Part shown: positions 1 to 64,000 of the stretch, piece by piece
How positions within the stretch are numbered: the first letter of the stretch is position 1
Layout: every line of letters begins with the position of its first letter
Source of the DNA: Shigella phage SSE1
Direction: 5' to 3' (one strand)
Sequence record: MK639187
Length of the DNA stretch: 64,000 nt
Notes under the pieces: model-generated
Told to the model about the DNA's origin: nothing
The model's input: only the letters and a program-made list of their open reading frames with translations
Database searches by the model: none
Program-made: the position numbers and the translations under genes

Positions 1-1
1 G

Positions 2-181
2 AATAAAGGTGATACGATAGCTATAGAAATTCGTGAGATGGATATCAAACAAACTACTAAAGATAACCTTATTTGGTTCTTTGGTACAGTGTTGTTGGTT
101 TCTATCTGTATCACAGGTTTTATTACATGTATTGTATTTGGCATTGCATATTTAATCGATGAAAGGAAAAATAATGTTTAA
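2..181 (+). CDS. 3' end of upstream gene, or small membrane protein starting at ATG 38
   Basis: Frame open from window edge to TAA 179-181; hydrophobic C-terminal segment; stop overlaps nrdC start. Confidence 0.35.
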   Translation, partial: NKGDTIAIEIREMDIKQTTKDNLIWFFGTVLLVSICITGFITCIVFGIAYLIDERKNNV

Positions 182-437
182 AGTGTACGGGTACGACTCT
201 ACTATTCATAAATGCATTTATTGTGATAATGCGAAACGATTGCTGACTGTTAAGAAACAGCCATTTGAATTCATTAATGTTATGCCAGAAAAAGGTGTGT
301 TCGATGATGAGAAAATTGCTGAGCTTCTGGTTAAGCTTGGACGTGAATCACAAGTCGGATTGACTATGCCTCAAGTGTTTGCTCCTGATGGAACTTCGAT
401 CGGTGGCTTTGACCAACTACGAGAATATTTTAAATGA
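174..437 (+). CDS. nrdC: Phage glutaredoxin/thioredoxin NrdC
   Basis: 87 aa from MFKVYGYDS, CIYC redox motif, recognised as T4 NrdC-like; ORF track 159..437 with internal ATG 174. Confidence 0.9.
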   Translation: MFKVYGYDSTIHKCIYCDNAKRLLTVKKQPFEFINVMPEKGVFDDEKIAELLVKLGRESQVGLTMPQVFAPDGTSIGGFDQLREYFK

Positions 438-790
438 CATATTCATTAAATCTTAAAGATTTCCAAGATGTATACGAAGTTTGTGCCAATGAACTTGGTC
501 CTGATGCTCCAACTATTATTGAAGTTTTAAATGTGCTCCCTTCATCATTAGCTTACGAAGCCAAATCATGGGGTTGGAGCGACACTGTTGTTCGTGATGA
601 CCTTTACGTCCTGATGAACGATATGATGGTTAAAAAGGCAGAACCGGTTGCACCAATGGTTACCATTACCGTTGAAGAATATAATCGCCTGCAAGCCATT
701 GAAGAGCTTCTGTGGAACATTGAATGTGACCTGCCGTCAGGGCTAGAATCCTGGATTGATTATGAAGAGCTCAATAAACTCCGGGGTTAA
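434..790 (+). CDS. Hypothetical protein (nrdC.1-like by position)
   Basis: 118-aa ORF, start overlaps nrdC stop. Confidence 0.55.
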   Translation: MTYSLNLKDFQDVYEVCANELGPDAPTIIEVLNVLPSSLAYEAKSWGWSDTVVRDDLYVLMNDMMVKKAEPVAPMVTITVEEYNRLQAIEELLWNIECDLPSGLESWIDYEELNKLRG

Positions 791-918
791 ACCGTGGTAT
801 TCGGCTCGATGGGAGACAGTCGAGCCAGACGTCGAAACAGTTGACAATGACGAAGAAACGTGTTATGATGAACCTTCAATAAATGAATTAATTGATATGG
901 AAATGGGAAGAGATTATT

Positions 919-1089
919 ATGCAAGTTAAATTATTATACCGTTTATTAAAAAATGGCAAGCATGATTGGTATTTGCTTATTAAAACCGATCCGAATTTTT
1001 TCTCTGGACAACCATTTACAGTTCGTCCTACTAAACGCCAGCTTCGCAAAGCTAAACGTTCTCATCGTAACTTTTATAGAGAATATTGA
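919..1089 (+). CDS. Small basic protein, paralogue A (C-terminal RPTKRxxRxxKRxHRxFYxxY)
   Basis: ORF track 892..1089, first ATG at 919; C-terminus shared with ORF 1514..1693. Confidence 0.45.
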   Translation: MQVKLLYRLLKNGKHDWYLLIKTDPNFFSGQPFTVRPTKRQLRKAKRSHRNFYREY

Positions 1090-1090
1090 T

Positions 1091-1504
1091 ATGAATATTT
1101 CTGAAACTCGCGGTAAATGGTTCAAGATTGTTAAAGAAGACGAAGAACTCCAAGATAAGTTTCCTGAATTAAAGAAAGATACGATCATCAAGGTAATTGG
1201 TACTACTACCGAAGATGGTTATGGCGACCATGGCATTATCGAAGTGATGTTGAACACAGGTGAGAAACTTTGCATCTATGACCGTGATACTTCTCTTTGG
1301 TGCTTCTGGGAATCCCATTCAATAGATGAACTCGAAGAAATTGACCAAGTAGTTTGTGATGGTGGACTTGGCGAATTCGAAGGTGAACGTATTTCTTATG
1401 CTTTAGCTAAATTAGCCGCCCAAGAAAATAATGACGGTTATGAAGGTAATCTGATGCAAGCCGCAGCGGAATACATTGAATATTTAGAAAGACGTTTAAG
1501 TTAA
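1091..1504 (+). CDS. Hypothetical acidic protein
   Basis: ORF track 953..1504; internal ATG 1091 immediately after paralogue A stop. Confidence 0.5.
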   Translation: MNISETRGKWFKIVKEDEELQDKFPELKKDTIIKVIGTTTEDGYGDHGIIEVMLNTGEKLCIYDRDTSLWCFWESHSIDELEEIDQVVCDGGLGEFEGERISYALAKLAAQENNDGYEGNLMQAAAEYIEYLERRLS

Positions 1505-1513
1505 GGGCTTATT

Positions 1514-1693
1514 ATGAAAACTGCATTATTTTTTGGCGAAAGAACAAACGGTCAAAAATCTTGGAAATTTGTTATAATTGGTGCTCCAAACAATCCGAAC
1601 ATGAGGACTTCAATCATTTCTGTAACACGTCCTACTAAAAGAATGATTCGCCAATACAAACGTTTCCATCGTGACTTTTATAACATTTATTAA
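1514..1693 (+). CDS. Small basic protein, paralogue B
   Basis: 59-aa ORF read by hand (below ORF-track cutoff); C-terminal TRPTKRMIRQYKRFHRDFYNIY matches paralogue A. Confidence 0.45.
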   Translation: MKTALFFGERTNGQKSWKFVIIGAPNNPNMRTSIISVTRPTKRMIRQYKRFHRDFYNIY

Positions 1694-1732
1694 ATTATAA
1701 ATACCCTTATCTATTTAAGGTAAGGGTTTATC

Positions 1733-2206
1733 ATGTTATTATCAGGCGCAAAATATAAAGAAGAAAAACAAAAATTTTATGATGCACAGAATGGTAAGTG
1801 TCCTATTTGCCACCGTGAATTAGACCCTGATGTTCAAGGTAACCATCTTGACCACGACCATGAATTAAACGGGCCAAAAGCCGGTAGAGTTCGTGGATTA
1901 CTCTGTAATCTGTGCAACGCAGCAGAAGGCCAAATGAAGCATAAGTTCAACCGTTCCGGTCTTAAAGGACGTGATGTCGACTACCTCGAATGGCTTGAAG
2001 CTCTTCTTGCTTATTTGAAACAAGATTATTCTGATAATAATATCCATCCTAATTTTGTTCCAGACAAAACTAAAGAGTTCTCAAGACTAGGTAAAGAGGA
2101 AATGATGGCTGAGATGCTTCAAAGAGGATTTGAATATAATGAATCTGACACCAAAACACAATTAATAGCTTCATTTAAGAAGCAGCTTAGAAAGAGTTTA
2201 AAATGA
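1733..2206 (+). CDS. 49: Endonuclease VII, Holliday junction resolvase (gp49)
   Basis: 157 aa, CPIC...HLDHDHELNGPKAGRVRGLLCNLCN zinc/HNH-like core, recognised as T4 endo VII-like. Confidence 0.9.
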   Translation: MLLSGAKYKEEKQKFYDAQNGKCPICHRELDPDVQGNHLDHDHELNGPKAGRVRGLLCNLCNAAEGQMKHKFNRSGLKGRDVDYLEWLEALLAYLKQDYSDNNIHPNFVPDKTKEFSRLGKEEMMAEMLQRGFEYNESDTKTQLIASFKKQLRKSLK

Positions 2207-4020
2207 CAATTGAAAACGAAATTGAAGGATTGATTCATAAAACTAATAAAGACCTTTTAAACGAGAATGCTAATAAAGATTCTCGTGTTTTTCCAACTCA
2301 ACGTGACCTTATGGCTGGTATTGTATCTAAACACATTGCCAAAAATATGGTCGCGTCTTTTATTATGAAAGCACATGAAAGCGGAATTATTCATTTCCAT
2401 GATATTGATTATTCCCCTGCTCTTCCATTTACTAATTGTTGTTTAGTAGATTTAAAAGGAATGCTTGAGAACGGGTTTAAGCTCGGTAATGCGCAGATTG
2501 AAACTCCCAAATCAATCAGTGTTGCTACTGCAATTATGGCACAAATTACTGCGCAGGTTGCTTCCCATCAATATGGCGGAACGACTTTTGCTAATGTAGA
2601 TAAAGTACTTTCTCCTTATGTTAAACGTACCTATGCGAAACATATTGAGGACGCGGAAAAATGGCAAATCACTGATGCGTTGAATTACGCTCAATCTAAA
2701 ACAGAAAAAGACGTATATGATGCATTCCAAGCTTATGAATATGAAGTAAATACTCTCTTTAGTTCAAATGGTCAGACTCCTTTTGTGACAATTACATTTG
2801 GTACTGGAACTGACTGGACTGAACGAATGATTCAGAAAGCAATTCTGAAAAATCGTATTAAAGGTCTTGGTCGTGATGGGATAACTCCTATTTTCCCTAA
2901 ACTTGTTATGTTCATTGAAGAGGGTGTCAATCTTTATAAAGACGACCCGAACTATGATATTAAGCAGCTTGCTCTAGAGTGTGCAAGCAAAAGAATGTAT
3001 CCTGATATTATTTCAGTTAAGAACAATAAAGCTATCACTGGTTCATCTATTCCTGTTTCTCCAATGGGTTGCCGTAGTTTCTTGAGTGTATGGAAAGATT
3101 CGACTGGTAATGAAATTCTTGATGGACGCAATAATCTTGGTGTTGTAACACTGAATCTTCCTCGTATTGCATTAGATTCTTATATTGGAACACAGTTCAA
3201 TGAACAGAAATTTGCCGAATTGTTCAATGAGCGAATGGATTTATGTTTTGAAGCTTTGATGTGTAGAATTAGTTCCTTAAAAGGAGTTAAAGCGACTGTT
3301 GCTCCTATTCTTTACCAAGAAGGTGCATTCGGGGTTCGTCTTAAACCTGATGACGATATAATTGAGTTATTTAAAAACGGTAGAAGTTCAGTGTCCCTAG
3401 GATACATTGGTATTCACGAATTGAATATTCTTGTCGGTCGTGATATTGGACAAGAAATTTTAACTAAAATGAATGCTCATCTTAAACAGTGGACTGAAAG
3501 AACCGGTTTTGCTTTTAGTTTGTATTCTACACCTGCTGAAAACCTTTGTTATCGCTTCTGTAAACTTGATACTGAAAAATATGGAAGTGTAAAGGATGTT
3601 ACTGATAAAGGCTGGTACACTAATAGTTTCCATGTTTCAGTAGAAGAAAATATTACTCCGTTTGAAAAGATTTCTCGTGAAGCGCCATATCATTTCATTG
3701 CGACCGGTGGTCACATTTCTTATGTTGAACTTCCTGATATGAAAAATAACTTAAAAGGTCTTGAGGCTGTATGGGATTATGCCGCACAACATTTAGATTA
3801 TTTTGGTGTTAATATGCCAGTAGATAAATGTTTTACATGTGGAAGTACCCATGAAATGACTCCTACTGAAAACGGATTTGTTTGTTCAGTTTGCGGAGAA
3901 ACTGACCCTAAAAAGATGAACACAATAAGAAGAACTTGTGGTTATTTGGGAAATCCGAACGAACGCGGATTTAATCTCGGCAAAAATAAAGAAATCATGC
4001 ATAGGGTTAAACACCAATGA
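2203..4020 (+). CDS. nrdD: Anaerobic ribonucleoside-triphosphate reductase NrdD
   Basis: 605 aa, C-terminal CxxC zinc ribbon and glycyl radical region (RTCGYLG); single uninterrupted ORF. Confidence 0.95.
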   Translation: MTIENEIEGLIHKTNKDLLNENANKDSRVFPTQRDLMAGIVSKHIAKNMVASFIMKAHESGIIHFHDIDYSPALPFTNCCLVDLKGMLENGFKLGNAQIETPKSISVATAIMAQITAQVASHQYGGTTFANVDKVLSPYVKRTYAKHIEDAEKWQITDALNYAQSKTEKDVYDAFQAYEYEVNTLFSSNGQTPFVTITFGTGTDWTERMIQKAILKNRIKGLGRDGITPIFPKLVMFIEEGVNLYKDDPNYDIKQLALECASKRMYPDIISVKNNKAITGSSIPVSPMGCRSFLSVWKDSTGNEILDGRNNLGVVTLNLPRIALDSYIGTQFNEQKFAELFNERMDLCFEALMCRISSLKGVKATVAPILYQEGAFGVRLKPDDDIIELFKNGRSSVSLGYIGIHELNILVGRDIGQEILTKMNAHLKQWTERTGFAFSLYSTPAENLCYRFCKLDTEKYGSVKDVTDKGWYTNSFHVSVEENITPFEKISREAPYHFIATGGHISYVELPDMKNNLKGLEAVWDYAAQHLDYFGVNMPVDKCFTCGSTHEMTPTENGFVCSVCGETDPKKMNTIRRTCGYLGNPNERGFNLGKNKEIMHRVKHQ

Positions 4021-4487
4021 ATTATGATAGATTTTATCCTTGCGATTTTGTGAATGGCCCTGGTTGCAGGGTCGTTCTTTTCGTTACGGGTTGTTTGCAT
4101 AAATGCGAAGGGTGTTATAATAAATCAACATGGAATGCTAGAAATGGTATTCCATTCACTGGTGAAACACTAGAACAATTGATTGAATGTTTGAATAATG
4201 ATTATATAGAAGGATTAACTATAACCGGAGGAGACCCTCTCTATCCTGATAACCGAGATGTTATTCATCGCATTGCTCAAACAGTAAAAAATCTTTATCC
4301 CAATAAAAGCATTTGGTTGTGGACAGGATATAAGTTTGAAGATATTAAACAACTAGAAATGCTTAAATATGTTGATGTTATTATTGATGGGAAGTATGAG
4401 AAAAATCTTCCGACTAAAAAGCTGTGGCGAGGATCAGATAATCAGCGACTTTGGTCAAATACCGATGGGGTGTGGAAACATGATTAA
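4017..4487 (+). CDS. nrdG: Anaerobic RNR activating radical-SAM protein NrdG
   Basis: 156 aa, CLHKCEGC radical SAM cluster motif; start overlaps nrdD stop. Confidence 0.9.
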   Translation: MNYDRFYPCDFVNGPGCRVVLFVTGCLHKCEGCYNKSTWNARNGIPFTGETLEQLIECLNNDYIEGLTITGGDPLYPDNRDVIHRIAQTVKNLYPNKSIWLWTGYKFEDIKQLEMLKYVDVIIDGKYEKNLPTKKLWRGSDNQRLWSNTDGVWKHD

Positions 4488-4597
4488 ATTGAATTACATT
4501 ATGGATACTATAAATGATATGATTTTTCGTTTTGGTCCAGAATTTTATTCGCAATATAGTTTAATGATTATCAATGCTTAGTTAATTAAGGGTAAAT

Positions 4598-4813
4598 ATG
4601 TACAAATTTCGTAAAGGTTTAGCTGATTTTCTTACAACTGTAACGTTCTTTTTGTTTATGGCAGTTGGAGCTATTATTCTTATTCCTTTTACTGTTGTAT
4701 TTTTCGTGATTAGTTTAATTTCTCCGGAAAAGGGATTATCCTCCAGCGAATTCAATGAACGTTTGGGCAAAATTACTAATAAACTGAATTCTGTTCTTGA
4801 TAAAAAGGCTTAA
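4598..4813 (+). CDS. Small membrane protein
   Basis: 71 aa with a long hydrophobic segment. Confidence 0.5.
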   Translation: MYKFRKGLADFLTTVTFFLFMAVGAIILIPFTVVFFVISLISPEKGLSSSEFNERLGKITNKLNSVLDKKA

Positions 4814-4815
4814 TT

Positions 4816-5133
4816 ATGATTAGTTTTGAGCGGTATGTGGTAGAGAGTTGGAAAGGTTTTGATATGTTCGGTAATGACTATTATTTTTACGAATGTAATC
4901 TAAATCCTAGTTTTTGGGCTGGACGTGAACGAGATCTCGAAGAAATTAATGCTCGTGCCGAATTGTTAGGTGAACTGCCTACAGTTTATTTTACCTTTGA
5001 TGAATCTGGATTTGTTATCCAGGTTTATTTTCCTGAAGAAAACTCTGGCGAGGATTCTGTTAATCCTCCTTATTGGGCTTACCAAGGAATTATTTCTCGT
5101 GGAACAAAACTCGAACTTAAAGAACAAGATTGA
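4816..5133 (+). CDS. Hypothetical protein
   Basis: 105-aa ORF. Confidence 0.5.
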   Translation: MISFERYVVESWKGFDMFGNDYYFYECNLNPSFWAGRERDLEEINARAELLGELPTVYFTFDESGFVIQVYFPEENSGEDSVNPPYWAYQGIISRGTKLELKEQD

Positions 5134-5422
5134 AATTTATGGCATCCCTGAAGAAGTAGGACGTTGTCCAGGATGTTATACTGTTACAAAACTTTTAAAG
5201 GAGCTCAATGCTCCTTATACATTTTATAAAGTCCTCACTAATAATGGTAAGATTGAATATGACCGTCCTTTAATCGTATCTCTTGCTAAACGTGCAGGAT
5301 TCACTTCACTTAATATTCGTTATCCTGTCATATTTTTAAATGATAAGAAACAAAAGAATATTGCAGAGTTTAAAAAGTCCTTGATTTCATTAGGATATGA
5401 CTCCGATATCATAGAAGATTGA
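5120..5422 (+). CDS. nrdH: Glutaredoxin-like protein (NrdH-like), start codon unresolved
   Basis: CPGCY redox motif in KIEIYGIPEEVGRCPGCYTV; no in-frame ATG near the conserved N-terminus; ORF-track ATG 4970 lies inside the preceding gene. Confidence 0.6.
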   Translation, partial: KNKIEIYGIPEEVGRCPGCYTVTKLLKELNAPYTFYKVLTNNGKIEYDRPLIVSLAKRAGFTSLNIRYPVIFLNDKKQKNIAEFKKSLISLGYDSDIIED

Positions 5423-5531
5423 CCAGGTGCCGCCTGGTCTTCTTTATCTCATTTCTAATATAATCCATTGGAATCTTCACTTCACTATCTCCTTGTGCCC
5501 CTCTCAAATCAAAAAATATTTTCATAAAACA

Positions 5532-5560
5532 GTTTACATCCTCAATAGATGTGTTAAGAT
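5532..5560 (+). promoter_or_regulatory. T4-type early promoter (GTTTAC-17-TAAGAT)
   Basis: Seen in sequence, upstream of ORF 5589. Confidence 0.6.
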
Positions 5561-5588
5561 TAAACCATCTACTATAGAGGAAAATAAA

Positions 5589-5771
5589 ATGACAATTGAA
5601 GATAAAGAAATTAAGGTCGACCAGTACTATTCTGTCAACGGTAGTGCAGTACAGATAACCAGAGTTTCAAGCCTGGATGTTTGGTACCGTTCGATCAAAT
5701 ATCCAGAAATTGGTGAAATGCTTTGTGTCCGTGGTATCTTCTGTTCAATTGCGAAGGAAATTAAGCCATGA
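5589..5771 (+). CDS. Hypothetical small protein
   Basis: ATG 5589 after GAGGA and an early promoter; ORF-track extension to 5427 would span the promoter. Confidence 0.5.
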   Translation: MTIEDKEIKVDQYYSVNGSAVQITRVSSLDVWYRSIKYPEIGEMLCVRGIFCSIAKEIKP

Positions 5772-6016
5772 TTAGTTTAGATTCAAAGAAAGTTGTTCTA
5801 ACTCTTAATGTAAACAACGAACGTCTGATATTCATTACCATTTCCGATTTGAACGTTGAAATTGCTAATGGCGTCCGTACTTATCAAACGTCTAAAACAC
5901 ACTGGGACTATATCCCAATGTTGACGCTTACTCAGCGTTTAGAATCAATCGGTCTTAAAGACCTTTCAGTAAGTGAAGTGAATTTTATCAAACGCATTGT
6001 ATCAATCAACCTCTGA
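5768..6016 (+). CDS. Hypothetical protein
   Basis: 82-aa ORF, start overlaps previous stop. Confidence 0.5.
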   Translation: MISLDSKKVVLTLNVNNERLIFITISDLNVEIANGVRTYQTSKTHWDYIPMLTLTQRLESIGLKDLSVSEVNFIKRIVSINL

Positions 6017-6023
6017 GGTACTT

Positions 6024-6317
6024 ATGGGTAAAACGTATCGTCGTAAAGATTTGAAAGTTCGTGATTACGACTATTTTGGTAAACGTAAAGCTCCTGACGG
6101 TGTTAGCCACAAAGACATGGTTGAAAACATTTTCCGCTCAGATAAATGGAAACGTATGAAAGGCGTTGATTCCGAAGTCAAGAACGAAATGAATCGACAA
6201 CTTCGCAAAGAAGTTCGTAAGTTGAAAAAAGATGTTTACAGTAAAGAAGATTATGATTATAATACTTCTCATACTGAAGCCAAACGTAAAGCTAACGAAT
6301 GTTATCGTTACAGTTGA
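6024..6317 (+). CDS. Hypothetical basic protein
   Basis: Internal ATG 6024 after GAGGT; Lys/Arg-rich. Confidence 0.5.
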   Translation: MGKTYRRKDLKVRDYDYFGKRKAPDGVSHKDMVENIFRSDKWKRMKGVDSEVKNEMNRQLRKEVRKLKKDVYSKEDYDYNTSHTEAKRKANECYRYS

Positions 6318-6324
6318 GGAAATT

Positions 6325-6459
6325 ATGAATATCAAACGAATGCTTTTTAAACAGGGATTATATACTTTAAATGCTAATCCAAAGGGTGATACAACTAAAT
6401 GGTCTGTAAATGACTGGATTAAGTTCATCGATGAAAATGGGGCGTGGAACACAAAATGA
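6325..6459 (+). CDS. Hypothetical small protein
   Basis: ATG 6325 after GAGGA. Confidence 0.4.
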   Translation: MNIKRMLFKQGLYTLNANPKGDTTKWSVNDWIKFIDENGAWNTK

Positions 6460-6656
6460 ATCCTGAAAATATTGTGTCATGGCAACTTCGTGAAGAACGC
6501 GCCGAATTCTTTGCCAATATGAAACTCAACGGTGTTGATGATGAAGACTTTTTACGTTGGTTCTGGATTTACAAATACAAAGAATGTCAACATGCTGTGC
6601 TATTGACTTGCGCAGCTATGTACGAAGGCTGGAAAGGCGCTAAAAAGTTCGGTTAA
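6456..6656 (+). CDS. Hypothetical protein
   Basis: ATGA start/stop overlap with previous ORF. Confidence 0.45.
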   Translation: MNPENIVSWQLREERAEFFANMKLNGVDDEDFLRWFWIYKYKECQHAVLLTCAAMYEGWKGAKKFG

Positions 6657-6658
6657 TA

Positions 6659-6697
6659 ATGTACAACGATAGGAAGACATGTTATTATCTTCCTATC
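6659..6697 (+). promoter_or_regulatory. Early promoter with -10 inside inverted repeat ATAGGAAGA/TCTTCCTAT (PeSL-like)
   Basis: ATGTAC...TATTAT flanked by 9-bp inverted repeat. Confidence 0.5.
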
Positions 6698-6719
6698 GTC
6701 TTAAAACGAGGAAAATATC

Positions 6720-6959
6720 ATGGCCCAAGAATTAGATTTTATCAAATTCAAAAAACACCTAGACGTTAAAATTGGGGATTCAATTGTTAGGATTGAGTAT
6801 GACATTTTAACAGATGCTATTACTGTTAGTTGTGACGGAAATAGTTTCAGCTTCGATACAACCGAAAACAAATACCCAATCTATAAAGGCATCTTTGATA
6901 TGGGTGTTGATATTACTCCACGTGATACAAATTACTTACTTTTCATGCTTAAAAAATAG
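6720..6959 (+). CDS. Hypothetical protein
   Basis: 79-aa ORF downstream of promoter cassette 6659-6697. Confidence 0.5.
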   Translation: MAQELDFIKFKKHLDVKIGDSIVRIEYDILTDAITVSCDGNSFSFDTTENKYPIYKGIFDMGVDITPRDTNYLLFMLKK

Positions 6960-6995
6960 TATATAAACTCTTGAGAGCAGAGTATAATTCTCTCA
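6958..6995 (+). promoter_or_regulatory. Promoter cassette copy AAACTCTTGAGAGCAGAGTATAAT (second copy at 51574)
   Basis: TATAAT 6983-6988 inside GAGAG/CTCTC stem; -35 region degenerate. Confidence 0.45.
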
Positions 6996-7025
6996 TTGGA
7001 TAATAAAATAACCGAGGAAAATAAT

Positions 7026-7358
7026 ATGTCTACTAAAATCAAAAACGTAGTTAATTCTTTCGCTTTCGATAAAGTTGTTGCTCTTCTGGAATCCGGCAAT
7101 ATTGTTACTCCTCAAGTTCTTGACGCATGGGAATTCCGTCTTTATGAAATCATGCAAAAACACGACCAAAAAATTGGACGTAATTCTATTCGTGAAATTC
7201 TAGTACAATATATTCTTTCTGAATTTGACGTTGCTGCATTTGGTGTTGAATCTAAAGCTTATCAGAAACATGAAATCTCTGAAAAGACTATCCGTCGTAT
7301 GAAAAATCAACGTAAGAAAAAATTCGTTGACCTGAAAATTGTTAAGGCGGTAAAATGA
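7026..7358 (+). CDS. Hypothetical protein
   Basis: ATG 7026 after GAGGA, downstream of promoter cassette 6958-6995. Confidence 0.5.
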   Translation: MSTKIKNVVNSFAFDKVVALLESGNIVTPQVLDAWEFRLYEIMQKHDQKIGRNSIREILVQYILSEFDVAAFGVESKAYQKHEISEKTIRRMKNQRKKKFVDLKIVKAVK

Positions 7359-7582
7359 GCGTATTAACAGAAACTTTGATTAATGACCTGCGTCTAGCTG
7401 GTTACGAAGTTGGTACAAATAGCCTAGGTCTTCCTCAGATTGAAGGGCCTGGATTTATCCTAGAATATGAATTCAAACAATGGTGGTTATATGCTACGGT
7501 TGACGATGCGTTGAATATTGATTTCGTTGACCAATTTGATTCGTTGGATGCTGCTCTTGAAGCAGCAAAGGAACTAGAATGA
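7355..7582 (+). CDS. Hypothetical acidic protein
   Basis: 75-aa ORF, overlapping start. Confidence 0.5.
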   Translation: MSVLTETLINDLRLAGYEVGTNSLGLPQIEGPGFILEYEFKQWWLYATVDDALNIDFVDQFDSLDAALEAAKELE

Positions 7583-7672
7583 AATTAACTCGAATCAGTA
7601 TAACTGAAGAAAAGTTTGGTGAATTTTAAGTCAACAACTTTATGAAAGTTATGTATCTTTGATAGTATCTCG

Positions 7673-7716
7673 TGCTTTAAGATAGGTCTCTAAATATTAT
7701 GATATAATAGACCTAT
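7673..7716 (+). promoter_or_regulatory. Promoter region upstream of gp55 with MotA-box-like TGCTTTA and stem-loop ATAGGTCT/AGACCTAT
   Basis: Spacing to the -10 candidates is not canonical. Confidence 0.35.
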
Positions 7717-7737
7717 GAATTGAGCTAAGAGGTACTT

Positions 7738-8295
7738 ATGACTGAACAAAAACCTAAAAATAACTATGTGAATAATAAAGAGCTTCTCGCCGCTATAATC
7801 GAGTGGAAAAAGGAGCTCTTAAATAATAAAGACCCAAACAAAATTATTCGTCAGAATGATACCATCGGTTTAGCAATTATGCTTATCGCTGAAGGCCTGT
7901 CCAAACGTTTCAACTTTTCAGGATATACCCAGTCTTGGAAGCAGGAGATGATTGCAGATGGGATTGAAGCCTCTATTAAGGGACTTCATAATTTCGACGA
8001 AACTAAGTACAATAACCCACATGCATACATAACTCGAGCTTGTTTTAATGCTTTTGTCCAACGTATCAAAAAAGAACGTAAGGAAGTTGCAAAGAAATAT
8101 AGTTACTTCGTTCATAATGTCTACGACAGTCATGACGATGATATGGTAGCGTTGGTAGATGAAACGTTTATTCAAGACATCTACGATAAAATGACGCATT
8201 ATGAAGAATCCGCTTATAAAGCTCCTGGGGCTGAAAAGAAGGAAGTTGTTAGCGATTCGCCTAGTTTGGATTTTTTATATGAGGATGACAATTGA
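7738..8295 (+). CDS. 55: Late-transcription sigma factor gp55
   Basis: 185 aa, recognised as T4 gp55-like across its length. Confidence 0.9.
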
Positions 8296-8494
8296 CATCT
8301 CTAACTACTTAGAAGAACCTTTTGACGAAGCAATCCCTTATTTGGTAAAACTGTTGGGTCGTGAATTTAAAATTAATTTTGACATCGACCCTTTGAACCC
8401 ACATGACGTGTCATTTTCGATAAATGGGACTCCGGTTGAGTATGAGTTCTGTATTGAAGAGGATGGACGTTTTTATTTTAATTTAATGAGATAA
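8285..8494 (+). CDS. Hypothetical protein
   Basis: ATG 8285 overlapping gp55 stop. Confidence 0.4.
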
Positions 8495-8495
8495 T

Positions 8496-8819
8496 ATGAC
8501 TACCGAGATTATTGAAAATAAAGAAGCAGAAGATGCAGTAGCTAAAATGCTACAAGAAATCCAAAAGAAAAATGAAGCTGAAGCACGTAAAAAATCCGAA
8601 AAGATTCTTAAAAAGAATCGTTTTGAACTAAACCGTCTTTATGCTCATGCTCAAGAAGCAGCAATTCAAAACAACTTCGAAGCTTACGAATATGCTATTA
8701 AGAAATCTCGGGATATTCTACGACAACCATATAATGACAAGTTAATTAAAATCCAGTGGGTTACTACTCGTCAGGCTATTGAGGACATCATTAATGGCGC
8801 TAGTTCAAACAAAGTTTAA
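8496..8819 (+). CDS. Hypothetical protein
   Basis: 107-aa ORF. Confidence 0.5.
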   Translation: MTTEIIENKEAEDAVAKMLQEIQKKNEAEARKKSEKILKKNRFELNRLYAHAQEAAIQNNFEAYEYAIKKSRDILRQPYNDKLIKIQWVTTRQAIEDIINGASSNKV

Positions 8820-9000
8820 ACGATTGAAGCTGAACGCAGGGTTCACCCTTAAATTGGGAGGTCCTCTTTGTGTTAAAATCTCTGAAAAGGAATATCACGA
8901 CGGTTCTATTACAGAAATTTGTCCACCTATTGTAAAGGCAGACCCAAAACAACTCGTATGGGTTGATTCATTTCAAGTTAAGAAATGGTGGAAACGATGA
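8794..9000 (+). CDS. Hypothetical protein
   Basis: ATG 8794 after GAGGA. Confidence 0.4.
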   Translation: MALVQTKFKRLKLNAGFTLKLGGPLCVKISEKEYHDGSITEICPPIVKADPKQLVWVDSFQVKKWWKR

Positions 9001-9039
9001 GAGAAATCGATTTAGGTATTTTCTGAGAGGTGATTATGC

Positions 9040-9213
9040 ATGACGAACGACCTGACCTCTGAAAATTTCGATAAAATCCGTAAAGGCAAAGCAGAAAGAA
9101 TGAGACGTTTTAAAGAGTCTTATGATAAAGCTAAAGCCGAAGGAACTATTACATACAAGCCCATTCGATTTAAAAGTTCAAATGAGCCTCTGTATGGTGT
9201 ACTATGTGGATAG
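9040..9213 (+). CDS. Hypothetical small protein
   Basis: 57-aa ORF read by hand, followed by hairpin terminator. Confidence 0.35.
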   Translation: MTNDLTSENFDKIRKGKAERMRRFKESYDKAKAEGTITYKPIRFKSSNEPLYGVLCG

Positions 9214-9238
9214 GAACTCTTCGGAGTTCCTTTTTTGC
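9213..9238 (+). terminator. Intrinsic terminator (GGAACTC-TTCG-GAGTTCC, T6)
   Basis: Seen in sequence, upstream of gp47. Confidence 0.7.
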
Positions 9239-9282
9239 TTTATAAACGGATGATAGAATGAATTAACTAATGAGGAAATAAT

Positions 9283-10302
9283 ATGAAAATTTTGCACTTA
9301 GGCGACTTCCATATTGGAGTCAAACAAGACGACCCATGGGTTCAAGATATTCAACGTGATGGTATTCGTCAAGCAATTGAATACTCTAAGAAACACGGGA
9401 TTAAAACTTGGATTCAGTACGGTGATTGGTTTGACGTCCGTAAAGCAATAACACATCGTACAATGGAATTCAATCGTGAAATCGTTGATATGATTTCTAA
9501 AGCAGGCATTCACGTTCATGTCACGATAGGAAACCATGACATGGCGTTTAAGAATACAATAACACCTAACACTGTTTCTGAATTATTAACTCAATTTGAA
9601 AACTTTACTATTTACGAACATCCAACTACTGTAGATTTTGACGGATGTCTGATTGATATCGTTCCATGGATGTGCGAAGAAAATACAGGTGAAATCTTAG
9701 AGCACATCAAGACTTCTTCTGCCGCGTATTGTGTTGGGCACTGGGAACTGAATGGTTTTTATTTCTATAAAGGAATGAAGTCTCATGGGCTTGAACCTGA
9801 TTTCTTAAAGACCTATAAACAAGTCTGGTCCGGCCACTTCCACACAATCTCTGAAGCTGCTAACGTCAAATATATCGGGACACCATGGACCCTTACTGCA
9901 GGCGATGAGAACGACCCGCGCGGATTCTGGGTATTCGACACTGATGTTGAACGTATGGAATTTATTCCTAATGAAACAACATGGCATCGACGAATCACTT
10001 ATCCGTTTAAAGGCAAAATCAATTATTCTGATTATACTAATCTAGCCGTACGTGTTATAGTATCAGAAATTGATTCAGAGTTGACTAAGTTTGAATCTGA
10101 ACTTGAAAAAGTAGTTCACTCTCTTCGTATGGTTTCTAAAGTTGATAACAGTGTTGAATCTGATGACGACCAGGAAATCGAGATTAAATCACTTCAAGAT
10201 ATCATTAAAGAATATATTGACGCGATTCCAGATATCTCAGACGAAGACCGAGAAGCGCTGGTCAAATATTCCAACGAACTTTATATCGAGGCAACACAAT
10301 GA
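9283..10302 (+). CDS. 47: Recombination nuclease subunit gp47 (Mre11-like)
   Basis: 339 aa, calcineurin-like phosphoesterase motifs (GDFHIG, GNHD). Confidence 0.9.
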   Translation: MKILHLGDFHIGVKQDDPWVQDIQRDGIRQAIEYSKKHGIKTWIQYGDWFDVRKAITHRTMEFNREIVDMISKAGIHVHVTIGNHDMAFKNTITPNTVSELLTQFENFTIYEHPTTVDFDGCLIDIVPWMCEENTGEILEHIKTSSAAYCVGHWELNGFYFYKGMKSHGLEPDFLKTYKQVWSGHFHTISEAANVKYIGTPWTLTAGDENDPRGFWVFDTDVERMEFIPNETTWHRRITYPFKGKINYSDYTNLAVRVIVSEIDSELTKFESELEKVVHSLRMVSKVDNSVESDDDQEIEIKSLQDIIKEYIDAIPDISDEDREALVKYSNELYIEATQ

Positions 10303-10556
10303 CTTTAGATGAATTTAACAATGCCGGACTCAGCCTTGAAGTTGAAATGGACGTTAAAGATGATGATGGATTCGAGAACACTATCAAGTATTGGATTGAA
10401 CCATTACGCGTTGAAGGCAATGAAGTTAAAGCAGTTCATGTCTGCACCGACTGGGCTGTTGAATTTAGCTTTAATATAATGGACAACGATACTCCTGGCT
10501 CTATTCTTAAAATGGCTGAAGCGTGTATTGAGGATGCGTATAATGACGAAGACTGA
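10299..10556 (+). CDS. Hypothetical acidic protein
   Basis: 85-aa ORF. Confidence 0.45.
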   Translation: MTLDEFNNAGLSLEVEMDVKDDDGFENTIKYWIEPLRVEGNEVKAVHVCTDWAVEFSFNIMDNDTPGSILKMAEACIEDAYNDED

Positions 10557-10782
10557 TTATGAAATCCATCGTCATGAATTTAGTATTGGTGACGGTTATA
10601 TTGGTATCGTTGAATGGACTGAGAATTACGAGGAATCAACTCCTCGTTTCTTTGGAACCATGTATGTTACCTGTGAGTACGCACCAGGTGTTGTCATGTA
10701 TGCAGAACTAGATGAATATTTTGCTGATAGAGATGACATGTTAAAATATGTAGAGGACTTCATTCGAAGAGAATACATATGA
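10543..10782 (+). CDS. Hypothetical protein
   Basis: ORF-track start 10528 is TTG; ATG at 10543. Confidence 0.45.
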   Translation: MTKTDYEIHRHEFSIGDGYIGIVEWTENYEESTPRFFGTMYVTCEYAPGVVMYAELDEYFADRDDMLKYVEDFIRREYI

Positions 10783-12467
10783 AATCATTTAAATTAAATC
10801 GTGTTCGTTATCAAAACATCATGTCGGTAGGTGGGAATCCTATTGATATCCAATTAGATAAAGTCCAAAAGACATTAATCACTGGTAAAAATGGCGGTGG
10901 TAAATCTACGATGTTAGAAGCCATTACTTTCGGACTTTTCGGTAAACCATTTCGTGATGTTAAGAAAGGACAAATCATTAACAGCACGAACAAGAAAGAG
11001 CTCTTAGTTGAGCTTTGGATGGAATTCGATGATAAAAAATACTTCATTAAACGTGGCCAAAAGCCCAATATTTTCGAAATCTCCGTTGACGGTGTTCGTC
11101 TTGATGAATCTGCCAGCAGTCGGGACTTCCAAGAAGAATTTGAACGTAGCATCGGAATGTCATACGCGTCTTTTAAACAAATCGTTGTGCTTGGGACGGC
11201 AGGGTATACCCCTTTCATGGCTCTTAGCACCCCTGCTCGCAGAAAACTTGTCGAAGACCTTTTAGAAGTCGGCACACTCGCTGAAATGGATAAAATCAAT
11301 AAGTCTCAAGTTCGAGAACTTAATTCCCAGGGACAAGTTCTAGATGCCAAGAAAGATGGTATTATCCAACAAATTAAGATTTATAACGAGAATATCGAAC
11401 GTCAAAAGAAATTATCTGGTGATAATGTAGCGCGTCTACAGAATATGTATGACGACCTAGCCAAAGAAGCTCGTTCATTAAAAGCAGAAATCGAAGAAGC
11501 TAATGAGCGACTACTTAATATCGTTCTTGATGAAGACCCTACTGAGGCATTCAACAAGATAGGACAAGAAGCATTCTTGATTAAATCTAAAATTGACTCA
11601 TATAACAAAGTTATTAAGATGTATCATGATGGTGGTACATGTCCTACTTGTGCATCACAGTTGCACCAGGGTGATCCTATTGTCTCTAAGATTACCGATA
11701 AGCTTCACGAATGTAATCACTCATTCGAGCAACTTACATGTCACAGAGATAATCTGAGTGTCCTAGTGGACGAATATAGAGCTAATGTTAAGACTAAACA
11801 GGACCTTGCATCTGATATTCGTACCAAGAAACAAGCAATGATTGCCACTATTGATAAAGCTAAGAAAGTTAAAGCTGCAATAGAACAAGCCTCGGCAGAA
11901 TTTATCGACCATGCCGATGAGATAGCTTTGCTTCAAAAAGAACTTGATAAAATCATTAAAACAAAATCAGATATCGTTCTTGAAAAATACCATCGTGGTA
12001 TTATCACAGATATGTTAAAAGATTCTGGTATTAAAGGTGCTATCATTAAAAAATACGTGCCTCTGTTCAACAAGCAGATTAACTATTATCTTAAAATCAT
12101 GGAAGCTGATTACGTGTTTTCTATTGACGAAGAATTCAATGAATCTATAAAATCACGTGGTCGTGAAGATTTTAGTTATGCTTCATTTAGTCAAGGTGAA
12201 AAGGCACGTATCGATATCGCATTGTTGTTTACATGGCGAGATATTGCTGAAAAGGTCTCTGGTGTTAAAATCAACACTCTGATTCTTGATGAGGTTTTTG
12301 ATGGTGCTGTCGATTCTGAGGCTGTTAAGGCTATAGATACCATTCTTGGAAGTTTACAAAATACTAATGTGTTCATTATCTCTCATCGAGACCATGACCC
12401 TCAACGTTATGGACAACATCTTCAGATGAGCAAAGTTGGACGATTTACTGTAATGACTGTTTCATAA
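10779..12467 (+). CDS. 46: Recombination ATPase subunit gp46 (Rad50/SbcC-like)
   Basis: 562 aa, Walker A GKNGGGKST, coiled-coil middle with CPTC zinc hook, C-terminal signature/Walker B (ILDEVFD). Confidence 0.9.
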   Translation: MKSFKLNRVRYQNIMSVGGNPIDIQLDKVQKTLITGKNGGGKSTMLEAITFGLFGKPFRDVKKGQIINSTNKKELLVELWMEFDDKKYFIKRGQKPNIFEISVDGVRLDESASSRDFQEEFERSIGMSYASFKQIVVLGTAGYTPFMALSTPARRKLVEDLLEVGTLAEMDKINKSQVRELNSQGQVLDAKKDGIIQQIKIYNENIERQKKLSGDNVARLQNMYDDLAKEARSLKAEIEEANERLLNIVLDEDPTEAFNKIGQEAFLIKSKIDSYNKVIKMYHDGGTCPTCASQLHQGDPIVSKITDKLHECNHSFEQLTCHRDNLSVLVDEYRANVKTKQDLASDIRTKKQAMIATIDKAKKVKAAIEQASAEFIDHADEIALLQKELDKIIKTKSDIVLEKYHRGIITDMLKDSGIKGAIIKKYVPLFNKQINYYLKIMEADYVFSIDEEFNESIKSRGREDFSYASFSQGEKARIDIALLFTWRDIAEKVSGVKINTLILDEVFDGAVDSEAVKAIDTILGSLQNTNVFIISHRDHDPQRYGQHLQMSKVGRFTVMTVS

Positions 12468-12468
12468 A

Positions 12469-12501
12469 CGCTTTAACATGATGTGGTTATAATGACCACA
12501 T
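12469..12501 (+). promoter_or_regulatory. Middle-promoter-like site (cGCTTTA-12-TATAAT) inside inverted repeat ATGTGGT/ACCACAT
   Basis: Seen in sequence. Confidence 0.45.
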
Positions 12502-12521
12502 CAAATTAAATGGAGAACAAC

Positions 12522-12710
12522 ATGGAGTATTCAACTGGCCAACATCTTCTCGTTGTCCCTGAAATTAAAAAATATGTTTTGACCAATACGTTTTCAGGTG
12601 AAGAACATATTGTTACTGAACAAATGCTCAAATCTGCTTTTAAAGATGAGTATAATAAAATAATGTCTAATCGCAATTCCGCATGGACAGTTACCGACTT
12701 CTACGAATAA
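12522..12710 (+). CDS. Hypothetical protein (45.2-like by position)
   Basis: ATG 12522 after GGAGA. Confidence 0.45.
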   Translation: MEYSTGQHLLVVPEIKKYVLTNTFSGEEHIVTEQMLKSAFKDEYNKIMSNRNSAWTVTDFYE

Positions 12711-12722
12711 GAGAGAAATAAT

Positions 12723-13139
12723 ATGTTTACTACTGCTAAAGGTTTCACTGCTGCTGATCTGAAAGTTACTTCTATCCGTACTGACGCTAACCCACATAAC
12801 CATAATCGTGTTCGTAAAGCATGGGTCCTGCATTGTGATGACGCAAGTGCTAAAAAACTCCAATCTTTGCCACAAGAAACTCGTTTTATGATTTATGGTT
12901 TTATTGATAACGATGTATCTGATATGTGGATTCATCTGATGCGTAAGCACTATAAAGATTCTATTGAAGCCGGCGGAAAAATCGTTCTTGATAAAGATGG
13001 TTCTGAGCGTCTGGAAGATCTCTACTGCGTTGATGCCGACGAACAACTAATTGCAGCTGGCGAAATTGTTGCTTCTAAAATTCCAGAATATATTGAATCA
13101 CTGCCTGAAGCTATTAAAAAGCAGATGGTTGCTGCATAA
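12723..13139 (+). CDS. rpbA: Hypothetical protein in the rpbA position upstream of gp45
   Basis: 138 aa; assignment by synteny only. Confidence 0.45.
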   Translation: MFTTAKGFTAADLKVTSIRTDANPHNHNRVRKAWVLHCDDASAKKLQSLPQETRFMIYGFIDNDVSDMWIHLMRKHYKDSIEAGGKIVLDKDGSERLEDLYCVDADEQLIAAGEIVASKIPEYIESLPEAIKKQMVAA

Positions 13140-13179
13140 TAAATTTGTTAAACTTTGAATTGTCTTGAAAGGAAATAAA

Positions 13180-13866
13180 ATGAAACTGTCTAAAGATACT
13201 ATCGCTATTCTGAAAAACTTTGCCTCTATTAACTCTGGCATTCTGCTGAGTCAAGGTAAATTTATTATGACTCGTGCAGTTAATGGCACCACTTATGCGG
13301 AAGCAAATATCTCTGATGAAATTGATTTTGACGTAGCACTTTATGATTTGAATAGCTTCTTAAGTATTTTGAGTCTAGTGTCTGATGATGCTGAAATTTC
13401 AATGCACACCGATGGCAATATTAAAATTGCAGATACACGTTCCACAGTTTATTGGCCTGCCGCTGACAAGAGCACCATTGTTTTTCCTAATAAGCCAATT
13501 CAATTCCCAGTGGCTTCTGTGATTACTGAAATTAAAGCTGAAGACCTTCAACAATTGCTTCGAGTTTCACGTGGTCTTCAGATTGATACAATTGCTATTA
13601 CAAATAAAGATGGTAAAATTGTTATCAATGGCTATAATAAAGTTGAAGATTCTGGACTAACCCGTCCTAAGTATTCTTTGACTCTTACCGATTATGACGG
13701 TTCTAACAATTTTAACTTCGTAATCAATATGGCTAATATGAAAATCCAGCCAGGTAACTATAAAGTAATGTTGTGGGGAGCTGGTGATAAAGTTGCAGCC
13801 AAGTTTGAAAGCCCTCAAGTAAGTTATGTTATTGCGATGGAAGCCGATTCTACTCACGACTTCTAA
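13180..13866 (+). CDS. 45: Sliding clamp gp45
   Basis: 228 aa from MKLSKDT, recognised as T4 gp45-like. Confidence 0.9.
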   Translation: MKLSKDTIAILKNFASINSGILLSQGKFIMTRAVNGTTYAEANISDEIDFDVALYDLNSFLSILSLVSDDAEISMHTDGNIKIADTRSTVYWPAADKSTIVFPNKPIQFPVASVITEIKAEDLQQLLRVSRGLQIDTIAITNKDGKIVINGYNKVEDSGLTRPKYSLTLTDYDGSNNFNFVINMANMKIQPGNYKVMLWGAGDKVAAKFESPQVSYVIAMEADSTHDF

Positions 13867-13872
13867 GTCAAA

Positions 13873-13896
13873 GCTTTACGTTTAATGTAGTACTAT
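13873..13896 (+). promoter_or_regulatory. Middle-promoter-like site (aGCTTTA-12-TACTAT) upstream of gp44
   Basis: Seen in sequence. Confidence 0.4.
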
Positions 13897-13941
13897 TATG
13901 GAGGAGAAATCCTCCAGTTTAATGATAATGAGGAAAATTAC

Positions 13942-14904
13942 ATGATTACTATCAATTCCAAAGAACACATTCTAGAACAGAAATATCGTCCTTCTTCCAT
14001 TGACGAATGTATTCTGCCTGCGTATGACCATGAAACATTCAAGTCTTTAGTATCTAAAGGAAAACTTCCTCATATTATTTTGCACTCTCCTTCTCCTGGT
14101 ACAGGTAAAACAACCGTAGCAAAAGCATTATGTAATGATATCAACGCTGAAATGATGTTCGTCAACGGTTCCGATTGTAAAATTGATTTTGTACGCGGTC
14201 CATTAACTGCATTTGCTCGTTCAGTCTCAATGGAAGGCAAGCCAAAAGTTATTGTTATCGATGAATTTGACCGTAGTGGCCTCGCCGAATCACAACGTCA
14301 CCTTCGTACGTTTATGGAAGAATTCTCTAGTAACTGTTCTATTATTATTACTGCTAACAACATCGATGGAATTATTGAACCATTACGTAGTCGTTGTCGA
14401 GTTATCGAATTCGGACGTCCAACCGAAGAAGATAAAATCTCGATGATGAAGAAAATGATTCATCGTATGGTTGAAATCTGTAAGAACGAAAATATCGAAA
14501 TCGCTGATATGAAAGTTGTTGCAGCTCTGGTTAAAAAGAACTTCCCGGACTTTCGTCGCACAATTGGTCAATTAGACCAGTACTCGTCTAAAGGTGTTCT
14601 TGATGCGGGTATTTTGTCTATCGTAACTAATGACCGTGGCACAGTCTCTGATGTTATCGAAGCAATGAAGAACAAAGATATCAAACAGCTTCGTGCATTA
14701 GCTCCAAAATATGCCGCAGATTATTCATGGTTCATCGATAAATTAGTTTCAGAATGTTATGACCAAGTTGCACCTGGTAAAAGTATTATTTCGCTTTATG
14801 AAATTGCAGGCGAAAACAATAAGTTTCATGGATTAGCAAGTAATATTGAATTACATGTTATGTATATGCTTCTTCAACTGACCTGCGAACTGACTTGGAA
14901 ATAA
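13942..14904 (+). CDS. 44: Clamp loader large subunit gp44 (AAA+)
   Basis: 320 aa, Walker [11 protein letters not shown], Walker B VIDEFD. Confidence 0.9.
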
Positions 14905-14905
14905 T

Positions 14906-15469
14906 ATGAACTTATTCGATGATGACGTCCGGCTTAACGAGCACCAAATTGCATGGAAGTCTAATGACGCTGATGCGATTCAAAAATGTGCTGATATGTT
15001 TAAAGAAAAACCTGAGAATGAATTCTTTAAAATCATTAATGCTATTAATGAAAAGAAATCTATGTCAATTGCTCAGGTCGACTACTCAAAATTTATGGTT
15101 GAGAACTCATTATCCCAGTTCCCAGAATGTATGCCAGCTGTTTACATGATGAACTTAGTCGGTTCTGAATTAAGCGATGAAGCGCACTTCAACTATATGA
15201 TGGCTGCAATTCCGCATGGTCGTCGATTCTCTAAATGGGCTAAACTGGTTGAAGACACTTCAGAGTTACTAGTTATCAAATTGTTGATGAAACATTACAC
15301 GATCAACATGAATGATGCTACAGAGTATAAGCGGCTCCTTGAAAAAAATAACAAGCTGCCAATAGTCCTTAAAGAACTGAAGGCCATGGTCACTGATGAG
15401 TTTCTCAAAGAAGTTACAAAAAATGTGAAAGAACAAAAACAATTTAAAAAATTAGCATTGGAATGGTAA
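14906..15469 (+). CDS. 62: Clamp loader small subunit gp62
   Basis: 187 aa, between gp44 and regA. Confidence 0.8.
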
Positions 15470-15471
15470 AA

Positions 15472-15840
15472 ATGATCGAAATTAAATTGAAGAACCCTGA
15501 AGATTTTCTGAAAGTCAAAGAGACTTTGACCCGTATGGGCATCGCTAATAACAAGGATAAAGTTCTTTATCAGTCCTGTCATATCCTCCAAAAGCAAGGT
15601 AAGTACTATATCGTCCACTTTAAAGAAATGCTGCGTATGGACGGACGTCAGGTTGATATTGATGGTGAAGACTATCAGCGACGTGATTCGATTGCTCAGT
15701 TGCTTGAAGACTGGGGATTGATTGTTATTGAAGACTCTGCTCGTGAAGATCTGTTTGGCCTGACTAATAACTTCCGTGTTATCTCTTTTAAACAGAAAGA
15801 TGACTGGACTTTGAAAGCAAAATATACAATTGGTAATTAA
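15472..15840 (+). CDS. regA: Translational repressor RegA
   Basis: 122 aa from MIEIKLKNPEDF, recognised as T4 RegA-like. Confidence 0.9.
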   Translation: MIEIKLKNPEDFLKVKETLTRMGIANNKDKVLYQSCHILQKQGKYYIVHFKEMLRMDGRQVDIDGEDYQRRDSIAQLLEDWGLIVIEDSAREDLFGLTNNFRVISFKQKDDWTLKAKYTIGN

Positions 15841-15846
15841 AGCAAT

Positions 15847-15860
15847 GGGACTTCGGTCCC
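15847..15860 (+). promoter_or_regulatory. UUCG-tetraloop hairpin in gp43 leader
   Basis: GGGAC-TTCG-GTCCC, no T-run. Confidence 0.4.
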
Positions 15861-15921
15861 ATTTGGAGTATAATAAGTTCATCAACAAACAAAAGACAAT
15901 AACTCGTCTAAAGGAAATTAA

Positions 15922-18633
15922 ATGAAAGAATTTTACTTAACGGTTGAACAGATTGGTGATTCAATTTTTGAACGTTACATCGATTCTAATGGCCGTGAAC
16001 GTACTCGTGAAGTAGAATATAAACCATCACTGTTTGCTCATTGTCCGGAAAGTCAGGCTACGAAATATTTCGATATCTACGGTAAGCCGTGTACTCGTAA
16101 GTTGTTCGCCAATATGCGTGATGCGTCTCAATGGATTAAACGCATGGAAGATATCGGACTTGAAGCACTTGGCATGGACGATTTCAAATTGGCGTATTTG
16201 TCTGACACTTATAACTATGAAATCAAATACGACCATACAAAAATTCGTGTGGCTAACTTCGACATCGAAGTAACATCTCCGGATGGGTTCCCTGAGCCGT
16301 CACAAGCAAAACATCCGATTGATGCTATCACCCATTATGACTCAATTGATGACAGGTTCTACGTATTTGATCTATTGAATTCTCCATATGGTAATGTAGA
16401 AGAATGGTCTATCGAAATTGCGGCTAAGCTTCAAGAACAAGGTGGTGATGAAGTTCCATCCGAAATTATCGATAAAATCATTTATATGCCGTTCGATAAC
16501 GAAAAAGAATTGTTGATGGAATATCTCAACTTCTGGCAACAGAAAACTCCTGTCATTTTGACTGGATGGAACGTTGAGTCATTTGATATTCCATATGTGT
16601 ATAACCGAATCAAGAATATTTTTGGCGAATCTACTGCGAAACGTTTATCACCACATCGCAAGACTCGTGTTAAAGTTATTGAAAACATGTATGGTTCTCG
16701 TGAAATCATTACATTGTTCGGTATCTCTGTTCTTGATTACATTGACCTTTACAAAAAATTCTCTTTTACCAATCAACCATCATATTCTCTGGATTACATT
16801 TCAGAATTTGAATTGAACGTTGGTAAACTGAAATATGACGGCCCTATTTCTAAGCTTCGTGAAAGCAATCACCAACGATATATTTCTTATAACATTATCG
16901 ACGTGTATCGTGTATTGCAAATTGATGCTAAGCGTCAGTTCATCAACTTGAGTTTGGACATGGGTTATTATGCTAAAATTCAGATTCAATCTGTGTTTAG
17001 CCCAATTAAAACATGGGATGCTATTATTTTTAATAGCCTTAAAGAGCAGAACAAGGTGATTCCACAAGGCCGTTCTCACCCGGTTCAACCTTATCCTGGC
17101 GCTTTTGTTAAGGAACCTATTCCAAATCGATACAAATATGTAATGAGTTTCGACCTTACATCTCTGTATCCAAGTATTATTCGCCAAGTGAATATTAGCC
17201 CAGAAACAATAGCAGGAACGTTTAAAGTAGCTCCACTGCATGATTATATTAACGCAATCGCTGAACGTCCTTCTGATGTGTACAGTTGTTCTCCTAACGG
17301 CATGATGTATTATAAAGACCGTGATGGTGTAGTTCCAACTGAAATCACTAAGGTCTTTAATCAACGTAAAGAACATAAAGGTTACATGCTTGCGGCTCAA
17401 CGTAATGGTGAAATAATTAAAGAGGCATTGCATAATCCTAATCTTTCTGTTGACGAACCATTAGATGTTGATTATCGTTTCGACTTCAGTGATGAGATTA
17501 AAGAAAAGATTAAAAAGTTGTCCGCTAAATCTCTTAATGAAATGTTGTTTAGAGCTCAACGTACTGAAGTTGCAGGTATGACTGCCCAAATTAACCGTAA
17601 ATTGCTTATCAACTCACTTTATGGTGCACTTGGCAACGTTTGGTTCCGTTATTATGATTTGCGTAATGCTACTGCAATCACAACATTTGGTCAAATGGCT
17701 TTACAGTGGATTGAACGTAAAGTTAATGAATATCTGAATGAAGTTTGTGGTACAGAAGGTGAAGCTTTCGTTCTTTATGGTGATACAGACTCTATTTACG
17801 TATCTGCTGATAAAATTATCGATAAGGTTGGTGAATCTAAATTCCGTGATACCAACCATTGGGTAGACTTCTTAGATAAGTTTGCACGTGAACGTATGGA
17901 ACCAGCTATTGATAGAGGTTTCCGTGAAATGTGTGAATACATGAACAATAAACAACACTTAATGTTCATGGACCGAGAAGCTATCGCTGGGCCTCCACTC
18001 GGTTCTAAAGGTATTGGTGGATTCTGGACTGGTAAGAAACGTTATGCATTAAACGTGTGGGATATGGAAGGTACTCGTTACGCTGAGCCTAAACTCAAAA
18101 TCATGGGTCTAGAGACTCAGAAATCTTCGACTCCTAAAGCAGTACAGAAAGCTCTTAAAGAATGTATTCGTCGTATGCTTCAAGAAGGTGAAGAATCATT
18201 ACAAGAATATTTTAAAGAGTTTGAAAAAGAATTCCGTCAATTGAATTATATTAGCATCGCGTCGGTATCTTCTGCGAATAACATTGCTAAATATGATGTA
18301 GGTGGATTCCCTGGTCCCAAATGCCCGTTCCATATTCGTGGAATTCTGACGTATAACCGGGCTATCAAAGGTAATATCGATGCACCGCAAGTTGTAGAAG
18401 GTGAAAAAGTATATGTTCTGCCTTTACGTGAAGGAAACCCATTCGGTGATAAATGTATCGCATGGCCTTCTGGTACTGAAATCACAGATTTAATTAAAGA
18501 CGACGTACTTCATTGGATGGACTACACTGTTCTCCTTGAGAAGACATTTATTAAACCACTTGAAGGATTCACATCAGCAGCGAAACTCGATTACGAGAAG
18601 AAAGCATCTCTATTCGATATGTTCGATTTTTGA
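15922..18633 (+). CDS. 43: DNA polymerase gp43 (family B)
   Basis: 903 aa; exo motifs (FDIEV), polymerase motifs (DxxSLYPS, YGDTDS); same length as RB69 polymerase. Confidence 0.97.
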   Translation: MKEFYLTVEQIGDSIFERYIDSNGRERTREVEYKPSLFAHCPESQATKYFDIYGKPCTRKLFANMRDASQWIKRMEDIGLEALGMDDFKLAYLSDTYNYEIKYDHTKIRVANFDIEVTSPDGFPEPSQAKHPIDAITHYDSIDDRFYVFDLLNSPYGNVEEWSIEIAAKLQEQGGDEVPSEIIDKIIYMPFDNEKELLMEYLNFWQQKTPVILTGWNVESFDIPYVYNRIKNIFGESTAKRLSPHRKTRVKVIENMYGSREIITLFGISVLDYIDLYKKFSFTNQPSYSLDYISEFELNVGKLKYDGPISKLRESNHQRYISYNIIDVYRVLQIDAKRQFINLSLDMGYYAKIQIQSVFSPIKTWDAIIFNSLKEQNKVIPQGRSHPVQPYPGAFVKEPIPNRYKYVMSFDLTSLYPSIIRQVNISPETIAGTFKVAPLHDYINAIAERPSDVYSCSPNGMMYYKDRDGVVPTEITKVFNQRKEHKGYMLAAQRNGEIIKEALHNPNLSVDEPLDVDYRFDFSDEIKEKIKKLSAKSLNEMLFRAQRTEVAGMTAQINRKLLINSLYGALGNVWFRYYDLRNATAITTFGQMALQWIERKVNEYLNEVCGTEGEAFVLYGDTDSIYVSADKIIDKVGESKFRDTNHWVDFLDKFARERMEPAIDRGFREMCEYMNNKQHLMFMDREAIAGPPLGSKGIGGFWTGKKRYALNVWDMEGTRYAEPKLKIMGLETQKSSTPKAVQKALKECIRRMLQEGEESLQEYFKEFEKEFRQLNYISIASVSSANNIAKYDVGGFPGPKCPFHIRGILTYNRAIKGNIDAPQVVEGEKVYVLPLREGNPFGDKCIAWPSGTEITDLIKDDVLHWMDYTVLLEKTFIKPLEGFTSAAKLDYEKKASLFDMFDF

Positions 18634-18673
18634 TATAATGACATGGACGGTAAACTAATTAAATGAGAGAAAT

Positions 18674-19309
18674 ATGAAAACTACTCCTATTACTATCGCT
18701 ATTGACGCAATCATAAAACAAGCTTCTTCTTTGGCCGCTATGGCCAAAGTAATTAGTCAAAACCCTGCTCGTTATAATGCTATTCTAGAAACTCTTCGAC
18801 GCCCAGGGCTTAGTAATTATGAAAGCCGAGTAATTATTACAGGTGTTGGTAAGAATGCTAATATTGCAACTAAAGCTTCTGAGACATTTGCTTCACTCGG
18901 TATCCCGAGTATGTACTTGAACACCGGGCATTATTCTCACGGTGATGCAGGATTCATTGCGCCTAATGATGTGTTGATTCATATTAGTCGTTCTGGTAAA
19001 ACTGAAGAAATGATAGGCGTGGCTAAGCATCTTAAAATGATTCGTCCGAACGTCAAACAGATTCTGTTGCATTGTAACCCAGACATTCCACAAGAAAATG
19101 AAGCCCTTTTTGATTACTCTTTCTGTACAGGCATCGCAGTAGAGGTTGATGAGAATTCTCTGGCTCCGACTATGTCCACTACATTATTGTTAGCGCTTAT
19201 CGATACGTTTGCTATCAACCTTTCGTCTGAACGTGGATTTACCTCTAATGACTTCCTTAAGTTCCACCCTGGCGGTGCACTAGGTGCCATGTTACGAGGC
19301 GAACAATGA
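18674..19309 (+). CDS. SIS-domain sugar-phosphate isomerase, KdsD/KpsF (arabinose-5-phosphate isomerase) type, no CBS domains
   Basis: 211 aa; GVGKN, SRSGKTEE, APTMSTT, FHPGGALG motifs. Confidence 0.75.
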   Translation: MKTTPITIAIDAIIKQASSLAAMAKVISQNPARYNAILETLRRPGLSNYESRVIITGVGKNANIATKASETFASLGIPSMYLNTGHYSHGDAGFIAPNDVLIHISRSGKTEEMIGVAKHLKMIRPNVKQILLHCNPDIPQENEALFDYSFCTGIAVEVDENSLAPTMSTTLLLALIDTFAINLSSERGFTSNDFLKFHPGGALGAMLRGEQ

Positions 19310-19449
19310 AAGCAATAACAATAGGACTTTTACTATTGATGCTTGTCATGACTATCTACTGGAGCTTAACGGCTCCGGTAATGATTCCGACACTTGTAAT
19401 TGGATGGATTATGATTGGACTACAAGCAAAGTATGAATGCTTTAACTAG
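19306..19449 (+). CDS. Small membrane protein
   Basis: 47-aa hydrophobic ORF read by hand; ATG overlaps SIS gene stop. Confidence 0.35.
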   Translation: MKAITIGLLLLMLVMTIYWSLTAPVMIPTLVIGWIMIGLQAKYECFN

Positions 19450-19490
19450 AATAGTGTACAATACTCCTACTTACCAATGAGGACCACAAC

Positions 19491-21176
19491 ATGAAAAAAG
19501 CTGTTATTCTTGGTGCTGGACTGGCAACTCGTTTGTATCCAATAACGCATCATATTCCTAAGGTGCTTGTTAACTATAAACAAGACACTATTCTGAGCAA
19601 TTTGTATACAATTTATTCTGACCTTGGCGCAGATGAAATTATTGTAGTAGTTCATTCAAAATTTGCTGAAACTGTTCGAGCTTATTGTGAGCAAGAAGGG
19701 TTCAATGTGACTATTCGTACAGTTGATGAAGCGTATGGATCTGCTTATGCTCTTGCTAAATTACACAAAGATTTAGACGGCCATAATGTAATTGTTAACT
19801 GGTGTGATATTATTCCCGATTTTGGTTCATGGTCTTGGAATGTTAACGCAATCTATGTTAAGGGTAACGAATGTCGATATAATTTCGACGGTGAAAATAT
19901 CACTAACGTAGGTTCAACAGGTGGTAATGTTGTAGGAATTTATCAGTTCAAAGACTGGGAATTCTATATGGGTTCTACTGATGAGGAAATTCATGAATAC
20001 TGCAAAGGACGTGATTTCGTAGAATTCCTTTACAGCGGTGCATTCAATAAATCAGAGCTTATGAATCTAATTGATTTAGGTGATATGCCTAAACTTGAAA
20101 AAGCTCATGAAGTTCGTGAACTTAATCGTAGTTTTAATGCAGTTGAAATTGGTGAAGAAACTGTAACTAAATTCGCATTAACTGAACAAGGTCGAGCTCT
20201 TCAGAAAGATGAGATTTCATGGTATCTTAAAGTGAAATCAGATTCAGTTCCTCAGTTAGTTTCTGTTAATGAAAATAACTTTGAAATGGAACGCATTAAA
20301 GGTAAGCCGGCATTTGAATATATTAAATCCAAATCAAGCCTTGCTCGTCCACAAATTGTTGATGCAATTTTAGACGCACTGAAATTCAGCACAGACACTT
20401 ATTTTGTAAGTCCTGAAACTGTTCGTCGTGATTTCACTAAAGAATTCTATACTAAAGTTATTGATCGTTGTGAAAGTATTCAACCGTTGATTGATTCATT
20501 TGGTAAAATCACACATGTGAACTACACTAAGATTGGGCGTCTGAAGCCAATGCTGAAACAAGCTTTAGAACACCTTATTCGTTATCATAACCGTTCTCAG
20601 GGACAGTACTCTGTTATTCATGGTGACCCGAACTTCAGTAATACTATGATTACTGATAACGGCGAAGTCAAGTTTATCGACCCTCGTGGATATTTTGGCG
20701 AAACCAAAATTTACGGGCCAAAATTGTATGATGAAGCTAAAGTGCTTTATGCTGTTTCAGGTTATGATGAATTCAACGCTAATCCGACCTGGGGCCAGTT
20801 TACTATTGATGAAACAACTTGTAATGTGACTATTAACATCAATCCATTAGTTTACAAATATGGAAAGATGAGTTCGTTTAACGAGTATCATCATTTGGCA
20901 GTGGCAATTATCTGGATTGCATTAGGTGGTTATTTCAAGAATAATCCACTTAAAGCGGTAGCCGCATATTATAAAGGTATGGAACTTCTGACTAAGCAAT
21001 TACGTAACATGGGCCGTGTACTTCAGGACGGCTCTATTAGTTATGACGTAGCAGAACCTGTAACGGCTACTCTGATTACAAAAAATCCTGGTAAATGGGT
21101 ACTAACTGATAAAGAAACTGGTGTTTCCTATCGTCCAATCGGTGGCGATATCACTCATCAATGGGAACGAATCTAA
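19491..21176 (+). CDS. Bifunctional sugar-1-phosphate nucleotidyltransferase / anomeric sugar kinase
   Basis: 561 aa; N-terminal ILGAGLATRLYPITHHIPKVLV (NTP-transferase G-loop); C-terminal VIHGDPNFSN and IDPRG (APH/AmgK-type kinase). Confidence 0.7.
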   Translation: MKKAVILGAGLATRLYPITHHIPKVLVNYKQDTILSNLYTIYSDLGADEIIVVVHSKFAETVRAYCEQEGFNVTIRTVDEAYGSAYALAKLHKDLDGHNVIVNWCDIIPDFGSWSWNVNAIYVKGNECRYNFDGENITNVGSTGGNVVGIYQFKDWEFYMGSTDEEIHEYCKGRDFVEFLYSGAFNKSELMNLIDLGDMPKLEKAHEVRELNRSFNAVEIGEETVTKFALTEQGRALQKDEISWYLKVKSDSVPQLVSVNENNFEMERIKGKPAFEYIKSKSSLARPQIVDAILDALKFSTDTYFVSPETVRRDFTKEFYTKVIDRCESIQPLIDSFGKITHVNYTKIGRLKPMLKQALEHLIRYHNRSQGQYSVIHGDPNFSNTMITDNGEVKFIDPRGYFGETKIYGPKLYDEAKVLYAVSGYDEFNANPTWGQFTIDETTCNVTININPLVYKYGKMSSFNEYHHLAVAIIWIALGGYFKNNPLKAVAAYYKGMELLTKQLRNMGRVLQDGSISYDVAEPVTATLITKNPGKWVLTDKETGVSYRPIGGDITHQWERI

Positions 21177-21562
21177 TGCACCGTGTAGAAAACATGCTTA
21201 ATCTTTGTTTTGATGTCGACGATTGTATAACAGAGTGGAATAACAATCGTGATTACGTGAACTTCAAGCCAGACGTCGAAATGGTGACTGCCATTAATGC
21301 CCTGTATGATGCAGGGCATACCATAACGCTTTACACTGCTCGCGGTATGAAGTCAGTAGGTCCTGGTCGTATAGCAATTGACATTCTCCCAAGTCTGATT
21401 CAGAACTTGGCAAACATTGGCTTGAAGTACCATAATTTGCTAACACATAAACCAGTATATGATTGGATTATCGACGACAAAGCTATGCGTCCTGACGAAT
21501 TCAAAGCTCTTATGAATAAAGGCGAATTCGAAACATTTAAATCATATAAACCGAACCTATAA
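21176..21562 (+). CDS. HAD-like phosphatase (putative)
   Basis: 128 aa from ATG 21176 (TAATG overlap); FDVDD motif I-like, TLYTAR, IIDDK. Confidence 0.45.
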   Translation: MHRVENMLNLCFDVDDCITEWNNNRDYVNFKPDVEMVTAINALYDAGHTITLYTARGMKSVGPGRIAIDILPSLIQNLANIGLKYHNLLTHKPVYDWIIDDKAMRPDEFKALMNKGEFETFKSYKPNL

Positions 21563-21608
21563 TAATTTAAGTAAGACCTGCAAAAACCATCGCATCAACT
21601 AACGCGAG

Positions 21609-22778
21609 ATGCAAAAAATGAATACTTTTAAAATCGGAACGAATTTTGATTTAGCTCTTCTTGATAAAATCGTAGAGCTCAATAAAACTTATCCTAATAG
21701 CTTGATAAACGAAGTATACGGCTCTACAAGAGAAATGGCTTTTGTAGCAGCCAGACCTGATTTTAGGCTTCCTGACGTTGACAAAAAGATGTTAGAAGAT
21801 TACGTTAAACGTTGTAACGAATTAGGTATTTGCTTTAACTATACACTCAACACGATAAATCCTGGTTCAAAAAGAGAACTAGTCGAGTGGAAGAAGAAAG
21901 CTATTCAGGATTATGTTCAGTATCTTTGGTCAATAGGCGTATGGCGTATTACTATCGCTAACCCTGTTGTTATGGAAATTGTTCGTGAAGTCAATAAAGA
22001 CATTGAGATTGAAGTTTCAACAATTCTACATGTCGATGCTGTAACTCAAATCAAATACTTACATGACCAATACAATATCAAAAAGGTCTGCTGTGGAATT
22101 CATAAGAACCGTTCAGTTTCTTTCCTGAAGCGTGCAGCAGAGTTTTGCAATAAGAACAATATAATATTTGAAGTTCTTGTAAATGAGTTCTGTTCTAATG
22201 CTGGTAAAGGGTATACAACACATTGTAGCTATCGTGACTCTTGCTATATTTTCCATAGTACTGATGTTACAGTAGATGATGCTAAATCCTTAAACGGATA
22301 TCCTATGCAGCACTGTATTAAAGCTCGTGATACAGACCCATTTAACTGGTTGAGAACTCGTTTTGTTCGTCCTCAAGATTTGAAACTTTATAATGATATT
22401 GGTATCACTCAATTCAAAGTTTCAGGACGTACAGGTAGCACAGACTACATTTTGAAAGTTCTTGAAGCTTATGCTTCTGAAAAATTTGAAGGTAATTTGT
22501 TGGAATTGTGGAAGCCTTTAGAGACCATTTTCACTCTTGAAAATGAGACCGAGTTTTCACATACGGTAAATATTGAAACCTCTTTGTTAGATGGCTTTTT
22601 AGAAAAAAGGTGGTTCAAACATCCAGATTTCGATTGTGCTAATGAAATCTGCGGGACGACGTGTACATATTGTGAAAGATATTATAAACGTCAGTTATCT
22701 AAAAATGGGTTATCAGAAAATTCTATATCTATTATTGATATAACTAACTCTGACGACGCTTTGAGGTACCCAGAATGA
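21609..22778 (+). CDS. Cys-rich protein of unknown function
   Basis: 389 aa; Cys clusters EFCSNAGKGYTTHCSYRDSC and CANEICGTTCTYCERY. Confidence 0.55.
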   Translation: MQKMNTFKIGTNFDLALLDKIVELNKTYPNSLINEVYGSTREMAFVAARPDFRLPDVDKKMLEDYVKRCNELGICFNYTLNTINPGSKRELVEWKKKAIQDYVQYLWSIGVWRITIANPVVMEIVREVNKDIEIEVSTILHVDAVTQIKYLHDQYNIKKVCCGIHKNRSVSFLKRAAEFCNKNNIIFEVLVNEFCSNAGKGYTTHCSYRDSCYIFHSTDVTVDDAKSLNGYPMQHCIKARDTDPFNWLRTRFVRPQDLKLYNDIGITQFKVSGRTGSTDYILKVLEAYASEKFEGNLLELWKPLETIFTLENETEFSHTVNIETSLLDGFLEKRWFKHPDFDCANEICGTTCTYCERYYKRQLSKNGLSENSISIIDITNSDDALRYPE

Positions 22779-22936
22779 TTTCTAGAAAAACTTTTAACCA
22801 CCAACTTAACGAAGAGATTTTGACTACGAAAATTAACAGCAACGAACAAATTCTTAAAAAGGCCCTTATGGGCCTGTTTGAAACTAAAGCGGCTAAAGTG
22901 ATTAAAGAAACCTGTTCAACTAGAATACTACGCTGA
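22775..22936 (+). CDS. Small ORF, possibly a frameshifted gene (continuation to 23015 in +1 frame)
   Basis: 53-aa ORF; downstream frame codes a protein-like tail but has no start codon. Confidence 0.3.
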   Translation: MISRKTFNHQLNEEILTTKINSNEQILKKALMGLFETKAAKVIKETCSTRILR

Positions 22937-23056
22937 TGCATTTCTTCATAGTGTTCTTGGAAGTATCGATGCTGAAGCTTTACGTTATATCAACATCGCT
23001 AAGAAATTCAAATAAGCTTTATGAATTGAGTATATAATAACTGTATTGAGGTAAAC

Positions 23057-23773
23057 ATGGGAAAACATAACACAATGAAATATATTAAAGCCGCAGATTT
23101 TCAATCCGCATTTAAAGTTGTCAATCGTGAAATTTTAGAAAACCCGGAATTCGTTACTGATTCTCGTATTGGACGTTGTAATGAAATTGGGTCTATGACA
23201 GTAGTTGTTGATACCCCTTCATCATTCAAAATGTCAGACCCACGTATTAATCGCATCTCTTATGAATATGCTGAAGATTTCTGGAAATTTATGATTTCTG
23301 GTGGTACTGATGCAGAAGAAGCATTTAAGGCATATCCTAACGTTGCTAAATTTATTTCTAAACCTAAATCAGATGCTTTGCCTGCGAACTTCAACACTTT
23401 CTATGGTCCACGAATTGCGGCCCAGTTACCAGCTCTTCTCAAAGAACTTAAAGAGAAACCTAATTCACGAAGAGTTGTGTTTCAAATTCTTGAAAGTTCA
23501 GATCAGGCTTTGCTTGATTCGGACGAAACACTTGAATATCCATGTACTGACTCAGTGACTTATTATATTCGTGATGGTAAGCTTTATACCCACTGTCATA
23601 TGCGTTCTCAGAACTGTGCTGTTGTTATGCAGTTGGATTTTTATCTCCAAGGAAAATTACTTCATTATATCGCTAACGAATGTGGTGTAGAAGTTGGTGA
23701 TTATACTCATACCATGGTAAGTGCCCATGTGTTTGAACGTGATTTTGATTATGTTAAAGGATTCCTTGACTAA
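23057..23773 (+). CDS. 42: dCMP hydroxymethylase gp42 (thymidylate synthase family)
   Basis: 238 aa; PNSRRVVFQ and YPCTDSV...HCHMRSQN align with the T4 gp42 pattern. Confidence 0.85.
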   Translation: MGKHNTMKYIKAADFQSAFKVVNREILENPEFVTDSRIGRCNEIGSMTVVVDTPSSFKMSDPRINRISYEYAEDFWKFMISGGTDAEEAFKAYPNVAKFISKPKSDALPANFNTFYGPRIAAQLPALLKELKEKPNSRRVVFQILESSDQALLDSDETLEYPCTDSVTYYIRDGKLYTHCHMRSQNCAVVMQLDFYLQGKLLHYIANECGVEVGDYTHTMVSAHVFERDFDYVKGFLD

Positions 23774-24672
23774 TGGCTATTTTCCGCGTACCTATCTTGA
23801 GTATGCGGTCTTATGAAACTGGACAGTATGCTATCCTTAAGGATGGCAACTTCCAACTTCATTTGCACCGTGCTAATCCAGGTGATGTGATTACATATCC
23901 ACGTAATGCATCTGATATTAAAGAATGCGAACGTCTTTTTCCAGAATTTAAGTTTGTTCCATTATGGTATAAAGATAACGCGTATAACACTCGTAAATAT
24001 TTCTGGTCTGAAAATGAATTTGTGGTTGATTCATTAATTGCTTATTATGATTGTGATTTTCTAATCACAGATATCACCGGATATGACGGCTCTTTTGATG
24101 TGGAATTCAATTTCAATATCACTGCAGATCCTAATAAACCACGTTTTTATATTGACGAATTCTTAAAAACTGATATGTTGTCGGTTAATCGTTCACTTCA
24201 AACTACTGTGTTGAATGAACGTCAAAAAGAAGTGCTGGTTAACGCAGGTGCAGATGGTAATAAGATTATCGTAACGCAGAAAGTTATACGTCCTTCCATC
24301 ATGCAGCGTCTTGTAGGTGATTTGGCTCCTATTCATCTAGATGGTATTTTTCATCCATTTCGAATTAGTGACCCGTGCTATCGTTTTGAACAAGTGGTTG
24401 AATGCGCAATTCAATTAGGTCAACCGCTTTATATAACTGATCCAAATAATAGTTTCGACAGAAATAAGTATCCTGAAGAAGCGCTGATTCGAATTTTTAA
24501 TCCAACTAAAACTGAGTACTATCAAATTCTTAAAGGACGTCCGAAGATTCAATATTTCGAAAATCCTGAAGAAGTATTCCATCCAGGTCTTGGCGAGTTC
24601 ATCTACTTTAACGCTTTAATTTCTTCGCCGTATAATATACCTAAATATGAAGATGTCGTAATCGAGGAATAA
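23773..24672 (+). CDS. Unknown protein in the beta-glucosyltransferase position
   Basis: 299 aa, start overlaps gp42 stop; no similarity to T4 beta-gt recognised. Confidence 0.55.
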   Translation: MAIFRVPILSMRSYETGQYAILKDGNFQLHLHRANPGDVITYPRNASDIKECERLFPEFKFVPLWYKDNAYNTRKYFWSENEFVVDSLIAYYDCDFLITDITGYDGSFDVEFNFNITADPNKPRFYIDEFLKTDMLSVNRSLQTTVLNERQKEVLVNAGADGNKIIVTQKVIRPSIMQRLVGDLAPIHLDGIFHPFRISDPCYRFEQVVECAIQLGQPLYITDPNNSFDRNKYPEEALIRIFNPTKTEYYQILKGRPKIQYFENPEEVFHPGLGEFIYFNALISSPYNIPKYEDVVIEE

Positions 24673-24673
24673 A

Positions 24674-25222
24674 ATGGCTAAAATTATTTTAGTAGATGGC
24701 CCGGATAATGCTGGTAAAACAACTTTCATTAATGACATAATGGAAATTAGTGAAAGATATGTAAAGATTGATTTCCCTAAACGAACAGTTGATGGACGTT
24801 TCGATGTTAAGTCTCGAAATGAAGTTGGCTGTTTCGAAACGATGTTGAATTATTTAGACCCTACTAAGATTTATCTGTTAGACCGTGGATATATTAGTAA
24901 CTGGGTTTATGGACGTATTCGACAAGATGCGGACTCGGTTCTTGACGTTTATGAACAGGATTATGTTCGTCTTTGCCAAAACCATGATGTGTTCACAATT
25001 ATTTTAACACGTAACGAAATGACTGAAAGTTTTGAAGACGACCTTATTACTTTGTCTTCGTTCGGTTTTAATACAGTCATTTCATATTTTGAAGAGTTTG
25101 CAATTCATAACGAAATCCAAACGTATCAATTACTTAATCATGATGGTGCTAACAAAGTTATAGGATTTAATGCAAGCGAACGTAATAATTTGATTACAGA
25201 AATTATCAAATGGGCTCGTTAA
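24674..25222 (+). CDS. P-loop kinase, thymidylate/deoxynucleoside kinase-like
   Basis: 182 aa; Walker A DGPDNAGKTT, DRGY motif. Confidence 0.55.
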   Translation: MAKIILVDGPDNAGKTTFINDIMEISERYVKIDFPKRTVDGRFDVKSRNEVGCFETMLNYLDPTKIYLLDRGYISNWVYGRIRQDADSVLDVYEQDYVRLCQNHDVFTIILTRNEMTESFEDDLITLSSFGFNTVISYFEEFAIHNEIQTYQLLNHDGANKVIGFNASERNNLITEIIKWAR

Positions 25223-25321
25223 GAGCCTGTTTAAAGTTTTAAATGCTGTATAACCCTTAGTATATAATCGTCTTATCTTTTAAACATGAGTAAAATATAA
25301 TGATGCCTATGGAAAAATACA

Positions 25322-26494
25322 ATGTCTGATTTAAAATCTCGTCTGATTAAAGCTTCTACTTCTAAAATGACTGCAGACTTGACTAAGTCTAAGCTGTTTA
25401 ATAATCGTGATGAAGTCCCTACTCGTATTCCGATGTTGAATATTGCATTAGGTGGTGCACTGAATGCCGGGTTGCAATCAGGCTTAACTATTTTTGCTGC
25501 TCCTTCTAAACACTTTAAAACGTTGTTTGGACTGACCATGGTTGCAGCATATATGAAGAAATATAAAGATGCAATTTGTTTGTTCTATGATTCAGAATTT
25601 GGTGCTTCAGAATCTTATTTTCGTTCAATGGGTGTTGATTTAGACCGTGTAGTTCATACTCCGATTCAATCTGTCGAACAACTTAAAGTTGATATGACTA
25701 ATCAGCTTGACGCTATTGAACGCGGTGATAAAGTTATTATCTTTATCGATTCAATCGGTAATACTGCATCTAAGAAAGAAACCGAAGATGCATTGAACGA
25801 GAAAGTCGTAGGTGATATGTCTCGTGCTAAGGCACTTAAATCTCTGTTCCGCATTGTGACTCCTTATCTGACTATTAAAGATATTCCATGTGTTGCAATC
25901 AACCATACAGCAATGGAAATTGGTGGATTGTATCCTAAAGAGATTATGGGTGGTGGTACAGGTATTCTTTATTCTGCTAACACTGTATTCTTTATCTCTA
26001 AACGTCAGGTTAAAGAAGGTACAGAATTGACCGGTTATGACTTCACGTTGAAAGCAGAAAAATCTCGTACAGTTAAAGAGAAATCTACTTTCCCGATCAC
26101 GGTTAATTTCGATGGTGGTATCGACCCATTCAGTGGCTTGTTAGAAATGGCGACTGAAATTGGTTTTGTGGTTAAGCCTAAAGCTGGTTGGTATGCTCGT
26201 GAATTCCTTGACGAAGAAACGGGCGAAATGATTCGTGAAGAAAAATCATGGCGTGCTAAAGCTACTGATTGTGTAGAATTCTGGGGACCATTGTTTAAAC
26301 ACAAACCTTTCCGAGATGCAATTGAAACTAAATATAAACTAGGTGCTATCTCTTCTATTAAAGAAGTTGATGACGCTGTTAACGACCTTATTAATTGCAA
26401 AGCAACAACTAAAGTTCCGGTTAAAACTTCTGATGCTCCGTCTGCAGCAGATATAGAAAACGACCTTGACGAAATGGAAGATTTCGATGAATAA
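25322..26494 (+). CDS. uvsX: Recombinase UvsX (RecA-like)
   Basis: 390 aa, recognised as T4 UvsX-like across its length. Confidence 0.95.
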   Translation: MSDLKSRLIKASTSKMTADLTKSKLFNNRDEVPTRIPMLNIALGGALNAGLQSGLTIFAAPSKHFKTLFGLTMVAAYMKKYKDAICLFYDSEFGASESYFRSMGVDLDRVVHTPIQSVEQLKVDMTNQLDAIERGDKVIIFIDSIGNTASKKETEDALNEKVVGDMSRAKALKSLFRIVTPYLTIKDIPCVAINHTAMEIGGLYPKEIMGGGTGILYSANTVFFISKRQVKEGTELTGYDFTLKAEKSRTVKEKSTFPITVNFDGGIDPFSGLLEMATEIGFVVKPKAGWYAREFLDEETGEMIREEKSWRAKATDCVEFWGPLFKHKPFRDAIETKYKLGAISSIKEVDDAVNDLINCKATTKVPVKTSDAPSAADIENDLDEMEDFDE

Positions 26495-26828
26495 TCTCGA
26501 TGATTTAAATCTAGAAATCGTTGATGAATCCCCTTCTTCGGAAGGGGAAGACATTCGCAAAGAACGAGTGTTTAATGAATCTCTTAAAATTATCCGTTCA
26601 GCAATGGAAAATGTCATTCAAGAGATTCTGATTACACTTGAAGATGGTTCTCATCATATAGTCTATATTACAAAACTAGACTGGGTTGATGGTAAAATCG
26701 TAATGGACTTTGCAGTTCTTGACCAGGACAGAAAAGCAGAACTTGCACCGCATGTTGAAAAATGTGTTACAATGCAAGTACAACAAGCTTTTAATGAACG
26801 GACCAAGAAAAAATTTAAATTCTTTTAA
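26487..26828 (+). CDS. 40: gp40-like protein (by position)
   Basis: ATG 26487 overlapping uvsX stop; between uvsX and gp41. Confidence 0.55.
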   Translation: MNNLDDLNLEIVDESPSSEGEDIRKERVFNESLKIIRSAMENVIQEILITLEDGSHHIVYITKLDWVDGKIVMDFAVLDQDRKAELAPHVEKCVTMQVQQAFNERTKKKFKFF

Positions 26829-26837
26829 GGAGTTATC

Positions 26838-28280
26838 GTGGTAGAAATTATTTTGTCTCATCTAGTATATGACCAGGCTTATTTTTCTAAGGTCTGGCCT
26901 TATATGGATTCTGAGTATTTTGAGCGTGGACCGGCAAAAAACGTCTTTAAAATTATAAAGAGCCACGTTAACGAATATAATGCAATGCCATCTATCAATG
27001 CATTAAAGGTGGCTTTAGATAACAGTTCTTTAACTGAAGCAGAATATAAAGGAACTTCAGACCTAATTGAAAAATTGGCTGATACTCCTGAAGACCACGA
27101 ATGGTTGGTTAAAGAAACTGAGAAATATGTCCAGCAAAAAGCGATGTATAATGCTACATCCAAAATCATTGAGATTCAGTCTAATGCTGAACTACCTCCA
27201 GAACAACGTAACAAGAAAATGCCTGATGTAGGAGCTATTCCTGATATTATGCGTCAAGCACTTTCAATTTCGTTTGATAGTTATGTTGGACATGACTGGA
27301 TGGAAGACTATGAAGCCCGCTGGCTTTCTTATCTGAACAAAGCACGTAAGGTCCCGTTCAAATTAAACATTCTGAATAAAATCACTAAAGGTGGCGCTGA
27401 AACTGGTACACTGAATGTTTTAATGGCTGGTGTTAACGTTGGTAAATCTTTAGGCCTTTGTTCACTTGCTGCAGATTATCTTCAAACAGGTCATAATGTT
27501 CTTTATATTTCCATGGAAATGGCTGAAGAAGTTTGTGCTAAGCGTATAGATGCAAACATGCTTGACGTATCACTTGATGATATTGATGATGGTAACGTAT
27601 CTTATGCCGAATATAAAGCCAAGATGGAAAAATGGCGTTCAAAAACAACATTAGGACGTTTAGTAGTTAAACAGTATCCTACTGGCGGAGCTAATGCTAA
27701 TACATTCCGTGCATTGCTTAATGAATTGAAACTCAAGAAGAACTTTGTGCCATCTGTAATCATGGTTGATTACTTAGGTATTTGTGGGTCTTGTCGTATC
27801 AGAGTTTACACTGAAAATAGCTACACATTAGTTAAAGCTATTGCAGAAGAACTTCGTGCATTAGCAGTAGAATCTGAAACAGTTCTATGGACTGCCGCTC
27901 AAGTAGGACGTGCAGCATGGGATGCTTCGGATATGAACATGAGCGATATTGCAGAATCAGCAGGTTTACCAGCAACGGCAGATTTCATGTTGGCCGTAAT
28001 TGAAACCGAAGAACTTGCACAAGCTGAACAACAACTTATCAAACAAATCAAATCACGATATGGTGATAAGAATAAATGGAATAAATTCCTGATGGGTGTA
28101 CGTAAAGGCAACCAGAAATGGATTGAGATTGAGCAAGAAGGAATGAACACACCTAACACGGTAAATGAAAACGCAGGTGCTCAGATGCGTCAGGCAGAGG
28201 TGAATCGTACGGAACGCGTAGGTAAAGCCAAAACAACACGGGCTGACCTAGATAGCTTAGCCAATGAGTTAAAATTTTAA
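26838..28280 (+). CDS. 41: Replicative DNA helicase gp41 (DnaB-like)
   Basis: 480 aa, GTG start, Walker A GVNVGKS, recognised as T4 gp41-like. Confidence 0.95.
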   Translation: MVEIILSHLVYDQAYFSKVWPYMDSEYFERGPAKNVFKIIKSHVNEYNAMPSINALKVALDNSSLTEAEYKGTSDLIEKLADTPEDHEWLVKETEKYVQQKAMYNATSKIIEIQSNAELPPEQRNKKMPDVGAIPDIMRQALSISFDSYVGHDWMEDYEARWLSYLNKARKVPFKLNILNKITKGGAETGTLNVLMAGVNVGKSLGLCSLAADYLQTGHNVLYISMEMAEEVCAKRIDANMLDVSLDDIDDGNVSYAEYKAKMEKWRSKTTLGRLVVKQYPTGGANANTFRALLNELKLKKNFVPSVIMVDYLGICGSCRIRVYTENSYTLVKAIAEELRALAVESETVLWTAAQVGRAAWDASDMNMSDIAESAGLPATADFMLAVIETEELAQAEQQLIKQIKSRYGDKNKWNKFLMGVRKGNQKWIEIEQEGMNTPNTVNENAGAQMRQAEVNRTERVGKAKTTRADLDSLANELKF

Positions 28281-28287
28281 TAAAAAG

Positions 28288-28306
28288 GAGACTTCGGTCT
28301 CCTTTC
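28288..28306 (+). terminator. UUCG-tetraloop hairpin after gp41 (GGAGAC-TTCG-GTCTCC, short T-run)
   Basis: Seen in sequence. Confidence 0.5.
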
Positions 28307-28309
28307 GGG

Positions 28310-28339
28310 GTTTACATCTTCCTCTAGGCATGATATGAT
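28310..28339 (+). promoter_or_regulatory. T4-type early promoter (GTTTAC...TATGAT)
   Basis: Seen in sequence. Confidence 0.6.
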
Positions 28340-28368
28340 GAACTTACACCAACCAAGAGGAAAACATT

Positions 28369-28743
28369 ATGAATATGTCTCAAGCAATTTTTACTGCAAT
28401 CACCGAAAACACAACTGTTGAAGTAGTTTCTCCGCTGGCAACCTACGTTATTCTTGCTCCTAAAACTATTGTATCTCGTATGGAAAACACAGGCAAACGT
28501 ATCGTACAAATAGTTGGAGCTGGAAATCAAAAACTTGATTATCTACGAACCATCAAAGCTTATGAACATTTCCAACTCGAAAAAGGTTCTCCTATCCAGG
28601 TAGAACTCGTAAATGGTGATATCGTTCGAGCAATGTTCCATCATTTCTATGCATTGAATGACCCGTCTAAAGCGGTTCGTTTAATTGCATACGACGCAAA
28701 CCAAAACGAAATCAACGCAGATATATCTAAATTACGTTTTTAA
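28369..28743 (+). CDS. Hypothetical protein
   Basis: 124-aa ORF after early promoter 28310-28339. Confidence 0.5.
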   Translation: MNMSQAIFTAITENTTVEVVSPLATYVILAPKTIVSRMENTGKRIVQIVGAGNQKLDYLRTIKAYEHFQLEKGSPIQVELVNGDIVRAMFHHFYALNDPSKAVRLIAYDANQNEINADISKLRF

Positions 28744-28744
28744 G

Positions 28745-28793
28745 TTTACTTCTCCAGTAGTTGTGTTATTATAGACCTATCAACTACTGGAGA
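28745..28793 (+). promoter_or_regulatory. Early promoter with -10 inside 12-bp inverted repeat (PeSL-like)
   Basis: GTTTAC-17-TATTAT; CTCCAGTAGTTG/CAACTACTGGAG. Confidence 0.6.
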
Positions 28794-28798
28794 ACAAA

Positions 28799-29116
28799 AT
28801 GAAAACCATCGATTGTAAAGCAGAATTTAAGATTTTTTATCACGGTTCAAGTAGTTCAGCTAACATCGAAAACATGCTTTGTCCTCCTGAAGAAACAGGA
28901 GTTCTGTCTGAAACAGGACGTAAGAAAAACTTGGATCGTGTATTCTTTACCGAAGATATCGGTTTAGCAAAGATTTATGCAGGACGAGCAGCACGCTCTT
29001 ATGGAGGTGAACCACGTCTCTATCGAGTAATTTCTCCGGTAGATGTAGTTCAAATGAATAATACTAAAGGTGCTACAGTTTATCACGCTGAATGGGCATT
29101 TTGCGAGGAAATATGA
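28799..29116 (+). CDS. Hypothetical protein with YHGS motif
   Basis: 105-aa ORF after promoter cassette 28745-28793. Confidence 0.5.
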   Translation: MKTIDCKAEFKIFYHGSSSSANIENMLCPPEETGVLSETGRKKNLDRVFFTEDIGLAKIYAGRAARSYGGEPRLYRVISPVDVVQMNNTKGATVYHAEWAFCEEI

Positions 29117-29301
29117 GCAAATTAACTAAAGTTACTTTTATTGGCTGGTTTAAAAGCGGTGAGATGTTCACTAAAGATATCATGTTATCAGGTGACCGTG
29201 AAGAAATTGAGTGGGTTGCTGTACAACTTGCTGAAGTGAACAACGCATTAGTTAAAGCATTTGTTAATGACGAGAAAGTTTTTGAAGCCGATTTTCGATA
29301 A
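29113..29301 (+). CDS. Hypothetical small protein
   Basis: ATG 29113 after GAGGA. Confidence 0.4.
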   Translation: MSKLTKVTFIGWFKSGEMFTKDIMLSGDREEIEWVAVQLAEVNNALVKAFVNDEKVFEADFR

Positions 29302-29314
29302 TTTTAAAATAACT

Positions 29315-29344
29315 GTTTACAAGCATCGCATACTGTGTTACTAT
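29315..29344 (+). promoter_or_regulatory. T4-type early promoter (GTTTAC...TACTAT)
   Basis: Seen in sequence. Confidence 0.55.
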
Positions 29345-29372
29345 CTTTCTATCAACTACAGAGGAAATTGAA

Positions 29373-29741
29373 ATGAAAAAATTAATCGCTTTAGCAATGG
29401 TATTTGGATTAACCGGATGTGGTGCCCATGGCTTTATCCCTAATAACGTTGGCCAACTGATTTACAATCCGAATGTTAAACAGTATGACCAACCTAAAGT
29501 TGAAGTGGAAGACCCGGTTACTGTAGGTAATCGAATGATTCAAGCTGATGCTCATGCTCAACGTTATCGTGATTCTGATACTGTAGCTGTGTCAAAAGAA
29601 CAGCGCGTTAAAGAACATTGTCTACAGGCTACTGAAATCGCATTCATTCGCTATATTGAAACAACTGGTAAAGAGCCTACCCAGAAACAAATCGCGAATA
29701 ACTACGTCCAGTGTATTGAACGTTTAAACAAATTTAATTAA
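29373..29741 (+). CDS. Putative lipoprotein
   Basis: Signal peptide with lipobox LTGC. Confidence 0.55.
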   Translation: MKKLIALAMVFGLTGCGAHGFIPNNVGQLIYNPNVKQYDQPKVEVEDPVTVGNRMIQADAHAQRYRDSDTVAVSKEQRVKEHCLQATEIAFIRYIETTGKEPTQKQIANNYVQCIERLNKFN

Positions 29742-29744
29742 TTG

Positions 29745-29774
29745 GTTTACACCAAAGTTAAAACAAGATATTAT
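29745..29774 (+). promoter_or_regulatory. T4-type early promoter (GTTTAC...TATTAT)
   Basis: Seen in sequence. Confidence 0.55.
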
Positions 29775-29802
29775 AAACATAACAAATTAAGAGGAAATTA
29801 AC

Positions 29803-30051
29803 ATGGAATTATTCGTAGCTAGTTCAGTAGCAGTTTTAATCGCAGGTATTGGTTCAATCATCATTTACATGTTGCCTTGGGTAATCGCACTTATTCGTGG
29901 CACAAAAAGCACAACAGCAATCTTCTTTATATCTTTACTCTTTAACTGGACGATGATTGGTTGGATCGGAACTTTAATTTGGTCTATCGTTGCCGAAAAG
30001 AAATCTGCTCAGCAGCCTCAACAAGTAATTATTATTCGCGAAAAAGAATAA
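29803..30051 (+). CDS. imm: Superinfection immunity protein (Imm-like)
   Basis: 82 aa, two TM segments, FNWTMIGWIGTLIWS motif. Confidence 0.65.
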   Translation: MELFVASSVAVLIAGIGSIIIYMLPWVIALIRGTKSTTAIFFISLLFNWTMIGWIGTLIWSIVAEKKSAQQPQQVIIIREKE

Positions 30052-30055
30052 ACCT

Positions 30056-30092
30056 GTTTACATTATAGATGGACTCTATAGTATAGTAGTCC
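30056..30092 (+). promoter_or_regulatory. Early promoter with GGACT/AGTCC stem (PeSL-like)
   Basis: GTTTAC-17-TAGTAT. Confidence 0.5.
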
Positions 30093-30116
30093 TATCAAAT
30101 CAACTAAGGAGTTAAA

Positions 30117-30410
30117 ATGAAAAAGTTATCATTGGCAGCAATCTTACTTGCAGTATCATGCGCACCAGCTCCAGTTACGGCAGGTTATGATAAAGACCTC
30201 TGTGAGTGGTCAATGACTGCAAATCAAGAAGATGTTGAACAACAAATCTTCTCTGATATCATGAACATCACTAAACGAGACCGTCCTAATATGGTTAATA
30301 AAGTTGTTGAACAACTTAAGTCTGGTGGTATCATGCAGTACAATTATGTTTTGTATTGTGACCCTAATTTCGATAACAAAGATATCGTAACCGAAATCAC
30401 AGGTGAATAA
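30117..30410 (+). CDS. Secreted/lipoprotein, possibly spackle-like
   Basis: 97 aa, signal peptide with AVSC lipobox. Confidence 0.5.
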   Translation: MKKLSLAAILLAVSCAPAPVTAGYDKDLCEWSMTANQEDVEQQIFSDIMNITKRDRPNMVNKVVEQLKSGGIMQYNYVLYCDPNFDNKDIVTEITGE

Positions 30411-30411
30411 T

Positions 30412-31062
30412 ATGATTTATTATATGCACAAAAATGCGCCATTTAAATATGGTAAATTTCCTAATGCACAATGTTATAATATAACGCCGAATGAAAATAA
30501 TAAAGGATATCATATTGGTGTAATTTTTGTAATTGTTAAAGATAACGAAATCGTTGCCTGGGCAGATTTTAAAGGTACAACGTATGATGTTAATCCGGTG
30601 CCTTTCACATATTACAATATAATGGATTTGGCATATGATTATAATTGGTTTAATCATGACGCGTTGGTTCATATTGAAGGTGTAGGATTTGACATCTCCT
30701 ATTCTAGCTATTCATTATGTCCTATGAGCCGAGCTCACGGTAAAGATGTATCATATCTTTCAATTCGGAAACGTGTAAACTTCAAACGTAGTACAGAGTA
30801 TGTTGGTGGACTCTTTGTTAAAGATAATAAAATAACCCGTATTAGTTATCCTTTAAGTGTAGGTCAAAAAGATGTTGATGTTGATTTAGACTTAACCGAA
30901 AATAACATTAATCATATTGCTTCTGTATATTTTGATATTGATGAAAAAATTGTAGTATGTGGATACGAATTACCACCTGAAGAAAAGGCTGAAGCAATTG
31001 AAGTCGAATTAGAAATTTCTGTTGATGACCAAATATTTAATGCATTTATGAATCGAGGTTAA
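30412..31062 (+). CDS. Hypothetical protein
   Basis: ATG 30412 after AGGTGA; ORF-track start 30403 is GTG. Confidence 0.5.
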   Translation: MIYYMHKNAPFKYGKFPNAQCYNITPNENNKGYHIGVIFVIVKDNEIVAWADFKGTTYDVNPVPFTYYNIMDLAYDYNWFNHDALVHIEGVGFDISYSSYSLCPMSRAHGKDVSYLSIRKRVNFKRSTEYVGGLFVKDNKITRISYPLSVGQKDVDVDLDLTENNINHIASVYFDIDEKIVVCGYELPPEEKAEAIEVELEISVDDQIFNAFMNRG

Positions 31063-31063
31063 A

Positions 31064-31261
31064 ATGACTACTGCAATTTGCACTGGTTCTAAAATTAGTG
31101 TTTTTACAAGTTTTGAAGATTATGAAGTTGTTTCAAAACACCAATACCATATTAGCGTAAAAGCTAATGATGGCGTAATTTGGAATATTCCACAGTATGA
31201 AGGCACTACATATGAAGTCACAGATATAAATGGTGACAAAGCAATCTTTGTAATTGATTAA
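31064..31261 (+). CDS. Hypothetical small protein
   Basis: 65-aa ORF. Confidence 0.4.
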   Translation: MTTAICTGSKISVFTSFEDYEVVSKHQYHISVKANDGVIWNIPQYEGTTYEVTDINGDKAIFVID

Positions 31262-31280
31262 ATATACTCAGGAGGTACCT

Positions 31281-31748
31281 ATGGGTATTATTAACACTGC
31301 AATAGATTCTGTTTATGCATATAAGTTTATTCGACTAATGCAAAAACCTTTTACCGAATGGAAAGCATACGAAGCCAAAATCATCGATGAACGTGGAAGT
31401 GTTCTTAAACGTCCTTCTACTCCCGAAGAAAAAGCGGCGTATACACCTTTTCATGCTTCAGTTCGTTCAATGAAGCGAATGATGAGCACTGTTCCGGGTC
31501 TTAATGGAATGGCCTCAATGATGTCTGCCTGGAGTGCTGTAGCTTCACGCTATAACATTACGGAAGAACAGCAGAAAGAAATATTTAAAGAACTCCCTTT
31601 ATTTGAGGATATGGTTGCTGGTGATTCAGGTGGCAGCCCTCAAGCTATTGCATCAGGAACAACTACAGGTGCAGTAGTAAATAAAGGTCCAGAACAAATT
31701 CCTTCCAAGAAAAGAAAGCGAATTAAAGTAAATATTAATAAGTTGTGA
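31281..31748 (+). CDS. Hypothetical protein
   Basis: ATG 31281 after AGGAGG. Confidence 0.5.
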   Translation: MGIINTAIDSVYAYKFIRLMQKPFTEWKAYEAKIIDERGSVLKRPSTPEEKAAYTPFHASVRSMKRMMSTVPGLNGMASMMSAWSAVASRYNITEEQQKEIFKELPLFEDMVAGDSGGSPQAIASGTTTGAVVNKGPEQIPSKKRKRIKVNINKL

Positions 31749-31787
31749 TATGATGGCCTTATTAATTTAAGGCCTCTGGAGAATACT

Positions 31788-32810
31788 ATGGCTGAATGGA
31801 TAGATAATGAATTTGCTTATCGTGCGTTTTCTCACCTACCTCGTTTTAGACAAATCAATAATTCAAGCACATTTAAATTAACATTTCGTTGTCCAGTTTG
31901 TGGCGACTCCCAGACAGATGCAATGAAAGCTCGCGGTTGGTATTATGGCGGTACTCCTGGTAATGTACATTGCTATAACTGCCAATACCACAATACAATT
32001 TCCGGATACTTAAAAGAGTATGATGAAGAGCTTTACCGCGAATATCTAATGGAAGTTCGTAAAGAAAAAGCTAGAATGGAACCAAAGATTGAAAAGGTTC
32101 CTGAAGCTAAGCCGGAGCCAGAGAAAAAGACTATAAATTCTTTGCCGTCTTGTTCTCGTCTGGACAAGCTGCCTGAAGAGCATCCTATTGTGAAATATGT
32201 TAAGTCTCGATGCATTCCTAAAGAATCATGGAACAGATTATGGTTCACATTAGAATGGCCTAAATTGGTCAACAAGATTCAACCTGGTACGTATAAGAAA
32301 GAGATTCCCGAACCACGTTTAGTGATTCCTATTTTTAATAAAGACGGGAAGGCTGAGTCATTCCAAGGACGTGCACTTCGTAAAGATGCTCCTCAGAAAT
32401 ATATCACTATTAAAGCGTTTGAGTCCGCAACAAAAATTTATGGTGTTGAACGTGTTAAGGAAGGGGACGTCTGGGTAATGGAAGGCCCTATTGATAGTTT
32501 ATTCATACCCAATGCAATCGCTATTACAGGCGGCTCAATAGATTTAGATGTGGTACCATTTAAAGAACGTCGGGTATGGGTAATGGATAATGAACCTAGG
32601 CATCCGGATACTATAGCTCGCATGAAGCGATTAGTTGATGCAGGCGAACGTGTCATGTTCTGGGACCGAGCTCCATGGAGATCAAAGGATGTGAATGATA
32701 TGGTAATGAAAGAAAATGCAACACCACAAGAAATTTTAGAATATATGAAACAGAATATTTCAAGTGGGTTGCATGCTAAAATGAGATTATCTCGTTATTC
32801 GAAGATTTAA
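31788..32810 (+). CDS. 61: DNA primase gp61
   Basis: 340 aa, N-terminal zinc ribbon CPVCGD...CYNC, TOPRIM-like core. Confidence 0.85.
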   Translation: MAEWIDNEFAYRAFSHLPRFRQINNSSTFKLTFRCPVCGDSQTDAMKARGWYYGGTPGNVHCYNCQYHNTISGYLKEYDEELYREYLMEVRKEKARMEPKIEKVPEAKPEPEKKTINSLPSCSRLDKLPEEHPIVKYVKSRCIPKESWNRLWFTLEWPKLVNKIQPGTYKKEIPEPRLVIPIFNKDGKAESFQGRALRKDAPQKYITIKAFESATKIYGVERVKEGDVWVMEGPIDSLFIPNAIAITGGSIDLDVVPFKERRVWVMDNEPRHPDTIARMKRLVDAGERVMFWDRAPWRSKDVNDMVMKENATPQEILEYMKQNISSGLHAKMRLSRYSKI

Positions 32811-33004
32811 ACAAGCCCTATAATAGCAAAGGCCAAATCAACTACAGTATCCAATGGAACAGAAGGAACTATAATACCATGGGCAACTAACAATGGCGCA
32901 ATCCCGAAGTTCCATGAAATAATGCCACCTACAACTATTGCAGCGATAGCAGTTTTCTTTTTATTGCCTTTAATAGCGTTGATTAACGATGGAAGTTTAA
33001 ACAT
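32807..33004 (-). CDS. Small membrane protein on the opposite strand
   Basis: 65 aa, two hydrophobic segments; SD AAGGAGA and late-promoter-like AATAAATA upstream on the - strand. Confidence 0.5.
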   Translation of the reverse strand: MFKLPSLINAIKGNKKKTAIAAIVVGGIISWNFGIAPLLVAHGIIVPSVPLDTVVDLAFAIIGLV

Positions 33005-33025
33005 AATATCTCCTTAGTTACCTAT

Positions 33026-33033
33026 TATTTATT
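33026..33033 (-). promoter_or_regulatory. Late-promoter-like AATAAATA upstream of the - strand membrane ORF
   Basis: One mismatch to TATAAATA, about 22 nt upstream of the ATG. Confidence 0.35.
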
Positions 33034-33091
33034 ACGCTTTATAAAATTAATGTTAGAATTAACTCTCTTATACTGAATTGAAAGGATATAT

Positions 33092-33742
33092 GTGAATTAC
33101 CAAAAAATTTACTCGGATTTAATTACAAAAGCTAAATGCCGGCATCTTGGCGGATATAAAGAACGCCATCATATAATTCCTAGATGTATGGGAGGAGCAG
33201 ATGGCAAAAACAATCTTGTTGAGTTAACTGCGCGTGAGCATTTTATAGCTCATAGATTATTAACTAAAATATATCCAGATGTGAGAGGATTGCATTATGC
33301 TGTAAATTTAATGCGATATAATAAAGGTGTTAAATTAACAAGTAGATTAATAGAAACCCTTAAAATCCAAAACTCTGTTCTTTTCTCGGGTGAAAATAAT
33401 CCTAGATATGGCAAGCCGTCATGGATTAAAGGTAAAAAGACTCCAGAAGAAACTAAAGCCAAAATGCGTCTAGCTCATAAAGGTAAAATTATATCCGATG
33501 AAGCCAAGGCTAATATGAGTAAAGCCCGAAAAGGAAGATTTAGCGGTAAAAATTCGCCTCGATATGGTTTACCAAATCCTAGGCGAGGAGAAATATGGAA
33601 TAGTTATGATGCGCTTTATGAATTATGGGTTTATAATAATAGACCTAAGCGCACAAAATTTAATAAAATAGCTGTCAAGGCAGGTTATCCTAATATCTGC
33701 TATAGACATATGATAGAAAACTTCATAAGAAAGGAAAATAAC
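33092..33742 (+). CDS. HNH homing-endonuclease-like domain, reads in frame into gp56 without a stop
   Basis: GTG start; HHIIPRCMGG HNH core; NUMOD3-like repeats (GENNPRYGKP, GKNSPRYGLP). Confidence 0.65.
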
Positions 33743-34264
33743 ATGCCACATTTCAACGAATGTAGTCAACTGATCGAAGGTGTTGATAAAGCAGAAGAAG
33801 CTTATTTTAATGCTCTGATTCATGAAGATAAAGACCCACTGCAGGTAATGCTTGATATGCAGAAATCTTTACAGGTTCGTCTGGCAAATGACAAGCCTGA
33901 ACATAACAAACATCCTGATGAATTAGCCACTGCTGGCGATGTTGTTGATTGGCTGCGTAATCAGAAAGATTATATTGATGATGAATTCCGTGAACTGCTG
34001 ACTTCACTTGGTGGTATGAGCAATGGTGAAAAAGCCGCTAGCTCTGTATGGAAGCCTTGGAAAGCTCAACATGCTGAATATCGAAATCGTCGTATCTATG
34101 AACTGTCTCCTGAAGACCAGCTTGAAATTAAATTCGAGATGATTGATATTCTGCACTTCGTTCTGAACATGTTCCAAGGTCTGGGTCTTTCTGCTGAAGA
34201 AATCTTTAAACTTTACTACTTGAAAAACCAACACAACTTTGAACGCCAGGATAATGGTTACTGA
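33743..34264 (+). CDS. 56: dCTP pyrophosphatase gp56
   Basis: Internal ATG 33743 after AAGGAAA; 173 aa recognised as T4 gp56-like. Confidence 0.85.
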   Translation: MPHFNECSQLIEGVDKAEEAYFNALIHEDKDPLQVMLDMQKSLQVRLANDKPEHNKHPDELATAGDVVDWLRNQKDYIDDEFRELLTSLGGMSNGEKAASSVWKPWKAQHAEYRNRRIYELSPEDQLEIKFEMIDILHFVLNMFQGLGLSAEEIFKLYYLKNQHNFERQDNGY

Positions 34265-34270
34265 TTAAGT

Positions 34271-34278
34271 TATAAATA
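34271..34278 (+). promoter_or_regulatory. T4 late promoter TATAAATA upstream of soc
   Basis: Exact consensus 32 nt upstream of soc ATG. Confidence 0.6.
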
Positions 34279-34309
34279 CACCTGTAATTAAACAACAAAG
34301 GAGTTAATT

Positions 34310-34546
34310 ATGGGTGGTTACGTTAATATCAAAACCTTTACGCATCCTGCAGGTGAAGGCAAAGAAGTTAAAGGTATGGAAGTTTCTGTACCGTTTGAGA
34401 TTTATTCAAACGAACATCGGATTGCAGATTCTCATTACCAAATCTTTCCATCAGAAAAGGCAGCTTATTCTGATGTCGTTTCTGATGCAGCAACTTGGAA
34501 AACTAAGAACGCAGCAATGTTTACCCCTACACCAGTAAGTGGTTAA
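34310..34546 (+). CDS. soc: Small outer capsid protein Soc
   Basis: 78 aa; GYVNIKTF and FPSEKAAYS recognised as Soc-like; TATAAATA late promoter upstream. Confidence 0.8.
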   Translation: MGGYVNIKTFTHPAGEGKEVKGMEVSVPFEIYSNEHRIADSHYQIFPSEKAAYSDVVSDAATWKTKNAAMFTPTPVSG

Positions 34547-34554
34547 ATAATTTA

Positions 34555-34582
34555 AGGAATCCTTCGGGATTCCTTTTTTTTT
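34555..34582 (+). terminator. Intrinsic terminator after soc (AGGAATCC-TTCG-GGATTCCT, T9)
   Basis: Seen in sequence. Confidence 0.75.
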
Positions 34583-34591
34583 GTTTCTACA

Positions 34592-34621
34592 GTTTACAAC
34601 CACTAAAAACTGTGTTAAGAT
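34592..34621 (+). promoter_or_regulatory. T4-type early promoter (GTTTAC...TAAGAT)
   Basis: Seen in sequence. Confidence 0.55.
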
Positions 34622-34649
34622 ATTATTACTTACTCAAGAGGAGAACAAT

Positions 34650-34877
34650 ATGTTAAATCGTTGGATTAAACCTAATAACACATTAGGTGCTTTGATTGCT
34701 CAAGAAGTTTCGTTGAAATACGGTCTTGGATATTATGATGATGTAGTCGTACACTCATTCATGATGGATGGCGAAGACGTCAAATTTAACGCCGAAATCC
34801 GTTGGGACGATGGCGGTGTTCGTTTTGTTCGAGGAACAATTAATGCTTACGATGCTGAAGAAGTTGTTTGCTGTTAA
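34650..34877 (+). CDS. Hypothetical protein
   Basis: ATG 34650 after GAGGAGA and an early promoter. Confidence 0.5.
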   Translation: MLNRWIKPNNTLGALIAQEVSLKYGLGYYDDVVVHSFMMDGEDVKFNAEIRWDDGGVRFVRGTINAYDAEEVVCC

Positions 34878-34890
34878 ACCAGGCGAAGGT

Positions 34891-35079
34891 ATGATGCCTA
34901 TTCCTGATACACGTGAAAAGGCTTGGGAATACATTGGTGACGGCATGATGGAAGAAGTTATTCGTCCAAAGTCTGCTTCAAGCTCTTCAAGTTATAATCA
35001 TTCATACGTATCGTCTTGGTCTGGTGATTCTGGGTCAAGTTATTCTGATTGTGATTCAAGCTCAGGGAGCTGCGAATGA
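34891..35079 (+). CDS. Hypothetical protein with Ser/Cys-rich C-terminus
   Basis: ATG 34891 after previous stop. Confidence 0.4.
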   Translation: MMPIPDTREKAWEYIGDGMMEEVIRPKSASSSSSYNHSYVSSWSGDSGSSYSDCDSSSGSCE

Positions 35080-35255
35080 ACAAGATAGTTAAATGGTTTA
35101 AAAGCTGGGACGATGGTGTCGGTCCAGAAGATTGGCTGGATGTTCTTGAAGAGAATATGGCTAAAGAATTCCAGAAACATGAAGAAAAGCTCGTCGAAGA
35201 TGAAGGCGAACGTATTGTAAAACTTTATATGGGTGAACCATCGAGGAAATTATAA
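35076..35255 (+). CDS. Hypothetical small protein
   Basis: 59-aa ORF read by hand, ATGA overlaps at both ends. Confidence 0.35.
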   Translation: MNKIVKWFKSWDDGVGPEDWLDVLEENMAKEFQKHEEKLVEDEGERIVKLYMGEPSRKL

Positions 35256-35719
35256 TGGATGCTATGCTATTTAAAATGTATTTGCTTGAAGCCAAGTCAT
35301 TTAAACATATACCAGTGGAAGATAAGACTCCACTAGAAATAGCTATTCTAATTAACAAAAGTCTAAATAATCCGCAATATATCGTAGAAGAATTCTGCAA
35401 ATTGCAGATTCCTAAAGGTTACAAAATTCGTGTAGAGCGAGTTGGAGCTATTACTCGTTCTAAAAATTCTCCGTTTAGTCTTGAAGAAGGCATAAAGGAC
35501 TTAGGTTATGAATCTACGGAAAATGCAGTTTATGTGAATCCTGAAAAGCGTTTAGACTTGTTTGAAAAGCGAGACCATAAGTATTTTGCCAAAAAATACT
35601 TTATTACATCATTAGCAGATTTAGTCCATTTGCAACGAGCTATTTGGAAATTTTTTAAGACAAAAGGTGTAGCGCTAGAAACATTCTCTGAACCTGCTAG
35701 TTTTTATCTCGGTGAATAA
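35255..35719 (+). CDS. Hypothetical protein
   Basis: 154-aa ORF. Confidence 0.5.
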   Translation: MDAMLFKMYLLEAKSFKHIPVEDKTPLEIAILINKSLNNPQYIVEEFCKLQIPKGYKIRVERVGAITRSKNSPFSLEEGIKDLGYESTENAVYVNPEKRLDLFEKRDHKYFAKKYFITSLADLVHLQRAIWKFFKTKGVALETFSEPASFYLGE

Positions 35720-35900
35720 TATGGACTTGATGAGTATGTTTGATGAGCCCGAAGTTGAGGCTCCTAAAGTGCATCGTAGTGAACTTGTTGATGAACTAGA
35801 TAGTATTATACAACGTCACGGCTTTAGTTTACCTGTCGAAGCCCTGAAAGACCTTGCCTCTTATTATGACGACCCTCCACCATGGAGTCCTTGGAAATGA
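35712..35900 (+). CDS. Hypothetical acidic protein
   Basis: 62-aa ORF. Confidence 0.45.
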   Translation: MNNMDLMSMFDEPEVEAPKVHRSELVDELDSIIQRHGFSLPVEALKDLASYYDDPPPWSPWK

Positions 35901-36061
35901 AAGAGAAATTTAAAGAGAAATTCTTACTAGAAATCAAGGAAAAAGACTTTGAGACATGGTATCGAATGGTGAAAGGGTTGACATTGCTTTTTAAAGCATC
36001 ATTATTCATGTTAGAACAACCAGGTCCTGATGGACCTTTAGTAGGAAAGCTTAAAAAGTAG
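35897..36061 (+). CDS. Hypothetical small protein
   Basis: 54-aa ORF read by hand. Confidence 0.3.
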   Translation: MKEKFKEKFLLEIKEKDFETWYRMVKGLTLLFKASLFMLEQPGPDGPLVGKLKK

Positions 36062-36089
36062 TTTACATTCCCTCCTCTCGTGTTATGAT
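36061..36089 (+). promoter_or_regulatory. T4-type early promoter (GTTTAC-17-TATGAT)
   Basis: Seen in sequence. Confidence 0.55.
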
Positions 36090-36189
36090 AGGCTTATCTT
36101 TAAATGGAGGTCTATCATGACATGTCAATCTGAACTTCAAGAACGCGAATACCTAACAAAATCATTCATTTGAAAATGTTGAATTTTTA

Positions 36190-36219
36190 GTGTACAAACT
36201 CTACTGACGATGATATTAT
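36190..36219 (+). promoter_or_regulatory. Early promoter (GTGTAC...TATTAT) upstream of Mod-like gene
   Basis: Seen in sequence. Confidence 0.5.
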
Positions 36220-36247
36220 ACTTTTATCAACCACAGGAGAAACCTAA

Positions 36248-36856
36248 ATGTTTATGCCGTATAACGAGTGTGAAATTGAAGAAATGGTTCGTCGTGCTCA
36301 AAACCCCGAATATCAAGATGTATTGCAGTACGAAATTGATAGTCAATTCAGCGACATTGAACAAAGTGTACTGTGGCAATGTATGGAAAACAAGCCAGAC
36401 TGTATTCAACAGGAGTTAAGTTCAATCGTTCGTAGAAATTGGACGTCTTCTGTTCCTGAGACAATGTATCGTGGAATCTCTAAGAAAACTATGGCCACAC
36501 TCGATGATAAAGGCGTTGGTAGTATTATTAAATTTGACAGAGTAATGAGCTTTAGTCCGGTGTTCGGTGTAGCACGTAACTTTGCTTCGTATAATTTTTA
36601 CGGAACATTTAATATGTTCTGCATCAAAGATGCACCATTTGCTTTCAACTTCCGTGAACATATGCTTAACATGATTCTGGCTGCACCATCTTGTGAGTTC
36701 AATGGAGCTTTCCCTGAAGCGACAAGACGGTCTAATGCTAGACTTATATCTGACGAATGTGAATTTATGCTCCCTATAGGGACTACACTGCGTGTAGATT
36801 CTATTATTCAAGATGGACGTTATACAATCTGGAATCTGTCTATTGTTGGTTACTGA
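36248..36856 (+). CDS. ADP-ribosyltransferase, ModA/ModB-like (R-S-E class)
   Basis: 202 aa; Arg in MYRGISKK, SFS, and ECEF (E-x-E) in the expected order. Confidence 0.55.
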   Translation: MFMPYNECEIEEMVRRAQNPEYQDVLQYEIDSQFSDIEQSVLWQCMENKPDCIQQELSSIVRRNWTSSVPETMYRGISKKTMATLDDKGVGSIIKFDRVMSFSPVFGVARNFASYNFYGTFNMFCIKDAPFAFNFREHMLNMILAAPSCEFNGAFPEATRRSNARLISDECEFMLPIGTTLRVDSIIQDGRYTIWNLSIVGY

Positions 36857-36929
36857 CTGGATTGGAATAACCGGATGGAACTCAGAACCATTATAACACA
36901 TAAAAAATTAAAGCATTTTATGAAAAAGA

Positions 36930-36958
36930 GTGTACACTACCTGAGGGCATGATATTAT
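36930..36958 (+). promoter_or_regulatory. Early promoter (GTGTAC-17-TATTAT)
   Basis: Seen in sequence. Confidence 0.5.
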
Positions 36959-37007
36959 AGACCTATCAGCTAAATGGCCTAACGTCCGTAAGACAGAGGA
37001 AAATATT

Positions 37008-37754
37008 ATGTTATCAAATAATAAAATTAACAAAATCAATCGTCGTCTTGACCACACCAGAGCTTCTGCGAAGAGACGCTCTAAGGATTTTAACTTAGAC
37101 TTTAATTACCTTAAAAACATTCTTGATCAAAAGGTCTGCGCTTACTCAGGTGAATCTTTCAATAACTCTGTTGAAGGTGAGAAATTATCCTTAGAACGTT
37201 TTAATAACGATATCGGCTACATTAAAGGTAATGTTATCCCGGTTAAGAAAAAATATAACACGGCTCGTTCTGATTTAACATTAGAAGAACTTATTGAAAA
37301 ACGTGATGCCATTGCAAGACGTATCGCTAATCCTTCTGCCCGTAAAGTAGAGAAACTTAATCTCGACGAGAAGAAATGGGCCCAAATTAAAAAGGTTTAT
37401 GGTACTATTTTAAAAATCCGAGCAAAACGTGAAAATCGTGTTAAGCATATGGCGAACATGATGAAAAATCAACCTTTATCTAACGAATCTAAACTTAGAA
37501 TTGTTGCTTTGAAAGCACGCATTAATGGCTCACATCAAGCAGAAGGTCATGAACTTACTAAACTCAACGTTCTTCTTAAAGGCTCTGACTGGAAAACTAA
37601 AACTAAATTAACTGACGCTGAATCGCTTTTCGATACATATGATAAAGTTATCCAAGGTCTGCAACGTTTTGAAAAGATTGGTTTCATTGGTAAATTAAAA
37701 TTGAAACGTGGCTTACCACTTAGCGCATCATTATTCCAACTGATTAAAGGTTAA
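37008..37754 (+). CDS. srd: Srd-like protein (by position upstream of dda.1/dda)
   Basis: 248-aa basic protein; assignment by synteny. Confidence 0.4.
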   Translation: MLSNNKINKINRRLDHTRASAKRRSKDFNLDFNYLKNILDQKVCAYSGESFNNSVEGEKLSLERFNNDIGYIKGNVIPVKKKYNTARSDLTLEELIEKRDAIARRIANPSARKVEKLNLDEKKWAQIKKVYGTILKIRAKRENRVKHMANMMKNQPLSNESKLRIVALKARINGSHQAEGHELTKLNVLLKGSDWKTKTKLTDAESLFDTYDKVIQGLQRFEKIGFIGKLKLKRGLPLSASLFQLIKG

Positions 37755-37756
37755 TT

Positions 37757-38068
37757 ATGGTTTATGTATATGCAATAGTTTATCGAGATATGGAAGGATT
37801 TACTGTCCCGGTTCCACTTGATGAGCATCGTCCTGCAGTATTTTTTAGAAAAGATATTGCAGATAAAGTTTTCGATACTTTGAAAACACAGTATAAAACA
37901 GATTTAAAAATGGGAGTTCTAAGAATGGTCGAAACTCCGCGTAAGTTCTGGTTTAATAAGCTTGAAATGAAACACGTTAAACTAGATGCGGAGACGCAAA
38001 AATTGTATCAACGAATCCTGGATACAGGCCGTATTGTTAGTATTCCAATTGCAGGGACTTTACGATGA
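37757..38068 (+). CDS. Hypothetical protein (dda.1-like position)
   Basis: 103-aa ORF. Confidence 0.5.
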   Translation: MVYVYAIVYRDMEGFTVPVPLDEHRPAVFFRKDIADKVFDTLKTQYKTDLKMGVLRMVETPRKFWFNKLEMKHVKLDAETQKLYQRILDTGRIVSIPIAGTLR

Positions 38069-39378
38069 CATTTGATGATTTGACTGAAGGCCAGAAAAAC
38101 GCCTTCAACGTTGTTATGAACGCTATTAAAGAAAAGAAACATCACGTAACTATTAATGGGCCTGCTGGTACAGGTAAAACAACCCTTACTAGATTCATCG
38201 TTGAAGCCCTTATTTCTTCTGGAGAATCAGGTATTATTTTAGCAGCCCCTACACATGCCGCTAAAAAGGTTCTAAGCAAACTTGCGGGTCAAGAAGCATC
38301 GACTATTCATAGCATTCTTAAAATCAACCCAACTACATACGAAGAAAACGTATTGTTTGAACAGAAAAAGGTTCCGGACTTAGCCTTGTGCCGTGTACTG
38401 TTATTTGATGAAGCGTCAATGTGCGACCGTTCTCTGTTTAAAATAATGTTAGCTAGTATCCCTAAATGGTGTACAGTAATTGGAATCGGCGACCGATGCC
38501 AGATTCGTCCGGTAGACCCAGGTGAATCAACTGCGTATCTAAGTCCTTTCTTCACTCACAAAGACTTCGTGCAATGCAACCTTACAGAAGTTAAACGTAG
38601 CAATGCACCAATTATTGATGTTGCGACTGATATTCGTAATGGGAAATGGATTTACGATAAAGTAGTTGATGGACATGGTGTTCACGGATATACAGACCTT
38701 AAATCGTATATGATGAACTATTTTAACGTCGTTAAAACTCCTGAAGACCTTTTCGAAAATCGAATGATGGCATTCACAAATAAGTCGGTGGACAAGTTAA
38801 ATTCAATTATTCGCCGAAAACTTCTTGAAACAGAAAAACCATTTATTAAAGACGAAGTCATTGTTCTACAGGAGCCATTTACTAAGACATATAAGCTAGA
38901 TGGTAAAAATATTACCGAAATGCTTTTCAATAACGGCCAATTCGTTCGTATTCGAGATGCTGTAGAAACGTCTACATTCGTTAAAGCACGTGGTGTTTCA
39001 GGCGAATATATGATACGATACTGGAATCTTACAGTAGAAACATATGGGGATGATGAAGAATACATCCGCGAAGATATAAAGGTTATTTCTTCTGAAGAAG
39101 AGCTTTATAAATTCAATTTGTTTTTGGCTAAGACCGCAGAAACATACAAATTCTGGAATAAAGGTGGTAAAGCTCCATGGAGTGAATTCTGGGATGCTAA
39201 ACGTATGTTCACTAAGGTAAAGGCACTACCAGTATCAACCTTCCATAAGGCCCAGGGTATGTCTGTTGACACGGCCTTTGTTTATACACCGTGTATCCAT
39301 TACGCCGATTCAGAATTAGCTAAACAGTTATTGTATGTCGGCACAACTCGTGGTCGGTTTGACGTCCATTTTATTTGA
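38065..39378 (+). CDS. dda: DNA helicase Dda (SF1)
   Basis: 437 aa, Walker A GPAGTGKTT, recognised as T4 Dda-like across its length. Confidence 0.95.
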   Translation: MTFDDLTEGQKNAFNVVMNAIKEKKHHVTINGPAGTGKTTLTRFIVEALISSGESGIILAAPTHAAKKVLSKLAGQEASTIHSILKINPTTYEENVLFEQKKVPDLALCRVLLFDEASMCDRSLFKIMLASIPKWCTVIGIGDRCQIRPVDPGESTAYLSPFFTHKDFVQCNLTEVKRSNAPIIDVATDIRNGKWIYDKVVDGHGVHGYTDLKSYMMNYFNVVKTPEDLFENRMMAFTNKSVDKLNSIIRRKLLETEKPFIKDEVIVLQEPFTKTYKLDGKNITEMLFNNGQFVRIRDAVETSTFVKARGVSGEYMIRYWNLTVETYGDDEEYIREDIKVISSEEELYKFNLFLAKTAETYKFWNKGGKAPWSEFWDAKRMFTKVKALPVSTFHKAQGMSVDTAFVYTPCIHYADSELAKQLLYVGTTRGRFDVHFI

Positions 39379-39387
39379 GAGAAAATT

Positions 39388-40065
39388 ATGAGCACTGATG
39401 TTATTATAGATTTTGAAACATTCGGCAATACATCAAAAGCGGCTGTTATTGACCTTGCGGTTATTGCATATAATTCCGATCCTGAAGTTGTTGAATCATT
39501 TGAAGAACTTGTTCAACGAGGTAAGCGAATTAAATTTAATTTAGCTTCTCAGAAAGGGAAGCGAGTTTTCGCTAAATCCACTATGAAATGGTGGAAAGAA
39601 CAATCGGCTGAAGCACGTAAAAACTTGGCTCCGTCTGAAGACGATGTCACTACGCTTGAAGGCATTAAAATCTTTTTAGATTATTGCCGAGCTAATAAAG
39701 TTGACCAATGGAAATCACAGATGTGGTGCCGTGGTATGAGCTTTGACTTCCCGATATTGGTCGATTTGATTCGTGACCTCTATCGTGATGAAGGTGTTCC
39801 TGAACCAGAGATTGATACTGATAAATTAGAACCGGTTAAATTCTGGGCTCAACGTGATATTCGTACGGCAATCGAAGCTTACTCGTTGACACGAGGATTA
39901 AGTATGTGTCCATTACCGATGGGTACGCTAAAAGGATTCGTTGCCCATGATAGTATTCATGATTGTGCTAAAGATATTTTGATGTTAAAATATGCTCAGC
40001 GTTATGCGCTTGGCCTTGAAGATGTCCCTGAGAATCCTGATCCGTTAAGTGTAAAACAGCGATAA
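39388..40065 (+). CDS. dexA: Exonuclease A DexA (DEDD family)
   Basis: 225 aa, IIDFETFG exo motif I. Confidence 0.8.
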   Translation: MSTDVIIDFETFGNTSKAAVIDLAVIAYNSDPEVVESFEELVQRGKRIKFNLASQKGKRVFAKSTMKWWKEQSAEARKNLAPSEDDVTTLEGIKIFLDYCRANKVDQWKSQMWCRGMSFDFPILVDLIRDLYRDEGVPEPEIDTDKLEPVKFWAQRDIRTAIEAYSLTRGLSMCPLPMGTLKGFVAHDSIHDCAKDILMLKYAQRYALGLEDVPENPDPLSVKQR

Positions 40066-40069
40066 AACA

Positions 40070-40099
40070 GTTTACAACCAAGGATGGTTGGAGTATAAT
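40070..40099 (+). promoter_or_regulatory. Early promoter with spacer hairpin CAACCA/TGGTTG
   Basis: GTTTAC...TATAAT. Confidence 0.55.
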
Positions 40100-40130
40100 C
40101 TTTCTATCTTAACCAAACAGGAAAAACATT

Positions 40131-40625
40131 ATGAATATCAATACTATGGCTACTTACATCCTGAAAGACGAAAAACAAATCAACTGGTACGGTGCTTCAG
40201 TGCGAGCTTATGAAAAGTTTTGTGAAATTTTAGGTGCCACTCAAGGTAATAGTTTCACTATTGTTAACTTCATTAAACAAGTTGAAGGCCCTTGGTTATT
40301 CTTAGAAATTAAAAATTCATACGGTACAATTTCTACTACTGCCATCCCAAGCACCGACTTTGAACTGTTGATTGAAGAAGCACCTGTTAAAGATGGTCTC
40401 CACTTTGATATGGATATCGTTTGTATGTACGGTACTCTGATTAAGCCTATTGAGCCTACTGATTTATTGTGTAAATATGTTTCAATTCGACGCCCATTCG
40501 ATGGTCCAGTAAATGGATGGGTAACTGACCAGTGGATTGAAGATGGGGTTGAACTTCTGAACGTTGTTCATGCCGGTGATTTTAGTGTGGTTCCACGTAG
40601 TGCAGTAGTTAATATTCTAAATTAA
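40131..40625 (+). CDS. Paralogue family protein 1 (C-terminal DQWxEDG...YNIVFxGxFxVV)
   Basis: 164 aa, own early promoter. Confidence 0.55.
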   Translation: MNINTMATYILKDEKQINWYGASVRAYEKFCEILGATQGNSFTIVNFIKQVEGPWLFLEIKNSYGTISTTAIPSTDFELLIEEAPVKDGLHFDMDIVCMYGTLIKPIEPTDLLCKYVSIRRPFDGPVNGWVTDQWIEDGVELLNVVHAGDFSVVPRSAVVNILN

Positions 40626-40627
40626 TG

Positions 40628-40657
40628 TTGTACATCCAAGGATGGATGGAGTATAAT
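40628..40657 (+). promoter_or_regulatory. Early promoter, duplicate of the 40070 cassette
   Basis: TTGTAC...TATAAT with CATCCA/TGGATG. Confidence 0.55.
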
Positions 40658-40686
40658 GAATTCAATTTAACAAAGAGAGAAAAATT

Positions 40687-41142
40687 ATGATTACTATTGG
40701 TGAAATTAAGCGTGTATCAACTGCATCCCGGTCTAAAGCCGCAGGTCGTCTGGTTGAAGTGGTAGGACTTCGCACAAATGGCATGGGACGCATTAAAGAA
40801 GTTAAAGTTCGAATCATTCCTAGTTTTGGACGCCAGGATACTCAGCACGCTTACGTAAGTCCTAAATTCTTGGAAACTCCTGTGAGCGCTCATTTTGCTT
40901 CTACTGAACCTAATGCACAGTTCAAATGGGCCTTGTGTAAAGGTGTTGAATTCCAGACTGATAAAGAATTTGACTTCATCGATGAATACGGTTATCCAAG
41001 CAAAACTGATATTATGTGTGGCTTCATTAGTGACCAATGGGTTGAAGATGGTGAAAAGTTATACAATATCGTATTCTTAGGTGACTTCCGAGTTGTTAAA
41101 GAATCTGAAATCACTCGTTATGTGTCTCCTCGTAAAGCTTAA
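40687..41142 (+). CDS. Paralogue family protein 2
   Basis: 151 aa, own duplicated promoter. Confidence 0.55.
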   Translation: MITIGEIKRVSTASRSKAAGRLVEVVGLRTNGMGRIKEVKVRIIPSFGRQDTQHAYVSPKFLETPVSAHFASTEPNAQFKWALCKGVEFQTDKEFDFIDEYGYPSKTDIMCGFISDQWVEDGEKLYNIVFLGDFRVVKESEITRYVSPRKA

Positions 41143-41151
41143 GGAATTATT

Positions 41152-41571
41152 ATGAATATTGTAAATCTCTCTACAGGTGATTACGTATATGTATCTGTTG
41201 CTTCTCGCTCTAAAGTTGCCGGGAAGTTGGTTGAAGTTCTTTCTGTGAGTGATCCGGTTTTTGGTCGTAACCAAGTTAAAGTTCGTGACGCCGATGGTAA
41301 CATTGGTTACGTTAAAAGCCAATTTATTGAACCAGAAGAAAAAGCGTTCAAATGGAAACTGGGCAGATCAGTTTTAGTTGTAAAAGACTACGAGTTCACC
41401 ATTGCCGCTGCGACAGATGGAACACCGTGGACAACGAATCAAGTTGCTGGTTTTATTTCGGACCAATGGGTAGAAGATGGTGTTAAGCTTTATAACATTG
41501 TTTTCGCTGGGCAGTTCATGGTAGTTCCTGAGTTCCAAATCAAAAAATATTGTCCAGCATCTTTTGCATAA
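41152..41571 (+). CDS. Paralogue family protein 3
   Basis: 139 aa, shares N- and C-terminal motifs with protein 2. Confidence 0.55.
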   Translation: MNIVNLSTGDYVYVSVASRSKVAGKLVEVLSVSDPVFGRNQVKVRDADGNIGYVKSQFIEPEEKAFKWKLGRSVLVVKDYEFTIAAATDGTPWTTNQVAGFISDQWVEDGVKLYNIVFAGQFMVVPEFQIKKYCPASFA

Positions 41572-41575
41572 AGTT

Positions 41576-41626
41576 GTTTACTTCTCCTCCGGTTTTGATA
41601 TTATAACCATATCAACCAGAGGAGAA
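41576..41626 (+). promoter_or_regulatory. Early promoter with TCTCCTC/GAGGAGA inverted repeat spanning -10 and the downstream SD
   Basis: GTTTAC-17-TATTAT. Confidence 0.5.
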
Positions 41627-41630
41627 TAAT

Positions 41631-42155
41631 ATGTTAGTTTACCGCGTAGAACGTAGTTTTTGTACTCAACGTGAATCATTACCAGGAATTGCTATCGAAG
41701 ATGGTAAAGCCGTCAGAATTTGGGAAACCTCTTGGAATAAAGAACCTCGTTCGCCGTATGGTTGGTCGGGCACCGACAACTCTGAAGAAACATGGGAGTT
41801 CCTTGATAAGCATGGAATACTCTCAGGTAACTTCTACCATCACGGCGACAACTATAATGTCCCTAATCGTCCTACAGTAAATGAAGACAAACTCCTTGAA
41901 CAAAATATCTTAAGATACTATAGAATTGAGCACACATTTGAATTGAGTGAAGATTGGGCTCAAGGGTTCTATTTTGGATTTGAAAGTGTTGACGCGGTTT
42001 ATGCATGGTTTGATGACCAGGTGGATGTTGAACTCTTGAAAGCTAAAGGATACTACATCGCGGTCTATGAAGCACCTGATTTCATCCTCGGAAGTTGTCA
42101 ATTAATGTTTAGACGTTCATTGGCAGAACAAGTTGATTTTATTTTGCTAAAATGA
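41631..42155 (+). CDS. Hypothetical protein
   Basis: 174-aa ORF after promoter 41576-41604. Confidence 0.5.
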   Translation: MLVYRVERSFCTQRESLPGIAIEDGKAVRIWETSWNKEPRSPYGWSGTDNSEETWEFLDKHGILSGNFYHHGDNYNVPNRPTVNEDKLLEQNILRYYRIEHTFELSEDWAQGFYFGFESVDAVYAWFDDQVDVELLKAKGYYIAVYEAPDFILGSCQLMFRRSLAEQVDFILLK

Positions 42156-42184
42156 TGTACAACAACTATGGTCTATGATACTAT
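42155..42184 (+). promoter_or_regulatory. Early promoter (ATGTAC...TACTAT)
   Basis: Seen in sequence. Confidence 0.45.
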
Positions 42185-42212
42185 AGACCTATCAAAACAA
42201 GAGGAGAATATT

Positions 42213-42440
42213 ATGAAACGTCAAATCATTAAAAACGTAACTACTGATTCAAACATCGATGAGTTTGAAGATGTTCTGTTTAATCCTGATTTAGTTGTTG
42301 TACAGAAAAACTGGACCGAATTTTTATGCTACACTGAAGTGGTTTACGTTTACGAAAAACTCGGCGATGAAATGCCTATCTATGGTATCTTCCGTGAAAT
42401 CACTGAAAACGGTACAACTTATTGGAAGGAAACTTACTAA
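42213..42440 (+). CDS. Hypothetical protein
   Basis: ATG 42213 after GAGGAGA. Confidence 0.45.
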
Positions 42441-42853
42441 TGGCTAATAAATTCCGCGTTAACTCATGGTACCAATTTATAGATAAACGTGCCCAAGAAG
42501 AGTTTATTAAAGACCACACTGATAATGGGATTTATGCACGACGTCTTGGCATGGAACCGTTTAAAGTATTAGATGTTGACCATCTTGGTCGTCCTACTAA
42601 AATTGTGACATCTACTGGCACGGTTGGATACGCAACAGGCGGTGATATCCTTGATGAAAACTTTATCTGGCTCTCCACGAATGAAGCAGAGTTCTTTGAC
42701 GAAGTTGAAAATCCATATCTAGCGTCCGAAGAGCAAGATTCTGGTGAACTTGACGAATTGTCTGAATTTCCGGTGATGACGATTACTATCGAAAATAACG
42801 ACCAGGCATGGTCTTTGTATCAAATGTTGAAAGCCCACTTTAAGGAACAATAA
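42440..42853 (+). CDS. Hypothetical acidic protein
   Basis: ATG 42440 overlapping previous stop. Confidence 0.45.
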
Positions 42854-43032
42854 TGCCGTTATACGACTATAAATGTCAATCTGAAGATTGTGGTCATGAA
42901 TATGAAAAAATTAAAAGGATTTCTGAACGAGAAAACGATGTTTGCCCTGAATGTCATCGTCTGTCTACTCGTCGGGTTTCTGCTCCTAAACATGTGAACG
43001 GTGGTTTTTACGACTTACTTAAGAAGGGTTAA
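42853..43032 (+). CDS. Zinc-ribbon protein (FmdB-like CxxC...CxxC)
   Basis: 59-aa ORF read by hand; CQSEDCGHEY...CPEC. Confidence 0.45.
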   Translation: MPLYDYKCQSEDCGHEYEKIKRISERENDVCPECHRLSTRRVSAPKHVNGGFYDLLKKG

Positions 43033-43034
43033 TT

Positions 43035-43460
43035 ATGGCTTTTAAAGGTTTTGAAGTTGGTAAGAAATATCGTATTATCAAAGGACAGGAAGATAATTTC
43101 TTGAGAATTCTTAATACGACTGGTAAGCGTCTTAATACTAATCTGCATACTACTTTATTGTCCAAAGATTTTATTGTGGAAGAGATGATTGGTTACGGCG
43201 TTTCGGTTATTGCTGTAGAAGCCGTAGGCGATTATGGCCGAACTATTCATAGTATGCAAGGTGATATTCTGATTTATGGTGCAGAATTTAAATTCTTTGA
43301 AGAAGTTCCGGAACCAGATACAGCTGTCGATTTCAAAAAAGGCTCTATAGAATTTGTTGATGGTTCGGTGATCGTATCAGGCGATGTGGTCATTACAGTT
43401 AAAAGTGAACAAGGGCGTTTAGCTGCAATTGATGCACTTCAGAAAATTAAATTTAAATAA
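43035..43460 (+). CDS. Hypothetical protein
   Basis: 141-aa ORF followed by hairpin terminator. Confidence 0.5.
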   Translation: MAFKGFEVGKKYRIIKGQEDNFLRILNTTGKRLNTNLHTTLLSKDFIVEEMIGYGVSVIAVEAVGDYGRTIHSMQGDILIYGAEFKFFEEVPEPDTAVDFKKGSIEFVDGSVIVSGDVVITVKSEQGRLAAIDALQKIKFK

Positions 43461-43478
43461 GGGCTTCGGCCCTTTTTG
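43461..43478 (+). terminator. Intrinsic terminator upstream of gp39 (GGGC-TTCG-GCCC, T5)
   Basis: Seen in sequence. Confidence 0.6.
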
Positions 43479-43523
43479 CTTTAGATTTCGGATGATAGAA
43501 TACCTTCATAACGAGGAGACAAC

Positions 43524-45341
43524 ATGATTAAAAATGAAATTAAGGTATTGTCAGATGTAGAACATATTAAGAAACGAAGTGGCATGTATATTGGTTCTTC
43601 AGCCAAAGAAGCCCACGAGCGTTTTTTGTTTGGTAAATATCAACAAGTTGAATATGTTCCTGGTCTGGTTAAATTAATCGATGAGATTATTGACAACTCG
43701 GTTGATGAAGCTATTCGTACATCATTTAAGTTTGCAAATAAAATTGATGTGCAAATTAAAAATAATCAAGTTTCAGTGGAAGATAACGGACGTGGTATTC
43801 CTCAAGGTTTAGTTACCGACCAAACAGGTGAACAAATTCCTGGGCCTGTAGCAGCCTGGACTATTCCAAAGGCTGGTGGTAACTTTGGCGATGACTCTGA
43901 ACGCAAGACTGGTGGTATGAACGGCGTCGGGAGTAGTTTAACTAATATCTTCTCTACGTTGTTTACAGGCATCACGTCAGATGGCGAAAATGAAATCACT
44001 GTTAACTGTTCAAACGGAATGGAAAACAAATCATGGTCTTCTAAGAAATCTAAAGGTAAAGGCACTAAAGTAATCTTCACTCCTGATTTCACTTCATTTG
44101 AAGAGCATAATTTATCTCAAATTTATTTAGATATTACTTTAGACCGACTTCAAACATTGGCAGTCGTTTATCCTGACATCAAGTTCACATTTAATGGTAA
44201 AAAGGTTGATGGTAATTTTAAACGATTTGCTAAACAATTTGGTGAAGATAACATCATTCAAGAAAATGATAAAGTCTCTATAGCATTCACAACATCACCA
44301 GATGGCTTCCGTCATTTAACTTATGTGAATAACATCCATACTAAAAATGGTGGTCATCATGTTGAATGCGTAATGGATGATATCTGCGAACATCTTTTGC
44401 CAGGTATTAAAAAGAAATATAAGGGTATTGAAGTCACTAAAGCTCGTGTTAAAGAATGTCTCACAATGTTGATGTTTATTAGAGACATGAGCAATATGCG
44501 TTTTGATTCTCAGACTAAAGAACGTTTAACGTCAACGTATGGTGATATTCGTAATCATATCCAATTAGATGCTAAGAAAATTGCTCAGGCACTTCTTAAA
44601 AACGAAGCCTTGATTATGCCTATTGTTGAAGCAGCATTAGCTCGTAAATTGGCGGCAGAAAAGGCTGCGGAAACTAAAGCAGCTAAAAAGGCAACTAAAG
44701 CTAAGGTTCATAAGCATATTAAAGCTAACCAATGTGGTAAAGACGCAGATACGACATTGTTCTTAACAGAAGGTGATTCGGCAATTGGTTATCTCATTGA
44801 TGTTCGTGACCGTGAACTACACGGCGGATTCCCATTACGTGGTAAGGTGATGAATAGCTGGGGTATGTCGTATGCTGATATGATGAAGAACAAAGAGCTC
44901 TTTGATATCTGTGCTATCACAGGTCTTATTCTTGGTGAAAAGGCAGAGAATACGAACTATCGTAATATTGCAATTATGACCGATGCCGATCATGATGGTC
45001 TTGGAAGTATTTATCCGGCTTTGCTTGCTTTCTTTAGTAATTGGCCCGAATTGTTCGAACAAGGACGTATTCGCTTTGTTAAAACGCCTGTAATTATTGC
45101 ACAAATTGGCAAAACTCAAAAATGGTTTTATACTGTAGCTGAGTATGAAGAAGTTAAAGATACACTGCCTAAGCATAGTATTCGATACATCAAGGGATTG
45201 GGCTCCCTTGAAAAGTCAGAATATCGTGAAATGATTCAGAATCCTGTGTACGACGTAGTTAAACTTCCTGAAAATTGGAAAGAACTCTTTGAAATGTTGT
45301 TGGGTGATGATTCAGAACTTCGTAAAGAATGGATGTCCTAA
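43524..45341 (+). CDS. 39: DNA topoisomerase II large subunit (GyrB-like), gp39 and gp60 equivalents in one ORF
   Basis: 605 aa; GHKL ATPase N-terminus and TOPRIM C-terminus in a single frame. Confidence 0.9.
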   Translation: MIKNEIKVLSDVEHIKKRSGMYIGSSAKEAHERFLFGKYQQVEYVPGLVKLIDEIIDNSVDEAIRTSFKFANKIDVQIKNNQVSVEDNGRGIPQGLVTDQTGEQIPGPVAAWTIPKAGGNFGDDSERKTGGMNGVGSSLTNIFSTLFTGITSDGENEITVNCSNGMENKSWSSKKSKGKGTKVIFTPDFTSFEEHNLSQIYLDITLDRLQTLAVVYPDIKFTFNGKKVDGNFKRFAKQFGEDNIIQENDKVSIAFTTSPDGFRHLTYVNNIHTKNGGHHVECVMDDICEHLLPGIKKKYKGIEVTKARVKECLTMLMFIRDMSNMRFDSQTKERLTSTYGDIRNHIQLDAKKIAQALLKNEALIMPIVEAALARKLAAEKAAETKAAKKATKAKVHKHIKANQCGKDADTTLFLTEGDSAIGYLIDVRDRELHGGFPLRGKVMNSWGMSYADMMKNKELFDICAITGLILGEKAENTNYRNIAIMTDADHDGLGSIYPALLAFFSNWPELFEQGRIRFVKTPVIIAQIGKTQKWFYTVAEYEEVKDTLPKHSIRYIKGLGSLEKSEYREMIQNPVYDVVKLPENWKELFEMLLGDDSELRKEWMS

Positions 45342-45364
45342 GCTCCTTCGGGAGCTTCATTTTA
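45341..45364 (+). terminator. UUCG hairpin after gp39 (AGCTCC-TTCG-GGAGCT)
   Basis: Weak T-run. Confidence 0.4.
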
Positions 45365-45383
45365 ATTTTAATAAGGCTTAATT

Positions 45384-46484
45384 ATGAAAGTTATGTTTAT
45401 CCCATCTCGTGCAGTCCCATTTAATCCTGACCGTGTACAAGGTGGCCTTGAAGCAGTACATTTAAATGTGTTGAAATATCTTGTGTCCATCGGTGCTGAT
45501 ATTGATTATATCGGCTTTGATAATGACACGTTTGGTGACTGGAAAGTTACACACCATCCTGTTGGTCATCTGGCTAAATTCAGTCTAGGTATGAGTTATA
45601 CTATGGCTCGTAAGATTGTTGAACTAGCCAGCATTAATGAATACGATTTCGTTGTTACAATGGAACCGACCAAACTAACGGTCCAAGCAATTAAAGATGC
45701 TGGACTCTCTAAAGTTCATAAGAATTTTATGGCTACACCGTTTGAACCGGTGTCTCGTGGTATTGTTCAAATTTGGGATCAGACTATCCAGATTCACAAG
45801 AACGGTGGGAAGAGCTATGCTCCTACTAAAGCATTCCGTGAATTTGAACGTAAATATTGTCATATGACTTCAGCTCTTACTGACAAAATTGATTATGACT
45901 ACTGGCGTGAAAATCCATTATTTGAACCTGATGACTACCCGGTTATTTGTTTGAATGAAAAACCTGAAGTTCTTCCGGCAACTGAGTTGATTATTAGTGC
46001 TCAACGTTATGACACTAAGATGCGTCGCACTGATGTTGCTCTTGAAGCAATTAAAGCACTAGGCGAAAATGGTATTGGTTATTGTCCAAGCAAATGGGCA
46101 CCACCAGCTAAATATCCTGTTATTATTGATGCTCCACACAGTGAAATCATGGAACGTCTTAAAACAGCTAAAGCACTTATTAATACATGCCCTGACACAG
46201 GTACGGTAGAGAATAGTTCTATTGAAGCTATCTCTAAAGGTGTCCCCGTAATCCAGTTAGTTTTTAAGGATTATCCTCATGCGACATTCGAATACGACCC
46301 AGATACTGTGCGTGTAGAAATTGATTCCTCTACTCCTAAGAAAGAAGTAGTTGCGCTTTACACAAAAGCTGTATTAGAATTCACTGACACATACGAAGCT
46401 CGAGTTAAACGTGCTGAAGCAGTATGGAAGAAGTATAACCGAGATGCAGTTGTTGCGATGTGGGATAAAATCTTCACAGCGTAA
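45384..46484 (+). CDS. Putative GT-B-fold glycosyltransferase
   Basis: 366 aa; TGTVENSSIEAISKGVPVI resembles the GT-B donor-binding E-x7-E region. Confidence 0.5.
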   Translation: MKVMFIPSRAVPFNPDRVQGGLEAVHLNVLKYLVSIGADIDYIGFDNDTFGDWKVTHHPVGHLAKFSLGMSYTMARKIVELASINEYDFVVTMEPTKLTVQAIKDAGLSKVHKNFMATPFEPVSRGIVQIWDQTIQIHKNGGKSYAPTKAFREFERKYCHMTSALTDKIDYDYWRENPLFEPDDYPVICLNEKPEVLPATELIISAQRYDTKMRRTDVALEAIKALGENGIGYCPSKWAPPAKYPVIIDAPHSEIMERLKTAKALINTCPDTGTVENSSIEAISKGVPVIQLVFKDYPHATFEYDPDTVRVEIDSSTPKKEVVALYTKAVLEFTDTYEARVKRAEAVWKKYNRDAVVAMWDKIFTA

Positions 46485-46576
46485 ATCCTGAATAGCCTGA
46501 GGCACTATTACACATAAGATGATAGATTATATGGTCTTTAGTAATAGTGCCCTAGGAATCTACTGAAGAGAATATT

Positions 46577-46777
46577 ATGAGAACATATAACGTGGACTTG
46601 GACCTTTTTGATAAAGCGGTGCTCCGGGAATTCCGGCTTATCCAAAGATTTTTTGATATCGAGTCGGCAGAGTCCTTTAAAGAACGCTTTAAAGAAATTC
46701 GATATAAAATACAAACCGATACAGCTACTAAAGAAGAACTTCTTGAAGTAGCAGAAATTTTTAAACGTAACTTGTGA
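46577..46777 (+). CDS. Hypothetical protein (rIIA.1-like position)
   Basis: 66-aa ORF. Confidence 0.45.
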   Translation: MRTYNVDLDLFDKAVLREFRLIQRFFDIESAESFKERFKEIRYKIQTDTATKEELLEVAEIFKRNL

Positions 46778-46789
46778 TGAGAGAAAAAT

Positions 46790-49003
46790 ATGATTATTGA
46801 AACGGCTAAAGAAACGATTATTGGTTCAGGCGGTAAGAGCACAGCATTTACTATTCAAGGCAATAGCAAAGTTTATAAGATTTTGTCTAATGACCTTTAT
46901 ACAAACAAAGAATTGGCTTGTGTACGTGAATTAATCACAAACTGTATCGATGGTCAAATTCTTAATGGTTGCACTGATAAGTTTATTGTTCAGGCTCCAG
47001 GTCGTTTAGACCCACGTTTTGTAGTTCGAGACTTTGGTCCTGGTATGAGTGATTTCACCATTCGAGGTAATGACGAAGAGCCAGGAATCTATAACTCATA
47101 TTTTGCTTCAACTAAAACATCGAGTAACGATTTCATTGGTGGATTCGGTCTCGGCTCTAAAGCTCCACTAGCATATACCGATACGTTTAACCTTACGTCT
47201 TATCACAATGGTGAAGTTCGTGGTTATGTAATCTACCAAGATGACACAGGTCCACAGATTAAGCCGACCTTTGTAGATAAGATGGGTCCTGATGACCGTA
47301 CGGGTGTAGAAGTAGTTGTACCGGTTAACCCGGAAGATTTTGAAAAGTTTGCATCCGAAATTGCATATGTTATGCGTCCTCTAGGTGATATTGCAGAAGT
47401 TCGTGGTGTTAAAGATATTAAATACTTCCCAGAATTTGATGATGTATATTTGGCCAAGGAAGCTCCATGGGGTGAACGTGGTAATATCATGGCTGTTTAT
47501 GGCGGTATTGTATATCCAATCGGAAGTGTTATTAAAGAACAAACATGGATGATGACACGATGCACTACAGCTTATATTAAATTCCCAATGGGTGAACTAG
47601 ATGTTGCTCCGTCTCGCGAAGCATTGTCATTTGATAAACGTACAGTAGCAAATATCCATAAACGCGTTGCAGAAATCGATGCTAAATTGTTCGCTGAAGA
47701 TTCTAAGAAATGGATTGATTGTAAATACCCACGACATGTGTTCCGCGAAATTGATTCTCTTGGCTATACCGCTCGTAAATACATGGAAAAGGCTGGGTCT
47801 AATATTGAATCACTGAAATACTCTAAAGAACAACTAACTTATTCTGAGTTGTACAAACGTTTTAAAATGGGACCTGAGTGGTGTAATCTTGGTGTCGTAT
47901 ACGATATCGTTGAATCCCCTCGTCTTCGTCGTATTCGTGAAAGTGGTAGCTCATCATCAACCATTTCAATTAACAGCCTGATTGGCATTAACATTAAAAA
48001 CGTTGAAATTGTTATTGACGATGTTAAGGGACGCGTTCCATTAATGCGAGCTCTTAATTCAATTGAAATGTCTAAAGACGAGGTTAAATTATCCGGTAAA
48101 GTTCCACGCGGTTTTGGTAAAAGCGTACTATTCGTTGACCCTACAGACGAAGACGCAATGAAACTTCTGGAACGCCTTAAAGTTATCTTTGATGGCGACA
48201 ACATTAACATGTACAAGACTTCAGAGCTTTTACAAATCGTTAAGCCATGGATTGAAGTCAGGAAACGGACTAATGAGCCTCGTCCTAAATCCCCGAGTGC
48301 TCATCGATTCTTTAAGAATGAAAACGATGTTTGGGTATCAGAAGACCTCTTTATTCCGGCAAGTGAAGCAGATGAAATCCAAGGTTATGCTATAGTTCGT
48401 AATCGTTCTAATGCTGAATGTCTTGACGCAGATAAAGGTTGGTTGAACTATGACTCCAATTTCTTGACCCGTATTGCTGATTTGTCAGGTATTAAAGAGT
48501 TCACTGTAGTTCGTCCACAGATTGCTAAGAAAGTTCGTAAACTTGGTGAAGTAGAATGCTTGTTCGAAAAATCAATTAACGACTATATTACGCTAATTGA
48601 TAAAGTGGATTATGATGAGTATGTATCACCAAGTCGTAGAGCACAGCCTTATTTGAATCATATTACTCGTAATGAAGAGCTTAACTTCCTTAGTAAGTAT
48701 TTTAGCTCTAAAAACAAAGAAATCAGTAAAGATTTTGCAAAACTCTCAACAGTAAATAATCGTTGGGGATGGAATCGATTCGCAGGTGCTACTAATACAG
48801 ACCTGAATAAGAAGTTAGAATTGTGTGCTAAAATTTTCGATAAGCTTAAAGATAATGCTTACGATAATGATGATAAAATGGTTATTGAATTCGAAACCAA
48901 TTATCATATTGTGTCAGAATACATGGGACGACGTGGTACTCTTTCCAAAGAACAGGTCGCTCAAATCGTTAAATTCATGAAGGCCGTGGAAGCGGCCAAA
49001 TAA
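46790..49003 (+). CDS. rIIA: rIIA protector from prophage-induced early lysis
   Basis: 737 aa; ELITNCIDG GHKL-like N-terminus; adjacent to rIIB. Confidence 0.8.
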   Translation: MIIETAKETIIGSGGKSTAFTIQGNSKVYKILSNDLYTNKELACVRELITNCIDGQILNGCTDKFIVQAPGRLDPRFVVRDFGPGMSDFTIRGNDEEPGIYNSYFASTKTSSNDFIGGFGLGSKAPLAYTDTFNLTSYHNGEVRGYVIYQDDTGPQIKPTFVDKMGPDDRTGVEVVVPVNPEDFEKFASEIAYVMRPLGDIAEVRGVKDIKYFPEFDDVYLAKEAPWGERGNIMAVYGGIVYPIGSVIKEQTWMMTRCTTAYIKFPMGELDVAPSREALSFDKRTVANIHKRVAEIDAKLFAEDSKKWIDCKYPRHVFREIDSLGYTARKYMEKAGSNIESLKYSKEQLTYSELYKRFKMGPEWCNLGVVYDIVESPRLRRIRESGSSSSTISINSLIGINIKNVEIVIDDVKGRVPLMRALNSIEMSKDEVKLSGKVPRGFGKSVLFVDPTDEDAMKLLERLKVIFDGDNINMYKTSELLQIVKPWIEVRKRTNEPRPKSPSAHRFFKNENDVWVSEDLFIPASEADEIQGYAIVRNRSNAECLDADKGWLNYDSNFLTRIADLSGIKEFTVVRPQIAKKVRKLGEVECLFEKSINDYITLIDKVDYDEYVSPSRRAQPYLNHITRNEELNFLSKYFSSKNKEISKDFAKLSTVNNRWGWNRFAGATNTDLNKKLELCAKIFDKLKDNAYDNDDKMVIEFETNYHIVSEYMGRRGTLSKEQVAQIVKFMKAVEAAK

Positions 49004-49012
49004 GGAAACATT

Positions 49013-49960
49013 ATGTACAATATTAAATGCTTGTCCCAAGAAGAACAGTTAGAAGCTTACGGCCTGGTTGAATCAGGCAAATGGACTCGTAAAGAAATTG
49101 CCGATTACTTCGACATTTCAACAGATACTCTTCGTAAGATTGTTAAGAATTTTAAAGCAGAAGGCGTTGTCCCTGAAGCAAACGATGCCTCTTATGTAAT
49201 CGAAGAAGTTCCAGAAAATGATGAACCTATTATCGGCGGACATCGTCCTGAAATCGTATGGAACGCGTCATCTAAATTTATTTCAATTATTGAAGGACGC
49301 GTAGCATACAATGCGACTCCATCAAGTCATGCAAATTTTGAAGAAATTAAAGCTAATCTGGTCGCAGGAAACCTTAGTAAAGCTGTCGAACTTATTAACA
49401 TCAAGAAAGCTATTAGTAAGTTTGTTGACGGTAATGTTGTTATTGAAGGTGGTAGTTTATTTTATCAAGGTATAGAGATTCGTTCTGGCCTGGTTAATCG
49501 TATTATTGATTCTATGGAAAAAGGCGAAGACTTTAAATTCTATCTACCGTTCCTTGAAAACCTGTTAGAAAACCCAAGCGAAAAAGCTGTACAACGTTTA
49601 TTCGACTTCTTGGTTGCAAATGATATTGAAATCACTGAAGATGGGCATTTCTACGCGTGGAAAGTAGTTCGTAAAGATTATTTAGATTGCTATAGCGGTA
49701 CATTTGATAACTCACCAGGTAAAGTTGTTTCAATGCCTCGTACTCGTGTTAACGATGATGATACACAAACCTGCTCCCGTGGTCTACATGTTTGCGCTAA
49801 ATCGTATATTCGTTACTTTGGTTCTAGCTCAGATAAAGTTGTTAAGGTTAAAGTTCATCCACGTGATGTTGTATCTATCCCAGTTGACTATGGCGATGCT
49901 AAGATGCGTACTTGTCGTTATGAAGTAATTTCAGACGTTACTGAATTATTTGCAGAATAA
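49013..49960 (+). CDS. rIIB: rIIB protein
   Basis: 315 aa from MYNIKCL, recognised as T4 rIIB-like. Confidence 0.9.
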   Translation: MYNIKCLSQEEQLEAYGLVESGKWTRKEIADYFDISTDTLRKIVKNFKAEGVVPEANDASYVIEEVPENDEPIIGGHRPEIVWNASSKFISIIEGRVAYNATPSSHANFEEIKANLVAGNLSKAVELINIKKAISKFVDGNVVIEGGSLFYQGIEIRSGLVNRIIDSMEKGEDFKFYLPFLENLLENPSEKAVQRLFDFLVANDIEITEDGHFYAWKVVRKDYLDCYSGTFDNSPGKVVSMPRTRVNDDDTQTCSRGLHVCAKSYIRYFGSSSDKVVKVKVHPRDVVSIPVDYGDAKMRTCRYEVISDVTELFAE

Positions 49961-49965
49961 TAATT

Positions 49966-49988
49966 GGGGACTTCGGTCCCCTTTTTTC
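49966..49988 (+). terminator. Intrinsic terminator after rIIB (GGGGAC-TTCG-GTCCCC, T6)
   Basis: Seen in sequence. Confidence 0.75.
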
Positions 49989-50001
49989 TTTAGGGGTAAT
50001 T

Positions 50002-50289
50002 ATGATTCATCCATTTGACGTATCAGAATCCAAAATTGCTAATCTTCGTGGTCATCATAAGTGTAAATCAGTTTATTGTGCTAAATTGGTAAAACATCCT
50101 GGCGATGCACACTATGGTTGGTTAGAATGCGACGAAGTTGTTATTGAAATCCCACCGGTAGATGCAGAATATCTTGAAGAAGGTGACCGCATTTATTTTG
50201 GCGAACTACACATCAGAGGTATCTATGGTAAAGACGAACTTGGGACTGTTGAGACTGAAGAATCTTCCGACATTTATCCTGTCGAATGA
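50002..50289 (+). CDS. Hypothetical protein
   Basis: 95-aa ORF after terminator 49966-49988. Confidence 0.5.
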   Translation: MIHPFDVSESKIANLRGHHKCKSVYCAKLVKHPGDAHYGWLECDEVVIEIPPVDAEYLEEGDRIYFGELHIRGIYGKDELGTVETEESSDIYPVE

Positions 50290-50305
50290 GTTTTTGACTA
50301 GTGAA

Positions 50306-50782
50306 ATGAAGGTGAAGATTGCTGACACTGCTCGGTATTCCCTGAGCCAAAATCCTGACCAAAACAAAGAAGACGTTGTTCGACGTTGTAAGGTTGCAGT
50401 CTTTGCAGAGTATGTAGTAGCAAATTGGCTAGACGGATATGTTAATAAAGGTAATGAAGACGTAGAAGACCCGTACACGTATGCATGGGACGTTTTAGCT
50501 CATCCTAAATACTGCGGGTTACGTGTCGAAGTCAAGACGCACCAGATCGATTCTAAATGGATTTCGGTTACCACAGGATACAGTGGTGATTATCCAGGTG
50601 GCAACGGAATCAACATAGGGCCCTTCTTGAATCATCGAGTCGCAGATTGCATTATTATATTAGATGTCAAAGAAACCTCACCTGACGTCTTCTCTTATTC
50701 TATAAAGTTCGTGGGAGACCATGAGGACCTAAAGAAAATCGTCCGCAAGAGCAACTACAACGGGTGGTATCTTCATCTTTAA
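50306..50782 (+). CDS. Putative PD-(D/E)xK-like nuclease; DenB candidate by synteny
   Basis: Internal ATG 50306; D...EVK motif; next to rIIB as denB is in T4. Confidence 0.4.
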   Translation: MKVKIADTARYSLSQNPDQNKEDVVRRCKVAVFAEYVVANWLDGYVNKGNEDVEDPYTYAWDVLAHPKYCGLRVEVKTHQIDSKWISVTTGYSGDYPGGNGINIGPFLNHRVADCIIILDVKETSPDVFSYSIKFVGDHEDLKKIVRKSNYNGWYLHL

Positions 50783-50794
50783 TTTCATAAAAGT

Positions 50795-50830
50795 GTTTAC
50801 AACTAAGTAGGACTATGATATAGTAGTCCT
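50795..50830 (+). promoter_or_regulatory. Early promoter with AGGACT/AGTCCT stem (PeSL-like)
   Basis: GTTTAC-17-ATATAG. Confidence 0.5.
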
Positions 50831-50850
50831 ATCTAAAAGAGGATAACATT

Positions 50851-51114
50851 ATGAAATTTAAATTTTTCTACGCAAAACATAAAGTAACAGGCGAATTTGT
50901 TTCAATGTACAACACCGCCGATGACGAAGGGATGATTTATACTCATTTAGGTCTATCTCATTGGGACTCAGACGTGCCTTATATGTCATCTGAAGCCGAA
51001 ATAACTCGTTTAGTTAACGGACATATGAACGACCATTTTAGTGTTATTCTTTCTAAAGACCTTAAAGAGGTTATCAACAAAGGATATATGGAACTCGCGG
51101 AAGTTGAGATATGA
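50851..51114 (+). CDS. Hypothetical protein
   Basis: 87-aa ORF after promoter cassette 50795-50830. Confidence 0.5.
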   Translation: MKFKFFYAKHKVTGEFVSMYNTADDEGMIYTHLGLSHWDSDVPYMSSEAEITRLVNGHMNDHFSVILSKDLKEVINKGYMELAEVEI

Positions 51115-51197
51115 GTTCTAAAATGTGGATCGGAATATGGTTGCTTAGTATCCCTATGATTTGTATAATATCTTCAATTGCATTGAGGTACTTATGA
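51111..51197 (+). CDS. Hydrophobic micro-protein (28 aa)
   Basis: ATGA overlap with previous gene. Confidence 0.3.
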   Translation: MSSKMWIGIWLLSIPMICIISSIALRYL

Positions 51198-51304
51198 AAA
51201 ATGCACTTCTTATTGTACTAAGAACAATTTGTGATACGGGTTTTTACATTGCATGTTCGTTCACTGGAACATGGTTGGCTTTAACATATTTTAATGTAAT
51301 TTAA
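51194..51304 (+). CDS. Hydrophobic micro-protein (36 aa)
   Basis: ATGA overlap with previous micro-ORF. Confidence 0.3.
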   Translation: MKNALLIVLRTICDTGFYIACSFTGTWLALTYFNVI

Positions 51305-51306
51305 TT

Positions 51307-51344
51307 GTTTACATCAAGGTAGGATTATGGTATAGTAGTCCTAC
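51307..51344 (+). promoter_or_regulatory. Early promoter with GTAGGA/TCCTAC stem (PeSL-like)
   Basis: GTTTAC...TATAGT. Confidence 0.5.
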
Positions 51345-51364
51345 TGAAACATGAGGAACACAAA

Positions 51365-51565
51365 ATGGCTAAGCTTTTTAAAGATGTTGAAATTGGTGAA
51401 AAATTTGTCCTGAATAATGGTCAGCAGCTTATTCGTGTAGCTTCTATCGCCGGACAAACTCATAACTGTATCGCCCCAACGTGTTGGACTCGATTCTTTA
51501 TTGAAGATGACACTGAATGTTTAACTGTTGAAGAGCTTTTTGAACGTTCTGATATAGCCGAATAA
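51365..51565 (+). CDS. Hypothetical protein
   Basis: 66-aa ORF after promoter cassette 51307-51344. Confidence 0.5.
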   Translation: MAKLFKDVEIGEKFVLNNGQQLIRVASIAGQTHNCIAPTCWTRFFIEDDTECLTVEELFERSDIAE

Positions 51566-51567
51566 AA

Positions 51568-51604
51568 TTGTACAAACTCTTGAGAGCAGAGTATAATGCT
51601 CTCA
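51568..51604 (+). promoter_or_regulatory. Early promoter cassette upstream of ndd (TTGTAC...TATAAT in TGAGAGC/GCTCTCA stem)
   Basis: 24 nt identical to the 6965-6988 copy. Confidence 0.55.
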
Positions 51605-51641
51605 TGGATTACAAAAACATTAATCAATTGAGGAAATTAGC

Positions 51642-52088
51642 ATGTCCAAATATTTAACTCGTAAAGACCTTCTGGCAGTTGGCGGTGAAGTTGTTGCAGT
51701 AGTTCGTAACGGCGAATACGGTTCTGAAGTTTCTAAAGAGTTTCGTTCTCGTGAAGGTTTTTACTTCTTTGTTAAAGGTTCATCTGATTGGCGACAAGTA
51801 GCAGCACGATTCTTTGTAGGACGTCAACGTTCTAAACAAGGGTTGGATGCAATTCTTTCTCACATTCGTCAAGGCCGTTCGCAACTAGCCCGTACTATGG
51901 GCACTAACAATATTGAATATGATGTAATCTTTGTTGCAGCTAAGAACATGAAACCACTGACCACTGGTTACGGTAAAGGACAATTGGCTCTGGCATTCAC
52001 TCGCAACCATACATCAGAATATCAAACACTCACTGAAATGAACCGTCTTCTGGCAGATAATTTCAAATTCATTCTGCAGAGTTACTAA
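51642..52088 (+). CDS. ndd: Nucleoid disruption protein Ndd
   Basis: 148 aa; [11 protein letters not shown] and [20 protein letters not shown] recognised as Ndd-like. Confidence 0.85.
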
Positions 52089-52095
52089 TTTATAT

Positions 52096-52128
52096 AGGCC
52101 TAGCTTAATAGGCCTTTAATTTATTTTT
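52096..52128 (+). terminator. Hairpin plus T-rich tract after ndd
   Basis: AGGCCT...AGGCCT then TTAATTTATTTTT. Confidence 0.4.
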
Positions 52129-52140
52129 GAGGTAATTAAA

Positions 52141-52287
52141 ATGGTAGCATGGATTATTGCATTGCTGTGTTGGTCGTTTTTATTCGTTAACACTTTAGTT
52201 ACAGGCGAAACAACAGTATTTCAACAGGCCGTATCACAAGGTACCTTAGCGGTCTTAGCTCTTCTTAACGTATTAAAAGGCGAGTAA
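52141..52287 (+). CDS. Small membrane protein (48 aa)
   Basis: Hydrophobic ORF read by hand. Confidence 0.35.
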   Translation: MVAWIIALLCWSFLFVNTLVTGETTVFQQAVSQGTLAVLALLNVLKGE

Positions 52288-52427
52288 TGATTAAGAAAAT
52301 CTTAGCAGGAGCCTTCGGGCTCTTGTTGTTGCTTACGGTTCTGTACTATGGTGTGATGTTTGGGCTAATCCAAGTAGTGCTTTTCATTTCAGATGTTATA
52401 ATGGTTATTCGTTCATTAATATGGTGA
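52287..52427 (+). CDS. Small membrane protein (46 aa)
   Basis: Hydrophobic ORF read by hand, TAATG overlap. Confidence 0.35.
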   Translation: MIKKILAGAFGLLLLLTVLYYGVMFGLIQVVLFISDVIMVIRSLIW

Positions 52428-52431
52428 AAAT

Positions 52432-53757
52432 ATGCAATTGAATTCTCGTAATCTAAAAAGTATTATTGATAACGAAGCCTTAGCATATGCGATGTACACC
52501 GTTGAAAACCGTGCAATCCCAAACATGATTGATGGATTTAAGCCGGTTCAACGTTTTGTGGTTCATCGTGCGTTAGATTTGGCTCGTGGTAATAAAGAAA
52601 AATTTCATAAACTTGCGTCAATTGCAGGCGGTGTTGCAGATTTAGGTTATCACCATGGTGAATCTTCTGCACAAGATGCAGGTGCATTGATGGCTAACAC
52701 ATGGAACAACAACTATCCACTGTTAGATGGCCAAGGCAACTTTGGTTCTCGAACAGTCCAAAAAGCTGCAGCATCTCGTTATATTTTTGCTCGTGTAAGT
52801 AAAAATTTCTATAACGTATATAAAGATACTGAATATGCTCCAGCTCATGAAGATAAAGAACACATTCCACCAAAATTCTATCTTCCTATTATTCCGACAG
52901 TTCTTTTGAATGGTGTCTCTGGTATTGCAACCGGTTACGCAACAAATATTCTGCCTCATAGTTTTAAATCAGTCAAAAAGGCTGTATTACAAGCTCTTCA
53001 AGGTAAAAATGTCACTAAGCCAAAAGTTGAATTCCCGGAATTCCGTGGTGAAGTGCATGAAGTTGATGGGCGTTATGAGATTCACGGAACATATAAGTTC
53101 ACATCTCGCACTCAAATGCAGATAACTGAAATCCCATATAAATTCGACCGTGAAACGTATGTGAGTAAGGTTCTTGACCCGTTGGAAGACAAAGGTCTAA
53201 TCTCATGGGAAGATGATTGTGGTGAACACGGCTTTGGGTTTAAGGTGAAGTTCCGTAAAGAGTACTCGCTTCCTGATGATGAAGAGCTACGTCATGAAAA
53301 AATCATGAAAGATTTTAGTCTCATCGAACGTCGTTCACAAAACATCACAGTGATTAATGAAAAGGGTAAATTAGCGGTCTACGATAACGTAGTGGACTTA
53401 ATCAAAGATTTTGTTGAAGTCCGTAAGACTTACGTTCAGAAACGTATTGACAACAAAATCCTTGAATCTGAAAAAGCATTTAAACTTGCTTTTGCTAAGG
53501 CACACTTCATCAAAAAAGTTATTGCCGGTGAAATTGTGATTCAGGGCAAGACTCGTAAAGCTTTGACTGAAGAGCTAGCACAAATCGAAATGTATAAAGA
53601 ACATGTCGATAAACTGGTAGGTCTTAACATCTTCCATATCACTTCCGACGAAGCACGTAAACTAGCAGAAGAAGCTAAAGCTAAGAAAGAAGAAAATGAG
53701 TATTGGAAGTCTACTGATGTTGTGACAGAGTACACTAAAGACTTGGAGGCACTTTGA
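52432..53757 (+). CDS. 52: DNA topoisomerase II medium subunit gp52 (GyrA-like)
   Basis: 441 aa; AMYTVENRAIPNMIDGFKPVQR motif. Confidence 0.9.
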   Translation: MQLNSRNLKSIIDNEALAYAMYTVENRAIPNMIDGFKPVQRFVVHRALDLARGNKEKFHKLASIAGGVADLGYHHGESSAQDAGALMANTWNNNYPLLDGQGNFGSRTVQKAAASRYIFARVSKNFYNVYKDTEYAPAHEDKEHIPPKFYLPIIPTVLLNGVSGIATGYATNILPHSFKSVKKAVLQALQGKNVTKPKVEFPEFRGEVHEVDGRYEIHGTYKFTSRTQMQITEIPYKFDRETYVSKVLDPLEDKGLISWEDDCGEHGFGFKVKFRKEYSLPDDEELRHEKIMKDFSLIERRSQNITVINEKGKLAVYDNVVDLIKDFVEVRKTYVQKRIDNKILESEKAFKLAFAKAHFIKKVIAGEIVIQGKTRKALTEELAQIEMYKEHVDKLVGLNIFHITSDEARKLAEEAKAKKEENEYWKSTDVVTEYTKDLEAL

Positions 53758-53833
53758 GTGCCATAGCCTTAGGATTTCTCGGTGCAATAGCTGCACTAGT
53801 GATTTGGCTGTATTGGTTGGACAAACACGATTA

Positions 53834-53856
53834 GGGAGCTTCGGCTCCCTTTTGTG
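53834..53856 (+). terminator. Intrinsic terminator after gp52 (GGGAGC-TTCG-GCTCCC, T-run)
   Basis: Seen in sequence. Confidence 0.7.
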
Positions 53857-53876
53857 CATTTTTTTCTCACAAAACA

Positions 53877-53905
53877 GTTTACATGTGCTTCAAACATGGT
53901 ATTAT
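53877..53905 (+). promoter_or_regulatory. Early promoter upstream of motA (GTTTAC-17-TATTAT)
   Basis: Seen in sequence. Confidence 0.55.
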
Positions 53906-53944
53906 AGACCTATCAAAACAAAACAACCAAATTGGAGAAATAAA

Positions 53945-54577
53945 ATGTCTAAAGTTACTTACATCATCAAAGCTTCTGAAAACGCTCTGAATGAAAAAAC
54001 TGCCGCGATAATGGTTTATATCATTAAGAACAACTTCACCACTGCTGCCAATGTCCGTGAAGCTCTGGAAGCAGAATACAATGCATCAGTTGTTAACTCT
54101 AACATTGGTGTATTGATTAAGAAAGGTTTAGTCGAAAAATCCGGTGATGGACTTATAGCAACAGGCGAAGCAATGGATATTATCCAAAAAGCTGCAGACC
54201 TCTTTGCCCAAGAAAATGCTCCAGAACTTCTTCAGAAACGTAACACTAGAAAAGCACGTGGAGTTACTCCTGAAATGCATGAATTAGCAAACTTTGTTTT
54301 TGAAAATATTAAAGATAAAGTTGAAGTTAAAGAAATTGGTGAAAACCGTAGTAACTTAGAAGTTCGATTCGCTAAACGAGTTCTAGGCATTCGCCAAATT
54401 GAAATTCGACGAGATGGCGCTCTTAGAATCTTTGCATATAACATGTCAGAAACTGAATCAAAGCTGTTTACTTCTCTTGAAAATGATGTTAAGATTAAGA
54501 TAGGTGGTAAATATACTTACATTGACTTCCCTAACGTGTCCAAAGAAATCATTACTCTTGTAACTAACGTACTGTGA
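53945..54577 (+). CDS. motA: Middle-transcription activator MotA
   Basis: Internal ATG 53945; 210 aa recognised as T4 MotA-like. Confidence 0.9.
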   Translation: MSKVTYIIKASENALNEKTAAIMVYIIKNNFTTAANVREALEAEYNASVVNSNIGVLIKKGLVEKSGDGLIATGEAMDIIQKAADLFAQENAPELLQKRNTRKARGVTPEMHELANFVFENIKDKVEVKEIGENRSNLEVRFAKRVLGIRQIEIRRDGALRIFAYNMSETESKLFTSLENDVKIKIGGKYTYIDFPNVSKEIITLVTNVL

Positions 54578-54587
54578 GGAATACATA

Positions 54588-54932
54588 ATGAATAAGCTGA
54601 ATATTATTAACGAACTTCGTAAATGCGCAGAACCTACTCAGGAAGGATGGGATATTTGGTACCACGGGGCTTATTTAGGGACAATTGTAAAGGTTAAAGC
54701 TGGGTTATATTTAATTATTCGCGAAAATTCCGAATTCCCTAATGGAGTAGCTCCTGGTGGTCTTCGTAAAAACTACATGGCAGCGATCAGTTCATTTGTT
54801 GATGCGGCTTACGAAATCTATAAAGAAGATTATAAAGAATATCAGCAGTCACAACCGGTTATTCGTTCGATTGGTGTAAATAAACAAGCACAAAAATCTA
54901 TTTGGCAACGTATTAAGGAATGGTTTAAATGA
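54588..54932 (+). CDS. Hypothetical protein
   Basis: 114-aa ORF. Confidence 0.5.
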
Positions 54933-55390
54933 AATCATTTAAAGAACGTTTAGAGCTATTAGATTTGGCCTTGTCTCGTGAGACTCCTGAAAGTCTAGCA
55001 GAAAAATTCCAGTCCTACGGTTATAATTATTCTGCTGATGATATAATGAATGAAGTTCCTGAAATCTGTTGGCAAACGTGTTATTGGAATAATGACCAAA
55101 AAGTTCAACGTGTTATAGTATGTGCAGCTAATAGGTTTAAATTGAAGAGCGGTGGAACTCTGGTTATTCCTGGAGTTCGTCATTACTCTAAAGATATGGC
55201 TGAAGTACTTGATATAGTTGGTCATCAATTAGTCTCGCAACAAGTTTGTGGTGACGACCAAGGCTTTATCGACCAATACTCTAATTACTGGACTCGTGAA
55301 GAAGCAATGATTATTGCAACATACGCTGGACAGGTACGTATTGAACGTGGCGGAAGCGAGAAAGAACTTTATTCAGAGGACCTTTATTAA
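54929..55390 (+). CDS. Hypothetical protein
   Basis: 153-aa ORF. Confidence 0.5.
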
Positions 55391-55671
55391 TGAATATTAA
55401 ACAACTCCAGAAAGATGCTATTGAAACACGTATCCAAGATATCAAACGTCTTAATCATATGATGGAAGAAAACTATGGTATGTACGCTAATCAGCCTGGT
55501 TGGGATGCTTTAGATCATCCTTATTTGGTTAATTTATGTAAAGGTGATACGTTAGCAATTATTCGTGATGGGTTAAAACCTTTCTTGCGTGACATGTATA
55601 TTAAAATTAACGAAGAAATTATTAGCTCGTTGCAATATCAATTAAGGAAATTAGATGATGAGAATAATTGA
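55390..55671 (+). CDS. Hypothetical protein
   Basis: 93-aa ORF. Confidence 0.5.
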   Translation: MNIKQLQKDAIETRIQDIKRLNHMMEENYGMYANQPGWDALDHPYLVNLCKGDTLAIIRDGLKPFLRDMYIKINEEIISSLQYQLRKLDDENN

Positions 55672-55882
55672 TTCTAAAGCAGATTATTTTAATTCTGTTA
55701 ATGATAAGAATAAAGCTTTAATTCGCCACTTTATTACTGAGATGGGTTATACTAACTCTAAAGATTTGAAAGAGCACATTATCGAATGTTCTGTGGCTAA
55801 AAAGTTTTCTTTTACCGATAAATGCTTAAATGAGGTTATAAATCATTATGAACAATCTTGTAGCAAAACACGATTTCAATAA
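55655..55882 (+). CDS. Hypothetical protein
   Basis: 75-aa ORF. Confidence 0.45.
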   Translation: MMRIIDSKADYFNSVNDKNKALIRHFITEMGYTNSKDLKEHIIECSVAKKFSFTDKCLNEVINHYEQSCSKTRFQ

Positions 55883-55956
55883 GGCTTCTGTCCATAAGGA
55901 CAAGAAGAAATCAGAACTTCAATCTAAACGCAAACAAAAACATAAGGGTAAAGACT

Positions 55957-56256
55957 ATGTTTACTAAAATCAAAGAAAATCCTGCCACTGAACTTGTTAT
56001 TCGTTGTGAAGAACTTGCAGAGCTTTATCAGGTTAACAGAGAAGTGTGTCGTAGTGTTATCGTAGATATGGAAGATGAAGTCTGTTCTCGTATTCCTTTT
56101 AGTGTCGATTTCAATCACATGAAGCCTGGTGAAATCACTATCGTCTTTGGTTCTGACTATACTGAAGAACGGGCTCTTAATGTCCTAGAGTATGAAATGT
56201 CGTTCTTTGACATACAGGACTACATTGATAGTTATAAGGAACAATATGAGTCATAA
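55957..56256 (+). CDS. Hypothetical acidic protein (arn-region position)
   Basis: 99-aa ORF between motA and asiA. Confidence 0.45.
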   Translation: MFTKIKENPATELVIRCEELAELYQVNREVCRSVIVDMEDEVCSRIPFSVDFNHMKPGEITIVFGSDYTEERALNVLEYEMSFFDIQDYIDSYKEQYES

Positions 56257-56407
56257 TCTTCAGAACGTAGTAGAGGCCGAACGTGAGCGTGAGGCTTTAG
56301 TCTATAATGAACTATTAGTTCAATTCTTGGTCTTACACTCGTATGAACAGGAAGACTACACCAATTACGTTAAAAGCGTAGAAAAAGCCGTTTACAATCA
56401 ACACTGA
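56246..56407 (+). CDS. Hypothetical small protein
   Basis: ATG 56246, 53 aa. Confidence 0.35.
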   Translation: MSHNLQNVVEAEREREALVYNELLVQFLVLHSYEQEDYTNYVKSVEKAVYNQH

Positions 56408-56419
56408 TAATGGTACTAT
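56390..56419 (+). promoter_or_regulatory. Early promoter upstream of asiA (GTTTAC...TACTAT)
   Basis: Seen in sequence. Confidence 0.55.
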
Positions 56420-56453
56420 ACTCCTATCAATTGAGTGGAATGAATAAAACGTT

Positions 56454-56726
56454 ATGAATAAAGACATTGAAATCGTACGTGAAATTATTACTATTGCTTC
56501 TATTTTGATTAAATTCTCTAGGGAAGATATTGTTGAAGACCGAGCAAGTTTCATCGGATTCTTGAATGAGATTGGAATTAAAAAAGATGGTCGGCAGCTA
56601 AATCAGAATTCTTTTAGAAAACTAATTACAAATTTAACTGCCGAAGAAAAGAAAACACTGATTGGTGAATTCAATGAAGGTTTTGAAAATATTTATCGTC
56701 ATTTAGCGATGTATTCTAACAACTAA
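56454..56726 (+). CDS. asiA: Anti-sigma70 factor AsiA
   Basis: 90 aa, recognised as T4 AsiA-like across its length. Confidence 0.9.
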   Translation: MNKDIEIVREIITIASILIKFSREDIVEDRASFIGFLNEIGIKKDGRQLNQNSFRKLITNLTAEEKKTLIGEFNEGFENIYRHLAMYSNN

Positions 56727-57389
56727 TTATTTAGCCCTTCCTAGTATTCGGATCGCTTGGTTGCATATAGCCGCTAAGCGATCTTCCTCAAGTATATTAT
56801 TATTCCCCTTATACCAATACATCGCCACAGTTCCAGCATAGATGTTATCCAAATTAAAGTATGGACAACTATACATATAAGAAAGTTCGGCAGTCTTAGA
56901 TTTTGTAGGCAAAAATGCAAATTCTGATTTAGACGAGAAATGACGGCCACTTAAATGAATTATATATTCATTAGCCGTTTTATCCACCGGGAATCCACCA
57001 AGGGACTTTTCAGAAATTGTGCTAGGTAGTTTGCCTTCATAAGCTATAAGGTCGACAAAATAATTTAAGTTTTTAGGTCTGAAAGAATACACAGCACTAA
57101 AATCTGCACCAGATGAGATATGAACTATTTGCAGTTGTTCTAGAGCCGCAGATTCAAAACGTAAAGCTCGTTCTTTTTGGATTATTTCAGTATAAGTATC
57201 ATACTTAGCTCTTACATAATAATCCAGCAAAATACTTCCTTTGTACCATATTAGTGCCATTAGGAACAAAAGAATAATTACCGCTACTCGGGACATTAAA
57301 ACCTTTCCAGTAGCGTTATCTTTGAAAATACGATCTAGCAACCCAAATAGAATATCACTAGGCGAAAATGACACTTTTGGTGTTGCCAT
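56727..57389 (-). CDS. t: Holin T
   Basis: 220 aa, N-terminal TM segment, recognised as T4 holin-like. Confidence 0.9.
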   Translation of the reverse strand: MATPKVSFSPSDILFGLLDRIFKDNATGKVLMSRVAVIILLFLMALIWYKGSILLDYYVRAKYDTYTEIIQKERALRFESAALEQLQIVHISSGADFSAVYSFRPKNLNYFVDLIAYEGKLPSTISEKSLGGFPVDKTANEYIIHLSGRHFSSKSEFAFLPTKSKTAELSYMYSCPYFNLDNIYAGTVAMYWYKGNNNILEEDRLAAICNQAIRILGRAK

Positions 57390-57398
57390 AATACCTCC

Positions 57399-57950
57399 TT
57401 ACTTAAAGATATTTATAATCGCTTTGACAATAGATTTTTTTTCAAGGTCAGGGAATTTAGGGAATTCACCGCCGAGATGTTCATGTTTTTCTAAAAGGGC
57501 AAAGAATTTTTTGAGCTCTTTAAATTTTCGTTTTTCTTCTCTATTAGCAACCTCTGCGTCAACAAGAGAACTTAAAACACTGAATAATTTATAGAGTTCA
57601 TGAATTTTTTTATCACGTTGAACTACACGTTTATATGCTTCATCTTCCTTCCAACCGTCGCCGGTCCAAATGTCAAATTCACCAGGTTCTTCTGTAGTAA
57701 CATTTTGAAGAGCACCTGGAGTGTCAATAACAATTTTTTGCTTATCATAAGTCCATACTGTTTTTCCACGATGGTCTTCAACATATACCCATTCTTGCTC
57801 GCGTTCGTCAAATATAACAGCATAGCCTTCTTTAGGGTCTAAAGGTTTTTTTGGTGTTGAATGAGCCGGAAATCCTACGCCTTTTAATGGTTTATAATTT
57901 TCTTCTTTGTAAAATTCTTTAGTGTCAAAATAATAATGATAGAGTTTCAT
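57399..57950 (-). CDS. 38: gp38, T4-type long tail fibre assembly chaperone
   Basis: 183 aa; MKLYHYYFDTKEFYKEENYKP recognised as T4-type gp38. Confidence 0.85.
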   Translation of the reverse strand: MKLYHYYFDTKEFYKEENYKPLKGVGFPAHSTPKKPLDPKEGYAVIFDEREQEWVYVEDHRGKTVWTYDKQKIVIDTPGALQNVTTEEPGEFDIWTGDGWKEDEAYKRVVQRDKKIHELYKLFSVLSSLVDAEVANREEKRKFKELKKFFALLEKHEHLGGEFPKFPDLEKKSIVKAIINIFK

Positions 57951-57974
57951 ATTATAAAAAGGGACCGAAGTCCC
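57951..57974 (-). terminator. Hairpin plus T-run after gp37 on the - strand (GGGAC-UUCG-GUCCC)
   Basis: Seen in sequence. Confidence 0.55.
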
Positions 57975-57980
57975 TTCTCC

Positions 57981-60900
57981 TTATGCTAAACGAACGATAT
58001 AGTTAAAAGCAACGTTTTTAACAGTGTTTTCTGTATTTCCTGTGGCATTTACAGTTATTGTATGTCCATGGGAACCAATTGCAACAGTATGAGAATGAGC
58101 ACCAATACCTACCGAATGGGTATGAGCACCAATACCTACCGTATGGGCATGGTTACCAGTAGCGCTAGTAGTTCCTGACCAACTATGGGTATGGTTACCT
58201 TCTGTTGACGACTTTGCAATATATTGGCTTGTACCAGGCACGACACCGTTGCTTAGGCCAAAACCAACAACCTGAGACCCACTAATTAGAGTAGCCCCAT
58301 TAGGAAATATCCCGGTCGGTTGGTTACTAGGTCCTCTTGGGCCTGTCTGTGAGTGCTGGTGGTTACCAGCGGCACTAGTATTACCACTCACTGTATGGTT
58401 ATGGTTACCAGTAGTATTACTGGTTTTAGTACCATAATCAAAGCTTGAAGTCGTTTTGCTACCGTAATCAAAACTAGAAGTGGTCTTAGTACCTAAATCC
58501 GTGCTTGACGCACTTGCACTATGGCTATGTGACTTAACACCATCTTCTTCTGTACTTAATACAGCACGTCCAGATGGTTTACCCTTGATAGTTTGACCAC
58601 GCATATCAGGCAGAGTGCCGGAAGGATACACCGCAGCTAACTTAGGATACAAGTCAGCATCAAACGTCTGGCCTTCCATTATGGCATAACCTTCAGGAGG
58701 TGTATCAGTAGGCCAAGGAATCGGAGCACCAATTGGATAACTTGAGACAATATCTGTCTTAAGGTTATTTATTGTCGAGTTCAAGTTAGCAAAGTTACCA
58801 GTGCCTCCAGTGATGTTACCATCAGTACCGAATTGAGCATTACCAACTTTTAATGGTTTAGTAATATCGACAGTATCAGAATTCAGTGCAATACCATGTG
58901 AATAGGTGTAACTATGCATACGAACGACGTTACCGCCATCGCCAATACCTAAATACCATTTTGTAACATCTGCTTTACGTCCTTGAATAAAGTTAGAAGA
59001 CTCTTGCGTTGGGGCATTTATTCTAATAGCATCTGACGCCGCATTAACTGTAATACGTTTCCCTGCTGTTGTTCCACTAGTTTCTACTTTAAATATTCCA
59101 CCACCGATATCTACATCATGGTCCATAGAAACTTTACCGGTACTTAATGTAATATAGAACGGACGTAAATTAGAAATACCACCTGATTCGCCAGCATTCT
59201 GTGGGGTCGGAATAATATAAAGCTTATCTTCTGAACGGCGGAAAATAGCACCATATTCAGCGTTCCAAATTCTTAATACATCTGCTGTTCCACCAATTTT
59301 AACTTGGCCTGTAATAGAAGAACCACCTTGGACAAACAAACCGTTAGACATGGTAACATTGCCACCAAAAGAACCTGTACCGGAGGCACTTATATTACCA
59401 AGGCCTATGATATGGCCTGTTTCGACAGTTCCGTTAAATTTAAAGTTAACAGGACCTACTGTTTCACCAGAAGCCGGGTTGGTACGTTGAGCATAAAAAT
59501 AATAACCTTGTGAATCTGATACTTCAAATACAGTTTCTCTATTACCCTTTTCAGCGTTAAATGAGTTACCCCATGCTTTAATGGTTACAGTATTTTTATT
59601 CTGACCATTACGAGTACCTGCATCCCAGTTAATGGTTTTTGTCCCGTCAACGCCTGTAGGCGCTTTAAATGTCAAAGCATTGGTATTGTCATCACCTGAT
59701 AAAAATAACCCAGTACGCATTGAAATACGTTGGGTTGAGTCAAATGTACCATCTGCTCTAATAGCAACCCTATTTGAACTGGTTTTAATATCTAAAATGC
59801 CAGGCTCAACAAGAAGCCCATCACCCATACTAACGGACATACGACCAGTGCCACGGAAATAGTGATACATCTTGGCATTGCTACTATAACCGATATGAGT
59901 CTGACCGTCACCGTTATTATTACCATCAACATCGGTACGCGCAGTAAACATTGCTTGGTTGTTATTTGGGTAATCCCAAGTAGAACCAGAATCTCGACTA
60001 TAACCAACCATCAATTTTTTAGTACTGTTAATACCGTTATTAAGAATAGTGCCGGCAGAAATACCATTCGCAACTAAATCGATAACCCCGTCACGAACCC
60101 ATTTAATACCAGTATCATTGTCACCAATTGCAATACCTTTACCAAACGAAACCAATGGATAACGTCCTTGGTCACCAACATCAGCAAGACCTATACCTAT
60201 CGAATTAGCAACAGACATACGCCCATCTGTGGTATAAGACCATTGATAAACTTCAGCATTACGTCCTGTCCAATACGAAATATTCTGTGGTTTACCTGAA
60301 CGAGCATCAGCAACTTCATGGAAAATAGCAGAAGAAACATGTCCGCGGAATTTACGAAGGTAGTTTATACCATTAGTATCCAAATCCGTTTCGGTTGGAG
60401 TATACTGCCAAGTCGGTAATGAAACTAAATCATATGCAGTATCAATATTAGTGTCCCAAGATTTAGTGCTCACATTGATATTTTTGGTAATAACTTTAGG
60501 ACCAATTAAAGAACCAGCTTTAGTTTCAATATTACTTTGAGTAACTAAATATCCATTAGATACTAATAAACTTCCGGAATCAACTTGAAAATTACCGTTT
60601 CGATTAAAAGTCCAGTATTTTGAAGTCCCGGTTTCATCAATATAATGGAATTTAAAACTACCTTCGTTTACTAATGTACCAGCAGAAAAAGTTCCATCTT
60701 TATAGCGTTGTTTAATCAGTGGATGGTATTCTGAAACAGAAGTAGTTGAACTTAAATCTGTAAAGATAGGGGCTTTATTCGAATGTTGGTTAGCCCAAGC
60801 GCCATTTCCAGTGGTTTTAGGTAAAAATTCAATGTATTTTCCTGCATAAACAAACTGATTTCCATTGAGATTATACGTGCCGTTTTGTAAATAATCGCCA

Positions 60901-61094
60901 GTTTGAGTTACATTACCGTTAATATCCCCACCCTTAGCAAAGCCTAGGCTAATAATATTACCGAGGTCATCTTTAGTAAAAAGAGTTCGATCTTTTAAGT
61001 TTATCGCTAATTCGCCTTCGGCTAATTGTGCTGCAGTAGGATTAACTCCTGCCACTTTGCTTCTTTTAAATTGTATCTGTTTTAATGTAGCCAT
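57981..61094 (-). CDS. 37: Long tail fibre distal subunit gp37
   Basis: 1037 aa; C-terminal His-x-His repeat tip and [10 protein letters not shown] end. Confidence 0.9.
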
Positions 61095-61102
61095 AAGTCC
61101 TC

Positions 61103-61765
61103 TTAATAATAGCCGAAATCTTGAACAGAATCTTTAATTACAATCTGGTCGAAACGAGGAACGTGATTAGCCTCAGACGCCGGATTCTGTGAGAAAAAGT
61201 TTGGTGCTGTTAAAGTACCAGTCATGGTATCGCCTTTACGCAATACACGGGAATTTGCGTTATCCGTAACAATATTTATTCGTCCATCAACATAGTCCTT
61301 TCTAGTAAGGTCATTCGCTGCTACAGGAGCAGTAGCGTTAGAACGGACAGGACCAGTTGCATAAACACCACCCTTAGTGCTGATATCACCGGTACGAGAG
61401 TTAATAACAACAGTTCTACCTGCTGTTCCTTGTGATGATTTAAATCCAACCCCATACCACGAAACGATGTCAATATTTGCTATATCAAAAGTAGCTGCGT
61501 CACCGTTACCCGGATAAATACCACATTGTTGACTACTACCTACAGTAGGAACATGTACGCCTCCATTAAATCTAACGGTCGCGGCGTAAGTACCACCATT
61601 AGCTTTAGAAACGAAATCGTTATCAGCCGCTTGTGGTTTATTATATTCTGAATAGAGTTTAAACGTTTTATACAGGACGTCATCACCTGCCGGCATTAAA
61701 GGGAAATTACCTTGATGCCATATAACAGCACCGCCAGTTGTACTACCAGCTTTTAAATCGGCCAT
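61103..61765 (-). CDS. 36: Long tail fibre connector gp36
   Basis: 220 aa, between gp35 and gp37; late promoter upstream. Confidence 0.8.
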
Positions 61766-61789
61766 AGTTGTCTCCTTATATGTATACCA

Positions 61790-61797
61790 TATTTATA
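61790..61797 (-). promoter_or_regulatory. T4 late promoter TATAAATA upstream of gp36
   Basis: Reverse complement of TATTTATA. Confidence 0.55.
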
Positions 61798-61822
61798 CAA
61801 AAATGGGAGACCGAAGTCTCCC
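61798..61822 (-). terminator. Hairpin after gp35 on the - strand (GGGAGAC-UUCG-GUCUCCC)
   Basis: Followed by CAUUUUUG, then late promoter of gp36. Confidence 0.5.
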
Positions 61823-61827
61823 TAAAT

Positions 61828-62955
61828 TTATTCTGATGCTTCTTTAAATTCTTGTCCAAATACCTTACCAGTATCAGTTGAAGATTGAGTAGGTAATGTC
61901 ATTATGTCTGGGGCACTTAAAGATTCTGAAACATAATTTACACGAATACCATTTATACCAAACTCAGCAGGTTTTGAAACGCTTCCATTACATGATACTT
62001 CAGTGAATATAACGTTTCTTAATCCACCTTGCCCGACTGGAGCTGTACGATAACAATAAATCGTGAACCCGTCAGCACCAGCAGGAATTTCTATGTAGTC
62101 TTCATATATCTTCCATTCACCTGCAGCCCCATCAAAGTTTATATCCTTAAATGAAATAGGTGAAGTAGAAGGAGATTTAAAGAAACGAATAGAAAGTCGT
62201 GTCGTCCCTTGTGCTAACAAATCGACATCGGCCATTAGTTGGAATTTCATATAAAGGAAATCTCCAGGCTTCAATTTATACCCGGCGAGAGGTGTAATAA
62301 GAGATGTTGTAGGCATCCTTTTAATTTCATTATTAGTACCTCCAACGGCAGATAAAAATGTGTCTGACGATTCATACGTACGACTAGGGAAGCCGGTAGC
62401 ACCAATATCATCGATCGTGTCGTACACAACATCAAGTGGTGTACTATAGTCGGTTGAAGTTTTCTTATTACTATACTTAATATGTTCTAGTGCTATAGCA
62501 TTCTTACCAGAAATATAAAACGCAGAATAAGAAATGTCCACTATATTTAAAACTTGTTGAGCTAATGGAATAGCAGAACTTCCGGCTTTATTAAACCATG
62601 TAAGAACTTCGGGTGGAAAGTTTGTTTTAGCGTTAGTAACAAGAGCAAATATAAAATTTGAAGCATATGTGTCCATGAAAGTAACAAATGCACTTGACGT
62701 GGCGTCGTTTTCAGTAGAGAAATTATATGACTTAGATTCAACTACTGCACCTGTTGTAGGATTTATTACACGAACGTTTAATCCAACAGAAAAAACCTGG
62801 GACCCAAGTGGATTATCTTGGAACTTAATATAAGCAGGAGATGTTGATAGCGGACAAGAGCCCGCTATGCTTAATTTAAATCGTACCGAATTGCTTTCCG
62901 ATAAAAATGGCGTTTGGACGTATCCTTGTCCAAACTTAGCCATAAATTTTTCCAT
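61828..62955 (-). CDS. 35: Long tail fibre hinge gp35
   Basis: 375 aa, between gp34 and gp36. Confidence 0.8.
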   Translation of the reverse strand: MEKFMAKFGQGYVQTPFLSESNSVRFKLSIAGSCPLSTSPAYIKFQDNPLGSQVFSVGLNVRVINPTTGAVVESKSYNFSTENDATSSAFVTFMDTYASNFIFALVTNAKTNFPPEVLTWFNKAGSSAIPLAQQVLNIVDISYSAFYISGKNAIALEHIKYSNKKTSTDYSTPLDVVYDTIDDIGATGFPSRTYESSDTFLSAVGGTNNEIKRMPTTSLITPLAGYKLKPGDFLYMKFQLMADVDLLAQGTTRLSIRFFKSPSTSPISFKDINFDGAAGEWKIYEDYIEIPAGADGFTIYCYRTAPVGQGGLRNVIFTEVSCNGSVSKPAEFGINGIRVNYVSESLSAPDIMTLPTQSSTDTGKVFGQEFKEASE

Positions 62956-62963
62956 AATACCTC

Positions 62964-64000
62964 TTATTCAATCCACTCGAATTTAACAGATTTATTCACA
63001 GGGTCTGGAATAACGCGGACATTACCAATCCTTAAGAAATCCCTTATTGTCAAGTTTCCGATTGTTGCATTATCAGAAGGTAAAGCACCAATATCAGATG
63101 GCTGAGGAGGGTTACCCCCATCAAATACTTGAACAAAACTTGACCAAGAATTTTTAGTTTTCTGCCATGTACGAGTCCAGCGAGTGGTACGTGCTTCCGG
63201 AGTTGTTGGATAAGTAATCCAATCTTGGTAAAGCGAATCAAGTGTGTTACCAAACTGAGTCAATGTACCAGGAGATTTAACTTCTTCGCCACGTTCTAAG
63301 TATGGAAGTCCAGACACTTCATTAGTTTTTTCAACCATTTTAAAATAACCAGGGAACTGGTTATAAGTGGCTGAATCATTAATATCAATTGACCAGAATC
63401 CTACAGTATCGGATGTTGGCGCACGAGTATATAAGTCAGATGTTTTAGTACCCTGAGAACGAATTCTAGAGTTAACAGTCAAACCATCTGAATTTATAGT
63501 AGCACCTTTGGCAATGATTAAGCCTTCACCAATCGTTACTTGGCCGGATGCATTATTAATAGCTAAAGGACGTAATCCATTAAATCCGCCAGTCTGATCG
63601 CCTGATGCAGTGAGCATAAAATAGGTATTAGCAGCGTCATTACGAATAAAGAATCCGTAATCACCACTAATTGCTCTGAAAGCATTTGCAGACTTACTAA
63701 TGAATTCGCCATTAGCAGTAACTGAACGACCGAATGTTGCAACGCCATTAACATTCATCAAACCGGAAGCATTAATGTTTATTGGCATCACAGTACCATT
63801 AATGCTAAACGCTATATTCCCATCTTTATTACGTTGAGAATAAAAATGATTAGACGTTTCATCACCAACTTCAAATACAGTAGAACGTGTTGTATCTGAT
63901 CCGCCACCAAACTGATTTCCCCAAACTCTGATAGTCATCGTCTGTGCTGGATTAGTTCCAGTTTGAGGTCCTTTCTCAAAAATCAGACGAGTTGCCGTTC
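62964..64000 (-). CDS. 34: Long tail fibre proximal subunit gp34, C-terminal part (5' end beyond window)
   Basis: Frame open to window edge on the - strand; directly upstream of gp35. Confidence 0.8.
   Translation of the reverse strand, partial: TATRLIFEKGPQTGTNPAQTMTIRVWGNQFGGGSDTTRSTVFEVGDETSNHFYSQRNKDGNIAFSINGTVMPININASGLMNVNGVATFGRSVTANGEFISKSANAFRAISGDYGFFIRNDAANTYFMLTASGDQTGGFNGLRPLAINNASGQVTIGEGLIIAKGATINSDGLTVNSRIRSQGTKTSDLYTRAPTSDTVGFWSIDINDSATYNQFPGYFKMVEKTNEVSGLPYLERGEEVKSPGTLTQFGNTLDSLYQDWITYPTTPEARTTRWTRTWQKTKNSWSSFVQVFDGGNPPQPSDIGALPSDNATIGNLTIRDFLRIGNVRVIPDPVNKSVKFEWIE

Follow-up and report, generated by a model that had tools for sequence, protein, structure and literature searches.

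A divergent peptidase-U32 family protein of an RB69-like Shigella phage as a candidate oxygen-independent deoxycytidylate hydroxylase

In the RB69-like Shigella phage SSE1, we identified a divergent peptidase-U32 family protein encoded between sugar-activation and base-modification genes, and we hypothesize that it is a prephenate-dependent, O2-independent dCMP C5-hydroxylase that backs up the O2-dependent enzyme encoded nearby. We put the probability of this reading at about 55%. The window, i.e., the whole stretch of DNA that was analyzed (64,000 nucleotides of sequence record MK639187), is of the RB69-like Mosigvirus type, and the features discussed here are collected in Table 1. RB69 DNA contains arabinosyl-5-hydroxycytosine in place of all cytosine; the only known hydroxylase of this pathway is of the gp48 type, which converts dCMP to 5-hydroxy-dCMP with FMN and O2, and 18O2 labeling traced the added oxygen to O2 (PMC13326640).

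Table 1. Positions of the U32-family gene, its cysteine sites, and the neighboring genes in the window
Feature	Position	Strand	Basis or remarks
Arabinose-5-phosphate isomerase (RB69 gp55 ortholog)	18674..19309	+	NCBIfam KpsF/GutQ and KdsD matches
AfhE-like bifunctional sugar kinase/nucleotidyltransferase (RB69 gp52:53)	19491..21176	+	Intact single ORF here
AfhF-like HAD phosphatase (RB69 gp51)	21161..21562	+	NCBIfam TIGR01689
U32-family ORF	21609..22778	+	389 aa; uninterrupted; ortholog of RB69 gp50 (RB69p050) and HY126 XAN60477.1
Invariant C161	22089-22091	+	Homolog alignment
Cys site A (putative)	22185..22316	+	E193, C195-x10-C206-x5-C212-x23-C236; U32 motif region
Cys site B (putative)	22635..22673	+	C343-x4-C348-x3-C352-x2-C355; invariant in 121 homologs
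Small ORF049c-like gene	22775..23037	+	ATG overlaps U32 stop; PHROG 8601
Thymidylate-synthase homolog, 5-hydroxy-dCMP synthase (RB69 gp48 ortholog)	23057..23773	+	Pfam, orthology, MRSQN signature
DNA arabinosyltransferase 1 candidate (RB69 gp46:47)	23773..24672	+	Intact single ORF here
Thymidylate-kinase-like nucleotide kinase (RB69 gp45)	24674..25222	+	

The uninterrupted reading frame singled out by an earlier sequence-only reading of this DNA is real. Its product is 99.2% identical over its full length to RB69 gp50 (NP_861740.1, RB69ORF050c), which occupies the syntenic position among the same neighbors, and the whole product matches PHROG 5757 (E = 1e-266); as direct orthologs, these proteins are not expected to differ from it in function. 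The same gene is carried by HY126, the phage of He et al. 2026. Its true start may be the second ATG, at 21618, since that codon is preceded by a GAG at a distance of 8 nt and serves as the start in homologs and in the HY126 annotation. Comparisons with five other genera revealed strong purifying selection (pN of 0.11 to 0.13 and pS of 0.70 to 0.78, with synonymous sites saturated); dN was the lowest among seven cluster genes in three of the five comparisons, and dN/dS was at most 0.07 wherever it was computable. Between 18.5 and 25.4 kb, a sigma-70 promoter scan returned 23 promoter-like sites against 26 expected, and a terminator scan found no intergenic terminators on the + strand. In the literature searched, we found no biochemical or genetic datum on this protein or any ortholog, nor any paper linking U32 to arabinosyl or RB69 DNA modification, or phage DNA modification to chorismate mutase; the protein goes unmentioned in the Thomas 2018, Thanatos 2025, and Durham 2026 papers.

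The ORF product is a divergent peptidase-U32 protein, soluble and with a single domain. Peptidase_U32 (PF01136) is its sole Pfam match, covering residues 97 to 289 with 42.4 bits against a gathering cutoff of 22.4 (E = 6.4e-11). Since a sequence search of the PDB gave no match at E values up to 1, fold comparison was the only informative route into that database: a TIM barrel was confidently predicted, with the best match to the U32 protein Mk0906 (5d88) of Methanopyrus kandleri, which we take to be the only solved member of the family. Mk0906 is 247 aa long, is 14% identical to the phage protein, and differs from it in having no C-terminal Cys site. The product has neither the RlhA architecture, in which U32 is followed by DUF3656 and a long C-terminal region (653 aa versus 389 aa), nor membership in the UbiU equivalog NF047963 of NCBIfam (19.3 bits versus a cutoff of 440). 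Its homology is to a hydroxylase family relevant to the pathway and not to an unrelated housekeeping enzyme, the outcome that the sequence-only reading had named as contrary to its own proposal.

Both of the Cys clusters that had first drawn attention to the protein, EFCSNAGKGYTTHCSYRDSC (residues 193 to 212) and CANEICGTTCTYCERY (residues 343 to 358), are present. The 13 Cys of the product (3.3%, versus a mean of 1.15% for 64 non-overlapping ORFs of the window) place it third in the window for Cys content, the first being the Fe-S protein NrdG. Judged from the alignment, the clusters are not due to chance, since nine Cys (C161, C195, C206, C212, C236, C343, C348, C352, and C355) are invariant across 121 homologs whose identity falls as low as about 46%; a tenth, C180, is shared by 118 of the 121. 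Site A comprises putative ligands of an active-site [4Fe-4S] cluster, and site B, which is well ordered in the predicted model (pLDDT of about 95 there), may be a second [4Fe-4S] or a Zn site. The conserved Glu and two Cys of the U32 motif (RlhA E161, C169, and C176; UbiU C169 and C176) have counterparts in the phage protein, as hhalign pairs E193, C206, and C212, invariant in 110 to 121 homologs, with the three RlhA residues, of which C169 and C176 are essential and E161 nearly so in RlhA mutants. The assignment of the first ligand is ambiguous because plain MAFFT alignment pairs C195, not C206, with RlhA C169. The canonical U32 pattern CX6CX15CX3/4C (PMC6747719) is not matched, the arrangement here being CX10CX5CX23C plus the extra C-terminal site; UbiV is likewise a variant of the canonical pattern. 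Metal or Fe-S binding, suggested earlier from the Cys clusters, is thus well supported by homology, i.e., by family membership and by the Cys and Glu residues that align with RlhA. We also considered reading C348-x3-C352-x2-C355 as a radical-SAM motif, as its spacing fits CX3CX2C and a Tyr precedes the last Cys, but this was ruled out by the lack of a Radical_SAM Pfam match, the C-terminal position of the motif, and the invariant C343, which would complete the ligation.

The genomic context is informative as well. The ORF had been placed inside a sugar module; sugar genes do adjoin it, but it sits between sugar-activation genes on one side (A5P isomerase, AfhE-like, and HAD phosphatase) and base-modification genes on the other (5-hydroxy-dCMP synthase, DNA glycosyltransferase, and Tmk-like kinase). 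RlhA, TrhP, and UbiU/UbiV, all characterized U32 proteins, are required for hydroxylations that depend on prephenate and proceed without O2, and they either carry Fe-S clusters or cannot do without them. By analogy, the phage enzyme would hydroxylate C5 of deoxycytidylate, turning dCMP into 5-hydroxy-dCMP and thus acting on the nucleotide rather than on DNA, with the oxygen of the 5-OH taken from prephenate and with the two invariant 4-Cys sites holding one active-site [4Fe-4S] cluster and one electron-relay cluster. The product would then enter the known pathway of phosphorylation, incorporation into DNA, and arabinosylation on the 5-OH, and the gp48-type neighbor would be the aerobic counterpart performing the same conversion. 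As the gp48 route needs O2 and the proposed U32 route would not, the phage could still modify its DNA during anaerobic growth of its facultatively anaerobic host, for example in the gut. NrdD/NrdG, the anaerobic ribonucleotide reductase, is likewise encoded in the window, which equips the phage to replicate under anoxia.

The recurrent partner of the U32 gene is not a sugar enzyme but chorismate mutase, the enzyme that makes prephenate. A Pfam-confirmed chorismate mutase gene lies directly after the U32 gene in 14 of the 18 Straboviridae loci first examined, an arrangement shared by most of the related genera, and the annotated mutase matches in phage records overlap or abut peptidase or thymidylate-synthase genes. 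Homologs of that mutase occur in 54 of 50,697 phage records, all of them Straboviridae of Enterobacterales or Shewanella; in the Shewanella phage Thanatos, the U32-mutase pair lies elsewhere in the cluster with its adjacency kept. Some uncultivated phages have chorismate mutase or DAHP-synthase::chorismate-mutase fusions beside U32, and chorismate mutase or DAHP synthase lies within 3.5 kb of U32 in only 4 to 5 of 33 lineages (clusters at 70% identity). As a further point against the hypothesis, chorismate mutase is absent from the window and from all Mosigvirus, in which the slot that it holds in other genera is filled by the ORF049c-like gene, here split by one extra A into pieces of 53 and 33 aa. 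Reading ORF049c as a degraded chorismate mutase was rejected: it has no Pfam match, BLASTP gave an E value of 0.16, and an HMM built from 25 neighboring mutases scored about 0 bits in all frames of the U32-synthase spacer in four Mosigvirus and Marfa loci.

Beyond these phages, we surveyed a divergent set of 39 IMG/VR and metagenome loci and 16 MAG loci encoding U32 proteins at 24 to 58% identity, and a motif scan found no homolog of the 5-hydroxy-dCMP-synthase type (MRSQN) within 8 to 10 kb of U32 in any of them. A weak thymidylate-synthase match in one locus (L030) keeps RSGD and FN and is therefore of the canonical ThyA type, not the MRSQN hydroxylase type; a second locus (L079) gave a weak thymidylate-synthase HMM score. 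Genes near U32 in the 39 loci encode gp46:47-like glycosyltransferases (26 loci), AfhE-like proteins (16), Tmk-like kinases (12), and A5P isomerases (9), and dCMP deaminase and dUTPase genes are found near U32 in divergent loci as well. U32 is missing from 30 of the 45 loci anchored on the synthase, and outside the Straboviridae the U32 and synthase lists have no IMG/VR contig in common. Within the flanks scanned, U32 and the O2-dependent hydroxylase do not co-occur outside the Straboviridae of enterobacteria and Shewanella, and each lies beside homologous glycosyltransferase, sugar-activation, and kinase genes. U32 is also found beside other sugar systems, e.g., TAGT with UDP-galactopyranose mutase, with a kinase::methyltransferase fusion where sugar genes are absent, and elsewhere with dCMP deaminase, Tmk, and DnaE only.

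U32 occurs in 221 phage records, and the host genera listed (Escherichia, Klebsiella, Shigella, Serratia, Proteus, Yersinia, Enterobacter, Shewanella, and others) are all facultative anaerobes; 12 of the 221 records belong to seven genus names beyond those listed. The MAG matches were binned with anaerobes such as Phocaeicola, Tannerella, Oscillospiraceae, and Romboutsia. These correlations with host and habitat draw on few independent lineages. None of the 57 Acinetobacter and 20 Rhizobium phage records with the synthase contains U32, and in Acinetobacter phage DLP1 the genes follow the same order except for the missing U32. Since the Dhakavirus phages of E. coli have the synthase without U32, enterobacterial phages do not all need U32, and a strict rule that a facultatively anaerobic host implies U32 was rejected on that ground.

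These patterns also bear on other possible roles of the protein. A redox helper that performs no hydroxylation itself, its two Fe-S clusters delivering electrons to reduce either the FMN of the gp48-type flavoenzyme or a pathway intermediate, would agree with the entry of RB69p050 in Lee et al. 2026, given only as “Sugar or heterocycle reductase,” and with the loosely bound FMN of gp48 and its need for reduced flavin (PMC13326640). Two invariant Cys sites would suit an electron-transfer protein, and the U32 gene is adjacent to gp48 in the Straboviridae. We nevertheless consider such a helper unlikely, given that gp48 plus a kinase is sufficient in E. coli (PMC13326640), that gp48 operates in the absence of U32 in phages of Acinetobacter, in Dhakavirus, and in many environmental phages, and that U32 outside the Straboviridae lacks a gp48-type enzyme within the distance scanned. 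Further, reductase activity is known for no characterized U32 protein and would leave the attached chorismate mutase and DAHP synthase genes unexplained. The probability is lower again for the sugar epimerase or transferase role proposed in the sequence-only reading, or for any other tailoring (e.g., by a dehydratase) of an NDP-pentose in the arabinose branch. Such a role would fit the adjoining A5P isomerase, AfhE-like, and HAD genes, the recurrence of the first two near U32 in divergent loci, and the record of BASEL phage AlbertHofmann, which labels the homolog “putative enzyme involved in UDP-arabinose biosynthesis.” In the account of He et al. relayed by Lee et al. (PMC13326640), however, UDP-arabinose, in its furanose form, is made from arabinose 5-phosphate by AfhE and AfhF alone, and Acinetobacter phages make mono- to tri-arabinosylated 5-hydroxycytosine (PMC13326640) without U32. 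In addition, Pfam found no epimerase or transferase similarity, and both the contexts with other sugars, a methyltransferase fusion, or no sugar genes and the partnership with chorismate mutase speak against a sugar role.

The best profile similarity is to RlhA, and the U32 proteins with nucleic acid substrates all act on RNA, so a TrhP/RlhA-like enzyme hydroxylating host or phage tRNA or rRNA and tuning translation during infection also has to be weighed. We regard it as quite improbable: the host already has RlhA and TrhP, the extra domains of RlhA and TrhP are missing, a tRNA scan of the whole window found no tRNA gene, and in many unrelated phages the gene is embedded in clusters for DNA precursors and DNA glycosylation (nucleotide kinases, dCMP deaminase, dUTPase, and DNA glycosyltransferases). 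The U32 family takes its name from the PrtC collagenase, and GenBank, RefSeq, and PHROG call the protein “peptidase” or “putative protease.” A collagenase-like protease, as those names would have it, is hardly credible here, as a proteolytic catalytic mechanism is known for no U32 protein, the characterized E. coli members are hydroxylation factors, and proteolysis would account neither for the nine invariant Cys nor for the chorismate mutase partner or the DNA-modification context.

If the dCMP hydroxylase reading is true, it would fill a gap in the recently reported arabinosyl-5-hydroxycytosine pathway, for whose hydroxylation step only an O2-requiring enzyme is otherwise known, although these phages have gut bacteria as hosts and encode an anaerobic ribonucleotide reductase. 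DNA precursors would join RNA and quinones as substrates of prephenate-dependent hydroxylation, with the first U32 hydroxylase on such a substrate, and there would be a reason for phage-borne chorismate mutase and DAHP synthase genes. A wider generalization, which we hold as possible rather than probable, is that phages hydroxylate pyrimidine deoxynucleotides without O2 by means of a U32 Fe-S enzyme with prephenate as the oxygen donor. Many uncultivated phages of anaerobes would obtain the 5-OH by this reaction alone, leading to glycosylated and possibly 5-methoxylated bases, and enterobacterial T4-like phages would have it as a second, anaerobic route, with phage chorismate mutase and DAHP synthase supplying stoichiometric prephenate. 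DNA bases derived from 5-hydroxypyrimidines would then be predicted in many uncultivated phages of anaerobes, which would matter for phage therapy in anoxic niches and for how phages escape restriction and CRISPR. As of 2024, direct hydroxylase activity had been reconstituted in vitro for no U32 protein (PMC10990095), and an enzyme of 389 aa that is probably a monomer and acts on dCMP, which is cheap and soluble, would offer a model for this reaction. The hypothesis is directly testable with existing RB69 and HY126 genetics and LC-MS assays.

Compared with known systems, the phage protein most resembles RlhA (YdcP), its best profile match (85.5% probability), which converts C2501 of E. coli 23S rRNA to 5-hydroxycytidine, i.e., at the same base and ring position as the 5-hydroxycytosine of the phage, and depends on prephenate and Fe-S biogenesis. 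Both proteins have extra C-terminal Cys. They differ in that RlhA carries DUF3656 and acts on a ribosomal assembly intermediate, whereas the phage protein, at about 22% identity, has a single barrel with a CX4CX3CX2C tail, a Cys spacing of 5 rather than 6 residues, and probably a deoxynucleotide substrate. UbiU and UbiV, which serve hydroxylation of the ubiquinone ring, offer the example of a small-molecule substrate; prephenate is required and is the proposed oxygen donor (PMC10990095), and the pair backs up the O2-dependent flavin mono-oxygenases UbiI/H/F. They form a heterodimer in which each subunit binds one [4Fe-4S] cluster via four conserved Cys (PMC6747719), whereas both 4-Cys sites of the phage protein lie in a single chain, and the profile match to UbiU is weak. 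The proposed functional analog is the synthase of RB69 (gp48) and HY126, with the same product, cluster, and downstream partners and with an unrelated, FMN- and O2-using fold. For the coexistence of two such routes, TrhP and TrhO provide a precedent: although TrhP is longer (453 aa), the substrate is tRNA, and the O2-dependent partner belongs to the rhodanese family rather than being a thymidylate-synthase homolog, here one organism combines a prephenate-dependent U32 route from uridine and an O2-dependent route to the same 5-hydroxypyrimidine (ho5U34).

The Cys-rich ORF singled out in the sequence-only reading is uninterrupted, contains both of the Cys-cluster strings quoted there, and is not a chance pattern. 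It is orthologous to RB69ORF050c (99.2% identical; "peptidase" in RefSeq) and to XAN60477.1 of phage HY126, lies in a region 97.7 to 98.5% identical to RB69-like Mosigvirus phages, and is referred to here as U32 after its family. It holds 13 Cys, or 3.3% of its residues where the window ORFs average 1.15%, and ranks third among 64 of them, behind the Fe-S activase NrdG, the most Cys-rich of all. A search of 5.8 billion proteins gave 282 homologues, and conservation was scored on the best 120 of these plus the query: C161, C195, C206, C212, C236, C343, C348, C352, and C355 are invariant in the 121 sequences, and C180 is kept in 118. The first Cys site reads C195-x10-C206-x5-C212-x23-C236 and the second, C-terminal one C343-x4-C348-x3-C352-x2-C355. 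Annotated starts vary by database (389 aa in RB69, 386 aa in HY126); translation may in fact begin at 21618 rather than 21609, as this second ATG has a better-spaced GAG and homologues align from it. Compared with five other genera, U32 has a pN of 0.11 to 0.13 with synonymous sites saturated, its dN is the lowest among seven cluster genes in three of the five comparisons, and its protein identity is 82 to 89%, against values down to 37 to 73% for AfhE, the glycosyltransferase, and Tmk. Judged from these comparisons, the gene has long been present in these phages and is tightly constrained.

Features of the window and of collected U32 loci (L handles denote individual phage or contig loci)
Feature	Source	Coordinates	Remark
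nrdD, anaerobic ribonucleotide reductase	window	2203-4020
nrdG	window	4017-4487
Arabinose-5-phosphate isomerase	window	18674-19309	after DNA polymerase gp43
AfhE-like kinase/nucleotidyltransferase	window	19491-21176	after the isomerase
AfhF-like HAD phosphatase	window	21161-21562	directly before U32
U32 ORF	window	21609..22778 (+)	389 aa
ORF049c-like small gene	window	22775-23037	start overlaps U32 stop
Thymidylate-synthase homologue (gp48 type)	window	23057-23773
Glycosyltransferase (gp46:47-like)	window	23773-24672
Tmk-like kinase	window	24674-25222	then uvsX
Seg-like homing endonuclease	L002 (Virsaitis27)	4854-5492	between HAD phosphatase and U32
DAHP-synthase::chorismate-mutase fusion beside U32	L040	8411-9433	Pfam domains confirmed
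Same fusion	L042	9-971	BLAST clustering only
Same fusion	L043	7302-8357	Pfam domains confirmed
Same fusion	L053	11085-12203	Pfam domains confirmed
DAHP synthase alone beside U32	L004	9145-9891	Pfam domain confirmed
GP88/kinase::methyltransferase block + U32	L066	5135-9098	Pfam run
Same block	L072	5192-9086	same ORF sizes only
Same block	L074	4929-9086	Pfam run
Same block	L075	3044-7137	Pfam run
U32 among sugar-related genes	L010	5777-14179
U32 directly after dCMP deaminase	L003	1448-9086	DnaE phage contig
U32 directly after dCMP deaminase	L008	1-9083	DnaE phage contig

In RB69 DNA, cytosine is wholly replaced by arabinosylated 5-hydroxycytosine; gp48 makes 5-hydroxy-dCMP, binds flavin, and takes in oxygen from 18O2 (Lee et al., NAR 2026, PMC13326640), and UDP-arabinose is formed from arabinose 5-phosphate via AfhE and AfhF (He et al., as cited by Lee et al.). 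The same paper lists the U32 orthologue, RB69p050, as a table entry only ("Sugar or heterocycle reductase," structural hit 5d88), with no discussion, and explicitly regards the pathways of RlhA and TrhP as having no relation to that of the phage. In the window, the genes for the AfhE-like enzyme (561 aa) and for the glycosyltransferase (299 aa) are each one intact ORF, whereas the RB69 reference splits them as ORF052/053 and ORF046/047; Lee et al. state that these splits are sequencing errors, which agrees with the window. One extra A (AAAGAAACC in the window versus AAAGAACC in RB69 and phiE142) breaks the ORF049c-like gene into 53-aa and 33-aa pieces, and HY126 is annotated with only 40 aa at this spot. 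In Mosigvirus, then, the slot that other genera fill with chorismate mutase seems to be variable or in decay.

Characterized U32 proteins are required for 5-hydroxycytidine in 23S rRNA (RlhA), 5-hydroxyuridine in tRNA (TrhP), and the three ring hydroxylations of ubiquinone (UbiU/V; PMC10990095). All are O2 independent and require prephenate, the proposed oxygen donor, and E. coli has O2-dependent alternatives for two of these functions (TrhO and UbiI/H/F). Given this family chemistry, the window, which also encodes an anaerobic ribonucleotide reductase, places a U32 protein beside a cytosine C5-hydroxylase that uses O2.

A gene-neighborhood link to a prephenate-forming enzyme is seen in related phages. 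In Erwinia phage Virsaitis27, the end of U32 is overlapped by a chorismate mutase gene (Pfam CM_2, E = 1.7e-11). Of the first 18 Straboviridae loci collected, 14 have such a gene immediately after U32; they come from phages of Pectobacterium, Enterobacter, Klebsiella, Yersinia, Serratia, Proteus, and Edwardsiella. Searching 50,697 phage records by tblastn with this mutase gave matches in only 54, all Straboviridae of Enterobacterales or Shewanella, and the annotated matches overlap or adjoin "peptidase" or thymidylate-synthase genes; Serratia phages LC53 and 92A1 carry U32 with the mutase. The pair persists in the rearranged order of Shewanella phage Thanatos (AfhE-HAD-TS-GT-Tmk-U32-CM). Among uncultivated phages with U32 at 45 to 58% identity, chorismate mutase is the adjacent gene in 9/9 loci of one lineage, and others carry a DAHP-synthase::chorismate-mutase fusion beside U32 with both Pfam domains above threshold; these virus-encoded fusions combine shikimate-pathway entry with prephenate formation. 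Counted over all 33 U32 lineages, the link is present in 4 to 5. By a rough estimate, with about 6e4 cytosines per genome and a few hundred genomes, prephenate use would be on the order of 1e7 molecules per cell and so comparable to the host's entire Phe and Tyr flux, which would explain phage-borne supply genes. Mosigvirus, the window included, has no chorismate mutase, and the small ORF in that slot (PHROG 8601) has no similarity to it; there, the U32 enzyme would rely on host PheA and TyrA.

We collected U32-anchored loci from IMG/VR (46), metagenome contigs (10), and GTDB genomes (18) and clustered all neighboring ORFs. For the first 39 loci from outside Straboviridae (flanks of 8 to 10 kb on each side), the recurrent neighbors are the gp46:47-like glycosyltransferase (26/39), an AfhE-like enzyme (16/39), Tmk-like kinase (12/39), DnaE (11/39), chorismate mutase or DAHP synthase (11/39), arabinose-5-phosphate isomerase (9/39), dCMP deaminase (8/39), and dUTPase (8/39). 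None has a gp48-type synthase within these flanks, the sole weak match (L030) being a canonical ThyA in which D169 and N177 are retained; the neighborhoods of the MAG loci agree with this, likewise with no gp48-type synthase within 8 to 10 kb. Conversely, in 45 IMG/VR loci anchored on the synthase signature MRS[QE]N, U32 lies alongside in 15, all from enterobacterial Straboviridae, and is absent from 30 (Dhakavirus, Acinetobacter phages, Pseudomonas phage PspYZU05, and diverse environmental phages); outside Straboviridae, the two IMG/VR lists share no contigs. Thus, two enzymes of unrelated origin are found at one and the same position, next to homologous downstream partners, and within 8- to 10-kb flanks they occur together in no phages but the T4-like ones of enterobacteria and Shewanella, a pattern that would be expected of analogous enzymes.

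U32 occurs in 221 phage records, every match being at least 80% identical. Setting aside 12 of the 221 records, which fall under seven other genus names, the hosts named are Escherichia, Klebsiella, Shigella, Serratia, Proteus, Yersinia, Enterobacter, Providencia, Edwardsiella, Pectobacterium, Kosakonia, and Shewanella, every one a genus of facultative anaerobes. The synthase has matches in 373 records. Of these, 57 are from Acinetobacter phages and 20 from Rhizobium phages, and none of the 57 or the 20 has U32; in Acinetobacter phage DLP1, U32 alone is missing from the otherwise identical order A5PI-AfhE-HAD-TS-GT-Tmk. MAG matches were binned with Phocaeicola, Tannerella, Oscillospiraceae, Romboutsia, Erysipelotrichales, and Gastranaerophilaceae. 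Because few independent lineages are involved and E. coli Dhakavirus phages lack U32, which breaks any strict rule, the host pattern is supportive and no more.

Some loci hint at other routes. In four phage-like contigs binned with anaerobes, a conserved block precedes U32 (phage protein GP88, a guanylate-kinase::SAM-methyltransferase fusion, and a 264- to 282-aa protein) and could serve a hydroxylate-then-methylate route, e.g., to 5-methoxypyrimidine in DNA. In L010, the genes on either side of U32 encode Gly_transf_sug, a TAGT-family DNA glycosyltransferase, a dUTPase/DCD-family enzyme, and UDP-galactopyranose mutase, with no thymidylate-synthase homologue detected in that interval; this may be a galactofuranosyl-hydroxypyrimidine system. 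In L003 and L008, large contigs (one of 466 kb), U32 is near Tmk-like kinase and UDG-family genes, a context hinting that some homologues may act on dUMP rather than dCMP.

The best-supported reading, to which we assign a probability of roughly 0.55, is that U32 is a prephenate-dependent, O2-independent C5-hydroxylase yielding 5-hydroxy-dCMP, which would make it the anaerobic counterpart of gp48. It would act on the nucleotide, given its small single-domain build, its dNMP-kinase, dCMP-deaminase, and dUTPase neighbors, and the logic of a pre-replicative pathway; post-replicative hydroxylation of cytosine in DNA is possible. That U32 passes electrons to gp48 as a helper or serves as its reductase is unlikely, since each gene is found without the other (U32 without gp48 within 8- to 10-kb flanks) and U32 is linked to chorismate mutase. 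The sugar-tailoring enzyme suggested by the sequence-only reading has lost ground and is now rather improbable: the AfhE-AfhF branch, as reported by way of Lee et al., has no vacancy, Acinetobacter phages manage without U32, and U32 also accompanies other sugars or none. RNA hydroxylation is slightly less probable still, as RNA-specific domains are absent and the gene context is one of DNA precursors, and we give very little credence to a protease; the probability left over is allotted to no particular reading. The proposed hydroxylase function is directly testable.

The U32 family is known, and RB69p050 had been listed before; what appears to be new is the proposed viral prephenate-dependent hydroxylase for a DNA precursor. 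HY126 is reportedly the phage studied by He et al. 2026, and LC53 and 92A1 are said to be those of Mahler et al. 2025; both studies lay outside our literature search, which returned no paper tying either U32 or chorismate mutase to the modification of phage DNA, and may bear on the question.

Profile comparison with E. coli RlhA (85.5% probability, 202 columns) aligns RlhA E161, C169, and C176 with the invariant E193, C206, and C212. In RlhA, ho5C2501 formation strictly requires C169 and C176, E161A leaves only trace activity, and UbiU C169 and C176 are Fe-S ligands (PMC6747719); the earlier suggestion of metal or Fe-S binding thus gains support from aligned residues. UbiU and UbiV bind [4Fe-4S] (PMC6747719), and RlhA and TrhP depend on Fe-S biogenesis or conserved Cys. 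Because the canonical pattern CX6CX15CX3/4C is not reproduced in its sequence, the phage protein is, on present alignments, a distinct U32 subfamily whose first site is a variant and which has an extra C-terminal four-Cys site. RlhA likewise has C-terminal Cys, which are essential there, and whereas the UbiU-UbiV pair shares two clusters between its members (PMC6747719), the phage protein has two four-Cys sites of its own.

Follow-up and report, generated by a model that had tools for sequence, protein, structure and literature searches.

The window analysed here is a stretch of 64,000 nt from Shigella phage SSE1 (MK639187). An ORF on its plus strand (23773..24672) starts with ATG, encodes a protein of 299 amino acids, and was confirmed to be a real, conserved gene. 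Its start overlaps the stop of the upstream gene (gacTAATGgct), which encodes a ThyA homologue of 238 amino acids (23057..23773, plus strand), and the two genes are translationally coupled. Only 1 nt past the stop of the ORF begins a gene for a thymidylate-kinase-like P-loop nucleotide kinase of 182 amino acids (24674..25222, plus strand; PHROG 761, thymidylate kinase, E=5e-45), a homologue of RB69 gp45. Further downstream lie uvsX and then homologues of gene 40 and gene 41. A possible T4-type middle promoter, composed of a MotA-box-like sequence (AAGCTTTA) and TATAAT, precedes this three-gene block on the plus strand (23014..23038); it is a candidate only, judged against the T4 middle-promoter consensus. 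The terminator scan found no plus-strand terminator within the block, and the scan for sigma-70 promoters and terminators performed no better than chance.

Over the 7 kb around the ORF, identity to Escherichia phage F2 and to approximately 150 other RB69-like phages was approximately 98%, and the source phage of the window is an RB69-like Mosigvirus. Since T4 carries the order 42 / b-gt / segA / uvsX at the equivalent place, the initial annotation was correct in placing the ORF in the syntenic slot of beta-gt. The same annotation regarded the upstream gene as gp42 and suggested a role of the ORF in hmC modification. The adjacent gene does belong to the ThyA superfamily (Pfam Thymidylat_synt), but its product was only 25% identical to T4 gp42 and 98% identical to RB69 gp48, so that the gp42 identity was not retained. 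It also matched PDB 9iqc/9ir2 over the full length (E=2e-161). These entries are apparently the enzyme of phage HY126, because their codes share a series with 9iqz, an entry titled 'phage HY126 glycosyltransferase'. In RB69, gp48 was shown experimentally to produce 5-hydroxy-dCMP in a reaction that uses a flavin cofactor and molecular oxygen, and the 5-hydroxycytosine of RB69 DNA bears one or two arabinose units through an ether link (PMC13326640). The older assignment as arabinosyl-hmC (PMC6024577) has since been corrected (PMC13390438). The upstream gene is thus predicted by homology to encode a flavin-dependent 5-hydroxy-dCMP synthase and no dCMP hydroxymethylase, which makes the modified base arabinosyl-5-hydroxycytosine, not hmC. 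The suggested hmC context was not borne out, as the ThyA neighbour would make 5-hydroxy-dCMP and DNA of the RB69 type contains arabinosyl-5-hydroxycytosine (PMC13326640, PMC13390438).

Comparison with RB69 gave an identity for the ORF. Residues 1-182 were 98% identical to RB69 ORF047c and residues 185-299 were 99% identical to ORF046c. A sequencing error had divided what is a single gene into these two RB69 ORFs (Lee et al., NAR 2026, PMC13326640), and the joined gene was modelled in that study as gp46:47, 'arabinosyltransferase 1', an assignment that is computational. RB69 gp46:47 and gp79 of Acinetobacter phage DLP3 were proposed there as initial glycosyltransferases, which place arabinose onto the nucleobase. 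A paper on the Durham Collection likewise described a putative arabinosyltransferase within the sugar gene cluster of Mosigvirus (PMC13390438). A Foldseek search of BFVD with our model returned both RB69 half-proteins, together with a homologue from an Acinetobacter phage and numerous viral glycosyltransferases. We found orthology over the full length, a ThyA homologue directly upstream, and UDP-arabinose biosynthesis genes at 18674-21562. By sequence, the 299-aa ORF is an orthologue of RB69 gp46:47, a putative 5-hydroxycytosine alpha-arabinofuranosyltransferase 1; it shows no substantial difference from gp46:47 or DLP3 gp79, with the gene uninterrupted here.

The initial annotation had recognised no similarity to beta-gt or to other families, and this held at the sequence level. 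Neither the 299-aa protein nor 48 relatives matched any Pfam family, and curated GT profiles such as Glycos_transf_1 and Glyco_trans_4 gave no match even at E<=10. NCBIfam gave no match for the protein, and neither the single protein nor the family profile matched the sequences of the PDB. When the family profile was aligned with hhalign, the probability was 0.3% for T4 beta-gt and 0.4% for the second glycosyltransferase (GT) of the window (45384-46484). The sole profile match was PHROG 3891 (E=2e-155), a group with no assigned function. Homologues were found by tblastn in 348 phage records, including phages of Escherichia, Klebsiella, Enterobacter, Acinetobacter, Serratia, Proteus, and Yersinia, and a repeat of tblastn at E<=10 gained little except weak matches in Rhizobium phages. 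An exhaustive HMMER profile search of 1.84 billion proteins yielded 228 cluster representatives, suggesting that the GT family is narrow and mostly phage-borne.

Structure prediction, which the initial annotation had named as a check, was run and gave a GT-B fold. The predicted model consists of two Rossmann-like beta/alpha/beta domains with a cleft between them and strongly matched solved GT-B enzymes, indicating that the 299-aa protein is a compact enzyme of predicted GT-B fold. In structural comparison, the model matched BshA (17.0), a PglA-type transferase (16.4), PimA (15.7), the second transferase of HY126 (9iqz; 14.8), and T4 alpha-glucosyltransferase (13.3), while T4 beta-GT was absent among the best 60 structural matches. 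When Foldseek was run against the PDB, UDP-GlcNAc 2-epimerases, which also have a GT-B fold (E ~2e-6), and MshA ranked at the top, with poor TM-scores. T4 beta-glucosyltransferase (b-gt, CAZy GT63) has several features in common with the 299-aa protein: its gene lies between those for a ThyA homologue and UvsX, its fold is GT-B, and it places a sugar onto a modified cytosine, as is proposed for the 299-aa protein. Its acceptor, however, is 5-hydroxymethylcytosine, and its kinship to the 299-aa protein is no closer than the GT-B fold class. T4 alpha-glucosyltransferase (GT72) and the GT4 enzymes (sucrose-phosphate synthase 6kih, BshA, MshA, and PimA) were 8-13% identical to the 299-aa protein, which is shorter than these retaining enzymes by approximately 60-100 residues.

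Invariant residues were found in both domains. In the N-terminal domain, these were the loop S10-M11-R12-S13 after the first strand, K23-D24-G25-N26, and several arginines. In the C-terminal domain, F193-x-P-F-R197, T222-D-P-N225, K246, and H270-P-G272 were invariant in 49 sequences, and residue 275 was acidic (E/D) in all 49. By position, the conserved C-terminal residues would correspond to the parts of GT-B enzymes that bind diphosphate and ribose, and we infer their placement in the donor site from secondary-structure position alone. The strict EX7E motif of the GT4 retaining enzymes is not intact, because position 267 varies across the family (K/T/L/N/F); the 299-aa protein instead has H270-P-G...E/D275, in which H270 is invariant and the second acidic residue, at 275, is kept.

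Other genes that fit an arabinose pathway are present elsewhere in the window, all on the plus strand. The gene at 18674..19309 encodes a putative SIS-domain arabinose-5-phosphate isomerase (Pfam SIS), a homologue of RB69 gp55; it showed 100% tblastn identity to RB69, in which the counterpart is annotated as arabinose 5-phosphate isomerase. It is followed at 19491..21176 by a gene for a predicted bifunctional sugar-1-phosphate nucleotidyltransferase/kinase of 561 amino acids (Pfam NTP_transferase and kinase-like; NCBIfam uridylyltransferases). This protein is AfhE-like and corresponds to RB69 gp52:53, the type of enzyme whose role was summarised as the maker of UDP-arabinofuranose (PMC13326640). 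The gene at 21161..21562 encodes an AfhF-like HAD-type sugar-bisphosphate phosphatase corresponding to RB69 gp51 (PHROG 1238; NCBIfam capsule biosynthesis phosphatase; PDB 9iqw, E=2e-87), for which a phosphatase role was given in the same paper (PMC13326640). A U32-family protein corresponding to RB69 gp50 is encoded at 21609..22778 (Pfam Peptidase_U32; weak NCBIfam match to UbiU). Finally, a second, GT4-like glycosyltransferase is encoded at 45384..46484, which matched PDB 9iqz over the full length (E=2e-247) and is a homologue of RB69 gp3, the protein proposed to add the second arabinose (PMC13326640). The RB69 gp3/HY126 9iqz type differs from the 299-aa GT in that it lies elsewhere in the genome beside rIIA, has no sequence similarity to it, and has an arabinose rather than the base as its proposed acceptor.

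To examine the genomic context, eight proteins of the window were searched by tblastn against 63 related loci. The ThyA homologue was located approximately 700 nt upstream of the GT in nearly all loci having upstream DNA, and in most loci the GT was immediately followed by a thymidylate-kinase-like gene. T4-like phages of enterobacteria, of Acinetobacter, and of marine origin had the genes for the isomerase, the uridylyltransferase/kinase, and the HAD protein. In one group of environmental loci, the ThyA homologue and the GT were kept, with no arabinose genes within 10 kb. The same arrangement was found in two complete phage genomes of approximately 150 kb (L062 and L063), which possess a ThyA homologue and a GT homologue of 26% identity with no arabinose genes within 10 kb. 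A further case is Rhizobium phage RL38J1, in which gp215, 'galactosyltransferase 1', sits between gp216 and the nucleotide kinase gp214 (numbering of Table 1 in PMC13326640). RL38J1 gp216 was confirmed by experiment as a 5hodCMP synthase (PMC13326640). The sugar for gp215 is, however, a hexose, and arabinose genes are absent nearby. Loci with the ThyA homologue and the GT but no arabinose genes, together with RL38J1 and its hexoses on 5hoC, suggest that what defines the GT family is the acceptor (5hoC) and not the sugar.

Natural fusions were observed within the family. A segment EGFDRIGKD(S/T) was present in a C-terminal extension of seven representatives and in an N-terminal extension of one, giving GT-kinase or kinase-GT fusions (P0229, P0230, P0231, P0240, P0244, P0252, P0256, and P0218). 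We read this segment as a variant P-loop. Pfam Thymidylate_kin matched weakly in two of the fused proteins (E=1e-4 and 1e-2), the kinase of the window found no match in the fused proteins by phmmer, and the strict pattern G..G.GK[ST] was not matched in the extensions. In seven other representatives, a KdsC/HAD-like domain (DFDGIF...GDDIYD) was present at the N-terminus. For the fusions P0230, P0151, and P0139, only short contigs were available.

The initial annotation had suggested a second transferase or an accessory factor. The transferase part of this suggestion agreed with our results: the GT-B fold, the conserved synteny with a base-modifying enzyme, and the RB69 orthologue published as a putative arabinosyltransferase (PMC13326640) make it very probable that the protein acts as a sugar transferase in the phage cytosine modification pathway. 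The word 'second' did not fit, and the protein is most likely the first, base-proximal transferase. We consider it likely that the 299-aa protein is the base-proximal DNA-modification arabinosyltransferase of this RB69-like phage, with UDP-Araf as the donor and 5-hydroxycytosine as the acceptor.

In the proposed pathway, the SIS isomerase, the kinase/uridylyltransferase, and the HAD phosphatase would supply the donor UDP-D-arabinofuranose, and the ThyA homologue encoded immediately upstream would supply 5-hydroxy-dCMP. The GT-B enzyme would then take arabinose from this donor and attach it to the 5-hydroxyl of 5-hydroxycytosine, giving 5-O-alpha-arabinosyl-cytosine. This transfer would probably proceed with retention of configuration and thereby account for the first sugar being alpha-linked, as was reported (PMC13326640). 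The GT4-like transferase would extend a fraction of the product to the di-arabinoside, and the resulting DNA would withstand restriction enzymes and CRISPR-Cas. According to Lee et al., the acceptor of the first sugar is either the mononucleotide or DNA, and later arabinoses are attached at the DNA level; single purified DLP3 transferases supplied with UDP-Araf or UDP-Arap gave no arabinosylation of 5hoC-DNA, with the data not shown (PMC13326640). This negative result weighs against the arabinosyltransferase reading, as do the Thanatos assays described below, the lack of a sequence link to curated GT families, the broken EX7E motif, and the acidic character of the protein. According to a secondary source on phage Bas46, deletion of 'arabinosyltransferase Aat', which could be either of the two transferases, sensitised the phage to a plasmid-encoded defence system.

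It would also be conceivable, though we think it unlikely, that glycosylation precedes replication, with the enzyme arabinosylating 5-hydroxy-dCMP and the thymidylate-kinase-like kinase phosphorylating 5-O-arabinosyl-dCMP for incorporation by the polymerase. The order of ThyA homologue, GT, and thymidylate-kinase-like gene is tightly packed and kept from coliphages to marine T4-like contigs, which is consistent with this route, as are the fusions of the GT with the kinase and the inactivity of single GTs on 5hoC-DNA together with the latitude of Lee et al. as to the acceptor. The T4 gp1-type dNMP kinase of RB69 already handles 5hodCMP (PMC13326640), and therefore the second kinase needs another job. 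If true, phage DNA hypermodification would have its first known case of a nucleotide glycosylated ahead of replication, with a dedicated kinase for the glycosylated nucleotide.

Several points argue against the nucleotide-level route. Since HAD phosphatase-like domains of the sugar-donor branch are fused to members of the family as well, what the fusions reveal is participation in one pathway rather than successive reactions. With partners drawn from either branch, the kinase fusions agree with pre-replicative, nucleotide-level glycosylation but are suggestive rather than strong evidence for it. To our knowledge, all characterised phage DNA glycosylation is post-replicative, as in T4, and glycosylated dNTPs are generally poor substrates for polymerases. 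Co-expression of the hydroxylase and the gp1-type kinase resulted in 5hoC itself in DNA, which means that a route through 5hodCTP exists, and the subsequent arabinoses are attached on DNA (PMC13326640).

The charge of the protein was considered as a guide to the acceptor. The 299-aa protein is acidic (pI 5.05; family median 5.1) and T4 beta-GT is basic (pI 9.05), a difference in the direction of a nucleotide acceptor. The second transferase family acts on DNA, yet the second GT of the window has a pI of only 6.2; charge was therefore dropped as the decider between DNA and nucleotide.

Shewanella phage Thanatos bears on the arabinosyltransferase reading and on a further alternative. Its TH1_063 is an orthologue 47% identical to the 299-aa ORF, in the order ThyA homologue, GT, kinase-like gene, and U32 gene. 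Thanatos DNA is mono-arabinosylated, with a single arabinose GT at the position of TH1_063 (Lee et al., PMC13326640), and this is the best genetic argument that the family makes the base-proximal bond. TH1_063 did not glycosylate plasmid DNA, dCMP, dCTP, or cytosine, all of which lack the 5-OH (Brandt et al., AEM 2025, PMC12838424). It was instead reported in vitro as a UDP-xylose pyrophosphorylase, since the His-tagged protein with UTP and xylose-1-P yielded UDP-xylose in LC-MS/MS (PMC12838424). By extension, the 299-aa protein would be a UDP-pentose pyrophosphorylase, an enzyme of sugar activation and no transferase, which we regard as very improbable. Such an activity suits the fold poorly, as the model is GT-B and not a nucleotidyltransferase fold, and neither the ORF nor the family matched an NTP_transferase profile. 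A true enzyme with an NTP_transferase domain is already encoded at 19491-21176, and its HY126 orthologue was reported as a UDP-arabinose pyrophosphorylase. The control of the Thanatos assay was 'no enzyme' only, so that a co-purified uridylyltransferase of E. coli may have contributed. Moreover, this activity would leave Thanatos with mono-arabinosylated DNA and without any transferase. It is equally improbable that the protein is a nucleotide-sugar epimerase of GT-B fold, or another sugar-nucleotide enzyme, that tailors the donor and transfers nothing, despite the UDP-GlcNAc 2-epimerases among the best Foldseek matches in the PDB, and both donor-making readings were set aside on the basis of fold, context, and redundancy.

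The U32 gene was also linked to the family by position. It adjoins the GT or a GT-kinase fusion at L052, L053, L059, L067, and L068/L069, which are non-T4-like or divergent contigs, and no ThyA homologue was detected in the 13-20 kb available at these loci. The U32 proteins are 47-49% identical across these phage lineages, and ten cysteines are invariant among them, some in a C-terminal CX4CX3CX2C motif. Known members of the U32 family are RlhA, which acts in the formation of 5-hydroxycytidine in 23S rRNA, TrhP, and UbiU/UbiV, all of them Fe-S hydroxylases that work without oxygen. Because of this membership, the phage U32 protein may, by analogy, be an oxygen-independent C5 hydroxylase that provides an anaerobic route to 5-hydroxycytosine. 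RB69 gp50 was listed just as a 'sugar or heterocycle reductase' (PMC13326640), and we found no literature that ties phage U32 genes to hydroxylation. If the hydroxylase reading is true, gut phages could produce 5-hydroxycytosine anaerobically.

The gene, its fold, and its proposed role have already been published for the RB69 orthologue in papers of 2025-2026. Since both the gene and the pathway are mapped there, no new system is added here. The natural fusions, the U32 clusters that lack ThyA, and the idea of a U32 hydroxylase go beyond the published accounts that we consulted. The fusions and the ThyA-less clusters give concrete handles on the question of the acceptor and on the roles of the kinase-like and U32 proteins. 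Arabinosyl-5-hydroxycytosine shields the DNA of a large group of T4-like phages, among them candidates for therapy against E. coli, Klebsiella, Acinetobacter, and Serratia, from attack by restriction enzymes, by DNA glycosylases, and by certain CRISPR-Cas systems. Formation of the bond between base and sugar, the reaction proposed here for the 299-aa protein, is the committed step of this DNA shield.

The gene directly upstream of GT, the RB69 gp46:47 orthologue, encodes a ThyA homologue (23057-23773, +). The initial annotation had named this gene gp42, but its product showed just 25% identity to the T4 dCMP hydroxymethylase and was instead matched over its full length by PDB 9iqc/9ir2, apparently the flavin-dependent 5-hydroxy-dCMP synthase of phage HY126. 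Annotation of the homologue as thymidylate synthase or dCMP hydroxymethylase persists in many GenBank records.

The gene directly downstream (24674-25222, +), a homologue of RB69 gp45, codes for a second nucleotide kinase, which is thymidylate-kinase-like. 5-Hydroxy-dCMP is already phosphorylated by the RB69 homologue of T4 gp1 (PMC13326640). The strict linkage of the downstream kinase to the transferase suggests that its role is specific to the modification. An element consisting of AAGCTTTA, an 11-nt spacer and TATAAT was located at 23014-23038 (+), ending 18 nt 5ʹ of the ATG of the ThyA homologue. It resembles a T4 MotA-dependent middle promoter. From this candidate promoter the ThyA homologue, GT and the kinase would be transcribed as one unit, and a terminator scan found no + strand terminator within the block.

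The ThyA-GT core, with or without the kinase, was kept in related loci from environmental IMG/VR contigs (L033-L046) and from two fully sequenced phages with genomes of about 150 kb (L062-L063). No arabinose-nucleotide genes were found within 10 kb in these loci, and 5-hydroxycytosine in these phages probably carries sugars other than arabinose.

A U32-family protein homologous to RB69 gp50 is encoded at 21609-22778 (+), and its gene recurs adjoining GT homologues (L052:10954-12051, L059:10885-11973, L064:26927-28063, L067:12301-13401 and L068:10179-11276). This repeated neighborhood was also observed in clusters of non-T4-like contigs; near some of these, tblastn of the available locus DNA detected no ThyA homologue. 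RB69 gp50 was labelled only "sugar or heterocycle reductase" by Lee et al. (PMC13326640). U32 proteins of separate lineages were 47-49% identical, with ten cysteines invariant across lineages, including a C-terminal CX4CX3CX2C. Since the U32 relatives RlhA, TrhP and UbiU/V are O2-independent hydroxylases, the phage protein may provide an anaerobic route to 5-hydroxycytosine. Between the U32 and ThyA genes lies a small ORF (22775-22936, +), the counterpart of RB69 ORF049c. One A more than in RB69, in an A-run at about 22908, shortens it to 53 aa from the 79 aa of ORF049c. Either the frameshift is genuine, or the homopolymer was missequenced in RB69 or here.

Farther away, a 366-aa GT4-like glycosyltransferase (45384-46484, +) had no match in Pfam or NCBIfam and was matched full-length by PDB 9iqz, the glycosyltransferase of HY126. 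Its RB69 homologue, ORF003c, was proposed as a second arabinosyltransferase (PMC13326640).

Natural fusions of the GT family were found among cluster representatives, with a kinase-like domain (P0218, P0229, P0230, P0231, P0240, P0244, P0252, P0256) or an N-terminal KdsC/HAD-like phosphatase domain (P0139, P0150, P0151, P0152, P0165, P0168, P0222), and in loci L067, L068 and L069. The former domain, at either end of GT, was read as thymidylate-kinase-like from its variant P-loop, EGFDRIGKD. These fusions physically tie the transferase to both the nucleotide branch and the sugar branch of the pathway.

Follow-up and report, generated by a model that had tools for sequence, protein, structure and literature searches.

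The window, a 64,000-nucleotide stretch of the genome of Shigella phage SSE1, comes from an RB69-like (Mosigvirus-type) T-even phage, and its segment 21500-26600 is 98% identical to phages DCP548, F2, PNJ-6 and HY126. The record of one of these, Escherichia phage F2 (NC_054913.1, locus L001), is labelled Tequatrovirus, although the RB69-type 5-hydroxycytosine/arabinose cluster is complete in it, again at 98% identity to the window, so that the label looks like a taxonomic mislabel. Between the DNA polymerase gene and uvsX lies a base modification cluster (Table 1), the last three genes of which, encoding a thymidylate synthase homologue, a glycosyltransferase (GT) and a kinase orthologous to RB69 gp45, are contiguous and tightly packed. 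A single base separates the stop codon of the GT gene from the ATG of the kinase gene, whereas in relatives the GT stop and the kinase start overlap.

The thymidylate synthase homologue is near-identical to the proteins of PDB entries 9iqc, 9ir2 and 9iqu (E 2e-161), with Asn aligned to D169 and Asp aligned to N177 of E. coli ThyA. The D169N + N177D signature has been established experimentally as a mark of flavin-dependent 5-hydroxy-dCMP synthases, and the modified base in RB69 DNA is not arabinosyl-hmC but 5-hydroxycytosine bearing one or two arabinoses (Lee et al., NAR 2026, PMC13326640). The neighbour of the kinase is thus a 5-hydroxy-dCMP synthase and not a dCMP hydroxymethylase, which corrects the first-pass annotation where it had set the kinase next to hmC genes. 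Upstream, the AfhE homologue has a kinase domain to which the conversion of arabinose-5-P to arabinose-1,5-P2 has been assigned, and the AfhF homologue is given the phosphatase step (PMC13326640).

The U32-"peptidase" gene of the cluster belongs to a family whose characterised members RlhA, TrhP and UbiU/V are O2-independent, prephenate-dependent hydroxylases, and phage Rgz1 has a bona fide chorismate mutase gene between its U32 gene and the synthase gene. A second, anaerobic way of making 5-hydroxycytosine, held in reserve, is suggested by these two observations. In the literature it is annotated only as "sugar or heterocycle reductase".

Inspection by eye finds boxes of the form GCT[T/G]TA, followed after 11-12 nt by GTATATAAT, that flank the synthase-GT-kinase trio on both sides; a weak suggestion is that the trio may form its own MotA-dependent transcription unit. 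A scan of 22700-25400 for generic sigma-70 promoters and terminators gave nothing above shuffled expectation.

Table 1. Features of the modification locus and of the loci compared with it (positions refer to the window unless a record or locus is named)
Feature	Position	Strand	Basis or remark
DNA polymerase	15922-18633
Rest of modification cluster (isomerase to U32-family gene)	18674..22778	+	PMC13326640
Arabinose-5-P isomerase	18674-19309	+
Bifunctional nucleotidyltransferase/kinase, AfhE-like	19491-21176	+
HAD phosphatase, AfhF-like	21161-21562	+
U32-family protein (RB69 gp50)	21609-22778	+
T4 middle-promoter-like GCTTTA, 11 nt, TATAAT, 5' of trio	23016..23038	+	by eye, weak
5-Hydroxy-dCMP synthase, thymidylate synthase homologue	23057..23773	+	D169N + N177D; overlaps GT start by 1 base
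Predicted GT-B glycosyltransferase, 299 aa (RB69 gp46:47, "arabinosyltransferase 1")	23773..24672	+	PHROG 3891; PMC13326640 Table 1
Shine-Dalgarno GAGGAA of kinase gene	24664-24669	+	read from sequence
TMPK-like P-loop kinase, orthologue of RB69 gp45	24674..25222	+	ATG start, 182 aa
Walker A / P-loop DGPDNAGKTT, residues 8-17	24695..24724	+	ORF, 19-homologue alignment, hhalign to human TMPK
FPKR, residues 34-37	24773..24784	+	aligns with FPER/FPQR of type-I thymidylate kinases (vaccinia TMPK alignment, hhalign)
DRGYISNWVY, residues 70-79 (DRx and S-x-x-x-Y helix of TMPK dNMP site)	24881..24910	+	alignments
DRGY, residues 70-73	24881-24892	+	ORF translation, sequence
LID-equivalent segment, residues 113-125	25010..25048	+	19-homologue alignment, TMPK alignment
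T4 middle-promoter-like TGCTGTA, 12 nt, TATAAT, between kinase and uvsX	25244..25268	+	by eye, weak
uvsX	25322-26494
RL38J1 synthase-GT-kinase trio	MN549360.1 129791-132242 (L032 24792-27243)	minus
MP1 kinase	L013 7995-8525
MP1 sole thymidylate synthase homologue, td position next to frd	NC_031020.1 142020-142859 (L023 42020-42859)	minus
Rgz1 chorismate mutase	L019 7023-7400
Kinase::HhH-GPD fusions			P0058, P0060, P0065, P0067, P0069, P0074, P0076, P0116
Fusion-gene loci	L025 8001-9074; L029 1446-2390; L026 127-1092
Very distant kinase relatives / other thymidylate synthase homologues	L017 8001-8543 / 9747-10589; L018 6170-6673 / 8624-9571		HMM E ~1e-5

Conservation, fold and active-site motifs of the kinase

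The kinase reading frame is a genuine conserved phage gene, far beyond a chance ORF, since 343 of 50,697 phage records contain it by tblastn (with at least 80% of the protein covered in all 343), it matches PHROG 761 ("thymidylate kinase") at 5e-45, 37 alignment columns are invariant across 19 homologues of 44-72% identity, and pairwise dN/dS values range from 0.07 to 0.24. By these ratios the gene is under purifying selection. The frame and its DGPDNAGKTT and DRGY motifs are all present as they had been described at first pass. The sequence family is small: a limit of E≤1e-3 admits 318 clusters among 1.84 billion representatives, and one of E≤1e-10 admits 45.

The gene is already known as a putative nucleotide kinase. 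RB69p045 was listed as a thymidylate kinase homologue presumed to take part in the synthesis of the arabinosylated base (PMC8056088, 2021, Table 2), and RB69p045, DLP3_078 and RL38J1_214 were later designated "nucleotide kinase" from structure searches (PMC13326640, 2026, Table 1), in a study that goes no further than a generic predicted function for two conserved genes of the cluster, this one and the U32-family gene. The window kinase shows no material difference from RB69 gp45 (RB69p045, NP_861735.1), DLP3 gp78 and their orthologues. Neither PMC8056088 nor PMC13326640 contains an activity test of an RB69p045-type kinase, and no substrate test was found in the literature searched, which did not extend to He et al. 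2026 and Mahler et al. 2025.

Structure prediction, which had been named as a check at first pass, yields a three-layer P-loop NMP-kinase fold whose best matches among solved structures are thymidylate kinases (TMPKs); dCK and dGK structures fit less well. Against a small TMPK alignment, in which the vaccinia segment agrees with the HMMER printout, the family profile reaches 97.3% probability, and it gives weak matches to thymidylate kinases and to YorR of the Bacillus subtilis prophage SPbeta (PDB 2axp/3kb2), the latter a marginal similarity at E 0.047. Single-sequence searches of Pfam, NCBIfam and, by phmmer, the PDB returned only P-loop noise (RecA, thioredoxin): no Pfam family reached threshold, PF02223 had no match at E≤0.1 (Pfam GA 27 bits), the NCBIfam dTMP kinase model TIGR00041 (cut-off 83 bits) was not matched, and phmmer found neither a structure nor a sequence relative in the PDB. 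Homology to T4 gp1 (PDB 1dek) was likewise not found. An ERS-type motif, whose Glu is the catalytic base, is typical of the dCK/dGK/dNK family; the Pfam model of that family, PF01712, does not match the kinase, and the Arg-rich LID of that family is not present.

The Walker A sequence has the form GxxxxGK[ST] with Asp at the third position, and G9, D11, N12, G14, K15 and T16 of the P-loop are invariant in the 19 homologues; in the hhalign alignment with human TMPK, D11 corresponds to D15 and N12 to R16. The P-loop Asp of TMPKs contacts the 3'-OH of the dNMP. FPK is among the invariant residues of the family, as are D70, R71, S75, N76, V78 and Y79 of the segment D70-R71-G-Y-I-S75-N76-W-V-Y79, which aligns with the DRxxxSxxAY motif of the TMPK dNMP site. 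In TMPKs a base-stacking Phe is followed after four residues by the thymine-O4-binding Arg (F-x-x-x-R); R48 falls at the position of this Arg in the hhalign alignment, where the preceding residues 37-44 are modelled with pLDDT <50 and R48 itself is Asp in phage JS98. The LID-equivalent segment RNEMTESFEDDLI contains a single invariant Arg (R113); the acidic F-x-DDLI that comes next (FEDDLI here) is invariant too. A catalytic Arg was seen neither in the P-loop, as in type I enzymes, nor in a basic LID, as in type II; because Asn replaces the P-loop Arg and the acidic FEDDLI the Arg-rich LID, the catalytic geometry is atypical.

Kinase and TMPKs (vaccinia A48R, 2v54; human DTYMK; M. tuberculosis Tmk) thus have in common the fold, the P-loop Asp, an FPxR-like motif, DRx and S-x-x-x-Y. 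They differ in that the kinase has only ~14-20% identity to them, is ~20-30 residues shorter, lies below all curated profile thresholds, has Asn for the type-I P-loop Arg and one Arg with FEDDLI in the LID equivalent and, unlike TMPKs, is found only with dCMP-modifying synthases. In the alignments its invariant residues map onto the ATP site (G9, G14, K15, T16) and dNMP site of a TMPK. The kinase descends from the TMPK fold and is predicted to work as that fold does, and it stands outside the curated thymidylate kinase families.

Linkage to the 5-hydroxycytosine module

The kinase gene belongs to an arabinosyl-5-hydroxycytosine cluster of the RB69 gp45-gp55 type (the Afh genes in HY126) and adjoins the gene for the D169N + N177D synthase. 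Across the phage collection, 343 records have the kinase, 348 the GT and 373 the D169N-type synthase (the last number including 20 Rhizobium phages), and by genus the three numbers are nearly identical, among them 177 each in Escherichia, 57 in Acinetobacter, 14 in Shigella, 7 in Proteus and 6 in Yersinia. By this comparison, which is one of counts and not of record lists, the phyletic distribution of the kinase is like that of the synthase and the first GT (GT1), with one exception found, Morganella phage MP1. The order synthase-GT-kinase-uvsX is present in 13 of 15 Straboviridae IMG/VR loci compared, the other two being MP1 and a contig that ends upstream of the GT. In JS98 the genes are rearranged to HAD-kinase-synthase-GT and the kinase still adjoins the synthase. 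In T4 the same slot is occupied by gene 42, beta-gt, segA and uvsX, a synthase-transferase pair with no kinase.

Distant metagenomic relatives (loci L030, L033, L036, L037, L038, L025 and L029) have the same trio, or the kinase directly 3' of the synthase; their GTs and synthases were confirmed by HMMs, and D169N and N177D are both present in all five synthases that were aligned. Eight distant cluster representatives are fusions of the kinase with a C-terminal HhH-GPD, or endonuclease-III-like, domain of ~150 amino acids. In L025 and L029, the two loci with a visible upstream gene, the fusion gene lies directly 3' of a 5hodCMP-type synthase, and in L025 it is adjoined by FMN reductase and SIS isomerase genes. 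Among glycosylases, endonuclease III is the classical one for 5-hydroxycytosine. Very distant relatives of the kinase occur near other thymidylate synthase homologues on two viral contigs of 48-64 kb (L017 and L018); these homologues have N177D, keep D169 and carry Arg at the position of L143, residues by which they are predicted to be of a different, uncharacterised dCMP-modifying type.

In the Rhizobium phage RL38J1 (Pootjesviridae) the sugars put on 5-hydroxycytosine (5hoC) are galactose and glucose (PMC13326640 Table 1). Its genes 216-215-214 encode a synthase (30% identity to that of the window), a GT (27%) and a 211-residue P-loop protein that is TMPK-like by structure (Lee et al., PMC13326640), and a gp1-like kinase is also encoded three genes away. 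HMM and blastp comparisons of RL38J1_214 with the window kinase gave no sequence match, and its inclusion in the same sequence family was dropped, position and fold being all that the two have in common. The RL38J1 kinase has either diverged to an extreme degree or taken a fixed position by non-orthologous replacement. Because the same order of synthase, GT and TMPK-fold kinase is found in a phage that uses hexoses, the kinase would appear to be tied to the base and not to arabinose, a sugar independence to be read with the qualification that in RL38J1 position and fold are shared and homology was not detected.

In MP1 the kinase gene stands between the polymerase gene and uvsX, and the 5hodCMP synthase, GT and arabinose genes are absent from the 163 kb genome by whole-genome tblastn and HMM searches; a location of the modification genes elsewhere in the genome was rejected, as only td and the kinase were found. 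The cluster is complete in its relative Rgz1. Decay of the MP1 kinase was also rejected: all 37 invariant residues are kept, and its identity to outgroups is only ~0-7 points below that of the Rgz1 kinase. From its sequence the MP1 kinase thus appears to be functional without the module. The sole thymidylate synthase homologue of MP1 was at one point taken for an ordinary T5-like enzyme, a reading dropped when the alignment revealed Asp at the N177 equivalent in MP1 only, with Asn in the 72%-identical Rgz1 td and in the T5-like td. N177D is the classic switch of specificity from dUMP to dCMP (refs 46, 60 and 61 of PMC13326640). MP1 also keeps homologues of gp56 dCTPase, DenB and Alc. These data suggest, speculatively, that the MP1 td may have been converted to a dCMP methylase-like enzyme, possibly with 5-methylcytosine in the DNA, and another C5-modified dCMP, such as 5-methyl-dCMP, may keep a substrate available for the kinase.

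Substrate and role of the kinase

From the fold, the catalytic and dNMP-site motifs, the purifying selection and the linkage we infer, with moderate confidence, that the protein is a pathway-dedicated kinase for C5-modified dCMP, the simplest substrate being 5-hydroxy-dCMP. It would be an active, divergent TMPK-fold enzyme that serves the 5-hydroxycytosine DNA modification module and is co-expressed with the synthase of 5-hydroxy-dCMP and with GT1. In an ATP-dependent reaction it would convert 5-hydroxy-dCMP to 5-hydroxy-dCDP, pulling the product of the synthase towards the dNTPs that the phage polymerase uses, either alongside the general gp1-type dNMP kinase or with a kinetic lead over it. 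The pairing of phage thymidylate synthase homologues with nucleotide kinases is a general paradigm (PMC13326640), and T4 gp1 (PDB 1dek/1del) and RB69 gp159 are phage P-loop dNMP kinases through which a modified dCMP enters the dNTP pool. RB69 gp159 converts 5hodCMP to 5hodCDP in vitro and, co-expressed with the synthase, is enough to place 5hodC in E. coli DNA (PMC13326640). As gp159 already handles 5hodCMP and suffices together with the synthase, a second kinase is without demonstrated necessity, and the reason for its presence is something that we can only infer. Also counting against the reading are the missed thymidylate kinase profiles, the atypical catalytic geometry, the retention of the kinase in MP1 outside any such module and the lack of detectable sequence homology to the RL38J1 kinase. 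A modified-nucleotide kinase, one of the two options raised by the first-pass annotation, remains the best reading of the gene; the observation made there was correct and its interpretation is partly outdated, the hmC setting being wrong and the other option, a sugar kinase, disfavoured.

That other option, a pentose or pentose-phosphate kinase for the arabinose donor, is scarcely tenable. Only its place in a cluster that also makes UDP-arabinose speaks for it, and against it stand the nucleotide kinases, which outrank any sugar-kinase structural match, the hexose-using RL38J1 with a kinase of the same fold in its trio, and MP1, with a kinase and no sugar genes; the reading was rejected on these two phages and on the assignment of the arabinose-5-P kinase and phosphatase steps to the AfhE/AfhF homologues (PMC13326640). 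A plain dTMP kinase, or one for dNMPs in general, that raises the nucleotide supply and has no specific chemical link to the modified base is unlikely. Its fold and dNMP-site motifs are those of a thymidylate kinase, automated annotations call it one, and MP1 keeps it without the modification genes. However, T4 has no kinase in the equivalent slot, the distribution by genus follows the 5hoC synthase and GT and not T4-like phages generally, the PF02223 and TIGR00041 thresholds are missed, and in T-even phages dTMP kinase activity is already supplied by gp1. A kinase or NTPase acting on 5hoC in DNA, or a partner subunit of the GT, would have a parallel in the 5-hydroxymethyluracil DNA kinase (5-HMUDK; ref. 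64 of PMC13326640) of thymidine-hypermodifying phages, also a P-loop kinase whose gene lies beside a thymidylate synthase homologue in a hypermodification cluster. 5-HMUDK phosphorylates the base in DNA and so creates a leaving group. The eight fusions, in which the kinase is joined to a DNA base-flipping fold, two of them adjoining genes of the 5hodCMP synthase type, and the translational coupling of kinase and GT would fit such a role, but we consider it very improbable: the conserved residues suit the mononucleotide site of a TMPK, the window kinase has no DNA-binding domain, leaving-group chemistry of the 5-HMUDK type is neither needed nor seen for O-glycosylated 5hoC, a GT-B enzyme can O-glycosylate a free hydroxyl that has not been activated by phosphorylation, and the final base carries no phosphate (PMC13326640).

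It is quite unlikely, on present evidence, that the kinase acts on a glycosylated mononucleotide, with GT1 arabinosylating 5-hydroxy-dCMP before replication and the kinase phosphorylating a bulky product that gp1 cannot handle, and distinctly unlikely that the polymerase incorporates an already glycosylated dCTP made in this way from free 5-hydroxy-dCMP. The order of the genes, synthase, GT, kinase, would then be the order of the reactions; this order is common to two phage families, and the GT is the most constant neighbour of the kinase and translationally coupled to it, through the 1-nt spacer here and the overlaps in relatives. Lee et al. saw single GTs show no activity on 5hoC-DNA and left undecided whether the acceptor of the first arabinose is the mononucleotide or DNA (PMC13326640). 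The short, non-basic LID could conceivably accommodate a large C5 substituent. On the other hand, the analogous glucosyltransferase of T4 acts on DNA and T4 has the synthase-GT pair without a kinase, the later arabinoses go onto DNA (PMC13326640, Fig. 5), the kinase of MP1 stands without a GT, and in JS98 the kinase precedes the synthase and does not follow the GT. If true, this would be the first pre-replicative, nucleotide-level route of glycosylation for DNA, and it would explain the conserved trio alongside gp1.

Glycosylated 5-hydroxycytosine DNA, worked out only in 2025-2026, shields phages from restriction, CRISPR and glycosylase defences. Should the preferred 5-hydroxy-dCMP kinase prove merely redundant, the finding would be routine. 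The substrate of the kinase would show whether gp1 is insufficient for 5-hydroxy-dCMP in vivo and whether the first sugar is added before or after replication, the point left open by Lee et al., and it would define the minimal gene set for the modification in engineered phages or in vitro.

Follow-up and report, generated by a model that had tools for sequence, protein, structure and literature searches.

The gene 41–61 interval of Shigella phage SSE1 is very probably a conserved early-gene accessory cluster of RB69-like phages

Results

Gene content of the 41–61 interval

We analyzed a window of 64 kb of Shigella phage SSE1 (MK639187; the whole stretch of DNA under study), within which the interval between genes 41 and 61 extends from position 28281 to 31787 and measures 3,507 bp. 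Both flanks could be confirmed: a 480-aa ORF on the + strand (26838–28280) coincides in position with the gene 41 CDS, encoding the replicative helicase, and a 340-aa ORF on the same strand (31788–32810) with the annotated primase CDS, gene 61, in AV109, HX01, 308Ecol101PP and RB69. These four relatives, of which RB69 was sequenced in 2003, all belong to Mosigvirus, and their records carry matching annotation of dmd, imm, sp and other genes. Nine ORFs, all on the + strand, occupy the whole interval, in agreement with the nine small genes that the initial annotation had counted there, and the base composition of the block, with a GC content of 0.30–0.40, equals that of its flanks.

Six of the nine genes belong to named T4 families, namely dmd, imm.1, imm, sp, adfA and full-length 61.1, and the seventh, orf2, exhibits the predicted fold of a minimal ADP-ribosyltransferase (ART); orf1 and orf8 carry neither a T4 family name nor a fold assignment. 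For Dmd, DUF5481, Imm_superinfect, T4_Spackle and AdfA, Pfam scores clearly exceeded the curated thresholds, with concordant PHROGs assignments. Five of the ORFs had been regarded as devoid of recognizable function, a view that does not hold, as Dmd, AdfA, a 61.1 homologue and the ART fold are among them.

Genes of the imm and sp families

A lipoprotein, an Imm-like protein with two transmembrane (TM) segments and a secreted protein had been noted in this region, and all three were recovered in our analysis. The lipoprotein is Imm.1 (orf4; 29373–29741, + strand), a 122-aa DUF5481 protein (PF17578, 37.4 bits versus a cutoff of 27) with a hydrophobic amino terminus, an LTGC lipobox at residues 13–16 and two conserved cysteines, C83 and C114. 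It shares 32% identity with T4 Imm.1 and was modelled poorly by AF2 (pLDDT 62.6); its gene directly precedes imm, an arrangement also seen in T4 and RB69. Imm itself (orf5; 29803–30051, + strand; 82 aa) was assigned as the two-TM superinfection immunity protein (PF14373, E = 1.8e-15, 57 bits versus a cutoff of 27.9), sharing 65% identity with T4 Imm over its full length (83 aa), and a Kyte–Doolittle scan revealed two hydrophobic stretches, within residues 1–34 and 40–59.

The secreted protein corresponds to Sp (spackle, gp61.3 in T4; orf6, 30117–30410, + strand), which by orthology would act in the periplasm and inhibit the gp5 tail lysozyme. This 97-aa protein matches PF25676 (E = 1.1e-42, 145 bits versus a cutoff of 27) and aligns without gaps to T4 Sp at 66% identity. 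It begins with a signal-like hydrophobic segment and conserves C29 and C81 of T4 Sp; the Spackle mechanism and the Cys29–Cys81 disulfide of the mature periplasmic protein have been described (PMC7677548).

Putative counter-defence genes

The dmd gene (29113–29301, + strand) encodes a 62-aa protein matching PF17587 (E = 1.9e-19, 70.2 bits versus a cutoff of 27) with 54% identity to T4 Dmd (~60 aa), whose action against the RnlA and LsoA toxins is documented (PMC5308261, PMC8266594); by orthology it would be an antitoxin mimic directed against these host RNases. Its start codon overlaps the orf2 stop codon by 4 nt (ATGA).

Further downstream, adfA (61.2 in T4; 30412–31062, + strand) encodes the 216-aa anti-DarT factor A, matching PF23813 over its full length (E = 3.3e-120, 399.6 bits) and sharing 97% identity with RB69 and 69% with T4. 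The gene is separated from sp and from orf8 by gaps of 1 nt each. At RB69 position 164 the window encodes His (NNINHIAS), as do HX01, 308Ecol101PP and T4, whereas RB69 (NNINRIAS) and AV109 encode Arg. In RB69, R164H is the form of AdfA that binds and neutralizes DarT1 (PMC11257639). Since T4 does not depend on its AdfA to resist DarTG1, and since positions besides 164 may matter (PMC11257639), the His allele does not guarantee activity of the protein encoded here.

orf1, orf8 and the long form of 61.1

The first gene of the block, orf1 (28369–28743, + strand; 124 aa, RB69ORF041c in RB69), is a near-orphan assigned to phrog_10668. It showed no Pfam match and fell into only two clusters among 5.8 billion proteins, and an exhaustive HMMER scan returned five matches, including two giant Big_9/PKD repeat proteins; residues 45–101 weakly resemble bacterial Ig (Big_9) repeats. 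For the 65-aa product of orf8 (31064–31261, + strand; RB69ORF033c), phrog_3249 was the sole assignment. Homologues of orf8 were found in 262 phage records, mostly of phages infecting Escherichia, Shigella and Salmonella, the examples listed including several Mosigvirus genomes and Salmonella phage S16.

The last gene, orf9 (31281–31748, + strand), starts 19 nt downstream of orf8, a gap in which no promoter match was found, and encodes a full-length 61.1 of 155 aa with 75% identity over 40 aa to T4 gp61.1. The T4 protein is a remnant of the carboxy-terminal ~54 aa of this form, and the RB69 reference gene is split by a 1-nt deletion causing a frameshift. Members of the 61.1 family were found in 1,473 phage records, of which 588 have a form close to full length.

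orf2 as a predicted ADP-ribosyltransferase

Fold prediction placed the 105-aa product of orf2 (28799–29116, + strand; RB69ORF040c) in the ART fold, and we assign it as a predicted minimal ADP-ribosyltransferase of the H-Y-[EDQ] clade. The clade is marked by a His in strand 1, an aromatic residue or Tyr in strand 2 and the helix after it, and a Glu in the last strand. In orf2, the candidates are H15, F49, Y60 and E103, which all 30 homologues share and which fall in the expected predicted strands; the putative catalytic triad was placed by motif spacing and predicted secondary structure. Searches of Pfam, NCBIfam and PDB sequences gave no significant match for orf2, nor did any ART family at the sequence-profile level; sub-threshold ART matches to Arr-ms (E = 0.12) and ART-PolyVal (E = 0.19) occurred in one or two of the 30 homologues. 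The ART homologues of Slopekvirus, Tulanevirus, Lazarusvirus and Kanagawavirus share ~64–77% identity with orf2. Mosigvirus, Dhakavirus and Kanagawavirus have the ART gene directly 3′ of gene 41, and in Slopekvirus and Tulanevirus the two do not adjoin.

Early promoters and stem-loops

Early promoters were searched by consensus matching with the strict pattern GTTTAC[AT]-N15-17-TA..[AT]T, yielding 14 matches on the + strand of the 64-kb window and 0 on the − strand, against ~0.46 expected per strand. Early promoters of the T4 type are thus genuine and far exceed the chance expectation, each single call being a predicted site. Five of the 14 lie inside the 41–61 interval, in intergenic gaps and each ~55 nt upstream of an ATG. 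They precede orf1 (28310–28339; GTTTACA-N17-TATGAT), orf2 (28744–28772), imm.1 (29315–29344; the same cassette type is found upstream of T4 imm.1), imm (29745–29774) and the run sp–adfA–orf8–orf9 (30056–30084), all on the + strand. The earlier statement that most genes possess their own early promoter is therefore correct as to the promoters and for five of the nine genes, whereas dmd, adfA, orf8 and orf9 have none of their own.

The orf2 promoter lies within a 19-nt inverted repeat (28745–28763 and 28781–28799, 89% complementary) spanning the −10 element and the Shine–Dalgarno sequence. Just 3′ of the gene 41 stop codon we read a hairpin, GGAGAC-TTCG-GTCTCC followed by TTT (28287–28302, + strand), which was not called by a generic terminator scan. 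Judged from its sequence, this hairpin may attenuate or terminate transcription and may form, together with the next promoter, a unit resembling a promoter-early stem-loop (PeSL), a concept introduced for such elements (PMC2839356).

Conservation among related phages

The block is 95–99% identical to 154 phage genomes, 152 of which span 80% or more of its length. The best-matching Mosigvirus genomes show 97.7–98.1% nucleotide identity, with dmd, imm.1, imm, sp, 61.2 and 61.1 annotated alike, and the window itself belongs to Mosigvirus, the RB69-like phages. The gene order of the RB69-like block is 41, ORF041c, ORF040c, dmd, (61.4), imm.1, imm, sp, 61.2/adfA, ORF033c, 61.1, 61; the haplotype lacking 61.4 is common to the window, AV109 and about half of the top matches. 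Contrary to the premise of the initial annotation, gp41 and gp61 are not close neighbours in T4 (NC_000866), where 1,648 bp containing dmd, 61.4, sp, 61.2 and 61.1 lie between the two genes.

Discussion

Our analysis directly shows which genes are present, their synteny, the promoter motifs and the predicted ART fold. We interpret the 41–61 block as a conserved early-gene accessory cluster of RB69-like (Mosigvirus) T-even phages rather than a novel insert, with a probability of about 90%. On sequence grounds, the cluster contains known genes for T-even superinfection exclusion (imm and sp, plus imm.1) and for counter-defence (dmd and adfA, by orthology), bearing out the earlier guess of exclusion or anti-defence cargo. 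Partners of these genes are conserved in related phages, several of them with published phenotypes. The block is already annotated and partly characterized; it is ordinary for T-even phages and not new.

Judged from T4 and RB69 orthologues with 32–97% identity, a course of action can be proposed. The five sigma-70-type early promoters would turn on the genes of the block within minutes of infection. Imm, a two-TM protein of the inner membrane, would block the DNA of later T-even phages from entering the cell, its gene being always accompanied by that of the lipoprotein Imm.1, and Spackle, once exported to the periplasm, would bind and inhibit the gp5 tail lysozyme of superinfecting phages. Dmd would bind and neutralize the host toxin RNases RnlA and LsoA after decay of their labile antitoxins, and AdfA, encoded in the window by the allele that is neutralizing in RB69, would bind the DNA ADP-ribosyltransferase toxin DarT1. 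The predicted ART orf2 is probably translationally coupled to dmd.

This coupling bears on a different role for the first part of the block, in which orf2 and dmd would constitute a phage-borne type II toxin–antitoxin pair, with the ART as toxin and Dmd as antitoxin, giving Dmd a second job beside the blocking of RnlA and LsoA. Such a pair, 'p0068-family ART + Dmd', was predicted by Iyer et al. (2022; PMC9503650) for phages infecting Escherichia, Shigella and Salmonella, and, along with the ATGA overlap, the adjacency of the two genes is preserved in Mosigvirus and in Dhakavirus MN04, while in four other genera a tiny ORF follows close behind the ART (overlapping it by up to 4 nt or leaving a gap of up to 4 nt). 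These small ORFs, however, are unrelated to Dmd and to one another (58 aa in Slopekvirus, 81 in Tulanevirus, 30 in Lazarusvirus and 46 in Kanagawavirus), and retention of the ART at the identity given above despite such unrelated neighbours fits poorly with a co-evolving binding partner. Moreover, T4 has a functional dmd with no adjoining ART homologue, and the listed tblastn matches to orf2 include neither T4 nor any phage recognized here as a Tequatrovirus. We therefore consider a toxin–antitoxin pair unlikely, though deserving some weight.

The position of the outermost genes would also be compatible with a role in replication, rather than in host/phage conflict, for the long 61.1 near the primase gene and perhaps for the ART near the helicase gene. 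The long 61.1 lies just upstream of gene 61 in the window, in RB69 and in Lazarusvirus Stupor, a long-form homologue is annotated as 61.1 in RB16, and the breadth of the 61.1 family and the placement of the ART homologue right after gene 41 in three genera point in the same direction. Against this, T4 keeps only the 54-aa remnant and the RB69 reference is frameshifted, and therefore full-length 61.1 is dispensable; the ART of Slopekvirus and Tulanevirus is located away from gene 41; and Pfam and NCBIfam profile searches revealed no domain tying orf2 or 61.1 to DNA replication. We regard a replication role as quite improbable.

That a recent foreign cargo island of ~3.5 kb was dropped between otherwise adjacent genes 41 and 61, as the initial annotation had it, might be suggested by an interval about twice as long as in T4, by its varying content between genera and by the near confinement of orf1 to Mosigvirus, but is hardly credible given that T4 has five genes at this place, four with syntenic orthologues here, that RB69 and more than 150 genomes carry the same block, that its GC content is in line with the flanks and that a search for an integrase, repeats or att-like ends was negative; the T4 and RB69 gene maps rule out a foreign insert between adjacent genes.

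The conserved accessory cluster can be compared most closely with the 41–61 interval of RB69 (RB69p042–RB69p030, NC_004928) and of the Mosigvirus phages JS09, HX01 and AV109, which show the same gene order and orientation. The window differs from RB69 by the lack of 61.4, with a deletion junction at the 3′ end of dmd, by an intact 61.1 of 155 aa and by His in place of Arg164 in AdfA. The T4 interval has the orthologues of dmd, sp, 61.2/adfA and 61.1 in the same order, its 61.1 being the 54-aa remnant. The adjacent imm.1–imm pair is likewise kept in T4 with a similar promoter cassette upstream, whereas there it resides between 42 and 43, with the two genes 11 nt apart and imm lacking a separate promoter. 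For orf1, orf2 and orf8, no homologue is annotated in the 14–30 kb stretch of T4, which covers its 41–61 interval. The real differences from T4 are thus the imm.1–imm cassette relocated from 42–43, the three added ORFs and the loss of 61.4. Compared with known ADP-ribosyltransferases, orf2 is shorter (105 aa) than Arr (140 aa) and AcrF11 (137 aa), and it lacks the RNA-binding lobe of KptA (Tpt1).

[quoted passage not shown] It differs in that clear stem-loops accompany the orf1 promoter (just after gene 41) and the orf2 promoter but none of the other three, in that the sequence common to the cassettes largely equals the general early-promoter consensus across the window, and in that the sole recombination product, the 61.4 deletion, falls in coding sequence. 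As in hyperplastic regions, the content of the interval varies between genera of T4-like phages, and it is nearly fixed within Mosigvirus except for the presence or absence of 61.4.

Nine genes between genes 41 and 61

The interval 28281-31787 is bounded on the left by the gene 41 helicase (26838-28280, + strand) and on the right by the gene 61 primase (31788-32810, + strand), identified as 480- and 340-aa ORFs, respectively, at the positions of these CDSs in close relatives. As the initial annotation had proposed, nine ORFs lie in between, all on the + strand, with minus-strand ORFs being short and nested within them. Five of the nine proteins exceeded the curated Pfam cutoffs, with concordant PHROGs assignments: dmd (29113-29301; PF17587, E 1.9e-19; 54% identity to T4 Dmd), imm.1 (orf4, 29373-29741; DUF5481, E 3.6e-9; 32% to T4 Imm.1), imm (orf5, 29803-30051; Imm_superinfect, E 1.8e-15; 65% to T4 Imm over the full length), sp (orf6, 30117-30410; T4_Spackle, E 1.1e-42; 66% to T4 Sp without gaps, retaining Cys29 and Cys81) and adfA (30412-31062; PF23813, E 3.3e-120; 69% to T4 61.2). 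A simple hydropathy and lipobox check bore out the lipoprotein (orf4, LTGC lipobox at residues 13-16), the two-transmembrane protein (orf5, two hydrophobic segments) and the secreted protein (orf6, amino-terminal export signal) noted initially; the five genes then left without recognisable function include two textbook genes. PADLOC defence models yielded zero matches for all nine proteins, an NCBIfam search gave no significant match and the Rfam scan of 27.8-33.2 kb returned one chance miRNA-like match (E 0.2) and nothing else.

In HX01 (NC_018855) and T4 (NC_000866), the block carries misleading RefSeq product names: imm.1 is named 'iduronate sulfatase', 61.4 of HX01 is annotated 'DNA polymerase', gene 41 is labelled 'AAA family ATPase', and the RB69 ORFs of the 61.1 region are named inconsistently.

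A predicted minimal ADP-ribosyltransferase precedes dmd

The second gene, orf2 (28799-29116, +), encodes a predicted minimal ADP-ribosyltransferase (ART). Curated profiles did not match orf2, and its own profile found nothing among PDB sequences even at E 10; the ART assignment is therefore based on fold and not on sequence. The AF2 model has a pLDDT of 87.5, and Foldseek searches with it placed KptA and Arr at the top. Within BFVD, the model matched a phage protein named Arr-family rifampin ADP-ribosyl transferase (37% identity, E 2e-8) as well as a PcfJ-like polyvalent protein. Across 30 diverse members, residues H15, G16, F49, T51, Y60, R63 and E103 do not vary, and the strand-1 YHG[ST], the F-F-T-x8-Y element and the terminal Glu would be spaced similarly to the H-Y-E motif of PARP and diphtheria toxin, if our mapping holds. 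Homologues with at least 60% identity number 140 in the protein collection, and 609 phage records from across the Straboviridae contain the gene, which some depositors have labelled 'ADP-ribosyl transferase'. Searching the literature for the RB69 ORF names brought up no functional information.

For phages of Escherichia, Shigella and Salmonella, Iyer et al. 2022 predicted a pair termed 'p0068-family ART toxin plus Dmd antitoxin' (PMC9503650), a description that appears to fit orf2 and dmd, which overlap as ATGA. Mosigvirus and Dhakavirus MN04 share the ART-dmd pairing. In Slopekvirus, Tulanevirus, Lazarusvirus and Kanagawavirus, the position behind the ART is taken by unrelated small ORFs (58, 81, 30 and 46 aa, respectively), and T4 has dmd without an adjoining ART. 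For these reasons, reading orf2-dmd as a toxin-antitoxin pair is speculative.

The predicted ART is the sole part of the block with some discovery potential; the literature has already predicted both that it exists and that it pairs with Dmd. We give a probability of roughly one in five to the reading that the 105-aa protein is an active ART, produced within the first minutes after infection and probably translationally coupled to Dmd, which would modify a component of host defence or RNA metabolism, or RNA itself. It would then represent a new, AcrF11-like counter-defence enzyme of about 600 sequenced T4-like phages, whose activity Dmd, or the small ORFs of the other genera, might restrain or tune. 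The widely conserved orf2 is a reasonable target for anti-defence screens.

Early promoters and stem-loops

A generic sigma-70 scan of the region returned 27 sites against 21.7 ± 5.2 expected, which is not above chance. The strict T4-type early promoter pattern (GTTTAC[AT]-N15-17-TA..[AT]T) occurred 14 times on the + strand and not once on the - strand of the whole window, with ~0.46 matches expected per strand. Five of these 14 lie in the interval (28310, 28744, 29315, 29745 and 30056), each intergenic and ~55 nt 5' of the start codons of orf1, orf2, imm.1, imm and sp, respectively. The view that most genes carry their own early promoter thus holds for these five and fails for dmd, adfA, orf8 and orf9: dmd overlaps orf2 by 4 nt, and the gaps between sp and adfA, adfA and orf8, and orf8 and orf9 measure 1, 1 and 19 nt. 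The stretch at 28.3-30.1 kb is the densest early-promoter cluster in the window.

Just past the gene 41 stop lies a hairpin, GGAGAC-TTCG-GTCTCC, and orf2 has its -10 element and Shine-Dalgarno sequence enclosed by a 19-nt inverted repeat. Both are similar to the promoter-early stem-loop (PeSL) cassettes known from hyperplastic regions of T4-like phages (PMC2839356). We downgraded the sequence common to the promoters as a sign of cassette recombination, since the (C)TATCAA motif just past the -10 element is found in most of the 14 early promoters throughout the window.

Exclusion and counter-defence genes

In the periplasm, the helical protein Spackle targets the tail spike protein gp5, whose lysozyme domain it binds and inhibits; together with Imm it confers superinfection exclusion (PMC7677548). 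The RNases RnlA and LsoA are blocked by Dmd, which stands in for the host's labile antitoxin (PMC5308261, PMC8266594). By orthology, the Spackle and Dmd mechanisms can be expected to apply to the genes found here. For Imm.1, a model from a three-sequence alignment was poor (pLDDT 62.6), with helices 75-120 alone being confident.

AdfA was first identified in RB69, where the wild-type protein (Arg164) does not bind DarT1 and the R164H escape variant does; T4 has His naturally (PMC11257639). The corresponding codon 168 of adfA encodes His here, and the position is polymorphic within Mosigvirus, with His also in HX01 and 308Ecol101PP and Arg in RB69 and AV109. Judged by this residue, SSE1 carries the AdfA allele reported as neutralising DarT1, and may consequently resist DarTG1 where RB69 does not. 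PMC11257639 also cautions that AdfA is dispensable in T4 and that further residues may matter. In JS98-like phages (Dhakavirus MN04, L011, 3758-4192), sp is followed by a gene for a 144-aa protein sharing only the carboxy-terminal third with AdfA, including the same ending ...DDQIFNAFMNRG, which suggests that AdfA is modular, with a conserved carboxy-terminal domain and a swappable amino-terminal one.

orf1, orf8 and the long form of 61.1

The first gene, orf1 (28369-28743, +), is almost limited to Mosigvirus: the indexed search gave two homologue clusters, and HMMER, run exhaustively, five matches. Of the latter, two are giant adhesin-like Big_9 or PKD repeat proteins aligning to residues 29-101, a weak hint at an Ig-like fold. 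The 65-aa orf8 (31064-31261, +) was found in 262 phage records with uninformative annotations.

Residues 102-141 of orf9 (31281-31748, +) are 75% identical to T4 gp61.1, identifying orf9 at the sequence level as the long form of 61.1. A tblastn search recovered 1,473 phage records with members of the family, including Aeromonas, Acinetobacter and Klebsiella phages; 588 of the records have it near full length, and T4-type phages retain just the carboxy-terminal remnant. Compared with the window, RB69 (NC_004928, 5318-5784) has a 1-nt deletion in an A-run that splits the 155-aa 61.1 into ORF032c and 61.1. Together with the reported RB69 30.3 frameshift (PMC11257639), this suggests that the RB69 reference strain has several broken accessory genes. 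The long form is broadly conserved and, like orf2, a reasonable target for anti-defence screens.

Beyond gene 61, a 65-aa hydrophobic ORF at 32807-33004 (-), corresponding to RB69ORF029w and overlapping the gene 61 3' end by 4 nt, is the sole minus-strand gene in that stretch. Klebsiella Kanagawavirus KLB31 has a similar minus-strand transmembrane ORF at the same position, so this type of ORF is conserved across genera. Further downstream, a 390-aa ORF (33092-34264, +) runs in frame and without a stop from an HNH homing endonuclease (~217 aa) into gene 56 (dCTPase), which begins near 33743; AV109, HX01 and RB69 have just a ~90-nt gap 5' of the 522-bp gene 56. The same 1,173-bp CDS is annotated in AV111. 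Several other genomes of coliphages and Yersinia phages (fPS-2, IME340, G50) contain DNA 97-98% identical to the endonuclease part, which they annotate separately from gene 56.

Comparison with T4, RB69 and other Mosigvirus

Megablast of the interval returned 354 phage records, 154 of them at 95-99% identity and 152 of these covering at least 80% of the query. All records examined were Mosigvirus, and the best matches were PTK, AV109, JS09 and HX01 (97.7-98.1%). The notion of a foreign island was rejected, as the GC content (0.30-0.40) is in line with that of the flanks, neither flanking repeats nor mobile-element genes were found and the block is fully conserved in relatives.

About half of the closest relatives (top 40 Mosigvirus matches) share with the window a shorter haplotype without 61.4. 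At the junction (29285-29315), ~206 bp are missing relative to HX01 and RB69, the break falling at a short ATTT(C/T) similarity between the dmd and 61.4 ends and altering the last codons of dmd, so that Dmd ends in ...EADFR and not ...EADFRG.

The RB69 order is 41, ORF041c (orf1), ORF040c (orf2), dmd, 61.4, imm.1, imm, sp, 61.2 (adfA), ORF033c (orf8), ORF032c/61.1, 61, so that the arrangement became public with the RB69 genome. The initial annotation had treated genes 41 and 61 as close neighbours in T4 separated here by an insert, but 1,648 bp with dmd, 61.4, sp, 61.2 and 61.1 already lie between them in NC_000866. The functional intuition of exclusion and anti-defence cargo in a plastic region was right, with imm and sp predicted to exclude and dmd and adfA to counter defence. 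These are textbook T-even genes, and the block matters little as a discovery; the usefulness of the analysis lies in putting right a mistaken premise on T4 gene order, in the AdfA His allele and in orf2 and the long 61.1 as candidates for screening.

The 41-61 interval differs among genera and is nearly fixed inside Mosigvirus. Compared with T4, orf1, orf2 and orf8 are additional, the 14-30 kb stretch of T4 examined having no annotated homologue of them. T4 has imm.1-imm between genes 42 and 43, a slot that in RB69 is annotated with genes of the sugar-metabolism type, arabinose 5-phosphate isomerase among them. As a similar promoter cassette precedes T4 imm.1, the imm.1-imm pair, which the window carries within the 41-61 interval, probably moved along with its own promoter.
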